Source of the DNA: Candidatus Eiseniibacteriota bacterium
GTDB lineage: Bacteria; Eisenbacteria; RBG-16-71-46
Reading direction: 5' to 3'
Length of the DNA: 64,000 bases
NCBI GenBank assembly: GCA_963717505.1
Contig: OY970342.1
Coordinates: forward strand, 1,376,001 to 1,440,000
Position numbers and translations under genes: made by a program. Within the stretch, counting starts at the first letter, position 1; each line of letters starts with the position of its first letter. The notes under the pieces are model-generated. The model saw nothing but the letters and a program-made list of their open reading frames with translations, ran no database searches and had not been told where the DNA came from. This document shows positions 1 through 64,000 of this stretch, in pieces.

Positions 1-1543
1 CGGCGCCGTGGACCTCGGGTCCCCACTCGATGATGTTCAGGTAGATCTCGAGCAGCCGCCGCTTCGAGGCGCCGGACAGGTGCTCGAGGATCCACGCCAG
101 CACCACCTCCTGGAGCTTGCGCGACAGGGTGCGGTCGTGACCCAGGTACAGATTGCGCGCGAGCTGCATGGTGATGGTGCCGGCGCCACGGCGGTACGCG
201 CCGGCCCGGATGTTCTCGGCGACCGAGGCTTTGACCGCCTCCATGTTGAAGCCGCGGTGGCGGAAGTACCCGCCGTCCTCGTTGGTGATGACGCTCCAGG
301 TCAGGACGGAATCGATCGCCTCGAGCGGCCGAAAGTGCGGGTTGGCGGGAGACAGATCGCGGTGCTCGACCCGGTCCCGGGGCAGGTGAATCGCCGCCAC
401 GAACGGCGCGTCGAGCCCGGCGAGACGGAGTCGCGTGCCCGCCGGGTCGAGCCGCAACCCGTTCGGCAGGACGTCGGCGCGGAACTCCATGTCCTCCGGA
501 CGGTCGAAATCGAGATCCACGTCGAGCCGATAGTCGAACGCGCCGCGCACCGACACGTCGTTCAGCCGTCCGAGCATGAGACTGGGAATGCTCGATCGGA
601 TCTGTTCCTGAGTCACGCTGTCGGTGGCCATCGCGAGCGTGAATCGCGGCCCCGCGCGTTGCACGGTTCCCGACAAACGAAACCGGATGTTCCCGACCGT
701 GAGTCGCGTGTCGTCGGCCAGCGTCAGACGGCCCTCGCGGCGGTCCTGGCGCACGGTGCCGGCGAGCGCGACGGCCAGCGTTTCGGGCGCATCGTCGACC
801 GGGCGCGGGCTGACGAACGACGCCGAGCCCTCGAGGCGATCGTCGCCGCCGTAGGTGAGGGCACCGGTGAACGCGACCTCGCGTTCCGAGTGCAGTTTGC
901 CGGACAGGGTGATGCGGCTCACGTCGCGCGCGTGGCTCAGCATGAGGCGATCGAGCGTGATTCCGAATGCATCCGGCTCTGCACTGGTTTCCAGGGTCAT
1001 GCGTTCGAGTTCGACTGGCGGGAGGCTTCGCGCAGGCGCCAGCAGCAGGCGGACCATCGAGTCGACCGCGCGCTGGAGTCGCAAGGCGTGGGCGCGGCGC
1101 GTGGCTTCGGGCGCGAGCACTTCGTCCTCCGGGGCGAGCGTGTCGGCGTCGGCCGGGGGGGAGGTCCGCGCACGAACCCGCACGTCGTGGAGCGCCAGGC
1201 GCGACAGTCTGGGCTTGAACAGGAGCAGCGACCCCAGCGAAACGCCGACCTCGATCTCACGCGCTCCCAGCACCGTGTCGCCCGGCGCCGAGGTCAGCGA
1301 CAGATTCGCGATGTGGCAGAGCCCGAACGGACTCACGCGCAGCGATTGCCAATCGGCCGAAAGGTCTCGCTGGGCGGCCGCGGCGCGCAGGCGGGCGGCG
1401 GCGACGCGGGCGCCGAGCATCGGCAAGGCGATGAACGCCAGGGCGGCGGCCGCGAGAAAGATCGCGAGCCCGAGTCGCGGACCGCGCCTCTTGGGGCCGC
1501 GGCCGTACGCGGGCAGCGCGGCGAAACGCAATCGGGGGAGCAT
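1..1543 (-). CDS. Peptidoglycan transglycosylase (GT51) domain protein, 3' end beyond window edge
   Basis: Not in the ORF track because it runs off the edge. Manual minus-strand translation from ATG 1543 gives an N-terminal TM, then GT51 motifs NEDGGYFRHRG, GAGTITMQLARNL, RKLQE and KRRLLEIYLNIIEWG. Confidence 0.9.
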   Translation of the reverse strand, partial: MLPRLRFAALPAYGRGPKRRGPRLGLAIFLAAAALAFIALPMLGARVAAARLRAAAAQRDLSADWQSLRVSPFGLCHIANLSLTSAPGDTVLGAREIEVGVSLGSLLLFKPRLSRLALHDVRVRARTSPPADADTLAPEDEVLAPEATRRAHALRLQRAVDSMVRLLLAPARSLPPVELERMTLETSAEPDAFGITLDRLMLSHARDVSRITLSGKLHSEREVAFTGALTYGGDDRLEGSASFVSPRPVDDAPETLAVALAGTVRQDRREGRLTLADDTRLTVGNIRFRLSGTVQRAGPRFTLAMATDSVTQEQIRSSIPSLMLGRLNDVSVRGAFDYRLDVDLDFDRPEDMEFRADVLPNGLRLDPAGTRLRLAGLDAPFVAAIHLPRDRVEHRDLSPANPHFRPLEAIDSVLTWSVITNEDGGYFRHRGFNMEAVKASVAENIRAGAYRRGAGTITMQLARNLYLGHDRTLSRKLQEVVLAWILEHLSGASKRRLLEIYLNIIEWGPEVHGA

Positions 1544-1672
1544 GGTCGCCGACTCTAGCCCACCGGCAAATGCAACCGCATCCGGCGGGTGACTCGGGTG
1601 CATGGCAAAGCGCTCATTCCGCCGGCCCCGACGATTGATCGAGGGGCTCGACCCGCGCGCCGATAAGAGGAC

Positions 1673-3772
1673 ATGCACTTGGTTCTGGGTCTGCTCCTGG
1701 CGGCGCTGCTCGCCCCGTTCGGTCCGATCGCTCTCAGGGCCTGGGCTCTGGCGCGCGCGCGCCAGGACCCGGTTGCAGCGTGGTTCGGCTTCAGCATCCG
1801 GCTCCATGGCCTGTCGCTGGTGGTGCTCGCGATGCCGATCCTGGCGATGCTGTTCCGCAACGAGATGCGGCCCTGGTTCGAGCAGTCGTTCGTGGCACCG
1901 ATCGCCACACAACTGCGCTTCGCGGTCGGGCTGCTCCCGGTGGCCCTGTTTCACGCGAGCGCCACCCTGGTCGCGCACGACCTGTCGCGCATCCTGCGCG
2001 GGGTCGAAACCCCGCGCCGAGTGGCCGTGGAGCTTGCGGCGATCGGCGCGGCGATGATCCTGGTTCCGCTCTCCCTGCTGGCGTCGAGCTGGTCCGCGTT
2101 CGACACCTGGGGGCTCGAGGCCGGGATCGTCATGGCACTGCTTGCGGTCGTCGTCCCGCTCGCGCTCGGCGTGCGCGCACAAAAGCTCCAGGGCCTCACG
2201 CTGCATTCGATCACCACCGGCCCGCTGCGCGATCGCGCCTTCGACCTGGCGGCACGGGCCAGGGTTCGGCTCGACCAGGTGTATGCGCTGCCGCTGTCGA
2301 AATGGAAGCATGCGAACGCATTCGCCACCGAAGGCCGTCAGGTGCTGGTCACCGACTACCTCCTGGAGCACCTCGACCGGGAGGAAGTCGACGCCGTGCT
2401 GGCACACGAGATCGCGCACCTTGCCGGCAAGGATCCGGAGCGACAGACGCGCCTGCTGGTCGCGCTGACTTGGGCCAGCCTGATGCTCGCGATCTTCGGC
2501 GTGTCGCCAGCGGTCACGCTCGCCTGGATCCTGGCCGCGGTGCTGATCTGGCTCGGATACTCGCGTCGCTGCGAATACGGGGCCGACGCCCGGGCGCAGG
2601 CCCTCGGAGTCGTGCCGCAAGCCGCGATCACCGGGCTCGCCAAGCTCAACCGACTCGGCTCGGTGCCGACCGACTATCCGCGGTTCGTCGAATGGTGGTT
2701 GACGCATCCGTCGACCGAGCGTCGCGCTCGCGCCATGGGGAGCCGTGCCGGACTCGCGCGGGACGAGATCGAGCGGCTGCTGACGTTGCCGGAAACCCAG
2801 GCCGTGCGCCCACACTACCCGGCCCCCGAACTGGACCAGGAGAGCAAGGGATTCACCACGACATTCAAGCGATCGGTGCTGGTGCGGAACAGCATGCTCA
2901 CGATCCTCGTCGGCATCGCGGCGAGCCTGGCGTTCGTGAACCTGGCTCGGGCGATCGAGGTGACCGGGTGGGTGCGGCTCGGCCTGTGGCCGATCGTGGC
3001 CATCCTGGTGGCGACGGCCATGCTCGCGGTCTTCGATCGGCTCGCCACCGCACGATTCGGCCGAGTCGCACGCGCCGCCTTCGAGCGACTGGCCCCGAGT
3101 GACTCCGCCCTCGCGCGCGACGGACTCGAGGTCGGTTTCGCCCCGCACGAGATTCCTCATCTCTACGAAGGGTTCACCGTCTGGGACGTTGGACGCCTCG
3201 ATCTTCTCGCAGGGCGCTTGGACTACCGCGGCGAGCAAGTGCGGTTCTCTCTGAATCGCGAAGACGTGCTCGACGTGTGCCTGGTCGGGGGCAGTCCGGG
3301 GTGGATCCCCACCGCGCGGGTACTCGTCCGCTGGCGCCGCGCCGATGGGCGGAACGGAGTCTTCGCCCTGGCGCCTTCGGTGGCGCCGCGGCTGTCACGA
3401 GTGCACGCCCTGGCCCAGGCCCTCCATGCGAGCGTGCACGGCTGGTGGAGCAAGCCGACAACCCAGGGCCGGCACTCAGAGACCGGGCTCGGCGATCCGC
3501 CCACGGCGGAGGTGACCGGTCAGGCTCCCGGGTCCGAGATCACGCGCCAGGGGCTCGGCTCGCTCGTCGTCCTCTACGCGATCGGGACGTCGCTCCTGGG
3601 ACTCGCGGCGAGAATGCCCGCGGGGTTCTCGAACGAGCCAGGGTTGATCGATGCCTTCCTGGCCGCAACCCTCGGGAATCTGGTCCTGCTGATCCCGCTG
3701 ATCAGGTCCCGGCGCGCGGCCTTGACATCGGCCTCTAAGGAATTGGAATCGGACGCAAGCCGAGCCGCTTGA
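1673..3772 (+). CDS. M48 family (HtpX/Ste24-like) membrane zinc metalloprotease with C-terminal extension
   Basis: NAFATEG, AVLAHEIAH (HExxH), SRRCEYGAD and THPS motifs; many TM segments. Confidence 0.85.
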   Translation: MHLVLGLLLAALLAPFGPIALRAWALARARQDPVAAWFGFSIRLHGLSLVVLAMPILAMLFRNEMRPWFEQSFVAPIATQLRFAVGLLPVALFHASATLVAHDLSRILRGVETPRRVAVELAAIGAAMILVPLSLLASSWSAFDTWGLEAGIVMALLAVVVPLALGVRAQKLQGLTLHSITTGPLRDRAFDLAARARVRLDQVYALPLSKWKHANAFATEGRQVLVTDYLLEHLDREEVDAVLAHEIAHLAGKDPERQTRLLVALTWASLMLAIFGVSPAVTLAWILAAVLIWLGYSRRCEYGADARAQALGVVPQAAITGLAKLNRLGSVPTDYPRFVEWWLTHPSTERRARAMGSRAGLARDEIERLLTLPETQAVRPHYPAPELDQESKGFTTTFKRSVLVRNSMLTILVGIAASLAFVNLARAIEVTGWVRLGLWPIVAILVATAMLAVFDRLATARFGRVARAAFERLAPSDSALARDGLEVGFAPHEIPHLYEGFTVWDVGRLDLLAGRLDYRGEQVRFSLNREDVLDVCLVGGSPGWIPTARVLVRWRRADGRNGVFALAPSVAPRLSRVHALAQALHASVHGWWSKPTTQGRHSETGLGDPPTAEVTGQAPGSEITRQGLGSLVVLYAIGTSLLGLAARMPAGFSNEPGLIDAFLAATLGNLVLLIPLIRSRRAALTSASKELESDASRAA

Positions 3773-4703
3773 GATTCTTCTGATCGCCGTTGCGATTGAG
3801 TTCCCAGTAGACAACGCGATCGGTGCCGGTCAGTTCACCGCGCTCGACGCCCCCGGGCCGGCCGCCGGTGTTCGCCGCTCGCCAGTCCCAGACCACGATC
3901 CGATGCGGATACTCGGTTTCGACGTGGTAGTAGCCTTCGCGATCATCGAGGCGCAGCACGTAGACCGCACATTCGAAGCTGCCGGCCGGAACCGTCACCC
4001 GCTCGGCGCCCTTCAGCCGTTCGATGGTTGCGGTGGTCCACTTGGCCGGACGGTGCGCCAGCCGGCGATGGAACGTCCCGGGCAGGAACGGAACCTCGCG
4101 CGTCTCGCCGGGTTCGAGAAACGGGCCACGCAGCCCGCGCAGTCGGATCCACAACTCGTCTTCGAGCAAACCGCCCGACGGACGGTCGAGTGTCGCCGAG
4201 CCGCTTTCATCTTCGAAGTAGCTCGAAATGGTCTGGCGCCAGCCGTTGCCTGTGCGGCGCAGCTCTTCATACACGTTGCCGCACCATTCCGTGCTCGCGA
4301 ACGACACCTTGACCGGCGTGAAGTCGGAGCTGCGAACGAACACCGAGACCATGGTGTTGTAGTCGTAGACCCCGGTCTGGAAATCGCGCGTCAGGTTGAG
4401 CTTGAGGGCGTCGAACGTGTCGCCCGAGGATTCCTCGGGGTTCTCGACTTTGACCAGCCGGCGGGCGCTGAACGGTTCGGTCACGTAGATCGCCGCTGCC
4501 TGGCCGGTGCGGTTTTGGCCGTATCGCGTCAGCTCCAGGCGGTAGCCGTTGACCTCGGCCTTGCCGTCGTGCCAATGCGCGTCGAAGTCGGTGCTTGCGG
4601 CTTCAGCGCTGCCGGAACGAGGCGTACCGCCGCGGTTCTTGGCGGCGATGGCGGCGACGATCGCGACGGCGATGAGAGTTGCCACGACGAGGCGTGTCTT
4701 CAT
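3735..4703 (-). CDS. Exported hypothetical protein
   Basis: Start trimmed to MKTRLVVATLIAVAIVAAIAA (signal/TM); globular body (WHDGKAEVNGY, EWCGNVY) with normal composition. Confidence 0.7.
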   Translation of the reverse strand: MKTRLVVATLIAVAIVAAIAAKNRGGTPRSGSAEAASTDFDAHWHDGKAEVNGYRLELTRYGQNRTGQAAAIYVTEPFSARRLVKVENPEESSGDTFDALKLNLTRDFQTGVYDYNTMVSVFVRSSDFTPVKVSFASTEWCGNVYEELRRTGNGWRQTISSYFEDESGSATLDRPSGGLLEDELWIRLRGLRGPFLEPGETREVPFLPGTFHRRLAHRPAKWTTATIERLKGAERVTVPAGSFECAVYVLRLDDREGYYHVETEYPHRIVVWDWRAANTGGRPGGVERGELTGTDRVVYWELNRNGDQKNLKRLGLRPIPIP

Positions 4704-4808
4704 GGCGCAACGAGTATACGGCCGCTGCTTCCCGCCAACCACCCTTGCGCCGGAACGCGCGAACGCCCGCCGCGGAAGCGGCGGGCGCTCGGGACAACGA
4801 GAAACCTG

Positions 4809-5723
4809 CTACGCGACCGGCGTGCCGCGCGAGGCCATCCACTCCTGGTTCAGGTCCTGCACCTCGTCGACGAACGACACGTGCTTGGGCGTCCAGCCCA
4901 GCTCGCGCCGCGCCTTGCTCGAGTCGACCTTCTGGCTGGTGAGCAACGCGCGCCCGAACAGGCCGAGTTTCTTGACCACGTCGTCGGGATCGCGCGGGTG
5001 CGCCGTCGCGCCGGTCGCGCGCGCGATCGCCTCGGCGATCTGCCGCACGTTGAGCGTCGAGCCGTCGGTCAACAGATAGGCTTCGCCGTTCGTGCCGCGC
5101 TCGAGTGCCCGCAAGTACGCCTCGGCCACGTCCTCGCGGTGCACCAGGCCCCAGAACTGTCCGCCGCTCCCCGGATAGTGAACGGTGCGACGGTTGTGGG
5201 CTTCGGCGAACATCGCGCCGATCGTGCCGCGGGCGCCGCCGTAGACGGTCGCCGGCCGCATGACCATGACGCGCGCCTCGTGCTCGCCCAGGTCGAACGC
5301 AACCGATTCGTGCGCCTTGCGCCAGCGCACCAGATCGAGCGGGTTCAACGGAGCGGATTCGTCGATGGTCCGGCCGTGCGTGTCGCCGTGGACCCAGACG
5401 CCACTCGTGTACAGCAGGGTGCGCGCGCGACCGTCGAGCACGCTGGAACGAATCGCGTCGAGGGCGAGGCGGTCCTGGTTCGCGACATCAGAGGAATCGA
5501 ACGCGGCGTGAATCACCGCGTCGCAGTTCTTGAGCGCGCCCATGAACGTCTCGGGCTTGGCCAGCGAGCCGATGATCGGGGTGATGCCTTGCGCGGTCAG
5601 CGCCGGGGCCCGTTCGGGGTTGCGCGTCAGCCCATGGACTTCGTTGCCGGCGCGCACCAGCCGTGAGGCGATGGCGCTGCCTAGATATCCGGTAACACCG
5701 GTAATGAACACTCGATTGCTCAT
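4809..5723 (-). CDS. NAD-dependent epimerase/dehydratase (atypical SDR)
   Basis: ITGVTGYLG Rossmann motif, DAVIHAA, YTSGVWVHG, VHREDVA, RELGWTP. Confidence 0.9.
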   Translation of the reverse strand: MSNRVFITGVTGYLGSAIASRLVRAGNEVHGLTRNPERAPALTAQGITPIIGSLAKPETFMGALKNCDAVIHAAFDSSDVANQDRLALDAIRSSVLDGRARTLLYTSGVWVHGDTHGRTIDESAPLNPLDLVRWRKAHESVAFDLGEHEARVMVMRPATVYGGARGTIGAMFAEAHNRRTVHYPGSGGQFWGLVHREDVAEAYLRALERGTNGEAYLLTDGSTLNVRQIAEAIARATGATAHPRDPDDVVKKLGLFGRALLTSQKVDSSKARRELGWTPKHVSFVDEVQDLNQEWMASRGTPVA

Positions 5724-5762
5724 CCGTAAGACCTCGTTCCCGTCCGCCTGACTTGCGTACGC

Positions 5763-5905
5763 CCGAGCCGGGTGCCTGATTCCATCAGACCCGCCTTCAA
5801 GCGGACCCCGCCTTGGCGGTGCGGGTTCCCGGGTTCGGTGTTCATCGCGCCTGGCCTCCGTACAATTCCGGAGACCGCAGGGGTGCTCCGGAAGCTGGGC
5901 GCGTT
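5763..5905. ncRNA. Candidate structured RNA of unknown family in the queD-epimerase intergenic region
   Basis: Nested stems: CCGAGCCGGG(5763-72)/CCCGGGTTCGG(5828-38), CTGAT/ATCAG, GACCCGC/GCGGGTT, CCGCC/GGCGG, plus a second domain closed by CGCGCCTGGC/GCTGGGCGCG. No family motif recognised. Confidence 0.3.
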
Positions 5906-6114
5906 CTCACCGTTCACCCGTGCAAGCCGTATTCCACAATCCCAACCCGGTATTGCTTGCGAAATGCTGTCCCCGGGCGCGACGTTGGATGCCATGGGAT
6001 TGCAGCGGATGCGTTCGCGTCGTGAATTCTGCAATGGGCTGTCCCTGCGACGGGTTAGGAAGCTCACGAGCGGAAAACCTGTCGCCGTGACCGACGAAAT
6101 CGCCCGGTCCTGTG

Positions 6115-6477
6115 TCATCCACGAAACGTGCAGCGCGCTGTACAGGTTTCGTGAACCGTCAGGCTCGAAAGGCCGGGCAGGAGCGGCTGGAGCCGCCGCC
6201 ACAGCCATATGCAGAGGTGCTCCGACGTCGGGTTCTCGAGTCCCGGAACGTCGTTGAGCGTGCGATGATCCAGCTCGGTTCGCAGGAGCGGCTCGACCAC
6301 GCTCGTGATGTCGGCGAAGTCGACGAGCCAGCCCATACGCGGGTCGATCTCGCCGGCCACCGTGACCTCGACGCGAAACGAATGCCCGTGCATGCGCGCG
6401 CACTTGTGATCGGGTGGCACCATCGGCAAGCGGTGGGCCGCTTCGAATGTGTACTCGCGGGTCAGCTCGACGCGCAT
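6115..6477 (-). CDS. queD: 6-carboxy-5,6,7,8-tetrahydropterin synthase
   Basis: FEAAHRL, KCARMHGHS, LDHRTLND and ENPTSE motifs; adjacent to queC and queE. Confidence 0.95.
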   Translation of the reverse strand: MRVELTREYTFEAAHRLPMVPPDHKCARMHGHSFRVEVTVAGEIDPRMGWLVDFADITSVVEPLLRTELDHRTLNDVPGLENPTSEHLCIWLWRRLQPLLPGLSSLTVHETCTARCTFRG

Positions 6478-6493
6478 GCGGTCGGCTCCGGGT

Positions 6494-7246
6494 TCAGGGT
6501 GCGCCCGTGGCGGGAGTGGCTGCGTAGCGAATCGGGTCGACGAGTCCGGCTTCGCGGAATCCCTTGAGGCGGAGTCCGCAGGAGTCGCAACGGCCGCACG
6601 CTTCGCCTGAGGGAGTCGGGTCGTAGCACGAATGGGTGAGCGAGTAGTCCACGCCCAGCGTCGTGCCGAGCCGGATGATGCCGGCCTTGTCGAGCGCCAT
6701 GAGCGGAGTGTGAACGGTGAACGCGGCGCCTTCGATCCCGGCTCGAGTCCCGAGCCGCGCGATCTGCTCGAAGGCGCGCACGAAATCGGGACGACAGTCG
6801 GGGTAGCCCGAGTAGTCGAGCGCGTTCATGCCGGCCACCAGATGCCGCGCACCGAGGACTTCCGCCCAGCCGAGCGCCAGCGCCAGGAACACGGTGTTGC
6901 GCGCCGGCACGTAAGTCACCGGAACGTCGGCCGGCAGGTGAGCGGGATCGCGATCCTTCGGCACCTCGAGCGCCGACGTCAGCGCTGAACCTCCGATCGC
7001 GCGCAGATCCACGGTGACCTCGCGGTGCTCGAGCGCGCCGAGCGCACGCGACACGTGGCGCGCCGAAGACAGCTCGACGCGGTGACGCTGCCCGTAGTCG
7101 ACCGCGAGGGTGTAGCACGCGAATCCGCGTTCGCGAGCCCACGCCAGGGCGGTGGCGGAATCGAGCCCACCCGAGAGCAGGACCACGGCGCGTTCGCGAG
7201 CGGGGCTGAGCGATGCGGAGCCCTCCGGGAGCCCAGGCATGTTCAT
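6494..7246 (-). CDS. queC: 7-cyano-7-deazaguanine synthase
   Basis: LSGGLDS, YGQRH, TYVPARN, YPDCR, SCYDP..CGRCDSC; ATG at 7246 overlaps the queE stop. Confidence 0.95.
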
Positions 7247-7947
7247 ACCCCGCGCTTGGCGCCCCACATCCAGATGTGGAGGCGAGGACTCATGCGAAAG
7301 CCGTGCGCCTGGCAGGCCTCGAGCACGATGCGGGCATGGGCGCGCACGGCATCGTCGGTGAGTCCCTCGGGCATGAGCATCACGCGGCGCGCGGGAATCC
7401 CGTGGTCGTCGAGACGGCGCACCGCCTCGGCCACGTCGTCGCGGCTGCCGATCACGATCTTGAACGTCGCGTTGGGCTCCGCACACCAGCGATCCGCGTG
7501 TTGCCAGGTGTCGCTGGCACGCTCGGTCGCCGACGACAACTTGGGCGAGACATTCCAGAACAGGCGCTCGTCGCGCATTCCGGGCGGGAGCACGCCACTG
7601 GTCTCGACCTCGACGCGCGGCCAGAGCTGAACCGCGCGCGCCAGCAGCTCGTAGACGCCGTCGTGCTCGAGCGGCTCGCCGCCGGTGACCACCAGCATCG
7701 GCGCGCTGCCCAGCGCGCGTGCCTCGTCGAGCACTTCGTCGACCGCCACTTCGCGGCCACCGCTCGAGCCCCACGTGTACTTGGAGTCGCACCAGTGGCA
7801 GCCGACGTCGCAGCCCTGCAAGCGCACGAAGTGAGCGGGAGTGCCTGCCGACGGGCCCTCGCCCTGGATGGAGAGGAAGCACTCGCTGACGCGAAGGCGG
7901 GCCGCGGCGCCATGGGTGTCGGTGCCGGGATCACGAGAGTGGGGCAT
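7243..7947 (-). CDS. queE: 7-carboxy-7-deazaguanine synthase (radical SAM)
   Basis: [26 protein letters not shown] (CxxxCxxC), TGGEPL, VETSG, SPRLH. Confidence 0.93.
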
Positions 7948-7955
7948 GACGAGAC

Positions 7956-8738
7956 TCAGGGCGCGGTGAACTCCGAGGCGGGGAACGAGGCGACGGTTTC
8001 GAGCGACCGCGTATAGATGGTGCGACCCTCGGCTCCGCGCTTGGCGGTCGCGAACCACAACCCGCCGTGCTCCTCCCAGTCCTCCCACGCCCAGGGAACC
8101 GGCGGTGGCTGGGTGCCCTGCAGCAGGTACTCCCACTTTTCGACTCGCCCGCTCGCCTGGTTCACGTACACCCAGTAACGGTCGCCCGGGGTGTTGCCGA
8201 CGTCGTGAAACGACAGCGAGATCTTGTCGAAGATGTAGTCGCCGGTCCGCTCGGATCCCTCGTAGCCGAGGACCACGCCCGGATCGCGCAACTTGTAGGG
8301 CATGAGCAACCAGTAGGCATCGTTGATCCACAGCGCCCGGGCGCGAGTCATGAGCTTGGTCAACGAGTCGCCCTCGATCGGGTTGCCACCCATCCACGCG
8401 TGGCCCTCATTGCTGTTCATGTTGTGGATCAGCAGGAACGTCGAGCCGTCGCGCGCGGTACCGCTCACCCGATGCCATCCGGTGTGCTTGTTCCACGAGT
8501 GACGGCGGACGCTGCGCACGGTGTCGTTCTGCGCGACCTCGAAGGACCAACGCAGGCCGACCAACGCGTCCCATGGCTCGCGGCCGCCCAGCTTCTTCAT
8601 GACGCGGTCGGCGATGGCGACGGCACGCGGGTCGGAGGCCGCGGAATCCGCAGGGGCGGCGGGGGTCGCGGTTCTCGGAGCGGCGCCGGCGAGGCCGAGC
8701 GCGAGAAACGTGCAGAGCAGTCCGGAGGGGAGCTTCAT
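7956..8738 (-). CDS. Secreted hypothetical protein
   Basis: Signal peptide MKLPSGLLCTFLALGLAGA; beta-rich body (WINDAYWLLMPYKL, GNTPGDRYW). Confidence 0.75.
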   Translation of the reverse strand: MKLPSGLLCTFLALGLAGAAPRTATPAAPADSAASDPRAVAIADRVMKKLGGREPWDALVGLRWSFEVAQNDTVRSVRRHSWNKHTGWHRVSGTARDGSTFLLIHNMNSNEGHAWMGGNPIEGDSLTKLMTRARALWINDAYWLLMPYKLRDPGVVLGYEGSERTGDYIFDKISLSFHDVGNTPGDRYWVYVNQASGRVEKWEYLLQGTQPPPVPWAWEDWEEHGGLWFATAKRGAEGRTIYTRSLETVASFPASEFTAP

Positions 8739-8799
8739 GGCGCGACCAGTATAGCCCGGCGGAAAACGCCGGCGAAGGCGGTTCGAGACCGCGACGGGA

Positions 8800-9264
8800 C
8801 TAGAGGCGAACGAAGCGCGCCGGCTCGGCGCGGAACTTCTTGGCGCATCCGTCGCAGCAGAGGCGATAAGCGTCGTCGCCGACCGCGATCCGCGGACGGT
8901 CGCTTGCGACCGCAAACACGACACCGCTCACCGGGCATCGCGCGAGGTCGCCGTCCTCAGCCCCGGGCTGGGCGACGATCTCGCTGGACTCGTAGTCATG
9001 AGGCGCGGCACACGAGGCTTCGCAGACCCCCGACATCTCCGGGTCGAACGCCCGGCCGCCGTCGTTGCTGACGATCGTGAATCCCGCCGAGGAACCCCTG
9101 GGGGAAGCCTCGATCGGCCTTTCGCCTGAACACGGCGTCGAACAGGAGGCACCGTCGGATGCGGCGTGGAAGATGTTTCGGCCGGAGGACGACGCGGAAA
9201 GCATCGTGACCCCAATGCCGAGCAGGCCGAAGCAAACGAGGACGACGACGATTCTCGGGTTCAT
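8800..9264 (-). CDS. Cys-rich membrane-anchored protein with C-terminal YHS/TRASH-like metal-binding motif
   Basis: N-terminal TM; CSTPC, CEASC, and CPVSG...CCDGCAKKF...P.RF. Confidence 0.65.
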   Translation of the reverse strand: MNPRIVVVLVCFGLLGIGVTMLSASSSGRNIFHAASDGASCSTPCSGERPIEASPRGSSAGFTIVSNDGGRAFDPEMSGVCEASCAAPHDYESSEIVAQPGAEDGDLARCPVSGVVFAVASDRPRIAVGDDAYRLCCDGCAKKFRAEPARFVRL

Positions 9265-9327
9265 GTTCCGCTCCTCAACTCCCGGTCTGATGAGCCGATA
9301 GCCTACACCTGCGCGAGGCCCGGCGGC

Positions 9328-9675
9328 CTACCCGCCCGCCAGAATTGTCGGAAGCTTGAAGGTGAACACGGAGCGAGGCAGCACCTGGGTCACCCCGGCC
9401 TCGAGCGCCGCAAAACGGATCCCCTGATCCTGATGGGAGAAGAAGCCGATCACCGGCATCCCGGACCCGGCCAGGGTCGAGCGCAGCCCGCGAACCGCCT
9501 CGATCGCGCCTTCAGCGTGCAGGTCGACGATGACCAGTGCGGGCGCGGACTCCTCGACGCGGAGCGCCAGTGCGGACGGGGTGCACGCAATGATCTCGAT
9601 GCCCAACGTGCCCGCCGTCTCGGCGATGCGCGCTGCAAAGAACAAATCCGGGACGGCCACCAGGACGCGACGCAT
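9328..9675 (-). CDS. Single-domain atypical response regulator (receiver fold)
   Basis: PALVIVDL (phospho-Asp position), PVIGFFSH, AALEAG; the conserved Lys is replaced (VLPRS). Confidence 0.7.
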   Translation of the reverse strand: MRRVLVAVPDLFFAARIAETAGTLGIEIIACTPSALALRVEESAPALVIVDLHAEGAIEAVRGLRSTLAGSGMPVIGFFSHQDQGIRFAALEAGVTQVLPRSVFTFKLPTILAGG

Positions 9676-9727
9676 AGGCGGGCAGCATAGCGGACTCTTC
9701 TAGAACCGAGCCACGACCCTTCCCGGG

Positions 9728-10144
9728 CTACGTCATTTGGTCATCCAACGAGAGCGCAAACACTCCCGCCGCCATCACCACCAGGCCCATGGCGATGGCG
9801 ATGCTGTACACCACATGGGTAGCCCTGCTTCTCACCGCGGCGACCGAGTCGCGCGGGATCGTCTGATCGAATCCAGGTTTCTCTTTCTCGAGCCCGCGAG
9901 CTGATTGACCGGGATTGAAGAAGCGGAACGAATCACCGGTAGCGACCACGTAGCCGTCCAAAGGGACGAAGCTACCCGAAGGGGTGTAGTAGCCTTCGAC
10001 GGCACGCTGGTTCGCTCCGAGGGAATCGTTCCGGACACGATGCGCCACGTCGGGGTTGGGCCCGGACACCGGAATCAGGACCGGAACCGAGCAGCCGGCG
10101 ACCAGAATCGCGAGGAGCGGGGAGAAGAGCAGGGTCCTTCGCAT
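9728..10144 (-). CDS. Putative lipoprotein with C-terminal TM
   Basis: Lipobox LVAGC after a hydrophobic leader; C-terminal hydrophobic helix. Confidence 0.6.
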   Translation of the reverse strand: MRRTLLFSPLLAILVAGCSVPVLIPVSGPNPDVAHRVRNDSLGANQRAVEGYYTPSGSFVPLDGYVVATGDSFRFFNPGQSARGLEKEKPGFDQTIPRDSVAAVRSRATHVVYSIAIAMGLVVMAAGVFALSLDDQMT

Positions 10145-10254
10145 TGAGACCTCCACCAGCGAGTCCTGACGCAGGATCCTACCCCCAAGCGTGGTCCTCG
10201 ATTCAACGCCTCGTCAACCTCATGTGGCGACGTCGCCTGGCGGGCGGGTCCGGT

Positions 10255-11856
10255 TCAACTCCATAGTCTTCGCGACAAGGAACGTCCCGCCAGCACCTGG
10301 AATCCTGCAGTCGCCGCGACCGCGATCACCGTCACCGCGACCATCACATACGGCGCCGCCGGCATGGACTCGACCGCGAACCCGAACGTCAGCCACCCGA
10401 CCGCCTGAGCCAGTAACAACAACGTCGAGAGCAATCGACCGGCCACGGTCAACATCGCGCGAGGATTGTTCCACTTGAAATTGCCGAACTCGGCGCCGGC
10501 CCAGAGCCCGAGCGCGAGTCCCAGGAGCAGGGCGGGGAGGGCAAAGCCCAACACGGCGGCGGCCTCGCCGCCGTCGAGACGGAAGCCCACGATCACAGCG
10601 GCGCCAGCCACGGCGACGATCGGCAGGGAGATCGCCAGCGTTCCGACGTAGCGGCCGAACACCCAGCGCCAAGCACGGACCGGAGCCATGCGCATCCACG
10701 CGATCCCTTGCCGCTCGAACGGAATCGCGCGCGATCCGACTTCGAACCCGAGCGCCACGGTCAGCGCCAGGAGCATCGAGCGTGCGATGAGCGTCGGCTC
10801 CATATCCCAGAGTGGCAACCCGAGCAGCGGCAGCAGTGTCCACATGAGGCTCATGGTCAGAACGTCGCCGAGCACCGTCCAGTCGCGCAGGAAGAGTCGC
10901 GTGTCGCGGACCAGCAACGCGGGCCCCAGCCCAGGCACCGGGAGGGGCAGCGGGCGCCGCGGCGCGCGCCGCCGTCCCGGGCCGGCAAGCACGCGTGCCC
11001 GAACGTTCTCGAGGGTTGCAGCACCAATCCACGCCGCGAGACCCAGCGCGGCCGCGCCGGCGAGCAGCGCCGCCGTCAATCCACGCAGGGCGCCGACCCA
11101 GTCGCCCGCGGCCGCGGACCCCGCCATGGTCGCGATGAACGCTCCCGAGCTCCAGCGATATGCGGCCGGCGGCGATTCCGAGAGCCGTTCCAGCATGCCC
11201 ACGAGGTCCGGGATGTCGTCCGCGAGGTTGGGGAGCACGAACGAGTGCCCGAGCCAGATCACGAGCAGCGTGAACGCGGAGATCATGCCGAAGGCGTCGC
11301 GCGCCAGCCGAGCGGGCACGATCAAGAGCAACCCGAGTGCGGCCGACGTGCCGAGGCCCATCGGAACCGCCCAGAGCGCCGCACACGCGGGGAGGATCAG
11401 CAACCAGGCCCAAGGCGGGCTCGGAAAGCAGACCGCGAATGCCACCAGCGCCGGCAACAGGAGCATCAACACCAGGAGGGACGTGCGAGGCACGACGTCC
11501 AGCAACTTGATGAAGAACAGCCACAATCCGGATACGGGGGCTCGGCGCAGCAATTCCAGGTCCGAGTCCACAACCAGAGTGCTCACCGCCTCGTGGAGAT
11601 CGAACGCGACCAGGCCGGTGAGCCCCGCGGTGAGAATCACTCCCAATGCGGCGGCGGCGACGTGCGGTCCAGCGCCGGCGTCGGCCAGGCTGCGAAAGAA
11701 AAGGGTGAGTGCCCCCGACACCAGGGACGCCGCGAACGCGCCGAGGAACAGCAGGATCAGCGGGCGGCGGACGCGCAGTGCGCGGGCGCGCTGACCCGAC
11801 CGGAACTGATTGACCAGGAGCAGCCAGCGGCTGCGCAGCACGACCGCGAGGTTCAC
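10255..11856 (-). CDS. ABC-2-type exporter permease
   Basis: About 12 TM segments, DLELLRRAPVS loop; directly downstream of the ABC ATPase. Confidence 0.8.
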   Translation of the reverse strand: MNLAVVLRSRWLLLVNQFRSGQRARALRVRRPLILLFLGAFAASLVSGALTLFFRSLADAGAGPHVAAAALGVILTAGLTGLVAFDLHEAVSTLVVDSDLELLRRAPVSGLWLFFIKLLDVVPRTSLLVLMLLLPALVAFAVCFPSPPWAWLLILPACAALWAVPMGLGTSAALGLLLIVPARLARDAFGMISAFTLLVIWLGHSFVLPNLADDIPDLVGMLERLSESPPAAYRWSSGAFIATMAGSAAAGDWVGALRGLTAALLAGAAALGLAAWIGAATLENVRARVLAGPGRRRAPRRPLPLPVPGLGPALLVRDTRLFLRDWTVLGDVLTMSLMWTLLPLLGLPLWDMEPTLIARSMLLALTVALGFEVGSRAIPFERQGIAWMRMAPVRAWRWVFGRYVGTLAISLPIVAVAGAAVIVGFRLDGGEAAAVLGFALPALLLGLALGLWAGAEFGNFKWNNPRAMLTVAGRLLSTLLLLAQAVGWLTFGFAVESMPAAPYVMVAVTVIAVAATAGFQVLAGRSLSRRLWS

Positions 11857-11860
11857 GACG

Positions 11861-12592
11861 CTACTCCGTGGCTTCGCGGGTCAGCGCCAGGAACACGTCT
11901 TCGAGCGTCGCGTGCGCGCCCTTGAGTTCGGCAAAGCTGCCCGCCGCGCGCGTGACCCCCTGGTGCAGGATCACGACGCGATCGCACAAACGCTCGGCGA
12001 CGTCGAGCAGGTGGGTCGAAACCAGGACGCCGAGGCCGCGCTGAGCGCGCTCGCGCAGCAGATCCTTGAGCACGCGGGCGCCATGCGGATCGAGCCCGGT
12101 CAGCGGCTCGTCGAGCATGAGCAACGGCGGATCGTGCAACAGGGCGGCGGCCACCGAAGCTTTCTGCCGCATGCCGTGCGAGTAGGTCTCGATCAGGTCG
12201 TCGGCGACGTCCGCGAGGTCGAGCCGTGCGATCAGCGCGTCGGCGCGAGCCCGACCCTCGGCGGGGGCGACGTCGTAGAGCGCCGCGACGAAATCCAGGA
12301 ACTCGCGCGCCGACAGGCGGTCGTAGAGGAAAGGCCGGTCGGGGACGAACCCGAACGCCGCGCGTGCGCGCATCGGCTCTCGAGCGAGCGAGGCGCCGGC
12401 AATCGTGATCTCACCGGCGTCGGGCCTGAGCAGTCCCGCGCAGCAACGCAGCGTCGTCGTTTTGCCGGCGCCGTTGGGGCCGAGGAAGCCGAGGATCTCG
12501 CCCGGCCGGACGTCCAAGTCGAGACGATCGACGGCGACGAACCGGCCGTACCGGCGCTGGAGCCCGCGTACAGCGAGCGGCGGGCCCGTCAT
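11861..12592 (-). CDS. ABC transporter ATP-binding protein
   Basis: Walker A GPNGAGKTT, YSHGMRQK, LMLDEP, STH. Confidence 0.95.
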   Translation of the reverse strand: MTGPPLAVRGLQRRYGRFVAVDRLDLDVRPGEILGFLGPNGAGKTTTLRCCAGLLRPDAGEITIAGASLAREPMRARAAFGFVPDRPFLYDRLSAREFLDFVAALYDVAPAEGRARADALIARLDLADVADDLIETYSHGMRQKASVAAALLHDPPLLMLDEPLTGLDPHGARVLKDLLRERAQRGLGVLVSTHLLDVAERLCDRVVILHQGVTRAAGSFAELKGAHATLEDVFLALTREATE

Positions 12593-13635
12593 GCGCTCCG
12601 ATCCAGCGCTCTCGCCAGCTTGGGCAGGCTCACGTCGTAGCGATAGCTCACGTTCATGTGCCCGTCGTCGAACTCGTCGTAGTCGTGAGGCACGCCCAGC
12701 TCACGCAGCCGGCGCGTGAACAGACGCGCACCCAGGTGCAGATGCCACTCGTCGCGGAAGCCGCAGTCGAGATGGAACGCTCTGAGCTCGCGCAGCGCGT
12801 CGGCATGACGATCGACCAAGCGCATCGGATCGTGCTCGAGCCAGGCCGCCCAGACGTCGTCGCGGAAGGCGCCCGTCTCCAGGTCGCACGGCAGGTCGAT
12901 GCCGAAAGGCTCGGTCGCCGGGTTGGGCGAATAGGCCGCCGCCATGCCGAGGATGTTGAGCACCGTGAAGTCCTCGTGTTTCTTCTGGATCTTGGCCTCG
13001 AAGCGTTCGAGCCACGGTTTGAGGCCGCCCGCTTCCTGCACCGCCGAACAGAACTTCGGCACATCACCCCGGTAGCAGTAGTCGAACACCATGTCGCCGC
13101 TGTGGCACGCCACCGCGCCGAAGACCTGCGGATGATGCATGCCGAGCACCAGCGCGCCGTAGCCGCCCGACGACTTGCCGGCGACCCCGCGGTGCTCGCG
13201 ACTCGCGAGCGTGCGGTAGCGGGCATCGACGTGGGCCACCAGCTCCGACGCAACGTGGTCTGCGTAACGGCCGGTCGCCGACGAATTGATGTATTGGGAG
13301 CCGCCGTAGCGCGTGAAGCAGTCGGGCATGACCATGATGATCTCGGGACAGCCGGCGGCAATCAGGACGTCCATGCGATCGTCGAGCGAGGGCGACCAGG
13401 GATTGTCGTTGAGCAGCATGCGGCCGCGCCCCATGAATCCGGTGAGCACGAAGACCACCGGATAGCGGCGCTCCACGTCGTGGTCGTACGAGGGCGGCAA
13501 ATAGACCGGCACGCGACGGACGTGAGGATCCCCGGCGTGGTTGCCGCGCAGCACCTGGCTGTCGACCGACTCGACCACCACGCGCCCGTGCGCCAGGGTG
13601 CCGGAGTTCGAAGCTCGGGTTCCGTCTCGAGTCAT
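12589..13635 (-). CDS. Alpha/beta-hydrolase esterase (Fes/putative esterase family)
   Basis: VYLPPSY...RYPVV, GKSSGG nucleophile elbow, DCGFRDE, DDGH. Confidence 0.85.
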   Translation of the reverse strand: MTRDGTRASNSGTLAHGRVVVESVDSQVLRGNHAGDPHVRRVPVYLPPSYDHDVERRYPVVFVLTGFMGRGRMLLNDNPWSPSLDDRMDVLIAAGCPEIIMVMPDCFTRYGGSQYINSSATGRYADHVASELVAHVDARYRTLASREHRGVAGKSSGGYGALVLGMHHPQVFGAVACHSGDMVFDYCYRGDVPKFCSAVQEAGGLKPWLERFEAKIQKKHEDFTVLNILGMAAAYSPNPATEPFGIDLPCDLETGAFRDDVWAAWLEHDPMRLVDRHADALRELRAFHLDCGFRDEWHLHLGARLFTRRLRELGVPHDYDEFDDGHMNVSYRYDVSLPKLARALDRSA

Positions 13636-15749
13636 GGTCGTCCTCCCCGGGTTTCCGTGACCACCGCGCGCGGCCGCGGTTCATGACGCTTCCACGCCCG
13701 CGCGACGGTCGAGTCCGACCGCAGACGCGGGAAGTCCGCGATCAGGCGTTCCAGCTCGCGGCGTGCGGCATCTTCGATTCCCGCTCGATCGAGACCGAGG
13801 GCCAGCAGGCGGCGGGCCGCCCCGTCGCCGGGATCCAGCCACACGGCCACTTTGAGCTCCATCAGCCCGTACTTGGGTGACGAGGCCATGAGCAACTCTC
13901 CCAGGATCGAGTGCGGCTCGGGTCGCCCCACGCCGTGCTCGATGGCGCGCATCAGGTGGCGGCGCGCCGCCAGCGTATCGGTCTGGCTCAGCGCATTGTG
14001 CGCGGCCGCAACATGCAGGCGCCAGTAGACCGAGTCGTCGCGGGCGCCGAACGCGGTCCACGCGGCCTCGGCGTCTTCGCGCCGGTCCCGCCACAGCTCG
14101 GCCCAGCCGAGCCAGTACAGGTGATCCATGCGCTCTCCCCCGGCGGCGATTCCGCGACGAAACGCGTGCGCCGCGCCCGCCGGCCGATCCAGCAGCAGGA
14201 GGTCGGCGCCGACCTGGAACCAAGGGTCGGCGGTGCCCGCATACAGCATCTGAAGCTCGCGCCCATCCCACCACACGAAGCGACAAGGATGATCGGCGGC
14301 GGTCGAATCGGAGAATCGCGTGTAGAAGTGCGAGGCCAGCGTGGGGTCGCGGTAGAGGGACCGGATCAGGGCGCCATTGCCCATCTGGAAGCCGGCCCAT
14401 GACGGCAGCGTGACGAAGAAGAAGCGGGTTTCGGGCTCGGGGTCCGGCACCAGCCGCACCAGCTGGCGCGAAAGGGTGTCGGTGTGTGCCGCCGCACGCT
14501 CGAAGTAGAACGACGTCAGGTGCGAGGTCCAGCTCCACCGGCTCTGAGCGATCGAGAACGCTCGCGTGCCGGCGCCGGCGGCGTGCCACCAGACGAGCCC
14601 GGCCGCCAGCCCGAGCAACACCCAGCGGTCGGCGCGCGCGCAGGCGATGCCGACCAGGATGGCGGCACCGACGGCGGCGAGCGTGTAGTAGTAGGAACTC
14701 CAGGCGTAGGACACGGGTCCGGTCGGGATGGTGAAGGCCACGAGCCACAAGCATGCAAAGGCGGCAAACCGCCGAGAGGCCCCTCCGGTGAGTCGGAGGC
14801 CCGCGTAGCCACGGATGGCGGAGCGGGCCGAGGCCTCAGTGAGCGAAGCAGGATGCGCAGCGAGCGTGCCGGAGGGGCCTCTCGGCGGTTTGCCGTCTTC
14901 GCCGATCAGGAAAGCCGCGGTCGCGAAACAGAGCAGCGGCAGCAACTCGGGCCCATGCGTCGCCAGCGAAGACATCCATCCCGCCGGGTGATCGAGCCCG
15001 AGCAGGCTCTGCACCGAATGGGCAAACGCGGCGGCGAAGGCCGGCAGCGACAGGTCGAGCGGTGCGGCGGCGGCGTGGCGCGCGCGCATGACCAGACTCA
15101 CCACGACCCAGACCAACGCCGCCACACCGAACGGTGTCACGCGACGCAGCGTTTCGGGCCACGCGCGACGGTCGATCCAACGATCCCAAGCCACCAGGGC
15201 TGCCGGCAGCGCGAGGGCGGATTCCTTGCTCGCCAATGCCGCGGCAAAGCACGCGAGCGCGGCGATCATGCGTCCGCGCCGGAACAGCGCGAACGCTCCC
15301 AGGCTGCCGGCGAGCGCCAGCAGGTCCTGGCTGCACGAGATCCACATCAGGTTCACGCGCTGGAACGGGATGAGCGCGAAGTAGAGAACGCCCGCCAGCA
15401 CGCCGGAGCGGGGCAAGGCCGAACGCAGCAGATCCGCGAGCAGCGCGAGCGCACCGAGGAACAGGGCGAAGTTGAACGCGTGGAATACCGCGGGGTGGCC
15501 GCCGGCAATCGGAGCGAGGGCCGCAAAGTAGATCTGCCTGGAGAGGGGCCGATAATAGTTCCCGAGCGGGCCCAGGTCGGAAAGCGACGACGCGAGACCT
15601 CGGGATCGCGCCTCTTCGAGGAACAGGTAGTCGTCGTTGAGGAAGGGTGCGCGGACCGCCCCGGCGTAGAGCGCGACCAGGCCGAGGGCCACCAGCAGGA
15701 CGGTGGCCCAGTGGCGCGGGCCGGCGAGCGCGGTTTTCACGGGCGGCAA
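13632..15749 (-). CDS. Polytopic membrane protein (GT-C-like N-terminus) with C-terminal TPR-like region; carries an in-frame repeat insertion
   Basis: FLNDDY, YYRPLS, ALASKESA motifs typical of TMTC/GT-C-like proteins; helical repeat C-terminus. Confidence 0.7.
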   Translation of the reverse strand: MPPVKTALAGPRHWATVLLVALGLVALYAGAVRAPFLNDDYLFLEEARSRGLASSLSDLGPLGNYYRPLSRQIYFAALAPIAGGHPAVFHAFNFALFLGALALLADLLRSALPRSGVLAGVLYFALIPFQRVNLMWISCSQDLLALAGSLGAFALFRRGRMIAALACFAAALASKESALALPAALVAWDRWIDRRAWPETLRRVTPFGVAALVWVVVSLVMRARHAAAAPLDLSLPAFAAAFAHSVQSLLGLDHPAGWMSSLATHGPELLPLLCFATAAFLIGEDGKPPRGPSGTLAAHPASLTEASARSAIRGYAGLRLTGGASRRFAAFACLWLVAFTIPTGPVSYAWSSYYYTLAAVGAAILVGIACARADRWVLLGLAAGLVWWHAAGAGTRAFSIAQSRWSWTSHLTSFYFERAAAHTDTLSRQLVRLVPDPEPETRFFFVTLPSWAGFQMGNGALIRSLYRDPTLASHFYTRFSDSTAADHPCRFVWWDGRELQMLYAGTADPWFQVGADLLLLDRPAGAAHAFRRGIAAGGERMDHLYWLGWAELWRDRREDAEAAWTAFGARDDSVYWRLHVAAAHNALSQTDTLAARRHLMRAIEHGVGRPEPHSILGELLMASSPKYGLMELKVAVWLDPGDGAARRLLALGLDRAGIEDAARRELERLIADFPRLRSDSTVARAWKRHEPRPRAVVTETRGGRP
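14762..14895 (-). repeat. Intragenic palindromic element, copy B: 87-nt core closed by a perfect 27-bp inverted repeat
   Basis: 14762-14788 is the exact reverse complement of 14869-14895. Core 14785-14871 (minus strand) matches 27049-27137 at 76/89 positions by manual alignment. Confidence 0.9.
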
Positions 15750-15851
15750 TCTAGCAGGCGCAAGGCCCTCACGCCGCGAGCCGGGCCTGCCGATAACCCT
15801 CGCGATTGCAACGATCCCCGCCGAGCCCCCGGGCCGGCACCCCGCGAGCCT

Positions 15852-17486
15852 ATGGAGAGACTCCAGGTGAGCCCCAGCGCCTCACGATCCCGAAGGGACT
15901 TGGGCGATCCCGCCCACAGCAGCCGCCGGAACGATCTGCTCAACCGCCGTGCCTGGCTGTTGTGGGGCGTCACGGCCATCGTCCTGTTCGCGCTGACGCT
16001 CACCGTCGCGTTCCTCTACATCCCGTTCCAGCGCATGGCGGGCGAGCTGGGCATCGAGCTGCTGCACAATGCGTACTACGCGCTGGTCGGCCTCAACGGA
16101 CTGATGGTCATCTTCCTCCTGTTCAGCGCGCTTCGTCACCGCGAGCTGAACGAGATGCGCCGGCGGCTGCGCGAGGAGGAAATGGAAACCCAGGACGCCC
16201 GGACCCGGCTGGCGGAGCTGTCGGCCATGTTCCAGCTCTCGACCATGCTCAACCTGCACCTCAATCTCGAGGTCATCCTCGAGATCATCGTGCGGCGCGT
16301 GGTCTCGACCCTCAAGGGCCAGCAGGCGTCGATCATGATCTACAACCCCGAGACCGGTTTGCTCGAGACCCGGGCGTCATACGGTCTCGAGAGCGAGTTC
16401 GCGCGAAACGCGCGTGCGCGCCTGGGCGAGGGCATCGCCGGCTGGGTCGCGCAGCGCGGCGAGGCCCTGCTGCTACAGAACCGGCCGGAAGGTGTTCACG
16501 CCCAGCACTTCAAGCGCGACCGCAACATCACCTCGGCGTTGTCGCTGCCCCTACGCGTGGGGGAACGCTGCGTCGGCGTGCTCAACGTCAACCGCATCAA
16601 TCATCCCTCGCCGTTCCACGAGCGCCATCGCGACATGCTCGGCCTGTTCGCCGAGCACGTCGGTGCCGTGATCGAACGTGCGGAGGTCATGGATCGCATG
16701 GGCACGCGTTCGCGCGAGCTGGAAGCCGACAACCGGCGCCTGGCCGAACTGAACCGGCTCAAAGACTTGTTCCTGGCCACCGCCAGTCACGAGCTGAAGA
16801 CGCCGCTGACCTCCGTCATCGCCTACGCGGAGCTGCTCGACGAGAACAGCAACCGGCTGGATCGGGAGCAGAAGAGCGAGTTCCTCTCGCGGCTGCGTGG
16901 CGAGGCCGGGCGCCTGCTCAACCTGATCGAGGACATCCTCGACCTGGCTCGGATCGAGAGCGGCAAGATGGTGCTCAAACGGGCCTCGGTGTCCCTCGAA
17001 ACCATGATTCGCAATGCGATCGAGACGACCCGCGGGCTCGCGCTCAAGCGAGGTGTCGAGGTGCGCGAGGAGTTCGAAGCCGGGGTTCCGGATCACGAGA
17101 TCGACGAGGTCAAGCTGCGCCAGGCGGTGGTGAATCTGGTCGGCAACGCGATCAAGTTCAGCCCCGAAGGCGGCACCGTCATCGCACGACTGGTGCGCGA
17201 GCCGCGCTGGGTCCTGATCGAAATCTGCGATCGCGGACCGGGCGTGCGCCCCGAGGACGCGCGCAGCATCTTCGAGCTGTTCGGGCAGGGCGTCGAGGGT
17301 GGCGCTCCCGCCGAGGCCGGACTCGGCATCGGCCTCCATCTGGTGAAGCGCATCGCCGAGCTGCATGGCGGCCACGTCGGCGTGAACAGCATGCCGGGCC
17401 AAGGCAGCCAGTTCTGGATCCGGATTCCGGCTGCCGGGGCGGAAGTCGCGCCCGACGAGACCGAAGCCACCGCCGCCGCCGCGTAG
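15852..17486 (+). CDS. Membrane GAF-domain sensor histidine kinase
   Basis: Two TMs, GAF (LGEGIAGWVA), H-box SHELKTPLTS, N-box NLVGNAIKF, DRGPG, GLGIGL. Confidence 0.92.
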   Translation: MERLQVSPSASRSRRDLGDPAHSSRRNDLLNRRAWLLWGVTAIVLFALTLTVAFLYIPFQRMAGELGIELLHNAYYALVGLNGLMVIFLLFSALRHRELNEMRRRLREEEMETQDARTRLAELSAMFQLSTMLNLHLNLEVILEIIVRRVVSTLKGQQASIMIYNPETGLLETRASYGLESEFARNARARLGEGIAGWVAQRGEALLLQNRPEGVHAQHFKRDRNITSALSLPLRVGERCVGVLNVNRINHPSPFHERHRDMLGLFAEHVGAVIERAEVMDRMGTRSRELEADNRRLAELNRLKDLFLATASHELKTPLTSVIAYAELLDENSNRLDREQKSEFLSRLRGEAGRLLNLIEDILDLARIESGKMVLKRASVSLETMIRNAIETTRGLALKRGVEVREEFEAGVPDHEIDEVKLRQAVVNLVGNAIKFSPEGGTVIARLVREPRWVLIEICDRGPGVRPEDARSIFELFGQGVEGGAPAEAGLGIGLHLVKRIAELHGGHVGVNSMPGQGSQFWIRIPAAGAEVAPDETEATAAAA

Positions 17487-17570
17487 CGCCGCGCTATGCA
17501 ATAATCCGGCGCCTTCGCCGGATCCCAATGCCGGCGTTCGAGTTGTCCGCCACCCCCGCGAGCGCGTTCC

Positions 17571-18230
17571 TTGTCCGATTCGACCGGTCCGACACAACCG
17601 CCCGGCTCGTCCGTAACCCCTGAGGGTGGATCGAAGCCCGGCGCCGAGCCCCGCGTCGAGGGGCGTACGCCGGCCCCCCCGCGGGCGGTGCTCGAGCGGG
17701 TTGCCGCGCGGGAGCCCGAGGCGCTGGGCGTCTTTTTCGATCACTATTTCGACCTGGTGTTCGCGCTGTCGCACCGGCTGCTCGGCGACCGCACACAGGC
17801 CGAGGACGTGACGCAGGAGGTCTTCTACAAAGTGCATCGGGCCGCGCATCGACTCGATCCGAATCGCGATCCGGCGCCCTGGCTCACGGCAATCGTCTAC
17901 AACGCGTGCCGGGACCTGTGGCGATCGGGCGCCGACCGTATGCGCCGACGGAGCGGAACGATCGACGACCCGGTGATCGCCGTAAGACTGACCCGCGGCG
18001 ACAACGATCCCGAACGCGATCTGCTCGCCCGCGAGCGCGAGCGGGCGGTCCGGGAAGCGCTCGACGAGTTGCCCGAAGAGTCGCGTGCCATCGTCCTGAT
18101 GCACGACTACCAGGGACTGGGTCACGTGGAGATCGCGGGGATTCTCGGCGTCGAGCACGCCGCCGCGCGCAAGCGCTACTCGCGAGCACTCGCGGCCTTG
18201 GGCCGGCTGCTGAAGGAGAAGTTGCGTTGA
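17571..18230 (+). CDS. ECF RNA polymerase sigma factor
   Basis: AEDVTQEVF, WLTAIVYNACRD, region 4 (LDELPEESR...EIAGILG); TTG start is uncertain. Confidence 0.9.
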   Translation: MSDSTGPTQPPGSSVTPEGGSKPGAEPRVEGRTPAPPRAVLERVAAREPEALGVFFDHYFDLVFALSHRLLGDRTQAEDVTQEVFYKVHRAAHRLDPNRDPAPWLTAIVYNACRDLWRSGADRMRRRSGTIDDPVIAVRLTRGDNDPERDLLARERERAVREALDELPEESRAIVLMHDYQGLGHVEIAGILGVEHAAARKRYSRALAALGRLLKEKLR

Positions 18231-19090
18231 ACGATCACGAGCCGACGTCCGCCGAAGAGCGAGACGCGCAGCAGGCGCTGCGGAAGCTGTCGCGCCCGAA
18301 GGCCGACCCGGTGGCCCGCGCTCGTCTTCGGCGGTCGTTCGCCGACGGCAGCATTCGGCCGGGCCTGACCGAGATCGTGGGTGATCCCAGGGTTCCGGGC
18401 GTCGCGCCAGCGCGCGCGCGGGTCACCCGCGGACCCTGGCTTGCCGACCGCCGGGCCCAGTTGGGTTTGGCGGTGGCCGCCGCGGCAATCGCCGTCGCGG
18501 TGCTGGCGCTCAACCGTCCAGGGAAGTGGACCGTGACCGACACGACCGGCGAAGGCATTGCCGTGGTCGATGGCCGCGCGATTCCGATCGACCACCACGA
18601 AGAGTTGGCTGCCGCAATGCGCCCGGGAGCGCGCGTGCGCGTCCCGGTCGGAACCGAGATCGAGGTCGCGAGTGCCGCCGGGCTTCTGATGCAGCTCACC
18701 GCTGGCACCGACGCCACCCTCCCGGCGCTTCCCGGCCGCTGGTTCAACCGGCGGGTTCGCGGTGAAATCCGCACCGGCGAGCTGCGGATCACCACCGGTC
18801 GATCGTTCCGCGGCGCGCAGCTGGCGATCGGCACCCCCGAGGCCCAGGTCGAAGTCCTGGGCACGACACTCGCGGTGATCCGCGAACCGCACGGGACCTG
18901 TGTTTGCGTTCTCGAGGGTCGCGTACGCGTCGGTCCGACCGCCGGCGACATGGCCGAGGTCGAGAGCGGCCACCTACGCTTCGTGTTCAACGACGGACGG
19001 GCCCCCGGCACCGACGACATGCGGCCGATCGAGCGCGAGAAACTGGGAATGTTGAAGGAGTCGAGGGGCGGCGTGCTGGACCGGCGCTAG
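18227..19090 (+). CDS. Anti-sigma factor, FecR-like
   Basis: TTG start overlapping the sigma stop with AAGGAG upstream; single TM; TPEAQVEVLGT...VCVLEGRVRV FecR-type motif. Confidence 0.8.
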   Translation: MNDHEPTSAEERDAQQALRKLSRPKADPVARARLRRSFADGSIRPGLTEIVGDPRVPGVAPARARVTRGPWLADRRAQLGLAVAAAAIAVAVLALNRPGKWTVTDTTGEGIAVVDGRAIPIDHHEELAAAMRPGARVRVPVGTEIEVASAAGLLMQLTAGTDATLPALPGRWFNRRVRGEIRTGELRITTGRSFRGAQLAIGTPEAQVEVLGTTLAVIREPHGTCVCVLEGRVRVGPTAGDMAEVESGHLRFVFNDGRAPGTDDMRPIEREKLGMLKESRGGVLDRR

Positions 19091-19115
19091 GGGGAGCAGG
19101 GGCCCTTGTTCCCCT

Positions 19116-20648
19116 CTAGGCGGCTTCGCGGCGCGCGTCCACCGGAAGGCCGTACTCGCCGAGGTCGCCCGGATACTCCTCGATCCGAAGCGCGCGGCGC
19201 AGAGTCCGCCCCTGGGTCAGAGGCATGAGCAGCGGAGCCTCGCCGGCCGGGATCATCCTACCCGCGGCGTCGCGGATCACCCGCACGCCGGGTCGCCAGG
19301 GATCGTCGGAGTTCACCGACACGACGATCGCGAACGCGCCGTCGTCCATCTGGACCAGTTGCCCGAGCGGATAGACGCCAGTGGCGCGGACCAGGGCCCA
19401 CAACAGCGCGTCCTCGAACTTGCCGCGGCACTCGGCGAGCGCGAGCGACAACGCCTCGTGCGGCGTCAACCGCCGACCGCGCTCGCTACGGTGCGCCTGA
19501 AAGCTCACGAACGTGTCGGCGACCGCGACGATCTGCGAGAGCACGCTCATCGATCGACCGACGAGTTCGTCGGGGAGGCCGACGCGCGCCGGATACCTGC
19601 ACCTCGCCGGCCGGTCCGCGGTCGCGGCGACGGACTCCTGAGGTCCGGGCACCCAGTGGTGCTCGATCGCGACGCGCACGCAGCGCAGCGTCGTCGGGCT
19701 CATGGCGGTCGAGCGCGCCATCCGCTTGGCCCCGGCGGCGCCATGGCTCGCCGCCGCGGCCCAATCCTCGTCGGTGAAACCGTCGATCGAACGCGGGATG
19801 TCGTCGATCGCCGATTGCCCGGCGTCGTGGAACAGGGCGGCGACGCCGATGTCGGCCAGGGCGCGCCGATCGAATCCGAGGGCGCGTCCCATCGAGGAGG
19901 CGATCGAACAGACTTGGACCGCATGGGTGGCGGTATCGTCGTCCTGCGCCCCGGCCGTCCAAACCGGCTCCTCCGATCCGCTCGCCTCCACGATCGGCTG
20001 GACGATTCGCTTGGCCTGCCGGAACTCGAGATCCTCCTTGTGCAACGCCTGGAACAGGGCGCGTGCGCCCTTCAGCGCGTGTGCGTGGCGGCGGCGTGCC
20101 GCCAGGCTCGGAAATTCCGGAGCCACCTGAGAAATCTCGGGGTGCGGACGCTCGTGGACGGCATCGGTTTCGTCGTCGGTCTCGTCGAATCCCTCGGCCG
20201 AGTCCCGCGTTACCGGCAGGACATGGCCCTCGCCGCTGGCGCGACACGCGTCGAGCAACGCCGAACCGGTGATGCCCGAGCGCAGGAACTCCTCGAGGAA
20301 TCGGTTCAGTTCCTCGCGCTCGAACCCGGGAGCGAACCGGATGCCGTCCATCTCGCGGCGTGCGAACTCGTCCAACACCGTGCGAATGAACTTGTACTGC
20401 GACGCACGGCTCGGAACCCGGACCTCGTTCAAGTAGAGCTCGGAGCCCAGGGTCGTGAACACGGCGCCCGGGACGATCTGCAGGATCTCGCGCAACGTGC
20501 GTTCGAGCTTGTCGACCTGCATCTGAACGATGTGGTCGCGCGCGTCGTAGACCGCGGCCACCCGCAGCACCGAAGACAGATGGATCGTCGCTTGGACCGC
20601 CAACTCACGCAGGCGTTCTTCGGCGGGACCCTGCTCGAAATCGCTCAC
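19116..20648 (-). CDS. HD-GYP-like phosphohydrolase domain protein
   Basis: THAVQV, AALFHDAG, EHH, IVAVADTF, GVYPLG; the GYP motif is degenerate (CRYP). Confidence 0.75.
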   Translation of the reverse strand: MSDFEQGPAEERLRELAVQATIHLSSVLRVAAVYDARDHIVQMQVDKLERTLREILQIVPGAVFTTLGSELYLNEVRVPSRASQYKFIRTVLDEFARREMDGIRFAPGFEREELNRFLEEFLRSGITGSALLDACRASGEGHVLPVTRDSAEGFDETDDETDAVHERPHPEISQVAPEFPSLAARRRHAHALKGARALFQALHKEDLEFRQAKRIVQPIVEASGSEEPVWTAGAQDDDTATHAVQVCSIASSMGRALGFDRRALADIGVAALFHDAGQSAIDDIPRSIDGFTDEDWAAAASHGAAGAKRMARSTAMSPTTLRCVRVAIEHHWVPGPQESVAATADRPARCRYPARVGLPDELVGRSMSVLSQIVAVADTFVSFQAHRSERGRRLTPHEALSLALAECRGKFEDALLWALVRATGVYPLGQLVQMDDGAFAIVVSVNSDDPWRPGVRVIRDAAGRMIPAGEAPLLMPLTQGRTLRRALRIEEYPGDLGEYGLPVDARREAA

Positions 20649-22321
20649 ACCACTTCGCCCAGGGCTTCGCGGCAGGTTACGCGCACCGCTTCGTGTTTGG
20701 ACTTGAGCCCGGTCTCGAGCGCATCGCGTGCACTGGTGGTGCCGATGCGCGCCAGCGTCTGCGCCGCCGCGCTGCGCACCAAGGTCTTGCGAACGAACAG
20801 CCCGGTCTTCTGGACCATGGCCGCCAACGCAAACACGGACTCGTCGCCCGCGATCTCGGCCAACCCCGAGAAGATCTGGCGCTGCAGCTCCTCGTCCTCG
20901 GATTCGAACTCGGGGGACTCGATGCGACTGAGCAGCGCCCGCGCGGCCGCCGGGTTCCTCTCACGCGTCAGGACCGACAGCGTCGTGCCGAGGATCTTGA
21001 GGTCGCGGGTATGCAGCAGCTCGATCAGCACCGGCAATCCCTCTTCCCGCGGCGCCTGGGCCAGCGAACGGATGGCCTCGCGGACCACCCGCTCGTCGGC
21101 GTTGCCGATGGCGACGCCCAGGAGGCGGCCGACGCCGGCGCCGCCCACCATGCCCAGGACCTGAGCCGCATTGCGGACCACGTACCAGCGCGGGTCGTGC
21201 AGGTAGGGCTCGAGTCGCTCGGGGGCGTTGGCGCACAGGATGGCGAGCGCCACTTCGGTCGCGGCGCGCGAGGCAGGTTCCTCGGCTTCGGCCATGACCG
21301 AGCACACCATGTCGACCGCCGCCGGCCCCATGGCCAGCGCCACTTCGATGAACGCGCTGATCTGGGAGCCCTCGGACCGCTCCAGACGCTCGGCCAGGAA
21401 CACGGGATCCAGCTTCGACAGGGATCCCGCCAGCATCGGGCTCCACGAGGTCGGGTCGGACTCGATCTCCTGGAGGAGTTCGAGGGCGTAGTGCGCCGCC
21501 TCCCAGTGGCCCTTGACGATCGAGTCCGGCAGCCAGCTGACGACGAAACGCGTCACCGCACGCCGCATGTCCTCGCCCGAATCGAGCGCCAGGAGGTCGC
21601 GGACGAAGGCGCCGATGTCGCGGTGTCCGGTGGCCGCGGCTTCGTGCTGCCATGCCGCCAGCAGCCGGGCGCGCGAAGACTCGACGTTCGATTCGAGCGC
21701 GCGCAGCGTTTCGCCGACGTCGACCCCGGCTGCAGGCAGGGCCCGGTCGTCGAAGCGATGCGGAAGGTCGTCCGCAGCGCCGTCCGGATCGAGACTGGTG
21801 CGCAGCTCGTTCGGCACCGACGTCACCTCGATGTGCGTCAGGCCCGACTGCCACAGTAGGGTGACGAGGTCGTCGTGCTCACGCGTGGTCATCCCCGCGT
21901 CACGCAAGGCATCGATCAGCGCATCGACGTCGGCCCGCGGCACTCCCGGCATGAGACTCACTTGACGAATTCCGTCGCCAAAGAGGAGCGCGGTGAGCGC
22001 CTGTTCGTCGGACTTGCGCACGGTGACGTCGGCTTGGTCGCCGGGACCGATGATGCGCTCGTCGCCGAGGAACACCTCGGTGGGCGTGAAGCGGAGCGTC
22101 AGTGGCCCGAAGCGAAGGAGCAGGTCCGCGAGATTCGCGTGGACGACCTGGCGCGCGTCGTCGACCATCGGGTTTCGCCCCTTGGCCGAGTAGAGTCGCG
22201 ACACCCGGCCCGCGTGGACCAGCTGCCGCAGCCATGCGGCGCACGTGTCTCCGAGCACGGAACGGCCGGTGGGAGTTCCCAGCGGCATGGCGGAGCCGAC
22301 CTGGCCTGGCGAAGCGGTCAT
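20645..22321 (-). CDS. HEAT-repeat protein
   Basis: LHDPRWYVVRNAAQVLG, DERVVREAIRSL, VRSAAAQTLARIG; stop overlaps the HD gene start. Confidence 0.8.
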   Translation of the reverse strand: MTASPGQVGSAMPLGTPTGRSVLGDTCAAWLRQLVHAGRVSRLYSAKGRNPMVDDARQVVHANLADLLLRFGPLTLRFTPTEVFLGDERIIGPGDQADVTVRKSDEQALTALLFGDGIRQVSLMPGVPRADVDALIDALRDAGMTTREHDDLVTLLWQSGLTHIEVTSVPNELRTSLDPDGAADDLPHRFDDRALPAAGVDVGETLRALESNVESSRARLLAAWQHEAAATGHRDIGAFVRDLLALDSGEDMRRAVTRFVVSWLPDSIVKGHWEAAHYALELLQEIESDPTSWSPMLAGSLSKLDPVFLAERLERSEGSQISAFIEVALAMGPAAVDMVCSVMAEAEEPASRAATEVALAILCANAPERLEPYLHDPRWYVVRNAAQVLGMVGGAGVGRLLGVAIGNADERVVREAIRSLAQAPREEGLPVLIELLHTRDLKILGTTLSVLTRERNPAAARALLSRIESPEFESEDEELQRQIFSGLAEIAGDESVFALAAMVQKTGLFVRKTLVRSAAAQTLARIGTTSARDALETGLKSKHEAVRVTCREALGEVV

Positions 22322-22353
22322 CCGCGGGAATATCGGCCTCGGCCCGGCGCGCC

Positions 22354-22382
22354 TTGACTTGATCCACCCAGCCCGATAAGGT
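22354..22382 (+). promoter_or_regulatory. Putative sigma70 promoter of the rpmH operon
   Basis: TTGACT-17 nt-TAAGGT, about 47 nt upstream of the rpmH ATG. Confidence 0.55.
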
Positions 22383-22428
22383 CCCCGGTCTTCTCGCCTA
22401 ACCCTTTGCCAACACGAGGCCTGTCCGC

Positions 22429-22578
22429 ATGAAGCGCACGTACCGTCCGCGCAACCGCCACCGCAAGAAGACCCATGGTTTTCGCGCGCGGATGAAGACC
22501 AAAGGCGGCCGCAAAGTCATTTCGGCCCGCCGCAAGCAGGGTCGCAAGCGCCTGACCGTTTCATCATCGTCCCGGTAG
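22429..22578 (+). CDS. rpmH: 50S ribosomal protein L34
   Basis: Below the ORF-track length cut-off; translates to [49 protein letters not shown]. Confidence 0.97.
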
Positions 22579-22616
22579 ACGGTCGCGGCGTCTCGCTGCC
22601 CGCCCACCACCACGTC

Positions 22617-23015
22617 TTGTTCGATCGCGGCGCCCCTGCGACGGGAGGCTGTCTGGACCGCTCCCGAATGCTGAGGTCGTCACGGGAGTTTGCCGAGGTG
22701 AAAGCCCAGGGAACCGGCTTCCGCGGCCGCCACTGCCTGCTCGTGGCGCTGGCGAAACCCTACGAACCGACGCGGGTCGGCTTCGTCATCAGCAAGAAGG
22801 GCGTGGGCAACGCCGTCGAGCGCAACCGCGCCCGCCGCCGCCTGCGCGAGATCCTGCGCGTGCGCTGGCCGCGCGTTCCCGAGTCGGGTTACTGGCTGGT
22901 GATGATTGCCTTCCGGAGCGTGCTCGAGGCGTCCCACCAGGACCTGGCGAACGACATCGAACGAGTGCTGGCAGCGGCCGGCGCACTGGCTCCCATTCCG
23001 GCGGCGGGAATTTGA
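22617..23015 (+). CDS. rnpA: Ribonuclease P protein component
   Basis: RVGFVISKKGVGNAVERNRARRRLRE (RNR motif); the start could be the later ATG at 22668. Confidence 0.93.
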   Translation: MFDRGAPATGGCLDRSRMLRSSREFAEVKAQGTGFRGRHCLLVALAKPYEPTRVGFVISKKGVGNAVERNRARRRLREILRVRWPRVPESGYWLVMIAFRSVLEASHQDLANDIERVLAAAGALAPIPAAGI

Positions 23016-23026
23016 ACCCGAATTCC

Positions 23027-23239
23027 ATGTCGCGAATGCTGGCGCTGGCCCTGGTGCGCGTCTATCAGACGCTCGCCGCGCCGTTCACCCGTGGCGCATG
23101 CCGTTACGCGCCTTCCTGCTCCGAGTACGCGCGCGAAGCCATCGAACGGCACGGCGCCTGGCGCGGTCTGGGGCTCGCCCTGCGTCGCGTGGCGCGCTGT
23201 CATCCGCTCGGAGGCCACGGCTGGGATCCGGTCCCATGA
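23027..23239 (+). CDS. yidD: Membrane protein insertion efficiency factor
   Basis: CRYAPSCSEYA, RCHPLGGHGWDPVP; located between rnpA and yidC. Confidence 0.95.
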   Translation: MSRMLALALVRVYQTLAAPFTRGACRYAPSCSEYAREAIERHGAWRGLGLALRRVARCHPLGGHGWDPVP

Positions 23240-25113
23240 TGAAGAACCAGCGGCTCGATCGCACCGCAATCATCGTGATCGGCGTCTGCGTCTTGTTGGT
23301 GTTGTTCTACCCGCAGATCCTCCGGATGATGGGCTACGGCCAATACGTGGACCCGCCGCGGCGCCAGACCACGGTGGTGGACACGACCGCCGCGCCCATG
23401 ACGACGACGGCTCCGAGTGCAGCGGCCACGCCCCCCGTGCCCGCCGCGGGAACCGGTGTTGCCGCCCCCGGGGCCACCAGCCTCCAGGCGGGCGAGTTCA
23501 AATCCACCACGCCGCAGCTCGAACGCTCGGTGTCGATCGAGACCCCGCTCTACCGCGCCGAGTTCTCGAATCGCGGCGGCCGACTGGTCGCGATGGAGCT
23601 CAAGCACTACGCGGCGGCGCACGGCGCGTCGTCGGCCGGCGGCAAGGCGCATCGGCGCACGCCCGGCCGCGAAGTCGAGCCCGGTGACCGCGTCCAGCTC
23701 GCCGGCGGTCCGCTGCTGGCGCTCGACCTCGGGGCACCGGGGGCGCTCCATTCGCTGGGCGGGGTGGTGTTCACGGTGGCCGAGAGCCTGGATGCCGCCG
23801 GTGACGTGCGCGTTCTCACCTTCACCCATCGCGATTCGAGCGGGTTGTTCGTGCGGCAGACCTATCGCGTTCGACCCGACGACTACGCGCTCGAATACGA
23901 CGTCGAGATGCGCGATCTGCCGGCGTCCATGCGGATCGCCGACTACTCCCTGACCGCGCGCTCGTGGCCCCTGATGTCCGAAGCGGATCTGGGCAGTGAA
24001 ATCCGCGCATTGCGCGCGACCAGCCTGGTCGGCTCCAACATCCACCGCGATGGTGCCGGCGGCCTGCTGAAGGGCGCCAAGCGTTTCGACGGCAACGCGC
24101 AATGGGCCGCGGTGCAGACGCGCTACTTCCTGGCCGGGGTCGCAGTCCGCGAGGGCACGGCCCGCGGGGTGGTCGCCGCCGGCGAGCGCCGCGAGTTGTC
24201 GCCCGAGGTGCTCGCCCTGCTGCCCCGTGGCGCAGCACTCCAACAGGAAGTGGCGGTCAGCTCGCTGGTGATGAGCGTGCCCGGACCGCTGTCGCCGGTG
24301 AACCGCTTCCTGGTCTATGCGGGCCCTAGCGAATACTTCCGGCTGGATCGGCTCGAAGTGCCGCTCGATCGCGCGGTCGACCTGGGTTGGTCGTGGCTCC
24401 TGCCGTTCAGCAAGGCCCTGCTGCAGCTTCTGATCTGGACCTACGGCGTGGTCAGGAACTACGGCGTGGCGATCATCATCCTGGCCTCGCTGGTGCGATT
24501 GGTCCTGCACCCGCTGAACGCGGCCAGCCTCAAGAGCATGCGCTCGCTGCAAAAACTCCAGCCCGAAGTCGAGCGCCTCAAGCAGAAGTACAAAGGCGAC
24601 GCCCAGGCGATGAACACCGCGATGATGGCGCTCTACAAGGAGCACAAGGTGAACCCGGCCGGCGGCTGCCTGCCGCTGGTGCTGCAGATGCCGCTGTTCA
24701 TCGCGCTCTACAACGTGCTGTTCAACGCGATCGAACTGCGCCAGGCGCCGTTCGTCGCCTGGATGATCGACTTGTCCGCCCCGGATCACGTCTTCTCGAT
24801 CGGGCCTCTCCCCATGCTTGGGACCTTGCCCGTGCGCCTGCTGCCGATCCTCATGGCCAGCAGCGGACTGCTCCAACAGAGATTCACCCCGACCCCGCCC
24901 GAGCAGCGAGGGACCATGTACATCATGAACGTGGTCATGCTGGTGTTCTTCTACAACCTGCCCTCCGGGCTCGTGCTCTACTGGACGGTGATGAACCTGC
25001 TCACCGCGTTCCAGAGCTGGCTGGTCTACCGGCAGGACGGCGGCCTGATTCCCATGGGCACCGCCACGCCGGCCACCGCCACGGCCGGCGGCGGGCGACG
25101 GCGAAGGGGCTGA
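23236..25113 (+). CDS. yidC: Membrane protein insertase
   Basis: NYGVAII, LYKEHKVNPAGGCLP, ELRQAPF..WMIDLS, PSGLVLYW. Confidence 0.96.
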   Translation: MMKNQRLDRTAIIVIGVCVLLVLFYPQILRMMGYGQYVDPPRRQTTVVDTTAAPMTTTAPSAAATPPVPAAGTGVAAPGATSLQAGEFKSTTPQLERSVSIETPLYRAEFSNRGGRLVAMELKHYAAAHGASSAGGKAHRRTPGREVEPGDRVQLAGGPLLALDLGAPGALHSLGGVVFTVAESLDAAGDVRVLTFTHRDSSGLFVRQTYRVRPDDYALEYDVEMRDLPASMRIADYSLTARSWPLMSEADLGSEIRALRATSLVGSNIHRDGAGGLLKGAKRFDGNAQWAAVQTRYFLAGVAVREGTARGVVAAGERRELSPEVLALLPRGAALQQEVAVSSLVMSVPGPLSPVNRFLVYAGPSEYFRLDRLEVPLDRAVDLGWSWLLPFSKALLQLLIWTYGVVRNYGVAIIILASLVRLVLHPLNAASLKSMRSLQKLQPEVERLKQKYKGDAQAMNTAMMALYKEHKVNPAGGCLPLVLQMPLFIALYNVLFNAIELRQAPFVAWMIDLSAPDHVFSIGPLPMLGTLPVRLLPILMASSGLLQQRFTPTPPEQRGTMYIMNVVMLVFFYNLPSGLVLYWTVMNLLTAFQSWLVYRQDGGLIPMGTATPATATAGGGRRRRG

Positions 25114-25385
25114 CGCCGAGGCCACGGGTCCCCATGGCCAGCGAGGTTGGGACCGGCTAGACTGCGCCCCGTCCGGGCCGGCCTGACGCGGCAACCGGAT
25201 CCGAGGAATCGAGCCCTCGCCCCACGCTCACGCACGGCGAGACGTCTCGACTACCCGAAGCGCGGCTGGCGCACCACCGCCGCGCCATTCAATGGACCAC
25301 CGAGCGGGTGCGCGCTCGAGAGGCCGATGGCGGGAGCCAGGCTGGGCACGCATGCTCCCCGCCCCATTCCATGACGAGGAGTGCA

Positions 25386-26753
25386 ATGGCACCAAGGGCA
25401 ACATCCGGAGGTGTGTTCGAGGGCAAGACCCTCGACGAGGCAGTACGCAAGGGACTCGAGGCGCTGGGCTTGTCGCGCGCCGAAGTGATGATTACGACGA
25501 TCGAAGAAGGCTCGGGTGGATTCCTGGGCCTGGGGTCGCGCCCGTACAAGGTGCGGGTCATGCCGAGACCCGGCGGCGCGATTCGCGAAGCCGACCAATG
25601 GGCCGAACCCGGGCGCGGACGACGGAGCGGTGGCGACAGGAGCCGCGGCGGCCGTAACGACCGAGGGGATCGTGGGCGGGGTGGCGAACGTCCTCCGCGT
25701 GGTGATCGCCCTGATCGGGGTGGCCGGAGCGATCGTGGTCGTGTCGAGCCCGCGCGAGCCGGCCGTGACGAGGTCGTGCCCGCCGGCGATCGGACCGATC
25801 GACCGCAGCCCGTATCGGCGGAGCGCGGAGATCGGCCGGAGCGTGGAGATCGCGGTGGCCGCCGTGGTGGTCGTGGCGAACGCGGTCGAGGTGGACGAGG
25901 GGATCGCGATCGCGGTCCCGATCGCGGTCCCGATCGAGGGCGCGATCGCCCGATGTTGGAGGCCCGCGAGTCTCGCGAGCCAGTCGGTTCACGTGACATG
26001 AGAGAGCCGCGTGCACAGGAGTCGGAGGAGCCGCGTCATCGTGACGACAGCGGCTTTGACGCCCCCGTGGAGGCCGGTCGTGGAGACTCGTTCGGAGGGC
26101 GCCGCCGCCGCCGTGGCGGTCGTAGCGAGCGTGGTGGTCGTGGCGAACGGATGGCCCCCTCAGGCGAGCGGGCAGGAGCGCGCCCCATGGGCGAACACGC
26201 TCCGAGCGGAGAGCGTCGACCTCGCGAGGAGTCCATGGCGAGCGCGGCGACTGCCGAGCCCGCGATGCCGCCCGAACAGCTGATGGCCGAGGCCAAGCGG
26301 CTGACCGAGGACGTGCTTCGCGGCATGGGATTCGAGGCGACGGTAACGGTGACCGTGGACGAAGATCGAGCCGACGTTTCGGTTTCGGTGCCGCAGAACG
26401 AAGACCTGCTCACCGGACCCAAGGGCGAAGTTCGACAGGCGCTTCAGCACCTGTTGACCCTGATGGTCAATCGCGGCCAGGTCGGGCGCAGCCACATCCA
26501 GCTCGAGATCAACGACTTCTGGAAGACGCGCGAAGCCGATCTCGAATCCCTGGCCCGGGAGTTGGCCGAAGAGGCCGTCACCAACGGGACCGAGGCCGTG
26601 ACCGAGTACCTGAACGCGCAGGAGCGCCGCGTGGTGCACATGACGCTGCGCGACGACGCGCGGGTCAAGACGTACGCGCTGGGCGACGGCCTGATCAAAC
26701 GCGTGGCCGTGGCTCCGGCGGACTTCGCTGGAGGCCCGACCTACGAGGAGTAG
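25386..26753 (+). CDS. jag: Jag/EloR/KhpB RNA-binding protein (Jag_N, KH, R3H) with a long R/G/D-rich linker
   Basis: FEGKTLDEAV...GGFLGLG (Jag_N), LLTGPKGE (KH), LNAQERRVVH (R3H); RBS GAGGA upstream. Confidence 0.9.
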   Translation: MAPRATSGGVFEGKTLDEAVRKGLEALGLSRAEVMITTIEEGSGGFLGLGSRPYKVRVMPRPGGAIREADQWAEPGRGRRSGGDRSRGGRNDRGDRGRGGERPPRGDRPDRGGRSDRGRVEPARAGRDEVVPAGDRTDRPQPVSAERGDRPERGDRGGRRGGRGERGRGGRGDRDRGPDRGPDRGRDRPMLEARESREPVGSRDMREPRAQESEEPRHRDDSGFDAPVEAGRGDSFGGRRRRRGGRSERGGRGERMAPSGERAGARPMGEHAPSGERRPREESMASAATAEPAMPPEQLMAEAKRLTEDVLRGMGFEATVTVTVDEDRADVSVSVPQNEDLLTGPKGEVRQALQHLLTLMVNRGQVGRSHIQLEINDFWKTREADLESLARELAEEAVTNGTEAVTEYLNAQERRVVHMTLRDDARVKTYALGDGLIKRVAVAPADFAGGPTYEE

Positions 26754-26839
26754 TCGGACTCGGGATCTACGCGCGGCGCCGGCCTCGATCCCGAGACCGG
26801 CGCCTTCGCGTTCCGGACTGATTTCGGCTCGGAGCAGCA

Positions 26840-28421
26840 ATGCACGCCATCGACGACACGATTGCCGCCATCGCCACAGCGATCGGGGAGGCAGGGCTTG
26901 CCGTGATCCGGGTTAGCGGGCCGGACGCTCTGGCGGTGGCCGATCGGGTGTTCTCCGGCCGGAGAACACTAGCTGAGTGCGAGAGCCACACGGTTCACCA
27001 TGGCTGGGCGCATGAGGTTGTGGCTGAGGATGGACGGGGAGCCGACAACGGCACGCTCGGCTCCGCGTCCTGCTCCGCCTCGCTGAGACCTCGGCGTGCT
27101 CCGCCATCCCTGGCTACGCACGCCTCCGACTCGCCGGCATCGACTCCCCGTCCATCCTCAGCCCCGGAAACAGCGACACCCGACGAGAGGGCCGGCAAGC
27201 AGGCCCCCCGCCATCGAATCGATGAAGTCGTCGCGGCGATCTTCCGCGCACCCCGCTCGTACACGGGGGAAGACGTGGTCGAGCTGTCGTGCCACGGCGG
27301 GCGGCTGACCGCGGCTCAGGTGCTCGAGGCTCTGCTCGCGGCGGGGGCGCGGCTCGCCGGCCCCGGCGAGTTCACCCTACGCGCGTTTCTGAATGGCCGC
27401 ATGGACCTGGCCCGCGCCGAAGCCGTGGCCGACCTGATTCACGCCGAGACCGAATCCGCGCGCGCGCTGGCGCTCGACCAGCTCGCGGGCTCGCTCTCGC
27501 GCCGGGTCGAGGCGATCGCCGACCGGCTGACCGATGCACTCGCCGAGGTCGAGGCCCGAGTCGACTTCGCCGAGGACGTGGGCGGCGTCGAAGTGCCCCC
27601 CCACGTCGTGCGTGCGATCGATGAGGTCGGCGCCGAGCTCGACGCGCTGCTGGCGAGCGGGGCTTGGGGGCGCGCGGTGCGCGAGGGTGCTGCGCCTGCC
27701 GCTGGTCGGCCGCCCCAACGTCGGCAAATCCTCGTTGTTCAACGCGCTGCTCGGTGAGTCGCGGGCAATCGTGACCCCGCGTCCGGGGACGACGCGGGAT
27801 CGCGTGAGCGAGGCCGTCGAAATCGCGGGCGTGCGCGTGGTGCTCTCCGACACCGCCGGACTGCGACAAACCGGCGACCCCGTCGAGGCGCTGGGTGTCG
27901 CGCACACGCACCAGGCGTTGGACGAGAGTCGCGCGGTGCTGTGGGTGGTGGATGGCTCGGCGCCGCTCGAGGACGATGATCTGGCAGCGTCCCGAGCACT
28001 CGCCGGCAAGCGGGTGGTCGCGGTGCTCAACAAACGCGACCTGGGAGCCCGTGTGACCGCGGCGCGGGTGCGCGAAACCCTCGGCGACGCCGCGTGGTGC
28101 ACCGTGGTCGAGGCCTCGGCGGCGCGCGGCGACGGCGTGGGCGAAGTTCGCGCGCGTATTGCCGAGGTGGTGGGTGTCCCCGGGGCGCCGCTGGCAGGTG
28201 AAGGGATTCCCGCGCTCGCCAACCCCCGTCACGTGGATGCTCTCGGCCGCGCGCGGACGTCGCTGGCCCGCGCCGGCGCCACGGCGGCTGCGGGAGAACC
28301 GGGCGAGTTGGTGGCTGCGGATCTCCGCGAGTGCCTCGATGCGATCGGGCTCGTGACCGGCCGCAATGTCGGGCCGGACGTGCTCGATCGCATCTTCAGC
28401 CGCTTCTGCATCGGCAAATGA
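26840..28421 (+). CDS. mnmE: tRNA modification GTPase MnmE (one extra base near 27688; in-frame repeat insertion at 27022-27163)
   Basis: DTIAAIATA, PRSYTGEDVVE, GEFTLRAFLNG in the first frame; GRPNVGKSS, PGTTRD, DTAG, NKRD, FCIGK in the next frame. Confidence 0.92.
27022..27163 (+). repeat. Intragenic palindromic element, copy A: 89-nt core flanked by a 24-bp inverted repeat (1 mismatch)
   Basis: GGCTGAGGATGGACGGGGAGCCGA (27022-45) versus TCGACTCCCCGTCCATCCTCAGCC (27140-63); the core is homologous to 14785-14871. Confidence 0.9.
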
Positions 28422-30179
28422 CCGACCGCTACGACGTCGTGGTGGTCGGCGCCGGGCACGCCGGCTGCGAGGCTGCCGCCGCGTGCGCGCGTCTCGGCCT
28501 CGCGACCGCGCTACTCTCGGCGCGCCTCGAAGACACGGCCAAGATGTCGTGCAATCCCGCGATCGGCGGCATCGCGAAAGGTCACATGGTGCGCGAGATC
28601 GACGCCCTGGGCGGAATCATGGGCCTGATCACCGACCGCGCCGGCATTCAGTTCAAGGTCCTGAATCGCGGGCGCGGGCCAGCCGTCTGGTCGCCGCGCG
28701 CCCAATGCGACAAGCCACGCTACTCGGAGGAAATGCAGCGCCATTCGAGCGCGATCGATGGTCTCGAGCGCGTGGCCGGGATTGCCAACCACGTGCGACT
28801 CGAGACCGGGCGTGACGGCCGGATGCACGTGGCCGCGATCGAGCTGGACGACGGGCGCCTCCTGAGATGTCGCGCGGCGGTCATCACGCCCGGCACGTTC
28901 CTCAATGGCCTGATCCACATCGGACCCGAGAAGCTCACCGGAGGGCGGATCGGCGAGCACGCGGCGCGCGCGCTGAGCGAGTGCCTCGCCGAACTCGGCC
29001 TCGAGCGCGGCCGGCTCAAGACCGGCACTCCGCCGCGGCTCCACCGGAATTCGATCGACTACGACGCCATGGAGGTCGCAGCCGGGCGACGATCCGCCCA
29101 TGCCGTTCTCGCACTGGACCGAACGACTCGAGGTCGATCAGGTGTCGTGCTGGCTCACGCGCACCACCGCGCGCACGCATGACGTGATTCGCGAGCACCT
29201 GCATCTATCGCCGCTCTATTCGGGCGAGATCCGGGGCGCCGGGCCCCGCTACTGCCCCTCGATCGAGGACAAGGTGGTGAAGTTCGCCGAACGCGAATCC
29301 CACCACGTGTTCGTCGAGCCCGAGGGCCGGGAGGTGCCCGAGATCTACGTGAACGGCCTGTCGTCGAGCCTGCCGGCCGAGGTCCAGCTCGCGTTCGTGC
29401 GGACGATTCCCGGCCTCGAGCACGCCGAGATGATTCGTCCCGGTTACGCGGTCGAGTACGACTTCGTGAGCCCGCATCAGCTCAAGCCGACGCTCGAAGT
29501 GCAGGGTGTTTCCGGACTCTTCCTCGCCGGGCAGATCTGCGGCACCTCCGGCTACGAAGAAGCCGCCGCCCAGGGGCTGGTCGCCGGCGTGAATGCCGCG
29601 CTCCAGGTGCTCGGGCGCGAGCCGTTCGTGCTGCGTCGCGATCAGGCCTACATCGGCGTCCTGGTCGACGACCTGGTGACCCGCGAACACCACGAGCCCT
29701 ATCGCATGTTCACCTCGGCCGCCGAGCATCGTCTGCTGCTGCGCGCGGACAACGCCGACGAGCGGCTGTGCGCAATCGGGCGTGAGATCGGGCTGGTGAG
29801 TGATCCGCAGCTCGCGCGCGTGCGCGCGAAGTACGCGGCGATCCATGCGGCGGAGCGCGCTCGTGAAACCGATCCGATCCAACATCCGTTTCCGCGCGAA
29901 TGGGCGGAGAGCGTCGAGATCCGCCGCCGGTACCGGGGCTACATCGAGCGCCAGCAGCGCACCGCGGAGCGCACAGCGCAGCTCGATGATCTGATGCTGC
30001 CCGATTCTCTGTGGGTGACGGACCTCAGGGGCGTGTCGCGCGAAGCAGCGGAGAAGCTCAAACGCTGGCGTCCGCGAACCGTCGGCATGGCGGGCAGGAT
30101 CGCGGGTGTGTCGCCGTCGGACGTCGCGGTGCTGCTGGTCCTGACTCGACGCGAGCGCGAGGTGATTCCCGCCGTTTGA
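28418..30179 (+). CDS. mnmG: tRNA uridine modification enzyme MnmG/GidA (one extra base near 29078)
   Basis: [31 protein letters not shown], then in the next frame [38 protein letters not shown]. Confidence 0.93.
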
Positions 30180-30224
30180 CGAGGCTCCGACGCTCCGGGG
30201 CATCGCCGTGCTAGCTTCCGGATC

Positions 30225-31244
30225 ATGGTCCGAAAATCGGGTTCAGGAAGATCGGGCAAACCGGGGCAACGATCGCAGGGGGGTCCCACCCGGCGCGGGA
30301 CGACCTCCCGCGGTTCGTCGCAACGCGGGCCTGCCCCGGGCGGAGCGTCCCCCCGCGGTTTGTCGCAACGCGGGACTTCCCCGCGCGGAGCGCCCTCCCG
30401 CGGATCATCGCCACGCGGATCTTCCCAGCGCGGATCGCGGCCGGGGTCATCGCGGAGGGCCGATCCATCGTCTGGTGCCGCGCCGCGTCGCCCGAGGCCC
30501 GAGCGCAGCCGATCGGCTCCGCCTCGACCTCCCCGGCCGCAGCCGATCAGCGGCAGCCGAGCCCATCCGGTGGCTCCGGTCGAAACCATCATCGCGGCCC
30601 AGGATTGGGATTCGCTGATTCCGCACCTCCTCCGCGCTGGGACCAACGATCCTGAAGCGACGATCGAGTCCCTTCGCAAGTACTCGCAGCTCCTGATCGA
30701 GTGGAATCGCTCGGTCTCCAACCTGATCTCGGGGAACGACGAGGCCAGAATCGTCGAGCGGCACATTCGGGAATCGCTCGAGCCTGCATATTGGCTGCGC
30801 GAGGCAGGCGGGGCGCGATGGCTGGATTTCGGAGCGGGTGCAGGGCTGCCCGGCATCCCGCTGGCGATGGCTGGAATCGGAGAGCGATGGACGATGGTCG
30901 AGTCTCGGCGTCCGAAGGTGTTGTTCATGCGTAAGGCAATCGAAACACTTGGATTACGCGGAATCGACATCTACCATGGCCGGCTCGAGACTTTTCTCGA
31001 GGAGAGCGAAGGCCTGAGGATGCTGGAGGGTCTTGTCAGCCGCGCCACCATGCGGCTTGCGCCAACACTTGAAATTGCGCAGAAGATTGTGGCAAGGGGC
31101 GGAAGCGCATTCTTGTGGAAGGGTAGCCGGCGAGAGGAAGAGGCTGCCGTAGGTTCAGCATGGGGTCGGGACTGGGATCTGACCGGAATCCTCGGAGTCG
31201 GGGACGGCCAGACTGCAGTTATGAGATTTGTAAGAACTGGATAG
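30225..31244 (+). CDS. rsmG: 16S rRNA m7G methyltransferase with low-complexity N-terminal extension
   Basis: EWNRSVSNLIS, RHIRES, LDFGAGAGLPGIPL, VSRA, KG; located between mnmG and parA. Confidence 0.88.
   Translation: MVRKSGSGRSGKPGQRSQGGPTRRGTTSRGSSQRGPAPGGASPRGLSQRGTSPRGAPSRGSSPRGSSQRGSRPGSSRRADPSSGAAPRRPRPERSRSAPPRPPRPQPISGSRAHPVAPVETIIAAQDWDSLIPHLLRAGTNDPEATIESLRKYSQLLIEWNRSVSNLISGNDEARIVERHIRESLEPAYWLREAGGARWLDFGAGAGLPGIPLAMAGIGERWTMVESRRPKVLFMRKAIETLGLRGIDIYHGRLETFLEESEGLRMLEGLVSRATMRLAPTLEIAQKIVARGGSAFLWKGSRREEEAAVGSAWGRDWDLTGILGVGDGQTAVMRFVRTG
30294..30443 (+). repeat. Degenerate 15-bp tandem repeat encoding about 10 RGxxx pentapeptides
   Basis: RGTTS RGSSQ RGPAP GGASP RGLSQ RGTSP RGAPS RGSSP RGSSQ RGSRP. 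Confidence 0.75.
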
Positions 31245-31267
31245 GTTTACAGTGTTTCGGTGCGAAG

Positions 31268-31283
31268 TGTTTCCCGTGAAACA
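31268..31283. promoter_or_regulatory. parS centromere-like site
   Basis: TGTTTCCCGTGAAACA, 1 mismatch to the consensus TGTTTCACGTGAAACA, just upstream of parA. Confidence 0.9.
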
Positions 31284-31386
31284 ATGCTTGTGCATCGACG
31301 CCGGACACTGGTAGGCTGCCGCTCGAAGTCGCCCCGCGCAGCCAGGGATGTCTCAGCGCCAATCGCCCCCAAGAAGGTCTCAGGGA

Positions 31387-32163
31387 ATGGGACGGATCAT
31401 CGCAGTCGCAAGCCAGAAAGGTGGCGTCGGCAAGACGACGACCGCCATTAGCCTGGGTTCCTGCCTGGCCCAAGAGGGGCAGCGCGTACTGATCGTGGAC
31501 GTTGACCCCCAGGGCAGCGCGAGCAGCGGGCTGGGCATGGTGGGGAACGACATCGCCAAGACGACCTACGAGGTCTTGCTTGGCGAAGCCGAAGCGCGCG
31601 ACGCCATCAGACCGACAGCACTGGCCAACCTGGATCTGATTCCAGCCGGCCAAAGGCTCAGCGGCGCGGAAATCGAGCTGGTGAGCTTGTTGGGCCGCGA
31701 GGCTCGTCTCAAGAACGCCCTCGCCCCGATCCGGGACAGCTACGACCTGATCCTCCTCGACACGCCGCCATCGCTGGGGCTGATGACCGTCAATGCGCTG
31801 ACCGCCGCGGATTCGGTCCTGATCCCTCTCCAGTGCGAGTACCTGGCGCTCGAGGGACTCAGCCAGCTCATTTCAGCAATTCGCCTCATCCAGGACCATC
31901 TGAATCCTGCCCTTCGGATCGAAGGTGTCTTGTTGACCATGTTCGATGCGCGCCTCAATCTGTCCCAGCAGGTCGCGGATGAGGCCCGTAAGTTCTTCTC
32001 CGATCGCGTTTACAAGAGTGTCATTCCGCGGAATGTGCGCCTCAGTGAGGCGCCGTCCTTTGGCAAACCCATCGTCCTCTATGACCCGCACAGCAGCGGC
32101 GCCGAGAGTTATCGCGAGCTGGCGAGGGAGGTTCTGGAGCATGCACAGGAAGGTGTTAGGTAG
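31387..32163 (+). CDS. parA: Chromosome partitioning ATPase ParA/Soj
   Basis: QKGGVGKTTT, DVDPQGSA, DTPPSLG, IPRNVRLSEAPSFG. Confidence 0.96.
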   Translation: MGRIIAVASQKGGVGKTTTAISLGSCLAQEGQRVLIVDVDPQGSASSGLGMVGNDIAKTTYEVLLGEAEARDAIRPTALANLDLIPAGQRLSGAEIELVSLLGREARLKNALAPIRDSYDLILLDTPPSLGLMTVNALTAADSVLIPLQCEYLALEGLSQLISAIRLIQDHLNPALRIEGVLLTMFDARLNLSQQVADEARKFFSDRVYKSVIPRNVRLSEAPSFGKPIVLYDPHSSGAESYRELAREVLEHAQEGVR

Positions 32164-33004
32164 GGGCCTCGAGGCCCTGATTCCCGCGGCGACGTCCGCG
32201 GCAGTGGCGACTCCCGAGGCTCGACCCGCGGGCACCACCGAGCTGCCGATCGACGACATTGCCCCGAACCCCCATCAGCCGCGTGCCCGATTCGACGAAG
32301 AGGCGATCAAAGAGCTGAGCCAGTCCATCAAGTCGAACGGAGTCCTTCAGCCGATCGTCGTGCGTCGAAGCCCGGGGAACGGCTACGAGTTGGTGGCCGG
32401 CGAGCGGCGTCTGCGGGCCTCGCGGATGGCGGGATTGACGAACATCCCGGCGATCGTACGCCAGGTGGCGGACCGTGAAATGCTGGAAATGGCTCTGGTA
32501 GAGAACATTCAGCGAGAAAACCTAAACGCGATCGAAGAGGCAAAGGCCTACCAGACCCTGCATGACAAGCTGAAGATGACCCACGATCAGATCTCGGAAC
32601 GCGTTGGAAAGCAGCGGGTGTCGATCACGAACACCCTGCGCCTGCTGATGCTTCCTCCCGAGGTCCAGGACATGGTTTCACGTGAAACCCTGACGGCGGG
32701 GCACGCCAGAGCGCTGCTGACTTTGCCTTCCGGAGGCGAGCAGATGATTGCCGCCCGCTACGTACAGTCCAAGGGTTTCTCCGTCCGCCGCACCGAGGCT
32801 TACATTCGGCGCAAGATGCGCCGCCAGGGAGCCCGTACGCCCACTGCTCGGCGGAACGGTCTGCAGGAGTGGGAGACCAAGCTTCAACAGCGCTTCAGCA
32901 CCCAAGTCGCGATTCGCAGAGGACGCAAAGGCGGCAAGGTCGAGTTCGAGTTCTACGGCGATGAGGACCTCGAGCGTCTGTTCGAGGCCTGGGGAGTGAT
33001 CTAG
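32141..33004 (+). CDS. parB: Chromosome partitioning protein ParB/Spo0J
   Basis: LGRGLEALI, PNPHQPR, AGERRLRA, ENIQRENL, HTH, GHARALL. Confidence 0.96.
   Translation: MHRKVLGRGLEALIPAATSAAVATPEARPAGTTELPIDDIAPNPHQPRARFDEEAIKELSQSIKSNGVLQPIVVRRSPGNGYELVAGERRLRASRMAGLTNIPAIVRQVADREMLEMALVENIQRENLNAIEEAKAYQTLHDKLKMTHDQISERVGKQRVSITNTLRLLMLPPEVQDMVSRETLTAGHARALLTLPSGGEQMIAARYVQSKGFSVRRTEAYIRRKMRRQGARTPTARRNGLQEWETKLQQRFSTQVAIRRGRKGGKVEFEFYGDEDLERLFEAWGVI
32674..32689. promoter_or_regulatory. parS site inside parB
   Basis: Perfect 16-bp palindrome GGTTTCACGTGAAACC with the parS core GTTTCACGTGAAAC. Confidence 0.85.
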
Positions 33005-33055
33005 GTCGCGCCGATGAAGCGCGCCTGGATTCGGGAATTCACGGAGGGACACCCG

Positions 33056-33472
33056 ATGAAGTTTCTGTCGCGAACTCTTGGTACCGAATCGCCAGAGCCA
33101 CCCGGCACCATTATCGGAGTCGGAGCCAGCTTCCGCGGCACGCTCATGGTCAGCGGCACCCTGCGCGTCGAAGGTGAGCTCGAGGGGGATGTGCTGAACT
33201 GCGAGCGGTTGGAGATCGGCGAGCACGGGATCATGCGCGCCGATGTCGAAGTCAAGGAAGCCGTTATCTCCGGCCGCGTGTACGGCAATGTTCGGTCGCT
33301 CGGCGTGCTCGAGATGAAGGCCGGAGCGCGCGTCGAAGGCGACATCTCGGCGATGAGCGTGATCATGGAGCCCGGCGTGTTCTTCACCGGTCGCTGCACG
33401 ATGCTCGATACGGGCGGCACCGGTGTGGAAATGCGACCAGACCAGCTCCGACGCGAGCCCGTGCGAACGTAG
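33056..33472 (+). CDS. Bactofilin (polymer-forming cytoskeletal protein)
   Basis: TIIGVGASFRGTL...LRVEGELEGDV...GRVYGNV...FFTGRC; GGAGG RBS upstream. Confidence 0.9.
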   Translation: MKFLSRTLGTESPEPPGTIIGVGASFRGTLMVSGTLRVEGELEGDVLNCERLEIGEHGIMRADVEVKEAVISGRVYGNVRSLGVLEMKAGARVEGDISAMSVIMEPGVFFTGRCTMLDTGGTGVEMRPDQLRREPVRT

Positions 33473-33474
33473 GA

Positions 33475-34926
33475 ATGACCGATCGTCGATCCCTGGGATT
33501 CCTCTCCGGCGTTCGCTTCAGGTTGCGTTCGGGAATCCGAACGGCTTCGGCGGTCTCCAGCGATCCCGGCTCGTCTGGCAGTTGGCTGATCGCTTCCCGC
33601 GCCGTGCGAAATGCCGCACTGGCCCTGTCCGCCTTGATCTTGCCGAGCGGGATCTCCTTCCCATTCGCTGCCCCAACCGCGCATGCGCAGCCGCTCCCGA
33701 GGAGCGATGCCTCCAAGGGAGAGATCCCGATCGAGATTCTCGATGGCCTGGTTCTCTTCCAGGTCCGACTCTCCGGGACGAATGGGCGCGACACGGTTGG
33801 CGCGCTGGTCCTCGACACCGGGGCGGGGCGACTCGCGCTCGATCGCGGCATCGCACGATTCCTTGCAGTCGATTCAACATCAACCGATTCGGGCTCGATC
33901 ATCGTGGCAACTGGCCCGCTTGCTCGGATGACGATTGGCGAGTTTCAGCTCGATCACGTCGCGCCGGTCCTGGTGATCGATGCCGGCGCGGTGACTCAGG
34001 TCACCGACCGGGTAGTGCTGGGTCTGGTCGGTGAGCGCGCCTTCGTAGGGTTCGCCGTCGAGATCGACTACGTCGGTTCACATATGACGCTGATCCCGAT
34101 TCCCATCGCAACGGAAACGAGCGCCATGTCGCCCATTCAGCGCGCCGACCTCTCGAGGGCCGCGCTCGGCGCCAAGATTTGGCGCGAGGCCATCCCCGTT
34201 CCGCTCGAACGCGCCGGCGACGGCAAGCTGATCGTTCGAGCGCAGCTCTCGGACCCGAGGCCGCCGAAGACCGGCCGCCCCATGCGATTGATCCTCGACA
34301 CCGGCGCCACCAAAACGACTTTCTTCGAGCCGCGTCTGCGCGAAACGACACGACGCAGCTCCGAGTGGCACTCACTCAAAGGGCTCACTGCACCGACGCT
34401 CATGGGACCGGCCGAGGCCAGGATGGTGCGCGTGCCGGCGTTCGAGGTCGCGGCGGCTCAGGGCATTGCCGCCCGCGCCAAGGACGTGGATGCCGCGGTG
34501 ATCGACGGCCCACTGGGAGCGGCGCTGTCGCGCGAGGTCGGGTTCCCGGTCGACGGTTTGCTCGGGCATTCGTTCCTGCGGCGGTTCCACGTCGTGCTCG
34601 ACCCCATTCATCTGACGCTGTGGCTTGCGCCCATCGCCCACGGCTATGACGTGCGTGAGTTCGAGTACACGCACATCGGCATCCAGATCGAGCGCATCGG
34701 CGGCGCGTTGCGCGTGACCGGGGTGTGCGAGGAATCGCCAGCCCAGGTGGCGGGCATCCAGCGCGGCGACGAGTTGGTCGCCGTGGGCGGCGCCGACGTC
34801 GAGAACATGAACGTGGTCGACGTCACGCGCATGCTCGAGGGTCCGGCCGATAGCGCCATCGAAATCGTGATCCGACGCTCGGGGGTCGAGCAGCGCTTCT
34901 CGTTGTATCGCGCTCGACTCCTCTAG
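33475..34926 (+). CDS. Double retropepsin-like aspartyl protease with C-terminal PDZ domain
   Basis: Two LDTGA motifs each followed by a G(L/V)(V/L)G motif; PDZ SPAQVAGIQRGDELVAV. The true start may lie downstream. Confidence 0.8.
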   Translation: MTDRRSLGFLSGVRFRLRSGIRTASAVSSDPGSSGSWLIASRAVRNAALALSALILPSGISFPFAAPTAHAQPLPRSDASKGEIPIEILDGLVLFQVRLSGTNGRDTVGALVLDTGAGRLALDRGIARFLAVDSTSTDSGSIIVATGPLARMTIGEFQLDHVAPVLVIDAGAVTQVTDRVVLGLVGERAFVGFAVEIDYVGSHMTLIPIPIATETSAMSPIQRADLSRAALGAKIWREAIPVPLERAGDGKLIVRAQLSDPRPPKTGRPMRLILDTGATKTTFFEPRLRETTRRSSEWHSLKGLTAPTLMGPAEARMVRVPAFEVAAAQGIAARAKDVDAAVIDGPLGAALSREVGFPVDGLLGHSFLRRFHVVLDPIHLTLWLAPIAHGYDVREFEYTHIGIQIERIGGALRVTGVCEESPAQVAGIQRGDELVAVGGADVENMNVVDVTRMLEGPADSAIEIVIRRSGVEQRFSLYRARLL

Positions 34927-34931
34927 CCGGC

Positions 34932-35852
34932 ATGTCGCAGGAGTCACGCGGTCGCTGGCTGATCGTCGGGGCTACGTTCTTCTGGGGCACATCGGCGACC
35001 TTGGCGAGGTTTCTGTTCCGCGATCTGGCGATTCCGCCGCTGGTGGTGGTCGAGCTGCGCCTCGCGATCTCGGCCCTGGTGCTGTTGGCCTGGCTGGCCT
35101 GGCGCCGGCCAGGCCTGCTCGCGATCTCCCCCAAGTCGCTACCCTCGTTGCTGGTGCTGTCGGTGGTCGGGGTCGCGATGATTCAGGGCACCTACTACTA
35201 CTCGATCTCGGTGCTCGGCGTCGGGCTCTCGATTCTGATCCAGTACCTCGCCCCGATCCTGATCGTGATCTGGGAGATCCTGCGAGGCGCCAGGCCCGGC
35301 GCCCGCACGGGCCTGATCGTGGCCGCCGCGCTCACCGGCACGGCGTTGCTCGTAGGGCAGGTCGGACCCGAAGCCGCCCGCGCCCGCCCGATCGATTGGC
35401 TCATCGGGTTCAGCAGCGCCTTCACCTTCGCGTTCTACATCGTGTACTCGAAGCGCGTGCTACAGCGACTCGCGCCCGAAACCGTTCAGGTTTACTCGTT
35501 CGTGATCGCGGCCGCCTTCTGGATGCTCGTCGTGCCGCCCGGGCGGATCCTGGCGGCGGGGTACTCGTCGTCGATGTGGGTGCTCTTTCTGGTGATCGCC
35601 CCGATTTCGGCGCTGATCCCATTCGCCATGTTCCTCGCCGGCTTGCGCCGGTTGCCCTCGACCGAAGTCGGCATCCTGGCGACGGTCGAGCCGTTGATCG
35701 CCGTGCTGTCGGCGTGGCTGTTCCTGGGCGAAGGGCTGCGCTCCCTACAGTGGCTGGGAGCGGTCCTGGTGCTGGCCGCGGCGATGATGGCGAGCACCGG
35801 GTCGGGGATCGGAATGACCAAAGGCGACGCGGCCAACGCCACGTCGCCCTGA
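34932..35852 (+). CDS. DMT/EamA family transporter
   Basis: 10 TMs, FWGTS, IQYLAP, EPLIA...LGE. Confidence 0.9.
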   Translation: MSQESRGRWLIVGATFFWGTSATLARFLFRDLAIPPLVVVELRLAISALVLLAWLAWRRPGLLAISPKSLPSLLVLSVVGVAMIQGTYYYSISVLGVGLSILIQYLAPILIVIWEILRGARPGARTGLIVAAALTGTALLVGQVGPEAARARPIDWLIGFSSAFTFAFYIVYSKRVLQRLAPETVQVYSFVIAAAFWMLVVPPGRILAAGYSSSMWVLFLVIAPISALIPFAMFLAGLRRLPSTEVGILATVEPLIAVLSAWLFLGEGLRSLQWLGAVLVLAAAMMASTGSGIGMTKGDAANATSP

Positions 35853-35871
35853 TCGAGAACCGTCTCGCGGT

Positions 35872-36336
35872 TCAGCTCTTGCTCGCCATCGTCTCCATGT
35901 GTTGCTTCATCTCGGCGTCCGAAACGTCGCGAACGTGGGTGGCGATCGTCCACACGTGGCCGAAGGGATCGGTGAACGTTCCGGATCGATCCCCGTAGAA
36001 CTGATCCTGGAGCGGCTTCATCTCCTTGCCGCCCACCTTGAGCGCTCGCGGATACGCCTCGTTCACGTTGTCGACGTAGATCATCAGGCTGACCGGCGTG
36101 CCGCCGATGGTTTCCGGCCCCAGGTAGTTGAGCGACGGAACTTCATCGGCCAGCATGATGCGCGAGTTGCCAATCTGGATTTCCGCGTGACCGATCGAAC
36201 CGTCGGGCATCGGCATGCGGAACAGCTCGCGCGCGCCGAGTGCTTTCACGTAGTAGTCGAGCGCCTTGGCGGCGTTCTTCACGATGAGATACGGAGTGAT
36301 GCTGTGATAACCGTCGGGAATGGACTTCACGGGCAT
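35872..36336 (-). CDS. VOC family protein (PhnB-like)
   Basis: IPDGYHSITPYL, HAEIQIG, DQFYGDRSG..DPFGHVW. Confidence 0.92.
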   Translation of the reverse strand: MPVKSIPDGYHSITPYLIVKNAAKALDYYVKALGARELFRMPMPDGSIGHAEIQIGNSRIMLADEVPSLNYLGPETIGGTPVSLMIYVDNVNEAYPRALKVGGKEMKPLQDQFYGDRSGTFTDPFGHVWTIATHVRDVSDAEMKQHMETMASKS

Positions 36337-36391
36337 GACCGACTCCTTTCAAAGGCGGTTGGCGACATCGCCTGATGGACGTGACGGCAAA

Positions 36392-36410
36392 CCGCGGCGA
36401 CGCGCCGCGG
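36392..36410. other. Hairpin immediately 3' of the tnpA-like gene (possible IS200-type end or terminator)
   Basis: CCGCGGCG-ACG-CGCCGCGG. Confidence 0.45.
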
Positions 36411-36415
36411 CGTGT

Positions 36416-36877
36416 TCAGCTGGCGCGAGCCAGCCCTTCATCGGGGGTATGCAGCGCCCGCAGACGCTCCCGAACGCGCGCCACGCGCACGGCGCTCACT
36501 GTTTCGACCGCGTAGCGCTCGTCCCATGCAAGGTTACCGCGCAGCCAGACCCGCAACTCGGGAAAGTCCGCCAGCAATGTGTTGGCGGTGCGGCCCTTGA
36601 GTTCGCGAATCACGCTGGCAATGCTCTGCGACGGACGGATTGCCAACAGCACGTGGACATGGTCCGGACCCGCGGCCACCTCGAGCAGCGAATAGCCGCG
36701 GTCCTCGCACACGGTCGTGACCTGGTGGTTGAGCGCGCGCACGTGGCGATCCTTGAGCACCGGTCGTCGCGCTCGCGTACTCCAGGTGACGAGGTAGTGG
36801 AGCTGGCTGCGATACATCGGTTCCCAGCGATGGCTGAGAGTTTCCTGGATCTCGGGAGCCAGCATTCGGCTATTCAT
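36416..36877 (-). CDS. tnpA: IS200/IS605-family Y1 (HUH) transposase homologue, catalytic Tyr apparently absent
   Basis: LHYLVTWSTRARR, PDHVHVL (HUH), LKGRTA, FPEL, WDERYAVETVS; the YxxxQ helix reads VRERLRALH; GAGGAGG RBS. Confidence 0.8.
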   Translation of the reverse strand: MNSRMLAPEIQETLSHRWEPMYRSQLHYLVTWSTRARRPVLKDRHVRALNHQVTTVCEDRGYSLLEVAAGPDHVHVLLAIRPSQSIASVIRELKGRTANTLLADFPELRVWLRGNLAWDERYAVETVSAVRVARVRERLRALHTPDEGLARAS

Positions 36878-36905
36878 GACGATCTTCCTCCTCACACCCC
36901 GCACC

Positions 36906-36919
36906 TGAACGTATGTGCA
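36906..36919. promoter_or_regulatory. Putative LexA operator upstream of the tnpA-like gene
   Basis: TGAAC-GTAT-GTGCA: same arms as the box in the lexA promoter; resembles GAAC-N4-GTTC SOS boxes. Confidence 0.6.
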
Positions 36920-36933
36920 CCAACGGGTCCTAG

Positions 36934-36954
36934 AAAAAGGGAGCCGAAGCTCCC
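36934..36954 (-). terminator. Rho-independent terminator downstream of lexA
   Basis: Minus strand GGGAGC-TTCG-GCTCCC-TTTTT. Confidence 0.85.
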
Positions 36955-36998
36955 GGTGAAAAACTCGACTGCTTCTTGTTCATCCTGGTTCGTGTTCA

Positions 36999-37034
36999 TC
37001 CGGAGCGCGCCGGCTCGACGGGGCGCGCTCCGGA
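36999..37034. repeat. Perfect 13-bp inverted repeat in the lexA 3' UTR
   Basis: TCCGGAGCGCGCC-10 nt-GGCGCGCTCCGGA. Confidence 0.7.
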
Positions 37035-37043
37035 CTTCGAACC

Positions 37044-37646
37044 TCAGTTCATCCCGGAGCGAACCAGGCCCCGCACCACTCCCAGAATCCTGAACGAAAC
37101 TCCCTCGCGAACCGGAATCGGGCGATACCTGGCGTTGGCGGGCAACAACTCGATGCCGCCGGGGCCAGGCTTGTAGTACTTGACGGTAGCCTCGTCTTCG
37201 AGCAATGCGACGATCATCTCGCCCGGGCTCGCGGTGTTCTGATGCCGGACGACGACGAAATCGTTCTCGAGGACCCCAGCCTCGATCATGCTGTCGCCGC
37301 GCACGCGAAGCGCGAACAACTCGCCCGAGGTGCCGAACAGCTCGTCGGTCTCCAGATGACCTTCGAACGACTCCTCGGCGAGAGTCGGCTGGCCGGCGGC
37401 GACACGACCGAGAATCGGGATCCCGGTCTGACGTGCTGGGTGGCGCGAGGTCTCGATCCCGCGAGAAATTTTCTCGCTGCGCCGGAGCTTGCCCTCTTTT
37501 TCGAGTCGGTTCAGGTGGTATCGGACGCCGTTGGTCGACGCGATGCCAAACTCCTTGCCGATCTCGCGGATCGTTGGCGGGAAGCCGCGCTGACGGATGA
37601 ACCGCTCGATGAACTGGAGAATCTCCAGCGTGCGCTCGTTCCGCAT
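37044..37646 (-). CDS. lexA: SOS repressor LexA
   Basis: GFPPTIREIG winged HTH, ILGRVAAG cleavage site, LRVRGDSM (Ser), EATVK (Lys); AAGGAG RBS. Confidence 0.96.
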   Translation of the reverse strand: MRNERTLEILQFIERFIRQRGFPPTIREIGKEFGIASTNGVRYHLNRLEKEGKLRRSEKISRGIETSRHPARQTGIPILGRVAAGQPTLAEESFEGHLETDELFGTSGELFALRVRGDSMIEAGVLENDFVVVRHQNTASPGEMIVALLEDEATVKYYKPGPGGIELLPANARYRPIPVREGVSFRILGVVRGLVRSGMN

Positions 37647-37695
37647 ATGGTCGACTCCTTGATTCAAAGGTCCACGTGGGACCCGGCACAGGCGG

Positions 37696-37725
37696 ATACT
37701 AGTGAACACGCGTGCAGGCCGTCAA
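37696..37725 (-). promoter_or_regulatory. lexA promoter with putative LexA operator in the spacer
   Basis: Minus strand TTGACG-18 nt-TAGTAT; the spacer holds TGAAC-ACGC-GTGCA (37703-37716, plus strand). Confidence 0.75.
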
Positions 37726-38153
37726 GCCCTCTTTTCAATCGCCCCCGCTGGGGGCCACGCCCCCGTCCGAACCGTCAACCGGCCGCCGAACCTGTCCACG
37801 AAAGGATCGATTTCGCTCAGGTGACGGCTGGCGGTCCGACGCGGTACCGAGCATTCCCCGGTTTCGCCTCAAGGACTTGCCCGGTTTCATGCGCCGGCGA
37901 TTCGACGTGGCGCGCGGATTGCGGTGGGCCTAGGGCGAGATCGAGAGATCTCGAACCACGACAGGCAAGGAGCGGTGGAACGGCGCCGCGGAGGTTGATC
38001 GCAATCGGGGGCCGATCGGCTGAAGCGCGTCACCCCGCTACCTTGTCGGTCGGGGAAGCCAAGCGGATCGAACGGGAGACTTCTGGTCCGCGCGAGGGTT
38101 GGCCGTGGGTGGCGACGATCACCTGCCACCTGCGGTACCTTGCGCGGCCAACC

Positions 38154-38957
38154 ATGAAGACCCCGCTCGCCACCGAGCCGGTGCTCGAGGTTCCGCGCGA
38201 CGGCGAGCTGCCCTACCTCGTCGAGCACTGGTACCTGGCCTCGCGCACTCGGCGCTACATGATCGTCCGTCGGATCCGCGAGGTCCTCGAGAGCGCCGGA
38301 TTTCGCGCCGGCGACCGCGTTCTCGACCTGGGCCCCGGCTGGTCCTACGGGCCGTTGTGGGCGTCGCACTCCGGCGCGCGGGTCACCGGCGTCGACCTCG
38401 GCCTCGACCAGCTACGCTGGGCGCAGATGGCGCTCAATTCCAGCCGCCGCTTCGCGCTGGTCCAGGCCAACGCCAAGGCGCTCCCGTTTCGCGACCAGAG
38501 CTTCGACGCCATCGTGTCGGCCGAGATGATGGAGCACGTCTTTCGGCCCGATCGCCCGGGGGTGCTCCGAGAAGCCGCGCGTGTGCTGCGCCCGGGCGGC
38601 AGCTTCGCGATCTCGACGCCGAATCCCCATTCCCCGATCGAGCTGGTCAAGACGCTCGCGGTCCGCTGGCCGGCGCTGCGCCGGCGACTGCCCTCGGGGT
38701 GTTTCCCCGAAGCCTCAGACGATGCGGGGCAGTACCACCCGTACCGTTACCATCACCCGATTGCCGCCTCCGAGCTGGCGCGTGGTCTCGAGGCCGCGGG
38801 ATTCCTCGTGCGCGGGGTTCGGCACTTCCTGTTCGTCGCCAAGACGCTGCCGGACTCGCTGCTCTCGATCGCGCAGGCCACCGAACGCGTCGCGGAAGCC
38901 CTGCCGCTGATTCGTGGACTCGGCGCCACGACCCTGGTGTGGGGGACGAGACGATGA
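38154..38957 (+). CDS. Class I SAM-dependent methyltransferase
   Basis: RVLDLGPG, VTGVDL, LPFRDQSFD, RVLRPGG, STPN. Confidence 0.88.
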   Translation: MKTPLATEPVLEVPRDGELPYLVEHWYLASRTRRYMIVRRIREVLESAGFRAGDRVLDLGPGWSYGPLWASHSGARVTGVDLGLDQLRWAQMALNSSRRFALVQANAKALPFRDQSFDAIVSAEMMEHVFRPDRPGVLREAARVLRPGGSFAISTPNPHSPIELVKTLAVRWPALRRRLPSGCFPEASDDAGQYHPYRYHHPIAASELARGLEAAGFLVRGVRHFLFVAKTLPDSLLSIAQATERVAEALPLIRGLGATTLVWGTRR

Positions 38958-40184
38958 ATCCGGCATTGCGGCGTTTCGCATGGACCCTCACGCCGCTCCT
39001 GCTCTCCGCCGCAGGGCTCGCGGTCGCCATCGTGCTCCTGCGCGAGCACTTGATGGTGAACGAGGGCGGCCTCGCGAGCGGCCTCTTCTGTGGCGGCGGC
39101 GGCAAGTTCGACTGCAGCGCGGTCGCGGCGCACGAAAGCTCATGGCTCTTCGGCCGGCCGCTCTCGATGTGGGGAGTGCTCTACTTCATCCTGATGTCGG
39201 CGCTGGCGCTCGCCGCGTTGCTGCCATCGATGAGGGATCGTGCGATCGCGCGCCGCGTCGCGCTGGTACTGGCGTTCGCGTCATTCGTGTTCGACGCGTG
39301 GCTCTCGTGGGTCATGGTCGCGCGCATCGGCTCGATCTGCCTCAACTGCGTCGCGACCTACGTGATCAACTTCCTGCTCGCGGTCGTGTCTGTGGCGGCT
39401 GGTGCGCCGACCTCCGGAGGCGGCGCCCGTGGCCGAGGCCGCGACTCCGAGCCCGGCGGCCTCACCCGCCGGCGGTCCTGCCGTGTGGCTCAAGGCCGGA
39501 ATCTTCGGCGCGGCACTCGCCGGCGGCGTGTTCACGTTCGCCCACACCAACGACGAAGTGACGTTGATTCGCGAGCTGGCCGACCAGGAGGCGAAGGAGT
39601 TTCTCGCCCAACTCTCGCAGCCGCCCGCTATCGACATGGCGCGCTTCGCCGGCCGGCCGTCGCGCGGTGCGGCCGACGCCGAGCTACAGATCGCGGTGGC
39701 CAGCGACTTTCAGTGCGCCTACTGCCGTTCGCTCGGCGCCCACCTCGAGCGACTGATGGCCGAATACCCGGGACGAATCCGCGTGTTGTACGTGAATGCG
39801 CCGGTCAGCCGCCGGTGCAATCCACTCATCAAGAACGACCGCCACAAGTACGCGTGCTGGCTGGCGCGCACGGCCAATTGCGCCAGGGCCCAGGGCAAGT
39901 TCTGGGAGTACCACGATCTGGTCTACAAGACGTTGCCGCAGATCCTGGTCGACAGCGCGCACGTCGCGCCGCGGCTGGCCGGCATCGGCCTCGACGTCGG
40001 GCGCGTGCAGTCGTGCATGGACTCGGGCGAGGCGCAGACGATGCTCGAGCAGGACCTCGCGATCCTCACCGAGCTGGACTTGAAGTCGATCCCCTCGCTC
40101 GTGATCAACGGCTATTCCGAGCGCGCCGGAATCTACCCATCAGCGCTCCGCGCGATCGTGACCACCATGCTCGAGCGCCGGTAG
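38954..40184 (+). CDS. VKOR-DsbA/thioredoxin fusion (one extra base near 39389)
   Basis: VKOR C..GGGKFDCSAV and CLNC in the first frame; SDFQCAYC, AQGKFWEYHD and SIPSLVING in the next frame. Confidence 0.8.
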
Positions 40185-40220
40185 GAACCGCGCCCGGGAG
40201 CCGCTAGGATCAACCGCCCG

Positions 40221-41174
40221 ATGACCGCCACCACGCTCGATCCCGTGCGCCGCCTGCGCACCTACGCGTCGTTCGTGCGCTTCGAGCACACGCTGTTCTC
40301 GCTACCCCTAGTCCTGGCGGGCGTGTTCAGCGCGCCCGGGCCGGCGATGAGCGCCGGGCGTTGGGTGCTGGTTGCGATCGCGGCGGTGGGTGCCCGCACC
40401 GCGGCGATGGCGATCAATCGGTTGATCGATCGCCGGCTCGATGCTCTGAATCCCCGCACGCGCGGCCGCGAGTTGCCGGCCGGCACCATGAAGCTCGCGG
40501 AAGGGTTGGCGTTGCTGGTGGTGAGCATCGCCGCCTACGTGATCGCGTGCGCCGCACTCGGCCCGTGGTTCTTGAAGGTCTCGCCGGTGCCGCTGATCGT
40601 GTTTACGGTCTATCCCTATCTCAAGCGCTTCACGCCGCTCTGTCACTTCGGGGTCGGGGCGGCGCTGGCATTGGCCCCGCTCGCCGGATGGGCCGCGGCT
40701 CGACCGGACCTGGGCGACATGGGTGCGGCCATCTGGCTGGCCGTGTTCGCCTTCTGGTGGGTCAGCGGTTTCGACATCATCTACGCGACCCTCGACGAGG
40801 AGTTCGACCGTTCGCATGGAGTCCATTCGATGGTCGTTTGGCTCGGACGCAAGCGGGCGCTCCTGGTTTCGGGATGGCTGCACGTGTTCGCGTTCCTCGC
40901 GCTGATCAACGCGGTTCGCCACATTTGGTGGGATACGCGCAACCTGTTCCCGGTGTGGGCACCGTGGGCACTTCCAGCGCTGGTGGCGGTGCTGGCCGGA
41001 GCCGCGGTGTTGCTATGGCTGGAGCAACGCTGGGCCGAGGATGTGAATCTCGCGTTCTTCAAGGTCAACGTCTACGTGGGCTTCGCCGTGCTCGCGACCG
41101 TGCTGCTCGCGCGCCTGCTCGACGGCGGGGGGTTCGGAGAAGTGCCGTCGACGCCGCCGGTGTTCGTGAACTGA
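40221..41174 (+). CDS. ubiA: UbiA-family polyprenyltransferase (MqnP-like)
   Basis: FEHTLFSLP, NRLIDRRLDALNPRT, YPYLKRFT, GFDIIYATLD. Confidence 0.88.
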   Translation: MTATTLDPVRRLRTYASFVRFEHTLFSLPLVLAGVFSAPGPAMSAGRWVLVAIAAVGARTAAMAINRLIDRRLDALNPRTRGRELPAGTMKLAEGLALLVVSIAAYVIACAALGPWFLKVSPVPLIVFTVYPYLKRFTPLCHFGVGAALALAPLAGWAAARPDLGDMGAAIWLAVFAFWWVSGFDIIYATLDEEFDRSHGVHSMVVWLGRKRALLVSGWLHVFAFLALINAVRHIWWDTRNLFPVWAPWALPALVAVLAGAAVLLWLEQRWAEDVNLAFFKVNVYVGFAVLATVLLARLLDGGGFGEVPSTPPVFVN

Positions 41175-41175
41175 C

Positions 41176-41730
41176 ATGGCGCGCTACCTGATCGGCATGA
41201 CCGGCGCCTCGGGCGCCGCCTACGGCGTCGACTTCGTCAAGCGCTGCCCCGGCGAGAAGTATCTCGTGCTCTCCGACTGGGCGCGTCACGTGCTCCACGA
41301 TGAGACCGGTCTCAAGCCGAGTGACCTCGAATCGCACGTCGCGCGCACGTTCGCCGACAACGACCTGGCGGCGCCGTTCGCGTCGGGCTCCAATCGCTAC
41401 GACGCGTTCATCGTGATCCCGTGCAGTGTTTCGACGCTGGCCAAGATCGCGGTCGGGATCGCCGACACGTTGATCACGCGTGCCGCGTTGGTGGCGATGA
41501 AGGAACGCATGCGCATGGTGTTGTGCGTGCGCGAAACCCCGCTGCCGACCATCGCGCTCGAACACATGGCGCGACTGTCGCGCGAAGGCGTGATCGTGAT
41601 GCCGCTGTCGCCGCCCTGGTATCAGAAGCCGGGCTCGGTCGAAGACCTGGTGCGCGGGTTCACCAACAAGGTGCTTGGGGTGCTCGGCGAAGACGCCGGA
41701 CCGGGCTGGCGCGAGAGCGAACTCGAATGA
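41176..41730 (+). CDS. ubiX: Flavin prenyltransferase
   Basis: GMTGASG, ASGS, PCSVSTL, RAA..MKE, RETP. Confidence 0.92.
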   Translation: MARYLIGMTGASGAAYGVDFVKRCPGEKYLVLSDWARHVLHDETGLKPSDLESHVARTFADNDLAAPFASGSNRYDAFIVIPCSVSTLAKIAVGIADTLITRAALVAMKERMRMVLCVRETPLPTIALEHMARLSREGVIVMPLSPPWYQKPGSVEDLVRGFTNKVLGVLGEDAGPGWRESELE

Positions 41731-41773
41731 CGCCTGGAGCCCGCGAGCAAGTGACGGCCGTCGGACGGTTCGC

Positions 41774-43561
41774 GTGAGCGGTTTTCGCACGCTGACCGAC
41801 TTCCTCGACCACCTGCACGGGCGCGGGGACCTGAAGCGTGTCACCCGCGAGGTCGACTGGAAGTACGAAGTCACCGAGATCGCGTGTCGCGAAGCCAAGG
41901 CCGAAGGCCCCGCACTGCTGTTCGAGAACGTGCGCGGCGCGCGTTTCCCGCTGGCGGTCAACGTGCTCGCGGCGCGCCGGCGAGTCGAGTGGGCGATCGG
42001 CCGCACCCCGGGCTCGGTCGGCGCCGAGCTGGAAGAGATCCTTCACGCCGTGCCACCGCGCGAGCTCGGGGACTTGTGGAAGCTGCGGGGCAGCGCGTCG
42101 CGCGTATTGGCCATGCGTCCGCGACGCATGCGCCGCGGGCCGGCGCAGACTCTAGCGCTCGGTCCCAATCTCGACCTGCTGCCGATCCTCCAGTTGTGGC
42201 CCAAGGACGGCGGCCGGTTCGTCACCTTCCCGCTGGTGCTCACGCAGCATCCCGAGACGGACAAGCGCAACCTCGGCATCTATCGCATGCACGTGTTCGA
42301 CGCCGCGACCACCGGCATGCACTGGCAGATCGGGAAGGGCGGCGGGTTCCACTACCACGCGGCCGAGAAGCAGGGCCGCGGACTTGAAGTCGCGGTGCAC
42401 GTCGGCGCCGACCCGGCGACACTCCTGTCCGCGGTGTCGCCGCTCCCCGAAGGGATCGACGAGCTGGCGTTCGCGGGATTCCTACGCGGCTCGCCGACGC
42501 GGCTCGCGCGCGGCCGCACGATCGGCATGGACGTCCTGGCCGACGCCGAGTTCGTGATCGAGGGTTTCGTGCCGGCGGGCGAGCGACGTCAGGAGGGACC
42601 GTTCGGCGACCACTTCGGACACTATTCGCACGCGGCACCATTCCCGGTGTTTCACGTGCGCCAGGTCACGCATCGGCGCGCGCCGGTCTTCCAGGCCAGC
42701 GTGGTCGGCAAGCCGCCGCAAGAAGACAAGTTCATGGGCGAAGCGGTACAGGAGTTCTTCGCTGGCGTCCTGCGCGTGATCCACCCCGAAGTCGTCGACC
42801 TGTGGGCCTACTTCGAAGCTGGCTTTCACAACCTGCTCGTGGTCGCGGTCGAGAACCGATTCGCGAAAGAGGCTAAGAAGACCGCACTCGGGCTGCTCGG
42901 GACCGGCCAGCTGTCGCTGACCAAGGCGATCGTCCTCGTGGATGAGGACGTGAATCCGCGCGACCGCGCCGCGGTGTTCTCGGCTGTGGCGCGCAACTTC
43001 GATCCCGCCGAAGACTTCCTGCTGATCCCGGGTGTGCCGCTCGACACGCTCGACTTCACCAGCTACACCATGAACCTGGGCAGCAAGATGGTGCTCGACG
43101 CGCAGACCAAGGGGCGGCGAGTCGGATCGGCCGGCGTCGAACCCGGGCGCGACGCCGTGCCCCTGCGCGAGATCGCGGCGTCGGTGCCCGACCCACGTTC
43201 GTTCGATGACCGAGCCCTCGAGCATCGCCTGGCGTGGGGCGCGATGCTCGTCGTCCAGACCCGCGGCGACGGCAGGGCACTGGTCGAGCGCCTGATCGCG
43301 CGGCCCGAGTACGCGAAGGTGCCGCTGGTGATCGCGGTCAGCCCCGACGTGCCGCTCGACGACGACGAACTCTTGCTCTGGGGCATCTTTACGCGCTTCG
43401 ATTGCGCGCGCGACATCGTGCCGGCGTCGTCAGAAACGCGCGGCGCGTGGCTCAGCGTCCGCGGGCCGCTGGGGATCGATGCGACGTGGAAGGCGGGCTA
43501 TCCGGACACCGTGGAGAATTTGCCGGAGGTGGTCGCGGGCGTGTCGTCGTGGTGGGGGTGA
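41774..43561 (+). CDS. ubiD: UbiD-family prFMN decarboxylase (menaquinone MqnL-like)
   Basis: GPALLFENV, DGGRFVT, NLGIYRM, EGPFGDHFGHY, GKPPQED, GIDATWK; GTG start is approximate. Confidence 0.9.
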   Translation: MSGFRTLTDFLDHLHGRGDLKRVTREVDWKYEVTEIACREAKAEGPALLFENVRGARFPLAVNVLAARRRVEWAIGRTPGSVGAELEEILHAVPPRELGDLWKLRGSASRVLAMRPRRMRRGPAQTLALGPNLDLLPILQLWPKDGGRFVTFPLVLTQHPETDKRNLGIYRMHVFDAATTGMHWQIGKGGGFHYHAAEKQGRGLEVAVHVGADPATLLSAVSPLPEGIDELAFAGFLRGSPTRLARGRTIGMDVLADAEFVIEGFVPAGERRQEGPFGDHFGHYSHAAPFPVFHVRQVTHRRAPVFQASVVGKPPQEDKFMGEAVQEFFAGVLRVIHPEVVDLWAYFEAGFHNLLVVAVENRFAKEAKKTALGLLGTGQLSLTKAIVLVDEDVNPRDRAAVFSAVARNFDPAEDFLLIPGVPLDTLDFTSYTMNLGSKMVLDAQTKGRRVGSAGVEPGRDAVPLREIAASVPDPRSFDDRALEHRLAWGAMLVVQTRGDGRALVERLIARPEYAKVPLVIAVSPDVPLDDDELLLWGIFTRFDCARDIVPASSETRGAWLSVRGPLGIDATWKAGYPDTVENLPEVVAGVSSWWG

Positions 43562-43666
43562 ATGGAGGAGACACACGGATTCTTTGAGGCCATGCCCGGC
43601 GGTTCTTCTCGGAGCATCCCGGTCTGCAACATGAGCGGCGTCCAGTGAGGAGCCTGATCGCGACGG

Positions 43667-43695
43667 TTGACAAGTGTTACCTTTAGAGGTAACGT
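43667..43695 (+). promoter_or_regulatory. Promoter with palindromic operator of the TA-like operon
   Basis: TTGACA-17 nt-TAACGT overlapped by GTTACCT-TTAG-AGGTAAC (43676-43693). Confidence 0.75.
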
Positions 43696-43701
43696 TTCGA
43701 T

Positions 43702-43896
43702 GTGGGGAAGGTGCGGCGGGGTGGGTACGTGTTTCTGACTTGGACGGGTGATCATGGGCCCCGCCATGTTCATGTCTATCGCCAGGGCAAGATGGTCCTG
43801 AAATGGGATCTGGAAAACGGCAAAGTCATGAGAGGCATGGCCACGCGAAGGCTTCGGATGCTCATCCACCAACTCGAACGCGAGGGCAGGCTGTGA
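43702..43896 (+). CDS. DUF4160/HicA-like small basic putative toxin
   Basis: 64 aa; GDHGPRHVHV motif; stop overlaps the next start. Confidence 0.7.
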   Translation: MGKVRRGGYVFLTWTGDHGPRHVHVYRQGKMVLKWDLENGKVMRGMATRRLRMLIHQLEREGRL

Positions 43897-44360
43897 AGCT
43901 CCGATCGGTGGCGGTGAACAATCGCAAGAAGGCGTTTGAGGTCCAGACCTCAGGCCGCTCGCTGTCGTTCCCGTACGCCAAGGCCGATCCCAAACCGGGA
44001 GTTCGCGACCGGGTCAGCAGGGTGTTTGTCGATCGAGAACTGGGTCGTGAGGCCATCTCCTACGTTCTCGAGTCTGGCAAGGAAGGCTCGATCCACTCCG
44101 AGCAGATCCTCGAGTACAACGAAGACCCCGCCTACATGCGTGAGCTGCTTCTCTACAAGCTCACGCTCGAGGCACAGAAGCGAGTGGAGTCGAGCCCGCT
44201 GTCCAAGCGCGAGATCATTCGTCGCTTGGGGACGTCGGCGACCCAGCTCTACCGGCTTCTGGATCAGACGAACTACCGCAAATCCGTCGATCAGCTCCTG
44301 AGGCTTCTGCATGTCCTGGATTGCGAGGTCGATCTGGTGGTTCGCAAGAAAACCGCCTGA
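43893..44360 (+). CDS. Putative antitoxin with C-terminal XRE-like HTH
   Basis: GTG start coupled to the toxin stop; LSKREIIRRLGTSATQLYRLLD HTH. Confidence 0.7.
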   Translation: MKLRSVAVNNRKKAFEVQTSGRSLSFPYAKADPKPGVRDRVSRVFVDRELGREAISYVLESGKEGSIHSEQILEYNEDPAYMRELLLYKLTLEAQKRVESSPLSKREIIRRLGTSATQLYRLLDQTNYRKSVDQLLRLLHVLDCEVDLVVRKKTA

Positions 44361-44387
44361 AGGGATACCGCCGCAGAGGAGTCGAAC

Positions 44388-44672
44388 ATGTCCACCAAAA
44401 GACAGTTCACCACCGAAGAAGCGAAACGAATTGGCGACGCACTGAAAGTCGACTGGTCCAAAGTCTGGCTGGAGCAGTTCCGTCTCGGCCTGGCCGTCGA
44501 GCTGGAGCACGGTGCACGCGACCCCAGCACCAACGTGACCAATGACGACGAGCTGACCACCGGTAAAATCGCGCTCGCTCACCTGTACGAGTTTCCGGAC
44601 TACTACGACCGGCTGTCTCGAATGGAGCAGGAAGCCGACGAGTACTGGGCGAAGAAGCAGACGAAATCATAG
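44388..44672 (+). CDS. DUF5661-like protein
   Basis: GLAVELEHG...TGKIALAHLYEFPDYYDRL; GAGGAG RBS. Confidence 0.75.
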   Translation: MSTKRQFTTEEAKRIGDALKVDWSKVWLEQFRLGLAVELEHGARDPSTNVTNDDELTTGKIALAHLYEFPDYYDRLSRMEQEADEYWAKKQTKS

Positions 44673-44712
44673 GTGGCGAACACGATTCCTGAGGAGTAGC
44701 CTTGATGTCGCC

Positions 44713-46428
44713 ATGAAGCCCCTCCTGGCGCTGGTCGTATTTTGCGTCGCGATGCTGCAAGCGAACGCGGCGATTGCAGCTGCGGGATCGACCGAGCCCG
44801 TGACCTACCGGCCCGGCGAGATCCTTGCGGTCCTGCGTGGCAGTGAAGACCTCCGTCTCGGCGCCGACAACCTGCTGCGCCTCGGCCACGCTGGCGACGC
44901 CGCGCGGCTCCTGGAACGCCACGGTCTCAGTCGGTACGAGCGCGTAGGCGGTCTCCTGTCTCCCGGCCTGAGCGTGGTGAAGCTCGTGAGCGACCGGCCG
45001 GACTTCGATCCGGTTCACGCCGCAGAGGAACTGCGATCGTCGGGTACCGTGCGGGCGGCGATTCCCAACTATCTGCTTCGGCTCTTCATTACGATCCCGA
45101 ACGATCCCTACGCGCTGCCCGAACAGTGGTACGTCCATTCCCCGGCCGACGGCGACGTCGACCTGCCGGACGCCTGGGACATCGAGCGCGGCGACACGTC
45201 GATCGTGATCGGTATCGCCGATACCGGTATCGACCTCGGGCACCCCGACCTGGCGCAGCAGATCTGGACCAATCCGGATGAGATTCCCGGCAACTCGGTC
45301 GACGACGACGGCAACGGCTACGTCGACGATGTCCACGGCTGGGACTTCGGCAACGACGACAACGATCCCAATCCGCATCCGGTGTTCGATCCGGTGGTCG
45401 AGATCGACGTTGGTTTCCACGGTACGTTCGTGGCGGGGATTGCGTCCGCCGCCACCAACAACGGCATCGGGATCGCCGGCGCCGGCTGGCGTTCGCGACT
45501 GATGCCGCTCAAGGTGGTCAATCAGGCCGGCGAGATCACGACGGAAGCGCTCGCGGAAGCGTTTCTCTACGCGGCCGCCGAGCATGCGGACGTGCTCAAC
45601 GTGAGCCTCGGACAAGTGGCCGAGCCCGGACTGCCGGAGTTCTTCCAACAGCTGGTCGACCACGCCGATTCCGCGGACGTCGTCTGCGTGAGCGCCGCCG
45701 GCAATGACGCCGACAGCGCGCCGGTCTATCCCGCCGCCAACGACAAAGTGATCGCCGTGGCGGCGACCGATCAGAACAACTTGCGCACCTCGTTCTCCAA
45801 CTGGGGGCCGTGGGTCGACATCGCCGCACCCGGCACCCAGATGTGGTCGTCGATCTGCCGCAACTACCCGCTCGACGAGATCAGCGACATCTACTACGTG
45901 TTCCTGTTCGGCTGGGACGGCGTCAATCCCTACATGTACGGCGACGGCACTTCGTTCGCCTGCCCGCTGGTGGCGGGGACTGTGGCGCTGGCGCGCTCGC
46001 GCTGGCCGGGGCTCTCCGCACACTCCCTGGAGCAACACCTGGTCACGACCGGTGACGCCATCGTCTACGACTTGCCGATCGGCAAGAAGCTCAACGCGTA
46101 TCGCGCGGTGACGATGTCGCTCGCGGTCGGCGACGGACCGGAGTCGGGTGCGCTCGTCTCGCTGGCGCCCGCGCGGCCCAATCCATTCCGCGATCGCGTC
46201 GCTCTCGAGTACTCGCTGGCGCGCGCCGGCGAGGCCTCACTCGTCATCCTCGACGTGCAGGGCCGTGTCGTGCGCACGCTGTTCCGTGGGTCGACCTCCG
46301 CCGGGACGCATCGCGTCGAGTGGGACGGCCGCTCGTCCGACGGTGCTCGCGCCGAGAGCGGCGTCTATTTCGCGCGCTTCCTCTCGGGGCCGGAGAGCGC
46401 AGTCCGGCGGATCGCCTACATCCGCTGA
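44713..46428 (+). CDS. Secreted S8 subtilase with C-terminal FlgD-Ig-like domain
   Basis: Signal peptide; catalytic triad DTG, HGT, GTSFACP; tail PNPF...DVQGRVVRTL...WDGR...SGVYF. Confidence 0.92.
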   Translation: MKPLLALVVFCVAMLQANAAIAAAGSTEPVTYRPGEILAVLRGSEDLRLGADNLLRLGHAGDAARLLERHGLSRYERVGGLLSPGLSVVKLVSDRPDFDPVHAAEELRSSGTVRAAIPNYLLRLFITIPNDPYALPEQWYVHSPADGDVDLPDAWDIERGDTSIVIGIADTGIDLGHPDLAQQIWTNPDEIPGNSVDDDGNGYVDDVHGWDFGNDDNDPNPHPVFDPVVEIDVGFHGTFVAGIASAATNNGIGIAGAGWRSRLMPLKVVNQAGEITTEALAEAFLYAAAEHADVLNVSLGQVAEPGLPEFFQQLVDHADSADVVCVSAAGNDADSAPVYPAANDKVIAVAATDQNNLRTSFSNWGPWVDIAAPGTQMWSSICRNYPLDEISDIYYVFLFGWDGVNPYMYGDGTSFACPLVAGTVALARSRWPGLSAHSLEQHLVTTGDAIVYDLPIGKKLNAYRAVTMSLAVGDGPESGALVSLAPARPNPFRDRVALEYSLARAGEASLVILDVQGRVVRTLFRGSTSAGTHRVEWDGRSSDGARAESGVYFARFLSGPESAVRRIAYIR

Positions 46429-46432
46429 GCGC

Positions 46433-47869
46433 CTAGACCGGCCGCGGCTCCGCGGCAGAAACCCCCAACCCCTTCGCCTCGAACTCGGCGTAGCCACCTC
46501 GCGCGTCGAACAGGTCTTTGAACCCTGCGCGACGGAGCACGCTCACCGCGATCGGCGAACGCGTGCCGCCCTGACAGTGGATCGCGATCGGCCGATCCTT
46601 CGGCAGCTCGCCGGCGCGTGACGCCAGATAGCCGAGCGGGATGTGCACCACCCCCGGCACGTGGCCGGCCGAGTATTCGCTCGAACCGCGCACGTCGAGG
46701 AGCGTGACCTGGCGGGCCGCGAGCTTCCGCGCGGCGTCGCTGGCCGAAATCGACGGCGTCGCGATCAGCGCGCCGCTCGCTTTGGTCCATGCGGCGAGCG
46801 TGTCCTCACCCAGCCAGCCCGCCACGCGATCGAGGCCGATCATCGCCAGGTCGCGCACCGCCGCGCGCACCTCGGCCAGGTCGTTCGCCAGCAGGTAGAC
46901 CGGGCGATCGTAGGGCAGCAGCCAACCCGCCCAGGTGGTGAACGTGTTGCCCGCGGGTATGTGCAGCGTGCCGGGAATCGCGCCGGCGGCGTTGGCGGCA
47001 GACGATCGCAGGTCGACAACGACCTCGCCGCCATCCACCAGCTCGACGATCCGCTCGCCCGCGAGTTTCTCGGGATCGCGGAAGCCGCCCAGGAACGGCG
47101 GCCCCTGCTTGTTGATCCGCTTCATTTCCTTGAAGTAGACAGGCGGCTCGGGCTGGCCGGCGAGCACCTCGCGAACGAACGCCGTTTCGTTCTCGGAACG
47201 AACCCCCCAGTTGGTCAGCTTCTCGTAAGCGAGTGTCGTGGCCGGCAGGCCACCGAGGTTCTTGCCGCAGGCCGAGCCGGCGCCATGGCCGGGCCACAGC
47301 ATCAGGTGTCCGGGAAGCGTGCGGAACTTGGTCAGCGAATCGAACAGGACCCGCGCGCCCTTCTCCATCGTGCCCGCGTAGTTGGCGGCCCGCTCGAGCA
47401 GATCCGGCCGGCCGACGTCGCCGACGAACACGAAGTCGCCGGTGAACACCGCCATCGGTTCCTTGGAGGCCGGCTCGTCGGTGAGCACGAACGCGATGTG
47501 TTCCGGTGTGTGCCCGGGGGTGCGCATGACATCGAGTCGCACGTTGCCGATGCGAATGTGATCGCCGTCGCGCACCCGCGTCACGTTGGGTTGGTTCGCG
47601 AACCCGTACTTCCAGTCGGCGTCGCCTTCGTCCGACAGATAGAGTCGGGCACCTGCGCGCTCGGCCAGCTCGCGAGCACCCGACACGAAGTCGGCATGGA
47701 TGTGGGTCTCGGTGACCGCGGTGATCCGCATCTTCTCGGCCGCGGCTGCGCGCAGGTACTGGTCGACGTCGCGGTTGGGGTCGATGATTGCCGCTTCGCC
47801 GGTGGCGCCGCAGCCGATCAGGAAGCTGGCCTGGGCCAGTTTGTCGTCGTAGAAGCGCTTGAGGATCAT
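46433..47869 (-). CDS. MBL-fold persulfide dioxygenase fused to two rhodanese domains
   Basis: ETHIHADF, TPGHTPEH, FTGD..FVGDVGRPDL, PGHGAGSACG, HCQGGTRS. Confidence 0.9.
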   Translation of the reverse strand: MILKRFYDDKLAQASFLIGCGATGEAAIIDPNRDVDQYLRAAAAEKMRITAVTETHIHADFVSGARELAERAGARLYLSDEGDADWKYGFANQPNVTRVRDGDHIRIGNVRLDVMRTPGHTPEHIAFVLTDEPASKEPMAVFTGDFVFVGDVGRPDLLERAANYAGTMEKGARVLFDSLTKFRTLPGHLMLWPGHGAGSACGKNLGGLPATTLAYEKLTNWGVRSENETAFVREVLAGQPEPPVYFKEMKRINKQGPPFLGGFRDPEKLAGERIVELVDGGEVVVDLRSSAANAAGAIPGTLHIPAGNTFTTWAGWLLPYDRPVYLLANDLAEVRAAVRDLAMIGLDRVAGWLGEDTLAAWTKASGALIATPSISASDAARKLAARQVTLLDVRGSSEYSAGHVPGVVHIPLGYLASRAGELPKDRPIAIHCQGGTRSPIAVSVLRRAGFKDLFDARGGYAEFEAKGLGVSAAEPRPV

Positions 47870-47961
47870 GGCGCAAGGCTGCGGGAGTTTCGCTCGATTT
47901 TCAAGCCGCCGAACCACCGGGTTGGCGTTCGCGGACGGCGCCCGCTAGCCTCGCCGCTCCC

Positions 47962-48786
47962 ATGGACCGCCACCATCTGACCCACGCCCTGTTCGGTGAA
48001 TCCCGCGTCCTGATCGGGATGCTGCACCTGGGGGCGCTGCCCGGCAGCCCCGAGCACCGGCTCGACCTCGACGCCATCGTCTCGCGCGCCGTCGAGGACG
48101 CACGCGTCTACCGCGACGCCGGCTTTCATGCGCTGATGATCGAGAACATGAACGACCGGCCCTACCTGCGCGCGGCCGCCGACCCGGCGACCACGGCGGC
48201 CATGGCGGTCACCGGCTTCGAAGTCCGTCGCGAAGTCGCCCTCCCGCTCGGCGTCCAGGTGCTGGCGGCGGCCAACCGCGAAGCGCTCGCCGTGGCGGTG
48301 GCGTGCGGGGCGAGCTTCGTGCGCGTCGAGGGTTTCGTGTTCGCGCACGTCGCAGACGAGGGCACCATCGAGGGCTGCGCCGGTGAGCTGTTGCGCTATC
48401 GCGATCTGCTCGATGCCGAGAAGGTGCGCGTGTTCGCGGACATCAAGAAGAAGCACTCCGCGCACGCGATCACCGCGGACGTGAGCATCACCGAGACCGC
48501 CCGCGCCGCCGAGTTCGCGCTCGCCGACGGCGTGATCGTCACCGGGGCGGCGACCGGCCGCGAAACCGATCCGAACGACGTGCGCTCGGTGGCCGCAGCG
48601 GTCAACGTGCCGGTGTTCGTCGGCTCGGGCGTGACGCCGGAAAACGTCGGAAAGTACCCGCACGCCGACGGCTTCATCATCGGCTCGTCGGTCAAGCGCG
48701 ACGGCCATTGGGCGAACTTGCTGGAGGCAGGTCGGGTGCGTGCGATGGCCGAGGCCTTCAAGTCGCTGGCCGCCGGGCGAACGTAG
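47962..48786 (+). CDS. BtpA/SgcQ family protein
   Basis: IGMLHLGALPGSP, IENMNDRP, ADIKKKHS, ADGVIVTG, VFVGSG. Confidence 0.9.
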   Translation: MDRHHLTHALFGESRVLIGMLHLGALPGSPEHRLDLDAIVSRAVEDARVYRDAGFHALMIENMNDRPYLRAAADPATTAAMAVTGFEVRREVALPLGVQVLAAANREALAVAVACGASFVRVEGFVFAHVADEGTIEGCAGELLRYRDLLDAEKVRVFADIKKKHSAHAITADVSITETARAAEFALADGVIVTGAATGRETDPNDVRSVAAAVNVPVFVGSGVTPENVGKYPHADGFIIGSSVKRDGHWANLLEAGRVRAMAEAFKSLAAGRT

Positions 48787-48796
48787 CGCGGCTACC

Positions 48797-49681
48797 GTGA
48801 GCACGGCTGTTCCCGACCTGGTTCTGCTCGGCAATCTGCTGGTCGACGACATCGTGCTCCGCGACGGGCGCACGCTCATGGGCGAGCCCGGGGGCGCGAT
48901 GCTCTATGCGGCGCTGGCGGCCAGAGCCTGGGGGCTGAACGTCGGGCTGGTTTCGGTGCGCGGCTCGGACTATCCGGAGTCGGCGCTCGAGGCACTGCGC
49001 GCGCGCGGCGTGGATCTCACCGGCGTGCGCTCGCTCGGCCGCCCGGGGGTGCGAACCTGGCTCCTCTATGAAGAGAGCGGCCGGCGGGTTCTCCACCATC
49101 TTGGCCGGCCGAGCCATCGAGAAGTCTCGCCGGCATTCGGCGACATTCCGAAGGCCTGGTTGGACGCACGGGCGTTTCACCTGTCGCCGATGCCGATCGA
49201 GTGCCAGCGGGAGGCTACGGCTGAGCTTGCACGCCACGCGGCCGCTGCCGCTTCACGAGGTGCGTCACGACCATTCGTATCGCTCGATCCTCACGAGTCG
49301 GTTCGCGATGACAATCTGGTCGAATGGCGGGCAGTGCTGGCTGACGTGGACGCGTTCTTCCCGAGCCAGGACGAGTTGAGGGTCGACGGCACCCGTCCCG
49401 TCGAATTGGCGCGCGTGCTGGCGGGGAACGGGCGCCTGCGATTCGTAGTGTTCAAGCGCGGGGAAAACGGTGGCATCCTGGTCGACCTCGCCGATTCGAG
49501 CGAGCGTCGGTGGACATCGTCGGCGTCGCGGATCGTGGATCCCACCGGTGCCGGCGACGCGTTTGCCGGCGGCTTCCTCGCCGGCTGGCTCGAGGGCGCG
49601 GATCTGGTCCGTGCACTTGAACAGGGATCGAAGTCGGCGGCACTGGCGGTTGCCGACTGGGGCGTTCGTGGTGTTCTGTAG
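48797..49681 (+). CDS. PfkB family carbohydrate/nucleoside kinase
   Basis: PGG, KRGENG, VDPTGAGDAFAGGF. Confidence 0.88.
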   Translation: MSTAVPDLVLLGNLLVDDIVLRDGRTLMGEPGGAMLYAALAARAWGLNVGLVSVRGSDYPESALEALRARGVDLTGVRSLGRPGVRTWLLYEESGRRVLHHLGRPSHREVSPAFGDIPKAWLDARAFHLSPMPIECQREATAELARHAAAAASRGASRPFVSLDPHESVRDDNLVEWRAVLADVDAFFPSQDELRVDGTRPVELARVLAGNGRLRFVVFKRGENGGILVDLADSSERRWTSSASRIVDPTGAGDAFAGGFLAGWLEGADLVRALEQGSKSAALAVADWGVRGVL

Positions 49682-49718
49682 AGGGATCTGAAACCGCACG
49701 ATACTCGGGAGCGTTCAC

Positions 49719-51977
49719 GTGCCCGTTCTGCCTGGCCAAGACCTCACGCACTACCGGCTCGTCGAGAAGATCGGCGCCGGGGGAATGGGAGAAGTCTGGC
49801 GCGCCGTCGACACGCGGCTCGGCCGTGAGGTCGCCGTCAAGCTCCTTCCAGATCGCTTGGCTTCAGACCCCGAAGCCGTGGCCCGTTTCGAGCGGGAGGC
49901 GAAAGCGGTGGCGGCGCTCTCGCACCCCAATATCCTCGCGCTCTACGACGTGGGACAGGTCGAAGGCAACTTCTATGTCGTGACCGAGCTTCTGCAGGGC
50001 AAGACTTTGAGGGCGTTGCTGGCCGATGGTGCGCTGGCGCCCAAGGTTGCGGTCGAATATGCAATGCAGATCGCGCAGGGTCTGTCGGCCGCGCACGCGC
50101 GCGGACTGGTGCACCGGGATCTCAAGCCCGAGAACATCTTCGTCACCCACGACGGTCACACCAAGATTCTCGACTTCGGTCTGGCCCGATTCCAGTCGGA
50201 GAGCAGCTCGAGGGGCGGAGGGGTCGACGAACTGGCCACGACCATGGCCAGCCCCACGATTGCCGGCACCCTTTTGGGCACACCTGGCTACATGTCTCCC
50301 GAGCAGGTGCGCGGTCAGGTCGCCGATCATCGCTCCGACATCTTCTCGCTGGGCGCGGTAGTCCACGAGATGCTCACCGGCCGCCGGGCGTTCAGTGGCC
50401 CATCGATCGCGGACACGCTGAGTGCGGTGCTCCATGAAGATCCGCCGCGCGTGCAAACACAATCCGGCGCCGACTCTGCTTTCGACGAACTCATCCGGAA
50501 ATGCGTGAACAAGGCGCCGGCGCAGCGATTCCAATCCGCCCGTGACGTGATCCAGGCGCTGCAGAACGTCTTCACCGGACTACCACTGGCCCCGGAAGGG
50601 CCGTCGATCGCCGTGCTCCCGTTCGTCGACATGAGCCAGGGCAAGGACCAGGACTACTTCTGCGAGGGCATGGCGGAGGAGATCCTCACCTCGCTCTCGG
50701 AGATCTCCGGTCTGCGCGTGGCCGCCCGTACGTCGACCTTTCAGTTTCGGGGAGCGAACCAGGACATCCGTAGAATTGGTCAGGCGCTCGGGGTGAACAA
50801 TGTTCTGGAAGGGAGCGTGCGCACGGCGGGCAAACGCTTGCGAGTGACTGCGCAGTTGATCAACGTCGCGAGTGGATATCAGATGTGGTCCGAGCGCTAC
50901 GACCGCGAAATGGAGGACGTCTTCGCGATCCAGGACGAGATCGCGCACTCAGTGACGCAGGCCCTGGCCATGCAGCTCGGTGCGCCCGAGGCGGGGAGCA
51001 TCACGCGTAAGCACTCCGACAACCTGGAGGCGTACCACCTCTATCTGAAGGGCCGCCACGAACGCTACACGACGCGGAATTTCAAGGCTGCACTACGGTG
51101 TTTCGAGGAGGCGAGCGAGCGCGATCCTCGTTATGCCCTGGCGCGTCTCGGGATCGCCGAGGCGAGCATCCTGCTCGCCAACACTGGCCTGATTCGTCCT
51201 CGGGTTGCGATTGCGCGCGCCGACACGGAGCTCGGGTATGCAAAGGCCCTGGCGGGGGAATCGGCCGAGGCTCTCACCGTGGAGTGCCCGATCCGGGCCT
51301 ATGAATGGGATTGGTCTCGAGCAGAGGACTTGGGAAGGCGGGCGATCGAGCTGGACCCTGATTTCATCTTCGCCCGGACCTGGCTCAGTATCGTCCTGAG
51401 CGCGCGCGGCCGGTGCCAGGAAGCCTTTGACATGGCCCGGAGCGCCGCGCCGATCGATCCCCTGTCTCCCATGGGCTGGACGATGGCGGCCTGGGCCCTC
51501 AACACGGGCCGGCGGTTCAATGAGGCGGAGGCCGCTTTGATGCCGGTGGTGGACGGAAACCCGCGCCTCACGCTCGCGCTCTGGAATCTTGGGGTCGCCT
51601 TCATGGGTCAAGGCCGTCACGCCGAGGCGCTGCCTGTTTTCGAACGCGCCTACCAAGCGGAGCCGGAGTCGACCATGTACCTGGGGATGATCGCCTGGGC
51701 GGAGGCGGCCACCGGCAGGAAGGAAAGTGCGCGCGAGCATCTCGCTGACCTGCACGAGCTGGCGAAGCATCGCCACGTTCCACGGTACCTGCTCGCATGG
51801 ACGCTCGCCGCCCTCGGGGAGACCGAGGCTGCGCTAGACGAATTCGAGCGATCGGTCGACGAGCATGAACAGTTCACCGCCTTCCCACTCTTCCCCGGCT
51901 ACGACCCGATTCGCCGAGAGCCGCGCTTCAATGCGGTCTTGGAACGCATGGGGCTCGGGTGGGCCGTCGGTCGTTGA
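49719..51977 (+). CDS. Hanks-type Ser/Thr kinase with TolB-like and TPR domains
   Basis: GAGGMGEV, VAVK, HRDLKPEN, DFG, YMSPEQ; SIAVLPF; TPRs. Confidence 0.93.
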   Translation: MPVLPGQDLTHYRLVEKIGAGGMGEVWRAVDTRLGREVAVKLLPDRLASDPEAVARFEREAKAVAALSHPNILALYDVGQVEGNFYVVTELLQGKTLRALLADGALAPKVAVEYAMQIAQGLSAAHARGLVHRDLKPENIFVTHDGHTKILDFGLARFQSESSSRGGGVDELATTMASPTIAGTLLGTPGYMSPEQVRGQVADHRSDIFSLGAVVHEMLTGRRAFSGPSIADTLSAVLHEDPPRVQTQSGADSAFDELIRKCVNKAPAQRFQSARDVIQALQNVFTGLPLAPEGPSIAVLPFVDMSQGKDQDYFCEGMAEEILTSLSEISGLRVAARTSTFQFRGANQDIRRIGQALGVNNVLEGSVRTAGKRLRVTAQLINVASGYQMWSERYDREMEDVFAIQDEIAHSVTQALAMQLGAPEAGSITRKHSDNLEAYHLYLKGRHERYTTRNFKAALRCFEEASERDPRYALARLGIAEASILLANTGLIRPRVAIARADTELGYAKALAGESAEALTVECPIRAYEWDWSRAEDLGRRAIELDPDFIFARTWLSIVLSARGRCQEAFDMARSAAPIDPLSPMGWTMAAWALNTGRRFNEAEAALMPVVDGNPRLTLALWNLGVAFMGQGRHAEALPVFERAYQAEPESTMYLGMIAWAEAATGRKESAREHLADLHELAKHRHVPRYLLAWTLAALGETEAALDEFERSVDEHEQFTAFPLFPGYDPIRREPRFNAVLERMGLGWAVGR

Positions 51978-52036
51978 GGTCTAGGAAGCAGGGACGGGTC
52001 ATGAACAAATCGAGCGCATCGAGAAGGTGAGGCCAC

Positions 52037-52414
52037 GTGTACGAGCATCGAAGTTCCCCGCTCCTGTCCCAAACCGAGTTCCTTCAACGCCTCGCCATTC
52101 ACGCTGGAGCCGGGCTGGTCGTCGTCCTCGGGTCGCTGACGATCGGCATCCTCGGGTATCGGGGTTTCGAGCACATGACGTGGCTGGATGCCCTGCTCAA
52201 CGCCTCGATGATCCTCGGGGGAATGGGTCCGGTCACCGAGCTGCACACCTCGGGGGGTAAGCTCTTCGCATCCGTCTATGCTCTGTATTCTGGGTTCGTG
52301 GTCCTGGTGGTGGCCGGGCTCTTGTTCGTGCCCGTGGCCCATCGAATTCTCCACCGATTCCACCTGGAAATGGACGATGCGTCGAGCCAGGACACGAAGC
52401 GCCGGCCCCGCTAG
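52037..52414 (+). CDS. Small membrane protein with K+-channel-like 2TM-pore architecture
   Basis: TM, WLDALLNASMILGGMGP, GKLFASVYAL, TM; no GYG filter. Confidence 0.6.
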   Translation: MYEHRSSPLLSQTEFLQRLAIHAGAGLVVVLGSLTIGILGYRGFEHMTWLDALLNASMILGGMGPVTELHTSGGKLFASVYALYSGFVVLVVAGLLFVPVAHRILHRFHLEMDDASSQDTKRRPR

Positions 52415-52420
52415 AGGTGT

Positions 52421-53371
52421 TTGGTGAACAGCGACACGCTGGATCCGAACACAGAGTACAACCGTCCACTCTGGGCGAAACGAACCTTCGCGTTCGTTCA
52501 CCCGCCTTGGATGCTGAACGACTTCGTGGAACGACTCCGTGGCCTGATTCCGCGCCTGCTGCCGTTGATCGAAGGGCTCGACGACGAAGCCGCGCGCCGG
52601 CAGCTGGACGGCACGTGGTCGATCGCGCAGAACGTCGGACATTTGGCCGACGTCGAGGAACTGTGGCAGGAGCGCCTGGAGGATCTGCGGCTCGGCCGTG
52701 AGAACTACACACCGGCCGATCCCGCCCGATTCCAGGCCGCGGCACTGCGCCACCAGGACCGACCTCTGTCCTCGACCGTCACCGAGCTTGCCGAGCGACG
52801 GTTGCGGCTGGTCGAGGCGCTCGGTAACGCCCCGGAAGCCCTGCGGCGCGCGCGCGCATTTCACCAGCGTCTTCAGTGCCCGATGAGGCTGGTCGACTGC
52901 GCCCAATTCTACGCCGAGCACGACGACCATCACCTGATCCGCATTCGCACCCTGCGTGCCGCGGTTCGCGCTCCCGAAGCCACGACCCGGATGGAACTCG
53001 CGGTTCCCATCCTGCGCGTCCAGGACCTCGAAGCCAGCGTCGACCACTACGTCCGCGTGCTGGGTTTCACGCTCGATTGGAGCCACGAGGCGGTCATGGC
53101 CTCGGTCTCGCGCGACCGTGTCTCGCTCATGTTGTGCGCGGGCGACCAGGGGAACCCCGGAACCTGGGTCTGGATCGGGGTCGAGGACGCGCAGGCGTTG
53201 CACGAAGAGCTTCGCGCCAAGGGAGCGACCATCCGACTGCCGCCGACCAACTACTCGTGGGCGTACGAGATGCACGTCGAGGATCCCGACGGCCACGTCT
53301 TGCGAATGGGCTCGGGGCCGCGCAACGACCTCGACCTCTCGGAATGGGTCGTCTGGTATCGCGACCCATAG
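52421..53371 (+). CDS. DinB/DUF664-like domain fused to a VOC (bleomycin-resistance-like) domain
   Basis: WSIAQNVGHL and EHDDHHL, followed by PILRVQDL...YEMHVEDPDGHVL. Confidence 0.75.
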   Translation: MVNSDTLDPNTEYNRPLWAKRTFAFVHPPWMLNDFVERLRGLIPRLLPLIEGLDDEAARRQLDGTWSIAQNVGHLADVEELWQERLEDLRLGRENYTPADPARFQAAALRHQDRPLSSTVTELAERRLRLVEALGNAPEALRRARAFHQRLQCPMRLVDCAQFYAEHDDHHLIRIRTLRAAVRAPEATTRMELAVPILRVQDLEASVDHYVRVLGFTLDWSHEAVMASVSRDRVSLMLCAGDQGNPGTWVWIGVEDAQALHEELRAKGATIRLPPTNYSWAYEMHVEDPDGHVLRMGSGPRNDLDLSEWVVWYRDP

Positions 53372-53407
53372 TGGTCGCCGGCGAGGTCACCCGCAAAGGA
53401 GGGGCAG

Positions 53408-53518
53408 ATGATGCCGCATTGGAAGCCGCTGGTGCAGTGGAAGGCGACCTCGGTGTACCGCCGGCTCGAGGGGGAGTGGCGCATCGTGCACGCGCACTGG
53501 TCCAAGGTGAAGGCCTAG
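53408..53518 (+). pseudogene. 36-aa ORF resembling the C-terminal end of an NTF2/SnoaL (DUF4440-like) protein
   Basis: MMPHWKPLVQWKATSVYRRLEGEWRIVHAHWSKVKA, with AAAGGAGG upstream. Confidence 0.5.
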
Positions 53519-53549
53519 TGCTCGCCACCTTCGGGAGGGACTCGTAGCC

Positions 53550-54059
53550 GTGCAGGTCCGAGTCCTGAGTTCGACCGACGCCGAGATATTTCAGGCACTA
53601 CGCCTCGAGGCCCTGCGCCAAGAGCCTTCGGCATTCGCCTCGAGCTATGAGGAAGAGTGCGACACGCCGATCGCGACGGTGGCCGAGCGCCTGGCCTCCT
53701 CGCCCGATCGCTGCGTCCTGGGCGCCTTCGACGGGGAAACGCTCGTCGGCATGGTCGGACTCGAACGCGAAAGCATGCGCAAGCTCGCGCACAAGGCGTG
53801 GATCTGGGGCATGTACGTGACGCCGGCGGCGCGCCAGCGCGGCATAGGGCGCCATCTCATGAGCGAGGCGCTCCGCTACGCGAGCGACACATTGAGCGTC
53901 CAGCGCGTCAATCTCGGGGTCAATGCCGCGAACGTCGCCGCGGTCGCCCTCTATCGGGCTTTGGACTTCGAAACCTACGGCCTGGAACGCGCGTTTCTGC
54001 TGCTCGACCGCGAGCTGCACAACGAATTCCTGATGGTGCGGGTGCTCTCGAAGCGCTGA
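53550..54059 (+). CDS. GNAT N-acetyltransferase
   Basis: LRLEAL..PSAF, GMYVTPAARQRGIG, N..AVALY. Confidence 0.9.
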   Translation: MQVRVLSSTDAEIFQALRLEALRQEPSAFASSYEEECDTPIATVAERLASSPDRCVLGAFDGETLVGMVGLERESMRKLAHKAWIWGMYVTPAARQRGIGRHLMSEALRYASDTLSVQRVNLGVNAANVAAVALYRALDFETYGLERAFLLLDRELHNEFLMVRVLSKR

Positions 54060-54091
54060 TGGATCCTGATGCGCACCGATCCCTATCGCGG

Positions 54092-56404
54092 TCAAGTCCC
54101 CGGGGTGGCGCGCGCGCGGCTCCGGCGCTGATAGCCCCACGATATGGCAAGCATCGCCGCGCCCGCCGCGATCGCGGTGAGAAAACGCCAGAATGGATCT
54201 GCGCTGGCGAGGTCGTGCAGCACGAACTTGGCAGCGGTCAGGCCGACGAGCGCGAGCCCCATCCAACGCAAGAACGCCGAGGCACGCCACCATCCGGCAG
54301 TCATGGTGACCAACGCCTGAAGGAGCCAGCCCACGCTGGTGAAGACGGAAGCCAAAGCCACGCGTCGTTGCAGCGCATCCTGCGCGACCTCGATCGAGTG
54401 GCGGGCCCCGGGTCCGGGAAGCCCGAGGAGCACGCGGGCGACGTGGTCCGCCTCGCGAGCGGTCCACGCCATCAGGACGATGGCCGCAGCGGCGCCCCAA
54501 AACTCGGGAGCGCGGCGGTCGAAGTCCGACAACGATTCACGCTTGACGGCGAGATACCCTCCAATGGCGACGATGACCGCTACCGCGGCGAAATGCAGTA
54601 CGCCCGCCGCATGCAGGACCGGCAGCCAGTCCCGGCCCCATGGATCATCGAGCGCCATCAGTGCGACCAGTGACGCGATGGCCAGCATGGCAAGCAGGAT
54701 GGTGGCCGCCAATCGGAGGGCAAAACGGCGGGCTCTTGTTCCCGCCCATGCGAGCCAGCCCGCCTGGAGCGCCCAGGCCAGCGCCAAGATCGCATTCGCG
54801 AGTGCTGTCGAACGAACGTTGCCGCCCGGTCCCTGTAGACTGGGCAATCGACGCCACACCCCACCGGCACCCTCGAACGCGTAAGCCACGCTCCAGGCCT
54901 CGCGCGCCAGCCAAAGCGCCAACAGCCAATGCCCGCTGAGGACCGCGATTTCAGGAAGAGAGCGCTCGGCGTGGGTCAGCGCCCCTCGGTTGCGGCCGAG
55001 CACGAACCCCACTGCCAGCACTGTCACCATGATGACTAGCGTGTAAACCGAAAGCGGGGACAGGGGGGGTGCCGCACGGGGTAGGGCTTCGACCGTCTGG
55101 ACGAATGCCCACATCGCCCCGAGGGTCAGCATCACGCCGCCGCAAACGCGGAGCCAGCCGCCGCGGGGTGTCACCCCCAGCCACATGAGCAAAGCGCCCT
55201 CGAGCGTCCACGCCATCGGCGTCATCTCGTGGCCGAGCGCCCGCTGCAGCGCTGCCGCCAGGAAGAGCGATGCGGCGCCGGTGAGCGGGCGCCAAAGGTC
55301 CCGCTCGGAGCGGCGCGCGTCCACCCACGCTGCCGCCAAGCCATAGAGCACCGCAAGCCCGAAGAAAAAGAGGGCCGCGTGGCGCGGGTTGGAATGGACG
55401 AGCATCGGCCACGCGGCGCCGATCAACGCCAGCGGCGCCACGGCGATCACGGCAAGATCGGCCGATCGCACGCGGTCGCCGGTGCGCACCAGCCCGGGCA
55501 GCGGCGCGAGCCCGAACGCCGAGAACAGGGTGGCGAGTCCGAGCGTGATTCCCCACCCCCAGTCGCCGCGCGGGAACGCTCCCGCCCACACGACTGCGGC
55601 AAGCACTAGGGCCGTGAGGTTGATGCCGCTCCAACCAGGCCGGGCTGCCGCAACGAAGACCAATGCGCTTACGGCTCCGATCCACCCGAGCAACGCCGCC
55701 GGAGCGAGCGAGAAACCCCGTAGCGGCAGGATTCCGGCGAGCAACTGCGGCAGGTAGGCCCCGATCACGCCCAGGGCCGCAATACTCTGCACGCGGTAGC
55801 GAAGGCCGGCGCCCGCCGCCAGCGCCGATGTTGCCAGCAGGGCGGCCATCGCGGCCGGCGCCGGGAGCACGCGCAAGGTGAAATGGCCGAGGTAGAGCGT
55901 TACGTAAGCTACGCCGAAGCCGACACCGATGAAGGCGTGGCCGAGCCCCGGCACGGATGCCCTCAGTCTGTCGCCACGCCACACGAGGACGCCTCCGATG
56001 AGGACACCCGAGGCGACGAGCACACCCGGGCCGAACCGCCCAGTGGTCCAGCCCCATAGAATGAGAAAGAACACACCGATGAGGAGCAGCACACCGCCGA
56101 GATTTTGGAGCCAAACGCCGCCGATCAGTTCCTCGAGGCGGCTCATGTCCAGACGACGGGGTGTCTGCGCCGCCTTCGGCAGGGGGGGCATGCTCGCCCA
56201 CGCTGCGGCTGCAGCTGACGGCATGGCCGCAATCGACTCCGGCGTGGGGGCAGGTGACGGTGTCTGCTCGAAGATCGCCGCCTGCGTAGGGTGTGCTGCC
56301 TGCTCGAGGCGCTCCACTCGGGAGCGCAGCTCGCGAAGCTCGTGCCTGAGGCGCCGCCAGTAAAGGAAGGCGATCAGGACGAATAGGCCTAACAAGCCAA
56401 GCAT
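54092..56404 (-). CDS. DUF2339-like large membrane protein
   Basis: LEELIGGVWL..LGGVLLLIGVFFL; more than 20 hydrophobic segments; C-terminal KFVLHDL. Confidence 0.8.
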   Translation of the reverse strand: MLGLLGLFVLIAFLYWRRLRHELRELRSRVERLEQAAHPTQAAIFEQTPSPAPTPESIAAMPSAAAAAWASMPPLPKAAQTPRRLDMSRLEELIGGVWLQNLGGVLLLIGVFFLILWGWTTGRFGPGVLVASGVLIGGVLVWRGDRLRASVPGLGHAFIGVGFGVAYVTLYLGHFTLRVLPAPAAMAALLATSALAAGAGLRYRVQSIAALGVIGAYLPQLLAGILPLRGFSLAPAALLGWIGAVSALVFVAAARPGWSGINLTALVLAAVVWAGAFPRGDWGWGITLGLATLFSAFGLAPLPGLVRTGDRVRSADLAVIAVAPLALIGAAWPMLVHSNPRHAALFFFGLAVLYGLAAAWVDARRSERDLWRPLTGAASLFLAAALQRALGHEMTPMAWTLEGALLMWLGVTPRGGWLRVCGGVMLTLGAMWAFVQTVEALPRAAPPLSPLSVYTLVIMVTVLAVGFVLGRNRGALTHAERSLPEIAVLSGHWLLALWLAREAWSVAYAFEGAGGVWRRLPSLQGPGGNVRSTALANAILALAWALQAGWLAWAGTRARRFALRLAATILLAMLAIASLVALMALDDPWGRDWLPVLHAAGVLHFAAVAVIVAIGGYLAVKRESLSDFDRRAPEFWGAAAAIVLMAWTAREADHVARVLLGLPGPGARHSIEVAQDALQRRVALASVFTSVGWLLQALVTMTAGWWRASAFLRWMGLALVGLTAAKFVLHDLASADPFWRFLTAIAAGAAMLAISWGYQRRSRARATPGT

Positions 56405-56422
56405 CCGGATCCCCCCGTTTCG

Positions 56423-57163
56423 CTATCTCCGAAACAAATAGAGCGCGAACCCCAGCGTCTGCCGCCCCCAGCGGAAGTACGCGTCCTGCCAGCGCGCGAT
56501 GCGCTCGCGCATCTCGGCCGCGTCGGGATCGTCCGGATGCTCGCGCACGTAGCGCTCGACCGCGCGGGCGTACATCCCTTCGTAGAGATCCCAGTCCTCC
56601 TCGGTGCTGACAATGGTTTCGACCAGAACCAGCTCTTCTTCCACTGCGATTGCCAGGTTGCCCTGGTGGTCGGTCAGCTCGTCGGGCGTCCCACCAATGA
56701 CCGCGAGGTACTCGGCCGCCGGCGGCTGGCGCCAGAATCCCTCGCCGACCAACAGCGAACCACCGGGGCGCACCAGACCCTTGAGCGCTGCGAGCGTCTG
56801 CCGGTATCCGCCGTGCGCGTGCGTCGACGCCACACAGGTGGCGGCATCGAACGAGTGCGGTGTCGCGACGAATCGCGTGGCGTCCAGCTCGTGAAACTCG
56901 AGCGAAGCTCCCCGAGCCCGGCTGTGCGCTGCCGCGCGTGCTTCGGCGAGAAACACGGGGTTCAAATCGACGCCGACGCCGGCGATCCGGTAGCGCTCGG
57001 CCATGCGCACCAGCAGCGCCCCTTTGCCGCAGCCGACGTCGAGCACCCGAGCGCCTGCCGGCAGCGTCATGGCCGCCAGCAGCCGGTCGAGGTTCGCGGG
57101 GTCGATCGGGCTACAGAACGAGTGGTCGCGGTGGGCGATGGTGGAATACCTTGTCCGGTCCAT
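56423..57163 (-). CDS. Class I SAM-dependent methyltransferase
   Basis: RVLDVGCGKG, GVDL, VRPGG.LLVGEGFW, LGFALY. Confidence 0.88.
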   Translation of the reverse strand: MDRTRYSTIAHRDHSFCSPIDPANLDRLLAAMTLPAGARVLDVGCGKGALLVRMAERYRIAGVGVDLNPVFLAEARAAAHSRARGASLEFHELDATRFVATPHSFDAATCVASTHAHGGYRQTLAALKGLVRPGGSLLVGEGFWRQPPAAEYLAVIGGTPDELTDHQGNLAIAVEEELVLVETIVSTEEDWDLYEGMYARAVERYVREHPDDPDAAEMRERIARWQDAYFRWGRQTLGFALYLFRR

Positions 57164-58070
57164 GGCGGATCACGTTCTCATCTCGGAATCAGTTGCGGAA
57201 GCCCTCGCGGCGGGGCGCGCGGTGGTGGCCCTCGAGACCACGGTCGTGACCCACGGCCTGCCGCGCGCCGAAGGTCTGGCGGCGGCGGCGGAACTCGAAG
57301 CCGCGGTGCGTGAAGCCGGTGCCGAGCCGGCGACCATCGGCGTGCTCGCCGGCGCCGTCCGCGTCGGCATGTCGCACAACGATTTGGACCGGCTCGCCAC
57401 CAGCAACCCAGCGAAACTCAACCCGAGCAACCTCGCCGCGCACGTGGCGGCCGGCGCCAGCGGCTCGACCACCGTCGCGGCGACCATGCAGGTCGCCGCC
57501 CGTGTCGGAATTCAGGTGTTCGCGACCGGCGGCATCGGCGGTGTTCATCGCGGCGCTGCTGAAACCGGCGACGTGTCGGCGGACCTCGCCGCACTCGCGC
57601 GCATTCCGGTTGCGGTCGTGTGCGCCGGCGCCAAGGCGATCCTCGATCTCGAAAAGACCGTCGAAGCGCTGGAAACACTGGGCGTACCGGTGCTCGGCCT
57701 GGGCACGGACCACTTCCCGGCGTTCTACCGGCGCTCGAGCGGGCTCCCGGTCGACCGGCGCTTCGACGACGTCGCCACGATCGCCGCCGCGGTGCGCGCC
57801 CACTGGAAGCTCGGGATGTCGACCGGGGTGGTAGTCGCGAATCCGATTCCCATCGAGCACGAGATGCCTCGCGAGACGTATGAGCAAGCGCTGGCCACGG
57901 CCCTGGCCGACGCCACCGCGCGGGACGTGCGAGGCCGCGCGGTGACGCCGTTCCTGCTCGATCGCGTTCGCGAACTGACCGAGGGCCGGAGCGTGTTCTC
58001 GAACCGCGCACTGCTGCGCCACAACGCACGGGTCGCGGGTCAACTGGCGGCCGAGCTGGCGCTCGGGTAA
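57162..58070 (+). CDS. psuG: Pseudouridine-5'-phosphate glycosidase
   Basis: VVALETTVVTHGLP, GSTTVAAT, FATGGIGGVHRG, DVSADL, GAKAILD, VTPFLL. Confidence 0.93.
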   Translation: MADHVLISESVAEALAAGRAVVALETTVVTHGLPRAEGLAAAAELEAAVREAGAEPATIGVLAGAVRVGMSHNDLDRLATSNPAKLNPSNLAAHVAAGASGSTTVAATMQVAARVGIQVFATGGIGGVHRGAAETGDVSADLAALARIPVAVVCAGAKAILDLEKTVEALETLGVPVLGLGTDHFPAFYRRSSGLPVDRRFDDVATIAAAVRAHWKLGMSTGVVVANPIPIEHEMPRETYEQALATALADATARDVRGRAVTPFLLDRVRELTEGRSVFSNRALLRHNARVAGQLAAELALG

Positions 58071-58200
58071 GTGGGGGCTGGGCAACCGAGGAGCCAGCAC
58101 GCCGCCACTCCCAATACCGCTCGCCGGCGGTAAAGTTGGCGGGCATCTCTTGACCGGCGGGTCACATCATGAAGCTCAATCGCGATAGAGTCCCTGGACC

Positions 58201-60351
58201 ATGACGCCAACCACCCCGACGACCATTTCCCATTACCGCCTGCTCGACCGCATCGGCGAAGGCGGCATGGGCGAAGTCTGGCTGGCCGAGGACACGCAGC
58301 TGCCGCGTCGCGTCGCGATCAAGATCCTGTCGCCGCGGCTGGCTGCCGATCCCGACGCCGTCGACCGGTTGCTGCGCGAAGCGCAGGCGGCAGCGACGGT
58401 CGACCATCCTGGCGTGGTGACCGTGTACGAAGCCGGGCTCTCCGAGGGCCGGCCCTACCTGGTCATGCAGCGGGTCGAAGGCGAGACGCTCGAGGAGCGA
58501 CTCGCACGCGGGCGCATGCCGGTGGCCGAGGCGATCGAGGTGACGGCGCAGATCGCCGACGCGTTGGCCGAAGTACACGCACTCGGCATCGTTCACCGCG
58601 ACCTCAAGCCGTCCAACATCATTCTCACCCCGCGCGGACCCAAGATCCTCGACTTTGGAATCGCCAGCCTCAAGGGTTCGACACGTCTGACGTCGACGGG
58701 CATCGCAATCGGGACGCCGCTGACCATGAGTCCCGAGCAGATTCAGGGTCGGCCCGCCGACAACCGCGCCGACCTATGGTCGCTCGGCGTGTCGCTCTAT
58801 CGCGCGGTCACTGGGCGCCCACCGTTCACCGGCGACAACTTCGAAGCCTTGAGCTACCAGATCCTGAGCCTCTCGCCGCCACCGCCGAGCGAGCTGAACC
58901 CCGAAGTCGGTTCCGATCTCGACTACATCGTCATGAAGCTCCTGCGCAAGGATCCCGCGGCGCGCTACGCGCGCGCCGAGGACCTGGTCGCCGATCTCGG
59001 CAACTGTCCCGCGAACCGCACCCCGGCGGCGATCGCGAGCGGCGGCAAGCGGACGCCACGCATCGCGGTGCTCTACTTCGACGTGCTGAGCGCCGACCCG
59101 CAGGACGCGTTTCTCGCTGCCGGACTCGCCGAGGACCTGATCGTGGATCTGACGCGGGTGAGCGGAATCCAGGTGTCCGGGCGCACCGAGGTCCTGCCCT
59201 ATCGCGACCGCACCGTGCCGCCGCGCACGCTCGGCCGCGAGCTGGGCGTCGACTACGTGGTGCACGGCAGCGTGCGCCGGGTCGGCACCCGGGCACGGAT
59301 CGTCTATCAAATGGTGCGAGCCGCCGACAGCCACGTGATGTGCGGCGACCGACTCGACCGCAACGTCGACGACCTGTTCGACATGCAGGCCGAGGTCTCG
59401 AAGCGCATCGTCGACGCGTTGCAGGTGGCACTCGATCCCGGCCAGCGGGAAATGCTCGACCGCGTGCCGACCCGCAGCAAGGAGGCCTACGCCGAGTACC
59501 TGCGCGCGCGCGCGATGCTCGACCTCGGGACGCGTGAAGGCAACTACCTGGCCGAGGACCACCTCAAGTCCGCGATCGCACGTGACCCCGAATTCGCATT
59601 GGCTCATGCCGCCCTCGGTGAGGGCTACGCGATTCGCGTCATGAGGTGGTGGGCGGGGCCCGAGGTCGCGAAGTTGGCGGCGCCGTGCGCGGAACGCGCG
59701 CTCGAGCTCGATCCGACGCTGCTCGAGGGGCACTTGGTGCGTGCGATGGTGCACCGGGTTCGTGGCGAGCCCGAGCTGCTGCTCAAGGCGCTCGATCGGG
59801 TGATGGAGCTGGATCCCAATCACCCGGAAGCGCTCGACTGGGCGGGATGGAGCTACATGTCGATGAACCAGCCGGAGAAGGCACTGCCGCTGCTCGAACG
59901 GCTGGTGGCGACGTCGCCCGAGCGCTACCTGGCCGCGAGCTTCCTGGGGTCGTGCTACGAGATGCTCGGGCGCCCTGAGGAATTTCACCGCATGCAGCTC
60001 CTGGCTCGCGATCGCTGCATCGAGGTCCTGCGCCGCCATCCCGAGAACGTGCACGCGCGCTCGATCCTCGGAATCCATCTACTCACCCTCGGCGAGCCCG
60101 AGGCCGGCATCGCCCAGTGCGAGCGGGCAGTCGAAATCGCACCGGCGGACACGCGAGTCCGATACAACCTGGCATGCATCTATTCCCGCGCGGGACGTCT
60201 CGATGATTGCGTGAACCAACTCCACGAGGCGACACGCAACCTGCCGGAGTTCATTGCCGACTGGCCGCTCCACGATCCCGACCTGGTGAACGTGCGCGAC
60301 CATCCCGGGTTCATCAAGCTGTTCGGTCGGGCGACGACCCCCGCGTCCTAG
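58201..60351 (+). CDS. Hanks-type Ser/Thr kinase with TolB-like and TPR domains
   Basis: GEGGMGEV, VAIK, HRDLKPSN, DFG, MSPEQ; RIAVLYF; TPRs ending YNLACIY. Confidence 0.93.
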   Translation: MTPTTPTTISHYRLLDRIGEGGMGEVWLAEDTQLPRRVAIKILSPRLAADPDAVDRLLREAQAAATVDHPGVVTVYEAGLSEGRPYLVMQRVEGETLEERLARGRMPVAEAIEVTAQIADALAEVHALGIVHRDLKPSNIILTPRGPKILDFGIASLKGSTRLTSTGIAIGTPLTMSPEQIQGRPADNRADLWSLGVSLYRAVTGRPPFTGDNFEALSYQILSLSPPPPSELNPEVGSDLDYIVMKLLRKDPAARYARAEDLVADLGNCPANRTPAAIASGGKRTPRIAVLYFDVLSADPQDAFLAAGLAEDLIVDLTRVSGIQVSGRTEVLPYRDRTVPPRTLGRELGVDYVVHGSVRRVGTRARIVYQMVRAADSHVMCGDRLDRNVDDLFDMQAEVSKRIVDALQVALDPGQREMLDRVPTRSKEAYAEYLRARAMLDLGTREGNYLAEDHLKSAIARDPEFALAHAALGEGYAIRVMRWWAGPEVAKLAAPCAERALELDPTLLEGHLVRAMVHRVRGEPELLLKALDRVMELDPNHPEALDWAGWSYMSMNQPEKALPLLERLVATSPERYLAASFLGSCYEMLGRPEEFHRMQLLARDRCIEVLRRHPENVHARSILGIHLLTLGEPEAGIAQCERAVEIAPADTRVRYNLACIYSRAGRLDDCVNQLHEATRNLPEFIADWPLHDPDLVNVRDHPGFIKLFGRATTPAS

Positions 60352-60367
60352 GGGCGAGCCCGCTGCC

Positions 60368-61045
60368 ATGCATCCCTACCTCGACTCGCTGCGCGCGGCT
60401 GCCGAGCAACGCCGGCGCACTCCGGCGCCACCCGTGTTCAAGATGGCGGTCGTGCTGTTCGCGGCCGTGGGGCTGGTGTTGGTGCTGTCGCTTTTCGTGG
60501 TCGGAGGGAGATCCCGGCTCCACAACTTCGCCGGTCAACGCGGCGTGGTCACCGTGGTTTCGGCCATCTGCCTGTCGATGGCGGCCGCATTCGCCTTCGC
60601 GGCTGGCGCGCTCAGTCGCGGGCGCGATCCGTCGCACGTCGAGGCCTGGTTGCTGTTCGCCGGGGGGCTGGTCTTTCTCGCGGCGGACGAGTTGCTCCAG
60701 TTCAACCTGTGGCTCGGTCTCCACGTGGACGACTGGATCGACATCGGCAGCGTGCCCGGGGACGATCTGGTGCTGATCGGCTACGGGTTGGTGGCCGGGA
60801 TGGTCGGTCTATTGGCGCTGCCGGCCCTGATTTCGCAACCGCGCGTCGGGCGGTTCCTGCTGCTCGGTTTCGGGTTCTTCGTCGTGCACACTTTGTTCGA
60901 CGTGTTGGGCCACGGCTGGCGGCCGGCGGTCGTGTTCGAGGAGTCGGCCAAGGTCTTCTCGGGCGTGTGCCTGCTGCTCGCGGCCTATGTCGGACTGATG
61001 AGCATCGGGGGCGCCGCCGCGAGTCGAGCCGCCCCGGACTCCTGA
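60368..61045 (+). CDS. Hypothetical membrane protein
   Basis: About 6 TMs; FLAADE and FEESAK motifs. Confidence 0.65.
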   Translation: MHPYLDSLRAAAEQRRRTPAPPVFKMAVVLFAAVGLVLVLSLFVVGGRSRLHNFAGQRGVVTVVSAICLSMAAAFAFAAGALSRGRDPSHVEAWLLFAGGLVFLAADELLQFNLWLGLHVDDWIDIGSVPGDDLVLIGYGLVAGMVGLLALPALISQPRVGRFLLLGFGFFVVHTLFDVLGHGWRPAVVFEESAKVFSGVCLLLAAYVGLMSIGGAAASRAAPDS

Positions 61046-61135
61046 GGCCCCGCCGCCTCTTTAACAGAGCCTCGGGCCGGTGGTAGCCTGCGCCCGCCTA
61101 TGCCGTCGCTCCAGGCCGCCTGGAGGCACACCCCC

Positions 61136-63772
61136 ATGCCTTTCGCGACCCGCTGTATCGCTGTGTCTTTCTTGGTGCTCGTCGCCGACGCCGCGCGCGC
61201 CGCCGACTCGGGCACGAGCGCCGAAAAGCAAGAGCTTCAGCGCCCGACGATTCACGCCGTGCGCACCGCATCCCCGATCACGATCGACGCCAACCTCGAT
61301 GAACCGGCGTGGCAGGCCGCGCGGCCGGTCACCGAGTTCCGTCAGCTCGATCCGGTCGAAGGCGCCGACCCAAGCCAGCGCACCGAAGTCCGAATCCTCC
61401 ACGACGACGACGCCCTCTACATCGGCGCCATCCTGCACGACACCGCCCCCGACTCGATCATCGCCCGGCTGACGCGGCGCGACGTCAGCATCCCCGCCGA
61501 TCGCTTCTCGGTCTACGTCGATCCGTTTCACGATCGACGCAGCGGCTTCTACTTCTCGATCAACGCCGCCGGCACGCTCTACGACGGCACGTTGCTCAAC
61601 GACGACTGGGACGACAGCTCGTGGGACGGCGTGTGGCACGGCCATGCGCGGGTGACGAACGGTGGCTGGGTCGCCGAGATGCGCATTCCCTATTCCCAGC
61701 TGCGATTCCGCGCCGGCACGCCGATGGTCTGGGGCATCAACTTCGGCCGCGGCATCCAGCGGCGCAACGAGTGGGTCTACGTCACCTATCGCCCCAAAGA
61801 AGCCAGCGGCTTCGTCTCGCGCTTCCCCGACCTGGTCGGGCTCGACGGCATTCGGCCGCCGCGCACGGTCGAGATCCTGCCGTACATCACCGGCAAGGGG
61901 GAGTACGTACCCGGAGTCGAGGACGACTACACCGGAAACGGCGGTGTCGACGTGCGGGCCGGCCTCGGCAGCGGCCTGACGTTGAGCGCCACCGTCAATC
62001 CCGACTTCGGCCAGGTCGAGATCGATCCGGCCGTGGTCAACCTGAGCGACGTCGAGACCTTCTTTCAGGAGAAGCGGCCGTTCTTCGTCGAAGGCTCGTC
62101 GATCTTCGGGTTCGGCAACCAGGGTGCCGCCGACTACTGGAACTTCGCGTGGCCCGAACCGCTGTTCTTCTACTCGCGGCGCATCGGTCGATCTCCGCAG
62201 GGCGGCGCCCCCGACGACGCCGACGTCCCGGTCGGCACCACGATCCTGGGCGCGCTCAAGGTCACCGGCAAATCCGGCCCGTCCTGGAACGTCGGCACGC
62301 TGCACGCGCTCACCCAGCGCGAGCTGGCGCCGTCACCGACTGCGGGCGACGTCGAGGTCGAGCCCCTCACTTACTACGGTGTTGCGCGTGGGCTGCGCGA
62401 GTTCGCCCGCCGCCAGCACGGCCTGGGCATGATGGGTTCGCTGGTCGCACGCTCGTTCGAGGACCCTGCGTTGCGCGACGTGGTGAGCAGCTCGTCGGCC
62501 ATGGTCGGGCTCGACGGGTGGACGTTCCTCGATCGTCAGAAGACCTGGGTGGTCTCGGGGTGGTCGGCGATGTCTCACGTGAGCGGCACGCCAGAGTTCA
62601 TGACCTCGCTCCAGCAAAGCTCCCGGCACTATTTCCAGCGGCCCGACGCCGATCACGTCGGCGTCGATCCCGATGCCACCTCGATGACCGCAATCGGCAC
62701 CCGACTGTGGCTCAACAAGCAGGAGGGAGCGTCGTTCGTGAATGCCGCCGCCGGCTTCATGACGCCCGGCTTCGACGTCGCCGACATGGGCTTCCAGCCG
62801 CGCTCCGACATCATCAACACCCACTTCGGCGGCGGCTACAAGTGGACGACCCCCGGCAAGTGGGCGAAGTATCGCGACGTGCGCGGTGCCATCTACAGCG
62901 GTTGGAACTTCGGCGGCAATCACTCTTCGGCCGGTATTCACGCCGGTGGCTTCACCGAGTTCCAGAACAACTGGAGCTGGGACTACCACGCCGAGTACAA
63001 CCCCGAGCTGACCAACAGCGGCCTGACCCGAGGCGGCCCGCGGGTGAAGAATCCGCCCGGCTTCGAACTCGGCACCTACTTCGACACCGACGGCAAGCAG
63101 CCGCGGTTCTACTACATCGACATGTTCGCCTACATCCAGCCCGAGCCCGGCACCTACTACGCCGAAGTCGAGCCGGGGATCGAGCTCAAACCGATGTCCA
63201 ACCTGATGCTCCAGGTTGGGGTCGAGGCGGTGCGCAATCGGGAAGACGCGCAATACGTCACCACCGAGACCGACCCACTCGCCACCGAGACGTACGGTGC
63301 ACGCTATGTGTTCGCCGAGCTGGACCTGACCACCGTCGGGCTGCCGATCCGGCTCAACTACGCGGTGACGCCCAACCTGAGCCTCCAGCTCTACGCGCAG
63401 CCGTTCCTGGCCGCCGGCTCGTACACCGAGTTCAAGGAGCTGGCGGAGCCCAACACCTACTCGTTCAACTTCTATGGCACCGGTGGCTCGACCTACGATC
63501 CGTCGACCGGAATCGTCGACCCCGATGGCCCCGGCCCGGCACCGGCGTTCGACGTCGGCCCGCCGGACTTCAACTTCGTCTCGCTGCGCGGCAATGCGGT
63601 GCTGCGTTGGGAATACATCCCCGGCTCGACGCTGTTCTTTGTGTGGACGCAGGAGCGGAACGACGAGCAGCCGACCGGGGACTTCGACTTTGGCGACGAC
63701 GCTCGTCGGTTGTTCGACCTGGATCCGGTGAACACGTTCCTGGTGAAGCTGACGTACTACTTCACGCCGTAG
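61136..63772 (+). CDS. CBM9-like/DUF5916 exported (outer-membrane-like) protein
   Basis: Signal peptide, IDANLDEPAW, AEMRIPYSQLRF, NPDFGQVE, EKRPFF, FYSRRIG, C-terminal KLTYYF. Confidence 0.85.
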   Translation: MPFATRCIAVSFLVLVADAARAADSGTSAEKQELQRPTIHAVRTASPITIDANLDEPAWQAARPVTEFRQLDPVEGADPSQRTEVRILHDDDALYIGAILHDTAPDSIIARLTRRDVSIPADRFSVYVDPFHDRRSGFYFSINAAGTLYDGTLLNDDWDDSSWDGVWHGHARVTNGGWVAEMRIPYSQLRFRAGTPMVWGINFGRGIQRRNEWVYVTYRPKEASGFVSRFPDLVGLDGIRPPRTVEILPYITGKGEYVPGVEDDYTGNGGVDVRAGLGSGLTLSATVNPDFGQVEIDPAVVNLSDVETFFQEKRPFFVEGSSIFGFGNQGAADYWNFAWPEPLFFYSRRIGRSPQGGAPDDADVPVGTTILGALKVTGKSGPSWNVGTLHALTQRELAPSPTAGDVEVEPLTYYGVARGLREFARRQHGLGMMGSLVARSFEDPALRDVVSSSSAMVGLDGWTFLDRQKTWVVSGWSAMSHVSGTPEFMTSLQQSSRHYFQRPDADHVGVDPDATSMTAIGTRLWLNKQEGASFVNAAAGFMTPGFDVADMGFQPRSDIINTHFGGGYKWTTPGKWAKYRDVRGAIYSGWNFGGNHSSAGIHAGGFTEFQNNWSWDYHAEYNPELTNSGLTRGGPRVKNPPGFELGTYFDTDGKQPRFYYIDMFAYIQPEPGTYYAEVEPGIELKPMSNLMLQVGVEAVRNREDAQYVTTETDPLATETYGARYVFAELDLTTVGLPIRLNYAVTPNLSLQLYAQPFLAAGSYTEFKELAEPNTYSFNFYGTGGSTYDPSTGIVDPDGPGPAPAFDVGPPDFNFVSLRGNAVLRWEYIPGSTLFFVWTQERNDEQPTGDFDFGDDARRLFDLDPVNTFLVKLTYYFTP

Positions 63773-64000
63773 GGAACGGCAAATCCGCGATCGGCGGCTT
63801 CGCGAGCCAATCGCCGGCGGGGTCAGAGTCTTGAGCCGGGGGCGGATAGACTCCGAGAGATCCCGATCGGGCGGGTTCGTTTGCAGCCAATCGCGAGGCG
63901 GATTCGCGCAGATGGAACGCGCAACCAAATGGGCATCAAGCGATTGTGACGCCTGCAAAGACAGGCGAGTAGCGTGATAGGCGGAACCGAGTAGGTGATA

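Follow-up and report, generated by a model that had tools for sequence, protein, structure and literature searches.

Transposases of the IS200/IS605 type (TnpA) are described in PMC3597680 as dimers whose active sites are assembled in trans from the two subunits. The closest described case of a host-kept Y1 gene is that of the RAYTs (TnpA-REP), single-copy and vertically inherited descendants of this family which keep the catalytic centre of IS200 and accompany REP/REPIN repeats (PMC5581495). The terms "LexA" and "SOS" are absent from PMC5581495 and PMC6006769 of the RAYT literature. On the side of the SOS response, lexA-imuB-C-polY operons of the type found in Geobacter sulfurreducens have been described, and inactive proteins are said to be common components of mutasomes (PMC6511836 and PMC3765255); the words "transposase" and "IS200" are absent from both texts and "HUH" from PMC3765255. 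The locus analyzed here pairs lexA with a Y1-like gene, an association for which no description was found in the published literature.

The locus lies within a window of 64,000 nucleotides from a Candidatus Eiseniibacteriota genome of 4.16 Mb, and all of its features are on the minus strand (Table 1). A preliminary description had read the gene as a domesticated, catalytically dead Y1 transposase belonging to the LexA regulon. Every in-silico test that it named upheld the core of this reading, but the guard against IS200/IS605/REP mobilisation, offered as an example of function, is disfavoured. The Y1-like reading frame is open over positions 36416-36904, and translation likely starts at the ATG at 36877-36875, 7 nt past the GAGGAGG motif; the intact tnpA-like ORF, strong RBS and DHVH motif first reported were all recovered. 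Assignment of the upstream gene as lexA is supported by a score of 176.5 bits against TIGR00498 (cut-off 110.95), and a consensus scan found one promoter-like site at lexA against 0.2 expected from shuffles. Two features of the locus are particular to this genome or poorly shared. The GC-rich hairpin right behind the lexA stop codon is an insertion not seen in relatives, whose intergenic regions are shorter. The VOC/glyoxalase neighbour is not conserved either: in the family of this genome (f1), the Y1-like gene is not followed by any gene on its own strand in 23 of 24 loci, and those convergent genes that were tested there are of the EamA type.

Table 1. Features of the lexA/Y1-like locus (window coordinates).
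Feature	Position	Strand	Remarks
lexA promoter	37696..37725	(-)	TTGACG (-35), 18-nt spacer, TAGTAT (-10); consensus scan
LexA-type box 1, TGCACGCGTGTTCA	37703..37716	(-)	inside the -35/-10 spacer of the lexA promoter
lexA, 200 aa + stop	37044..37646	(-)	PF01726 + PF00717; TIGR00498
GC-rich hairpin right behind the lexA stop	36999..37034	(-)	read from sequence
Terminator-like hairpin GGGAGCTTCGGCTCCC (36939-36954), then TTTTT	36934..36954	(-)	GGGAGC-TTCG-GCTCCC
LexA-type box 2, TGCACATACGTTCA	36906..36919	(-)	3' end 28 nt ahead of the Y1-like ATG
RBS GAGGAGG of the Y1-like gene	36887..36893	(-)	AGGAGG type kept in relatives
Tyr-less IS200/IS605 Y1-fold gene, 153 aa + stop	36416..36877	(-)	PF01797, NF033573
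HUH codons H73-V74-H75	36653..36661	(-)	
R138 codon (catalytic Tyr132 position of ISDra2 TnpA)	36464..36466	(-)	alignment
VOC/glyoxalase-family gene (context only)	35872..36336	(-)	PF00903; 82 nt downstream of the Y1-like gene

The Y1-like protein belongs to PF01797 (Y1_Tnp; E 2e-23, 83.2 bits, cut-off 23), the match covering only positions 3-115 of the 121 of the profile and ending short of its C-terminus, and scores 82.8 bits against NF033573 (cut-off 55). In a Foldseek search, the AF2 model of the protein (pLDDT 81.6) found ISDra2 TnpA as its best PDB match (E 1.4e-10, TM 0.78, target-normalised); the RAYT structure 4er8 was a far weaker match (E 7.9e-5), and the RAYT model NF047646 gave 39.5 bits, below its cut-off of 80. 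Fold, family and HUH motif are therefore those of the IS200/IS605 TnpAs (ISDra2 2xm3, IS608 2vju, IS200 2f4f), but the protein differs from them in having Arg for the catalytic Tyr and Leu for the Gln. In the alignment to ISDra2 TnpA (2xm3), the segment QKYIESQH, which contains Tyr132, lies opposite RERLRALH, so that Tyr is replaced by R138 and Gln by L142; this bears out the earlier reading of the YxxxQ helix as degenerate (VRERLRALH). The altered N-terminal pattern, reported as YLVTWSTRAR, likewise appears in this alignment, with EYHLIWCVKYR of ISDra2 opposite HYLVTWSTRAR, and the W..Y...TVS core motif is retained.

Comparison of 63 relatives found no Tyr in the catalytic column, which holds Arg in 59 sequences, Lys in three and Val in one; 14 residues are invariant throughout. 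The HUH motif (DHVH, residues 72-75) is kept at H73 in 59 and at H75 in 60 of the 63 relatives, both residues being absent in the sister families f3 and f2. The nearest other Y1 proteins mostly conform to the canonical arrangement: 72 of 100 fit a strict HxH...Y..Q-type pattern and thus keep the Tyr, and the C-terminal tails of the remaining 28, inspected by eye, are mostly Tyr variants or fragments. Together, these in-silico comparisons show that the Y1-like protein retains the TnpA fold and that its nucleophilic Tyr has been replaced by a conserved Arg/Lys. The C-terminal tail, L-A-x-A-S, is also conserved among relatives. The tmRNA tag of this genome ends in ...FALAA, an ending that the tail resembles as a candidate degron.

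Unlike IS200/IS605 elements, the Y1-like gene is single-copy, syntenic and preceded by a LexA-type box, and has neither tnpB nor a conserved right-end hairpin. It occurs once in the 4.16-Mb genome, which holds no other Y1 gene, and has no IS partner. The reported absence of tnpB extends to the whole genome, where PF07282 gave 0 matches, and the immediate downstream neighbour is the VOC/glyoxalase gene. Neither a conserved hairpin of the IS right-end type downstream of the gene nor, across the 4.16-Mb genome, REP-like repeats were found. The 14-mers around the gene occur at most 11 times genome-wide, as GC-rich low-complexity words, and all 18-mers with at least six copies belong either to a Walker-A coding motif or to tandem repeats in coding sequence. 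One word present in 37 copies was considered as a hairpin target and rejected, as it belongs to a 216-bp tandem coding repeat; the genome-wide search returned no repeated hairpin target for the protein, REP-like or other. With the RAYTs, the gene shares the status of a single-copy, vertically inherited and host-kept Y1 descendant (RAYTs as presented in PMC5581495), but it lacks the Tyr and its genome lacks REP-like repeats.

These data bear directly on the proposal that the protein acts as a dominant-negative guard, poisoning active IS200/IS605 or REP-mobilising transposases under stress. The dimeric architecture of TnpA, with its active sites formed in trans (PMC3597680), would in principle allow a Tyr-less subunit to poison a related enzyme. 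However, other Y1 genes, TnpB and REP-like repeats are all missing from this genome, just a few of the 201 genomes sampled yielded ordinary IS200-like genes, and the level of identity to the nearest active type, about 30%, is low for the formation of mixed dimers. The trend is already that of a gene conserved in genomes without IS200/IS605 elements, and we regard the guard function as very improbable.

The Y1-like gene was found in 78 of 86 sampled genomes of family f1, in 9/9 of f3 and in 3/3 of f2. All 35 family-type loci examined have lexA as the immediate upstream neighbour in the same orientation, whereas none of six ordinary IS200-like matches has lexA within reach. Pairwise protein distances of the Y1-like protein and LexA are correlated (r 0.89, 406 pairs); within f1 the correlation is 0.48, a value reached in 0 of 2000 Mantel permutations. 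The two genes also show equal constraint, with a median dN/dS of 0.30 for the Y1-like gene and 0.32 for lexA. Synteny and substitution rates, which the preliminary description had named among its checks, turned out in its favour: in silico, the Y1-like gene is inherited together with lexA and is under purifying selection. It could still be imagined that the gene is a functionless, decaying relic, retained only for DNA signals that serve its neighbours, and indeed one copy (L029) is frameshifted and also lacks the box, while the f2 orthologues are truncated past the "LW" motif. This truncation would mean that part of the Y1 fold is either dispensable or decaying in f2. Yet the frame is intact in 29 of 30 loci from two families, selection acts as strongly as on lexA, the 14 invariant residues hold across 63 sequences, and both the RBS and the C-terminal tail are conserved. 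The selection data largely refute the relic interpretation, which we consider exceedingly improbable.

As originally proposed, the Y1-like gene is co-directional with lexA and lies 3' of it beyond a terminator-like structure, the hairpin and TTTTT being found at 36934-36954. The genome contains nine GGGAGC...GCTCCC palindromic sites, and that of this hairpin is the only one with a T tail. A GGGAG...CTCCC palindrome followed by a T run lies between lexA and the Y1-like gene in 17 of 30 related loci when a strict pattern is applied, and most of the others were seen by eye to carry a variant hairpin with a T run. RNAalifold returned no consensus structure for 14 intergenic regions, in which the left arms were misaligned, and the hairpin was assessed in individual sequences. 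A search for a sigma-70 promoter downstream of the terminator and ahead of the Y1-like ATG gave no convincing candidate. The arrangement TTTTCA, 17 nt, T..GTT can be read there but is weak, and it fails in the four loci with a GTGCA arm (see below); such a promoter would account for the preference for GTTCA in the right arm of box 2. Contigs from four sequencing runs were compared with the locus. In an RNA library (metatranscriptome), two 151-nt contigs were identical to lexA (37293-37580) and none to the Y1-like gene, contigs of this kind giving neither transcript level nor ends.

Two boxes, reading TGCAC-N4-GTTCA on the minus strand, occur at 36906-36919 and 37703-37716, in agreement with the claim that TGAAC-N4-GTGCA precedes the Y1-like ATG and that the same arms recur in the -35/-10 spacer of lexA. 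The exact motif is present at four sites in the 4.16-Mb genome, two of them at this locus, as compared to two sites for a back-to-front control pattern; the other two exact sites fall inside the methylmalonyl-CoA mutase and SelA genes and were taken as chance occurrences. Boxes with up to one mismatch number four in the window against 2.54 expected, which is not above chance, so that it is the exact matches and their conservation in relatives that give the boxes their significance. This conservation is extensive. All 30 related loci have a box at the same position in the lexA promoter, 29 of them as the perfect palindrome TGCAC-N4-GTGCA, and 34 of 35 have one at the same position ahead of the Y1-like gene. 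In the alignment of relatives, full conservation of intergenic columns is limited to box 2, the T run and the RBS. The LexA box of the Fibrobacter succinogenes type reportedly reads TGCNC-N4-GTGCA (attributed to Mazon et al. 2004); the palindrome in the lexA promoters of related loci is similar to it in sequence, but the right arm of box 2 is mostly GTTCA (21 of 29 boxed loci; also GTGCA in 4, GTACA in 2 and GATCA in 3).

With a PWM trained on 59 sites, both boxes of this locus included, box 2 scored 23.1 and ranked second genome-wide, and box 1 scored 20.5 and ranked sixth. Only six sites in the genome score above 20, the next best reaching 16.1. They belong to lexA, the Y1-like gene, two operons of imuB-C-like and Y-family polymerase genes, an OsmC-like gene and mraZ; in addition, a box with one mismatch overlaps the promoter of recA. 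It is from where they occur, in lexA promoters and ahead of genes of the SOS type, that the boxes are taken as putative LexA operators. The invariant adjacency to lexA (35/35), maintained even though a terminator-like hairpin intervenes in most loci, could also suggest that the protein tunes the SOS switch itself, for instance through contact with LexA or with the RecA filament, or by sensing ssDNA, so as to alter LexA cleavage or rebinding. Being a target of LexA explains the proximity to the repressor gene more simply, however, and no fused form was found among the longer proteins searched. Among the best 150 of a profile search, the 19 extended or multi-domain proteins scanned had no LexA head; some carry two Y1 domains in tandem, and others are fused to a response-regulator receiver or to sigma-70 region 4. 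A role in tuning the switch thus appears improbable.

Further indications came from the sister families. In f3, the order of genes is lexA, Y1-like gene, (imuB-C-like), PolY and DUF72, with the Y1-like and polymerase genes behind one box, and in locus L030 a small imuB-C-like ORF separates the Y1-like gene from PolY. As in the operons of the Geobacter sulfurreducens type, the f3 locus begins with lexA and combines it with a Y-family polymerase in a compact cassette for damage tolerance, the Y1-derived gene being an additional member that is undescribed there. Of the functions initially suggested, a "repair accessory" fits this arrangement better than a guard. In both f3 and f2 the orthologues retain position and box despite the loss of the HUH motif, so that the function does not need catalysis.

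The same gene orders suggest that the protein might serve the SOS Y-family polymerase as an accessory subunit or adaptor, functionally analogous to a standalone ImuB-C or to UmuD'; it would bind polymerase or RecA and bring the polymerase to ssDNA gaps, DNA binding alone not being its main role. The known lexA-imuB-C-polY operons and the frequency of inactive proteins in mutasomes (PMC6511836 and PMC3765255, cited above) speak for such an adaptor. Against it stand the f1 loci, which come from the family with the largest number of sampled genomes and in 23 of 24 cases have no same-strand polymerase gene after the Y1-like gene; the two imuB-C-like/PolY operons of the present genome, each having its own box and its own imuB-C-like gene; and the lack of sequence likeness to DUF6504/ImuB-C in the Y1-like protein, for which a Pfam scan returned PF01797 alone. 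We consider this explanation rather unlikely.

We lean, if only slightly, towards the view that the Y1-like gene is a domesticated, non-catalytic SOS gene controlled by LexA, whose product binds ssDNA or hairpins in damage tolerance. In the ancestor of one Eisenbacteria-like order, an IS200/IS605-type Y1 gene would have become established immediately 3' of lexA and been domesticated. LexA would repress the gene, which would belong to a very small set of SOS genes induced by DNA damage. Deprived of the Tyr, the product would be unable to form the covalent 5'-phosphotyrosine link and hence would neither cut nor transpose. We infer that it probably binds, without catalysis, ssDNA or hairpins exposed at damaged forks; by analogy with known TnpAs it is probably dimeric, and the conserved Arg on the formerly catalytic helix may have assumed a contact with the DNA backbone. 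Most likely, it would act in damage tolerance beside the SOS Y-family polymerase module. A bolder version, to which we attach little probability, is that the dead Y1 domain senses or clamps structured ssDNA without cutting it, the Arg gripping the backbone, and that it both marks damaged forks and serves to recruit or license a PolY that is under LexA control. It would then play the part of UmuD' or ImuB-C, though derived from a transposase, its L-A-x-A-S tail limiting its lifetime or docking a partner.

Domestication of Y1 transposases has so far been represented by RAYTs with the catalytic centre of IS200 (PMC5581495), and the present case is one that spans a lineage and dispenses with catalysis. 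As the gene passes the NCBIfam equivalog cut-off of NF033573, pipelines will label it an IS200/IS605 transposase, a label that misleads counts of mobile elements. Here the Y1 fold outlived the loss of catalysis and would have been placed, through a putative operator, under the master repressor of the DNA-damage response. The gene thus constitutes a natural experiment on what the HUH/Y1 fold does without its chemistry, and is a candidate new player in the very small SOS regulon of an uncultured phylum.

Three consecutive minus-strand genes in the window specify LexA, a Tyr-less protein of the IS200/IS605 TnpA fold (the Y1-like protein) and a VOC/glyoxalase protein. The lexA-Y1 intergenic region contains two hairpins and a LexA-type palindrome, or box (TGCAC-N4-GTGCA or a near form), assigned to LexA by position. 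No second hairpin of the same sequence type as the T-tailed GGGAGCTTCGGCTCCC occurs in the source genome, and the GGGAGCTTCGGCTCCC stem sequence is common to 17 of 30 loci from related genomes; this T-tailed hairpin may have a role beyond termination. The VOC gene lies 82 nt downstream of the Y1-like gene, with no clear terminator between the two, and in one genome of sister family f2 (locus L077) a different VOC gene separates lexA from the Y1-like gene. The VOC genes beside the module may reflect coincidence or SOS-linked cargo.

Features of the lexA locus (window positions) and LexA-type sites elsewhere in the source genome (positions on contig G000:C1, source-genome locus in brackets)
Feature	Position	Strand	Matrix score (bits)	Remarks
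lexA	37044-37646	-		LexA DNA-binding and S24 peptidase domains; TIGR00498 176.5 bits, cut-off 110.95
lexA promoter		-	20.5	TTGACG, 18 nt, TAGTAT; TGCACGCGTGTTCA within the spacer
GC-rich hairpin	36999-37034	-		first element past the lexA stop
Terminator-like hairpin GGGAGCTTCGGCTCCC and T run	36934-36954	-		after the GC-rich hairpin
Box TGCACATACGTTCA	36906-36919	-	23.1	between terminator-like hairpin and RBS; Y1-like gene behind
RBS GAGGAGG	36887-36893	-		ahead of the Y1-like ATG
Y1-like ATG	36877-36875	-		last in element order after the lexA stop
Y1_Tnp gene, 153 aa	36416-36877	-		166 nt past lexA
VOC/glyoxalase gene	35872-36336	-		third gene of the row
Site			24.3	small ORF and Y-family polymerase behind
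Site			21.6	DUF6504-like small ORF, Y-family polymerase and DUF72 behind
Site	1288181 (L064)		21.3	OsmC-like gene behind, 90 nt upstream
Site	4023724-4023739 (L065 about 2500)		21.2	mraZ-mraW behind, 67 nt upstream
Site	1875976 (L070)		15.4	radical-SAM gene behind, 32 nt upstream
recA promoter box	2255606-2255619 (L095)			one mismatch; between TTGACG (-35) and TATCAT (-10)

The Y1-like protein matches PF01797 at E 2e-23, over profile positions 3-115 of 121 only, and passes the NCBIfam IS200 equivalog (82.8 bits, cut-off 55); with the model for REP-associated tyrosine transposases (RAYT) it stays below threshold (39.5 bits vs a cut-off of 80). The reference transposase ISDra2 TnpA was its top phmmer match among PDB sequences (E 1.3e-14). 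In this alignment DHVH (the HUH motif) is retained and the ISDra2 segment 'QKYIESQH', which carries the catalytic Tyr132, faces 'RERLRALH', with R138 in place of the Tyr and L142 in place of the Gln. With an AlphaFold2 model derived from 63 sequences (pLDDT 81.6) as query, Foldseek ranked ISDra2, IS608 and IS200 TnpA at the top (E 1e-10 to 1e-7; target-normalised TM 0.7-0.8) and the RAYT structure 4er8 behind them (E 7.9e-5). Across the 63 relatives the HUH histidines are largely kept (H73 in 59/63, H75 in 60/63) and the Tyr column reads R in 59, K in 3 and V in 1. Conservation of a basic residue in place of the Tyr suggests a continuing role for the former catalytic helix. Family members are basic overall, with a median pI of 9.6 and an Arg content of 13%. 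A C-terminal tail, L-A-x-A-S (residues 149-153, window 36419-36433), preceded by a variable linker, is present in 57-60 of the 63 members and missing in most forms from sister family f3. Since the tmRNA tag of the source genome ends in FALAA, one guess is that this tail might be a degron.

The source genome (4.16 Mb, single contig, completeness estimate 86.68) contains one PF01797 match and no TnpB-type match; no dispersed repeats were found around the Y1-like gene or genome-wide. Elsewhere on the contig, a 216-bp unit is repeated in tandem over about 12 kb (G000:C1:2130339-2141815), apparently within one giant repetitive gene; a 25-nt core recurs there 37 times without change. PF01797 matches occur in 37 of 41 close genomes and in 97 of 201 sampled genomes of the phylum, tallies that include the unpublished genome G026. 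By family, the larger sample yielded 78/86 in f1 (the family of the source genome), 9/9 in f3, 3/3 in f2, 2/12 in f13 and 4/14 in f15, with no match in f10 (0/41), f7 (0/8) or the remaining families; f1 genomes without a match have completeness values of 65-97%. Six other hits that were fetched (four from f13/f15, two second hits in f1) proved to be ordinary IS200-like or RAYT-like genes. Four of them, those whose alignments extend to the catalytic helix, keep the helix Tyr, and lexA was found in 0/6 of the fetched stretches, three of which are short contigs of 2.5-2.9 kb. The per-family distribution and the ordinary nature of the fetched f13/f15 hits thus indicate that the lexA-linked family characterises one order rather than the phylum as a whole. 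Searched with a profile, 1.84 billion cluster representatives returned 5841 hits at E <= 0.001 and just 7 at E <= 1e-30. The closest proteins outside the family retain the YH..KYR, HUH and Y..Q motifs; a strict HxH...Y..Q-type pattern was present in 72 of 100 single-domain representatives outside the relatives, and the printed C-terminal tails of the other 28, judged by eye, were mostly Tyr variants or fragments. Because these nearest outside proteins keep the catalytic motifs, Tyr loss is derived and specific to the lexA-linked family.

All 35 of 35 loci (24 f1, 6 f3, 3 f2 and two extra modules of genome G102) have lexA directly upstream of the Y1-like gene and co-directional with it. With L029 excluded because of its frameshift, pairwise protein distances of LexA and the Y1-like protein correlate at r 0.89 (406 pairs), and at r 0.48 inside f1 (253 pairs; Mantel, reached in 0/2000 permutations). 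Median NG86 dN/dS over the 253 f1 pairs is 0.30 for the Y1-like gene vs 0.32 for lexA, values usable solely as a comparison between the two, given nearly saturated synonymous sites and strong codon bias. The two further G102 modules (contigs C6 and C7; L083, L084) comprise lexA-like genes, 34-45% identical to the source-genome LexA, and Y1-like genes, one of them frameshifted, with boxes, hairpin and RBS; paralogy or a mixed bin may account for them (the contamination estimate is 3).

The HUH motif itself has been altered in the sister families. DHVH is replaced by DRVH, TQIR or GQVR in f3 orthologues and by DRLD or DHVN in those of f2, where the protein ends shortly past the 'LW' motif. As all of these retain the position after lexA and the box, the selected function does not depend on the HUH site. 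Downstream of the Y1-like gene, f3 loci carry a Y-family polymerase and then DUF72 on the same strand, with an imuB-C-like small ORF ahead of the polymerase at L030. Within the fetched stretch, 23 of 24 f1 loci have no same-strand gene after the Y1-like gene: 21 have a convergent ORF (an EamA-type transporter in both tested) and two nothing callable. Only the source genome, among the 24, has a VOC gene in between. Five genomes from other families within the class, all devoid of the Y1-like gene, have different lexA loci: a perfect box was found at 2/8, a Y-family polymerase downstream at two and a DUF6504-like small ORF at one. A simple history that fits would have an IS200-type element inserted into a lexA-led polymerase cassette and then retained.

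All 30 lexA promoters have a box between -35 and -10, perfect in 29; the GTTCA right arm of the source genome is the sole departure. The Y1-like start is preceded by a box in 29 of 30 loci, 33-42 nt away in f1 and 47-77 nt in f3, with at most one mismatch in 26 and two in 3; L029 alone lacks it, and is also the frameshifted locus. The three f2 loci and both G102 modules have it as well. Fully conserved columns in an alignment of 14 intergenic regions are confined to the box, the RBS and a portion of the T run together with its stem. We take the box to resemble that of Fibrobacter LexA. A position matrix trained on 59 related sites, including both sites of the window locus, detected six sites above 20 bits in the source genome, the next scoring 16.1. 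The OsmC-like, radical-SAM and recA boxes are further candidate SOS sites. Boxed operons at L062 (2494-4000) and L063 (2540-4836) combine a small imuB-C-like ORF with a Y-family polymerase, followed by DUF72 in the second only; the L063 polymerase ORF (300 aa) begins inside the IMS domain, which may reflect a frameshift or a wrong start. The mraZ-mraW pair heads the cell-division (dcw) cluster, and its box could link the SOS response to cell division.

This boxed gene set resembles SOS modules described in the portions consulted of PMC6511836 and PMC3765255, including lexA-imuB-C-polY operons; ImuB-C is there linked with both DinB and SplB-like radical-SAM enzymes. The literature searched yielded no account of a LexA-linked domesticated or catalytically inactive IS200-type gene, and none on Eisenbacteria and LexA. 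In main texts, 'LexA' and 'SOS' are absent from the RAYT papers PMC5581495 and PMC6006769, 'transposase' and 'IS200' from the SOS papers PMC3765255 and PMC6511836, and 'HUH' from PMC3765255.

The computational evidence establishes that the protein has a Y1 fold and has lost its nucleophile, that the gene descends vertically with lexA as a single copy under purifying selection, and that an operator of the lexA type is conserved. We propose that LexA represses the Y1-like gene and that damage would induce its expression. The protein would perform neither cleavage nor strand transfer. From what TnpA does, it is predicted to form a dimer that binds hairpin or single-stranded DNA; TnpA active sites are assembled in trans, with HUH from one subunit and the Tyr helix from the other (PMC3597680, in the part consulted). 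The Y1-like protein would act near translesion synthesis. Among the nearest other Y1 proteins, one group (P0134-P0136, P0148, P0196, P0221) includes proteins of about 270-295 aa with two Y1 domains in tandem, as well as Y1 fusions to a response-regulator receiver or sigma-70 region 4, further hints of reuse of the fold outside transposition.
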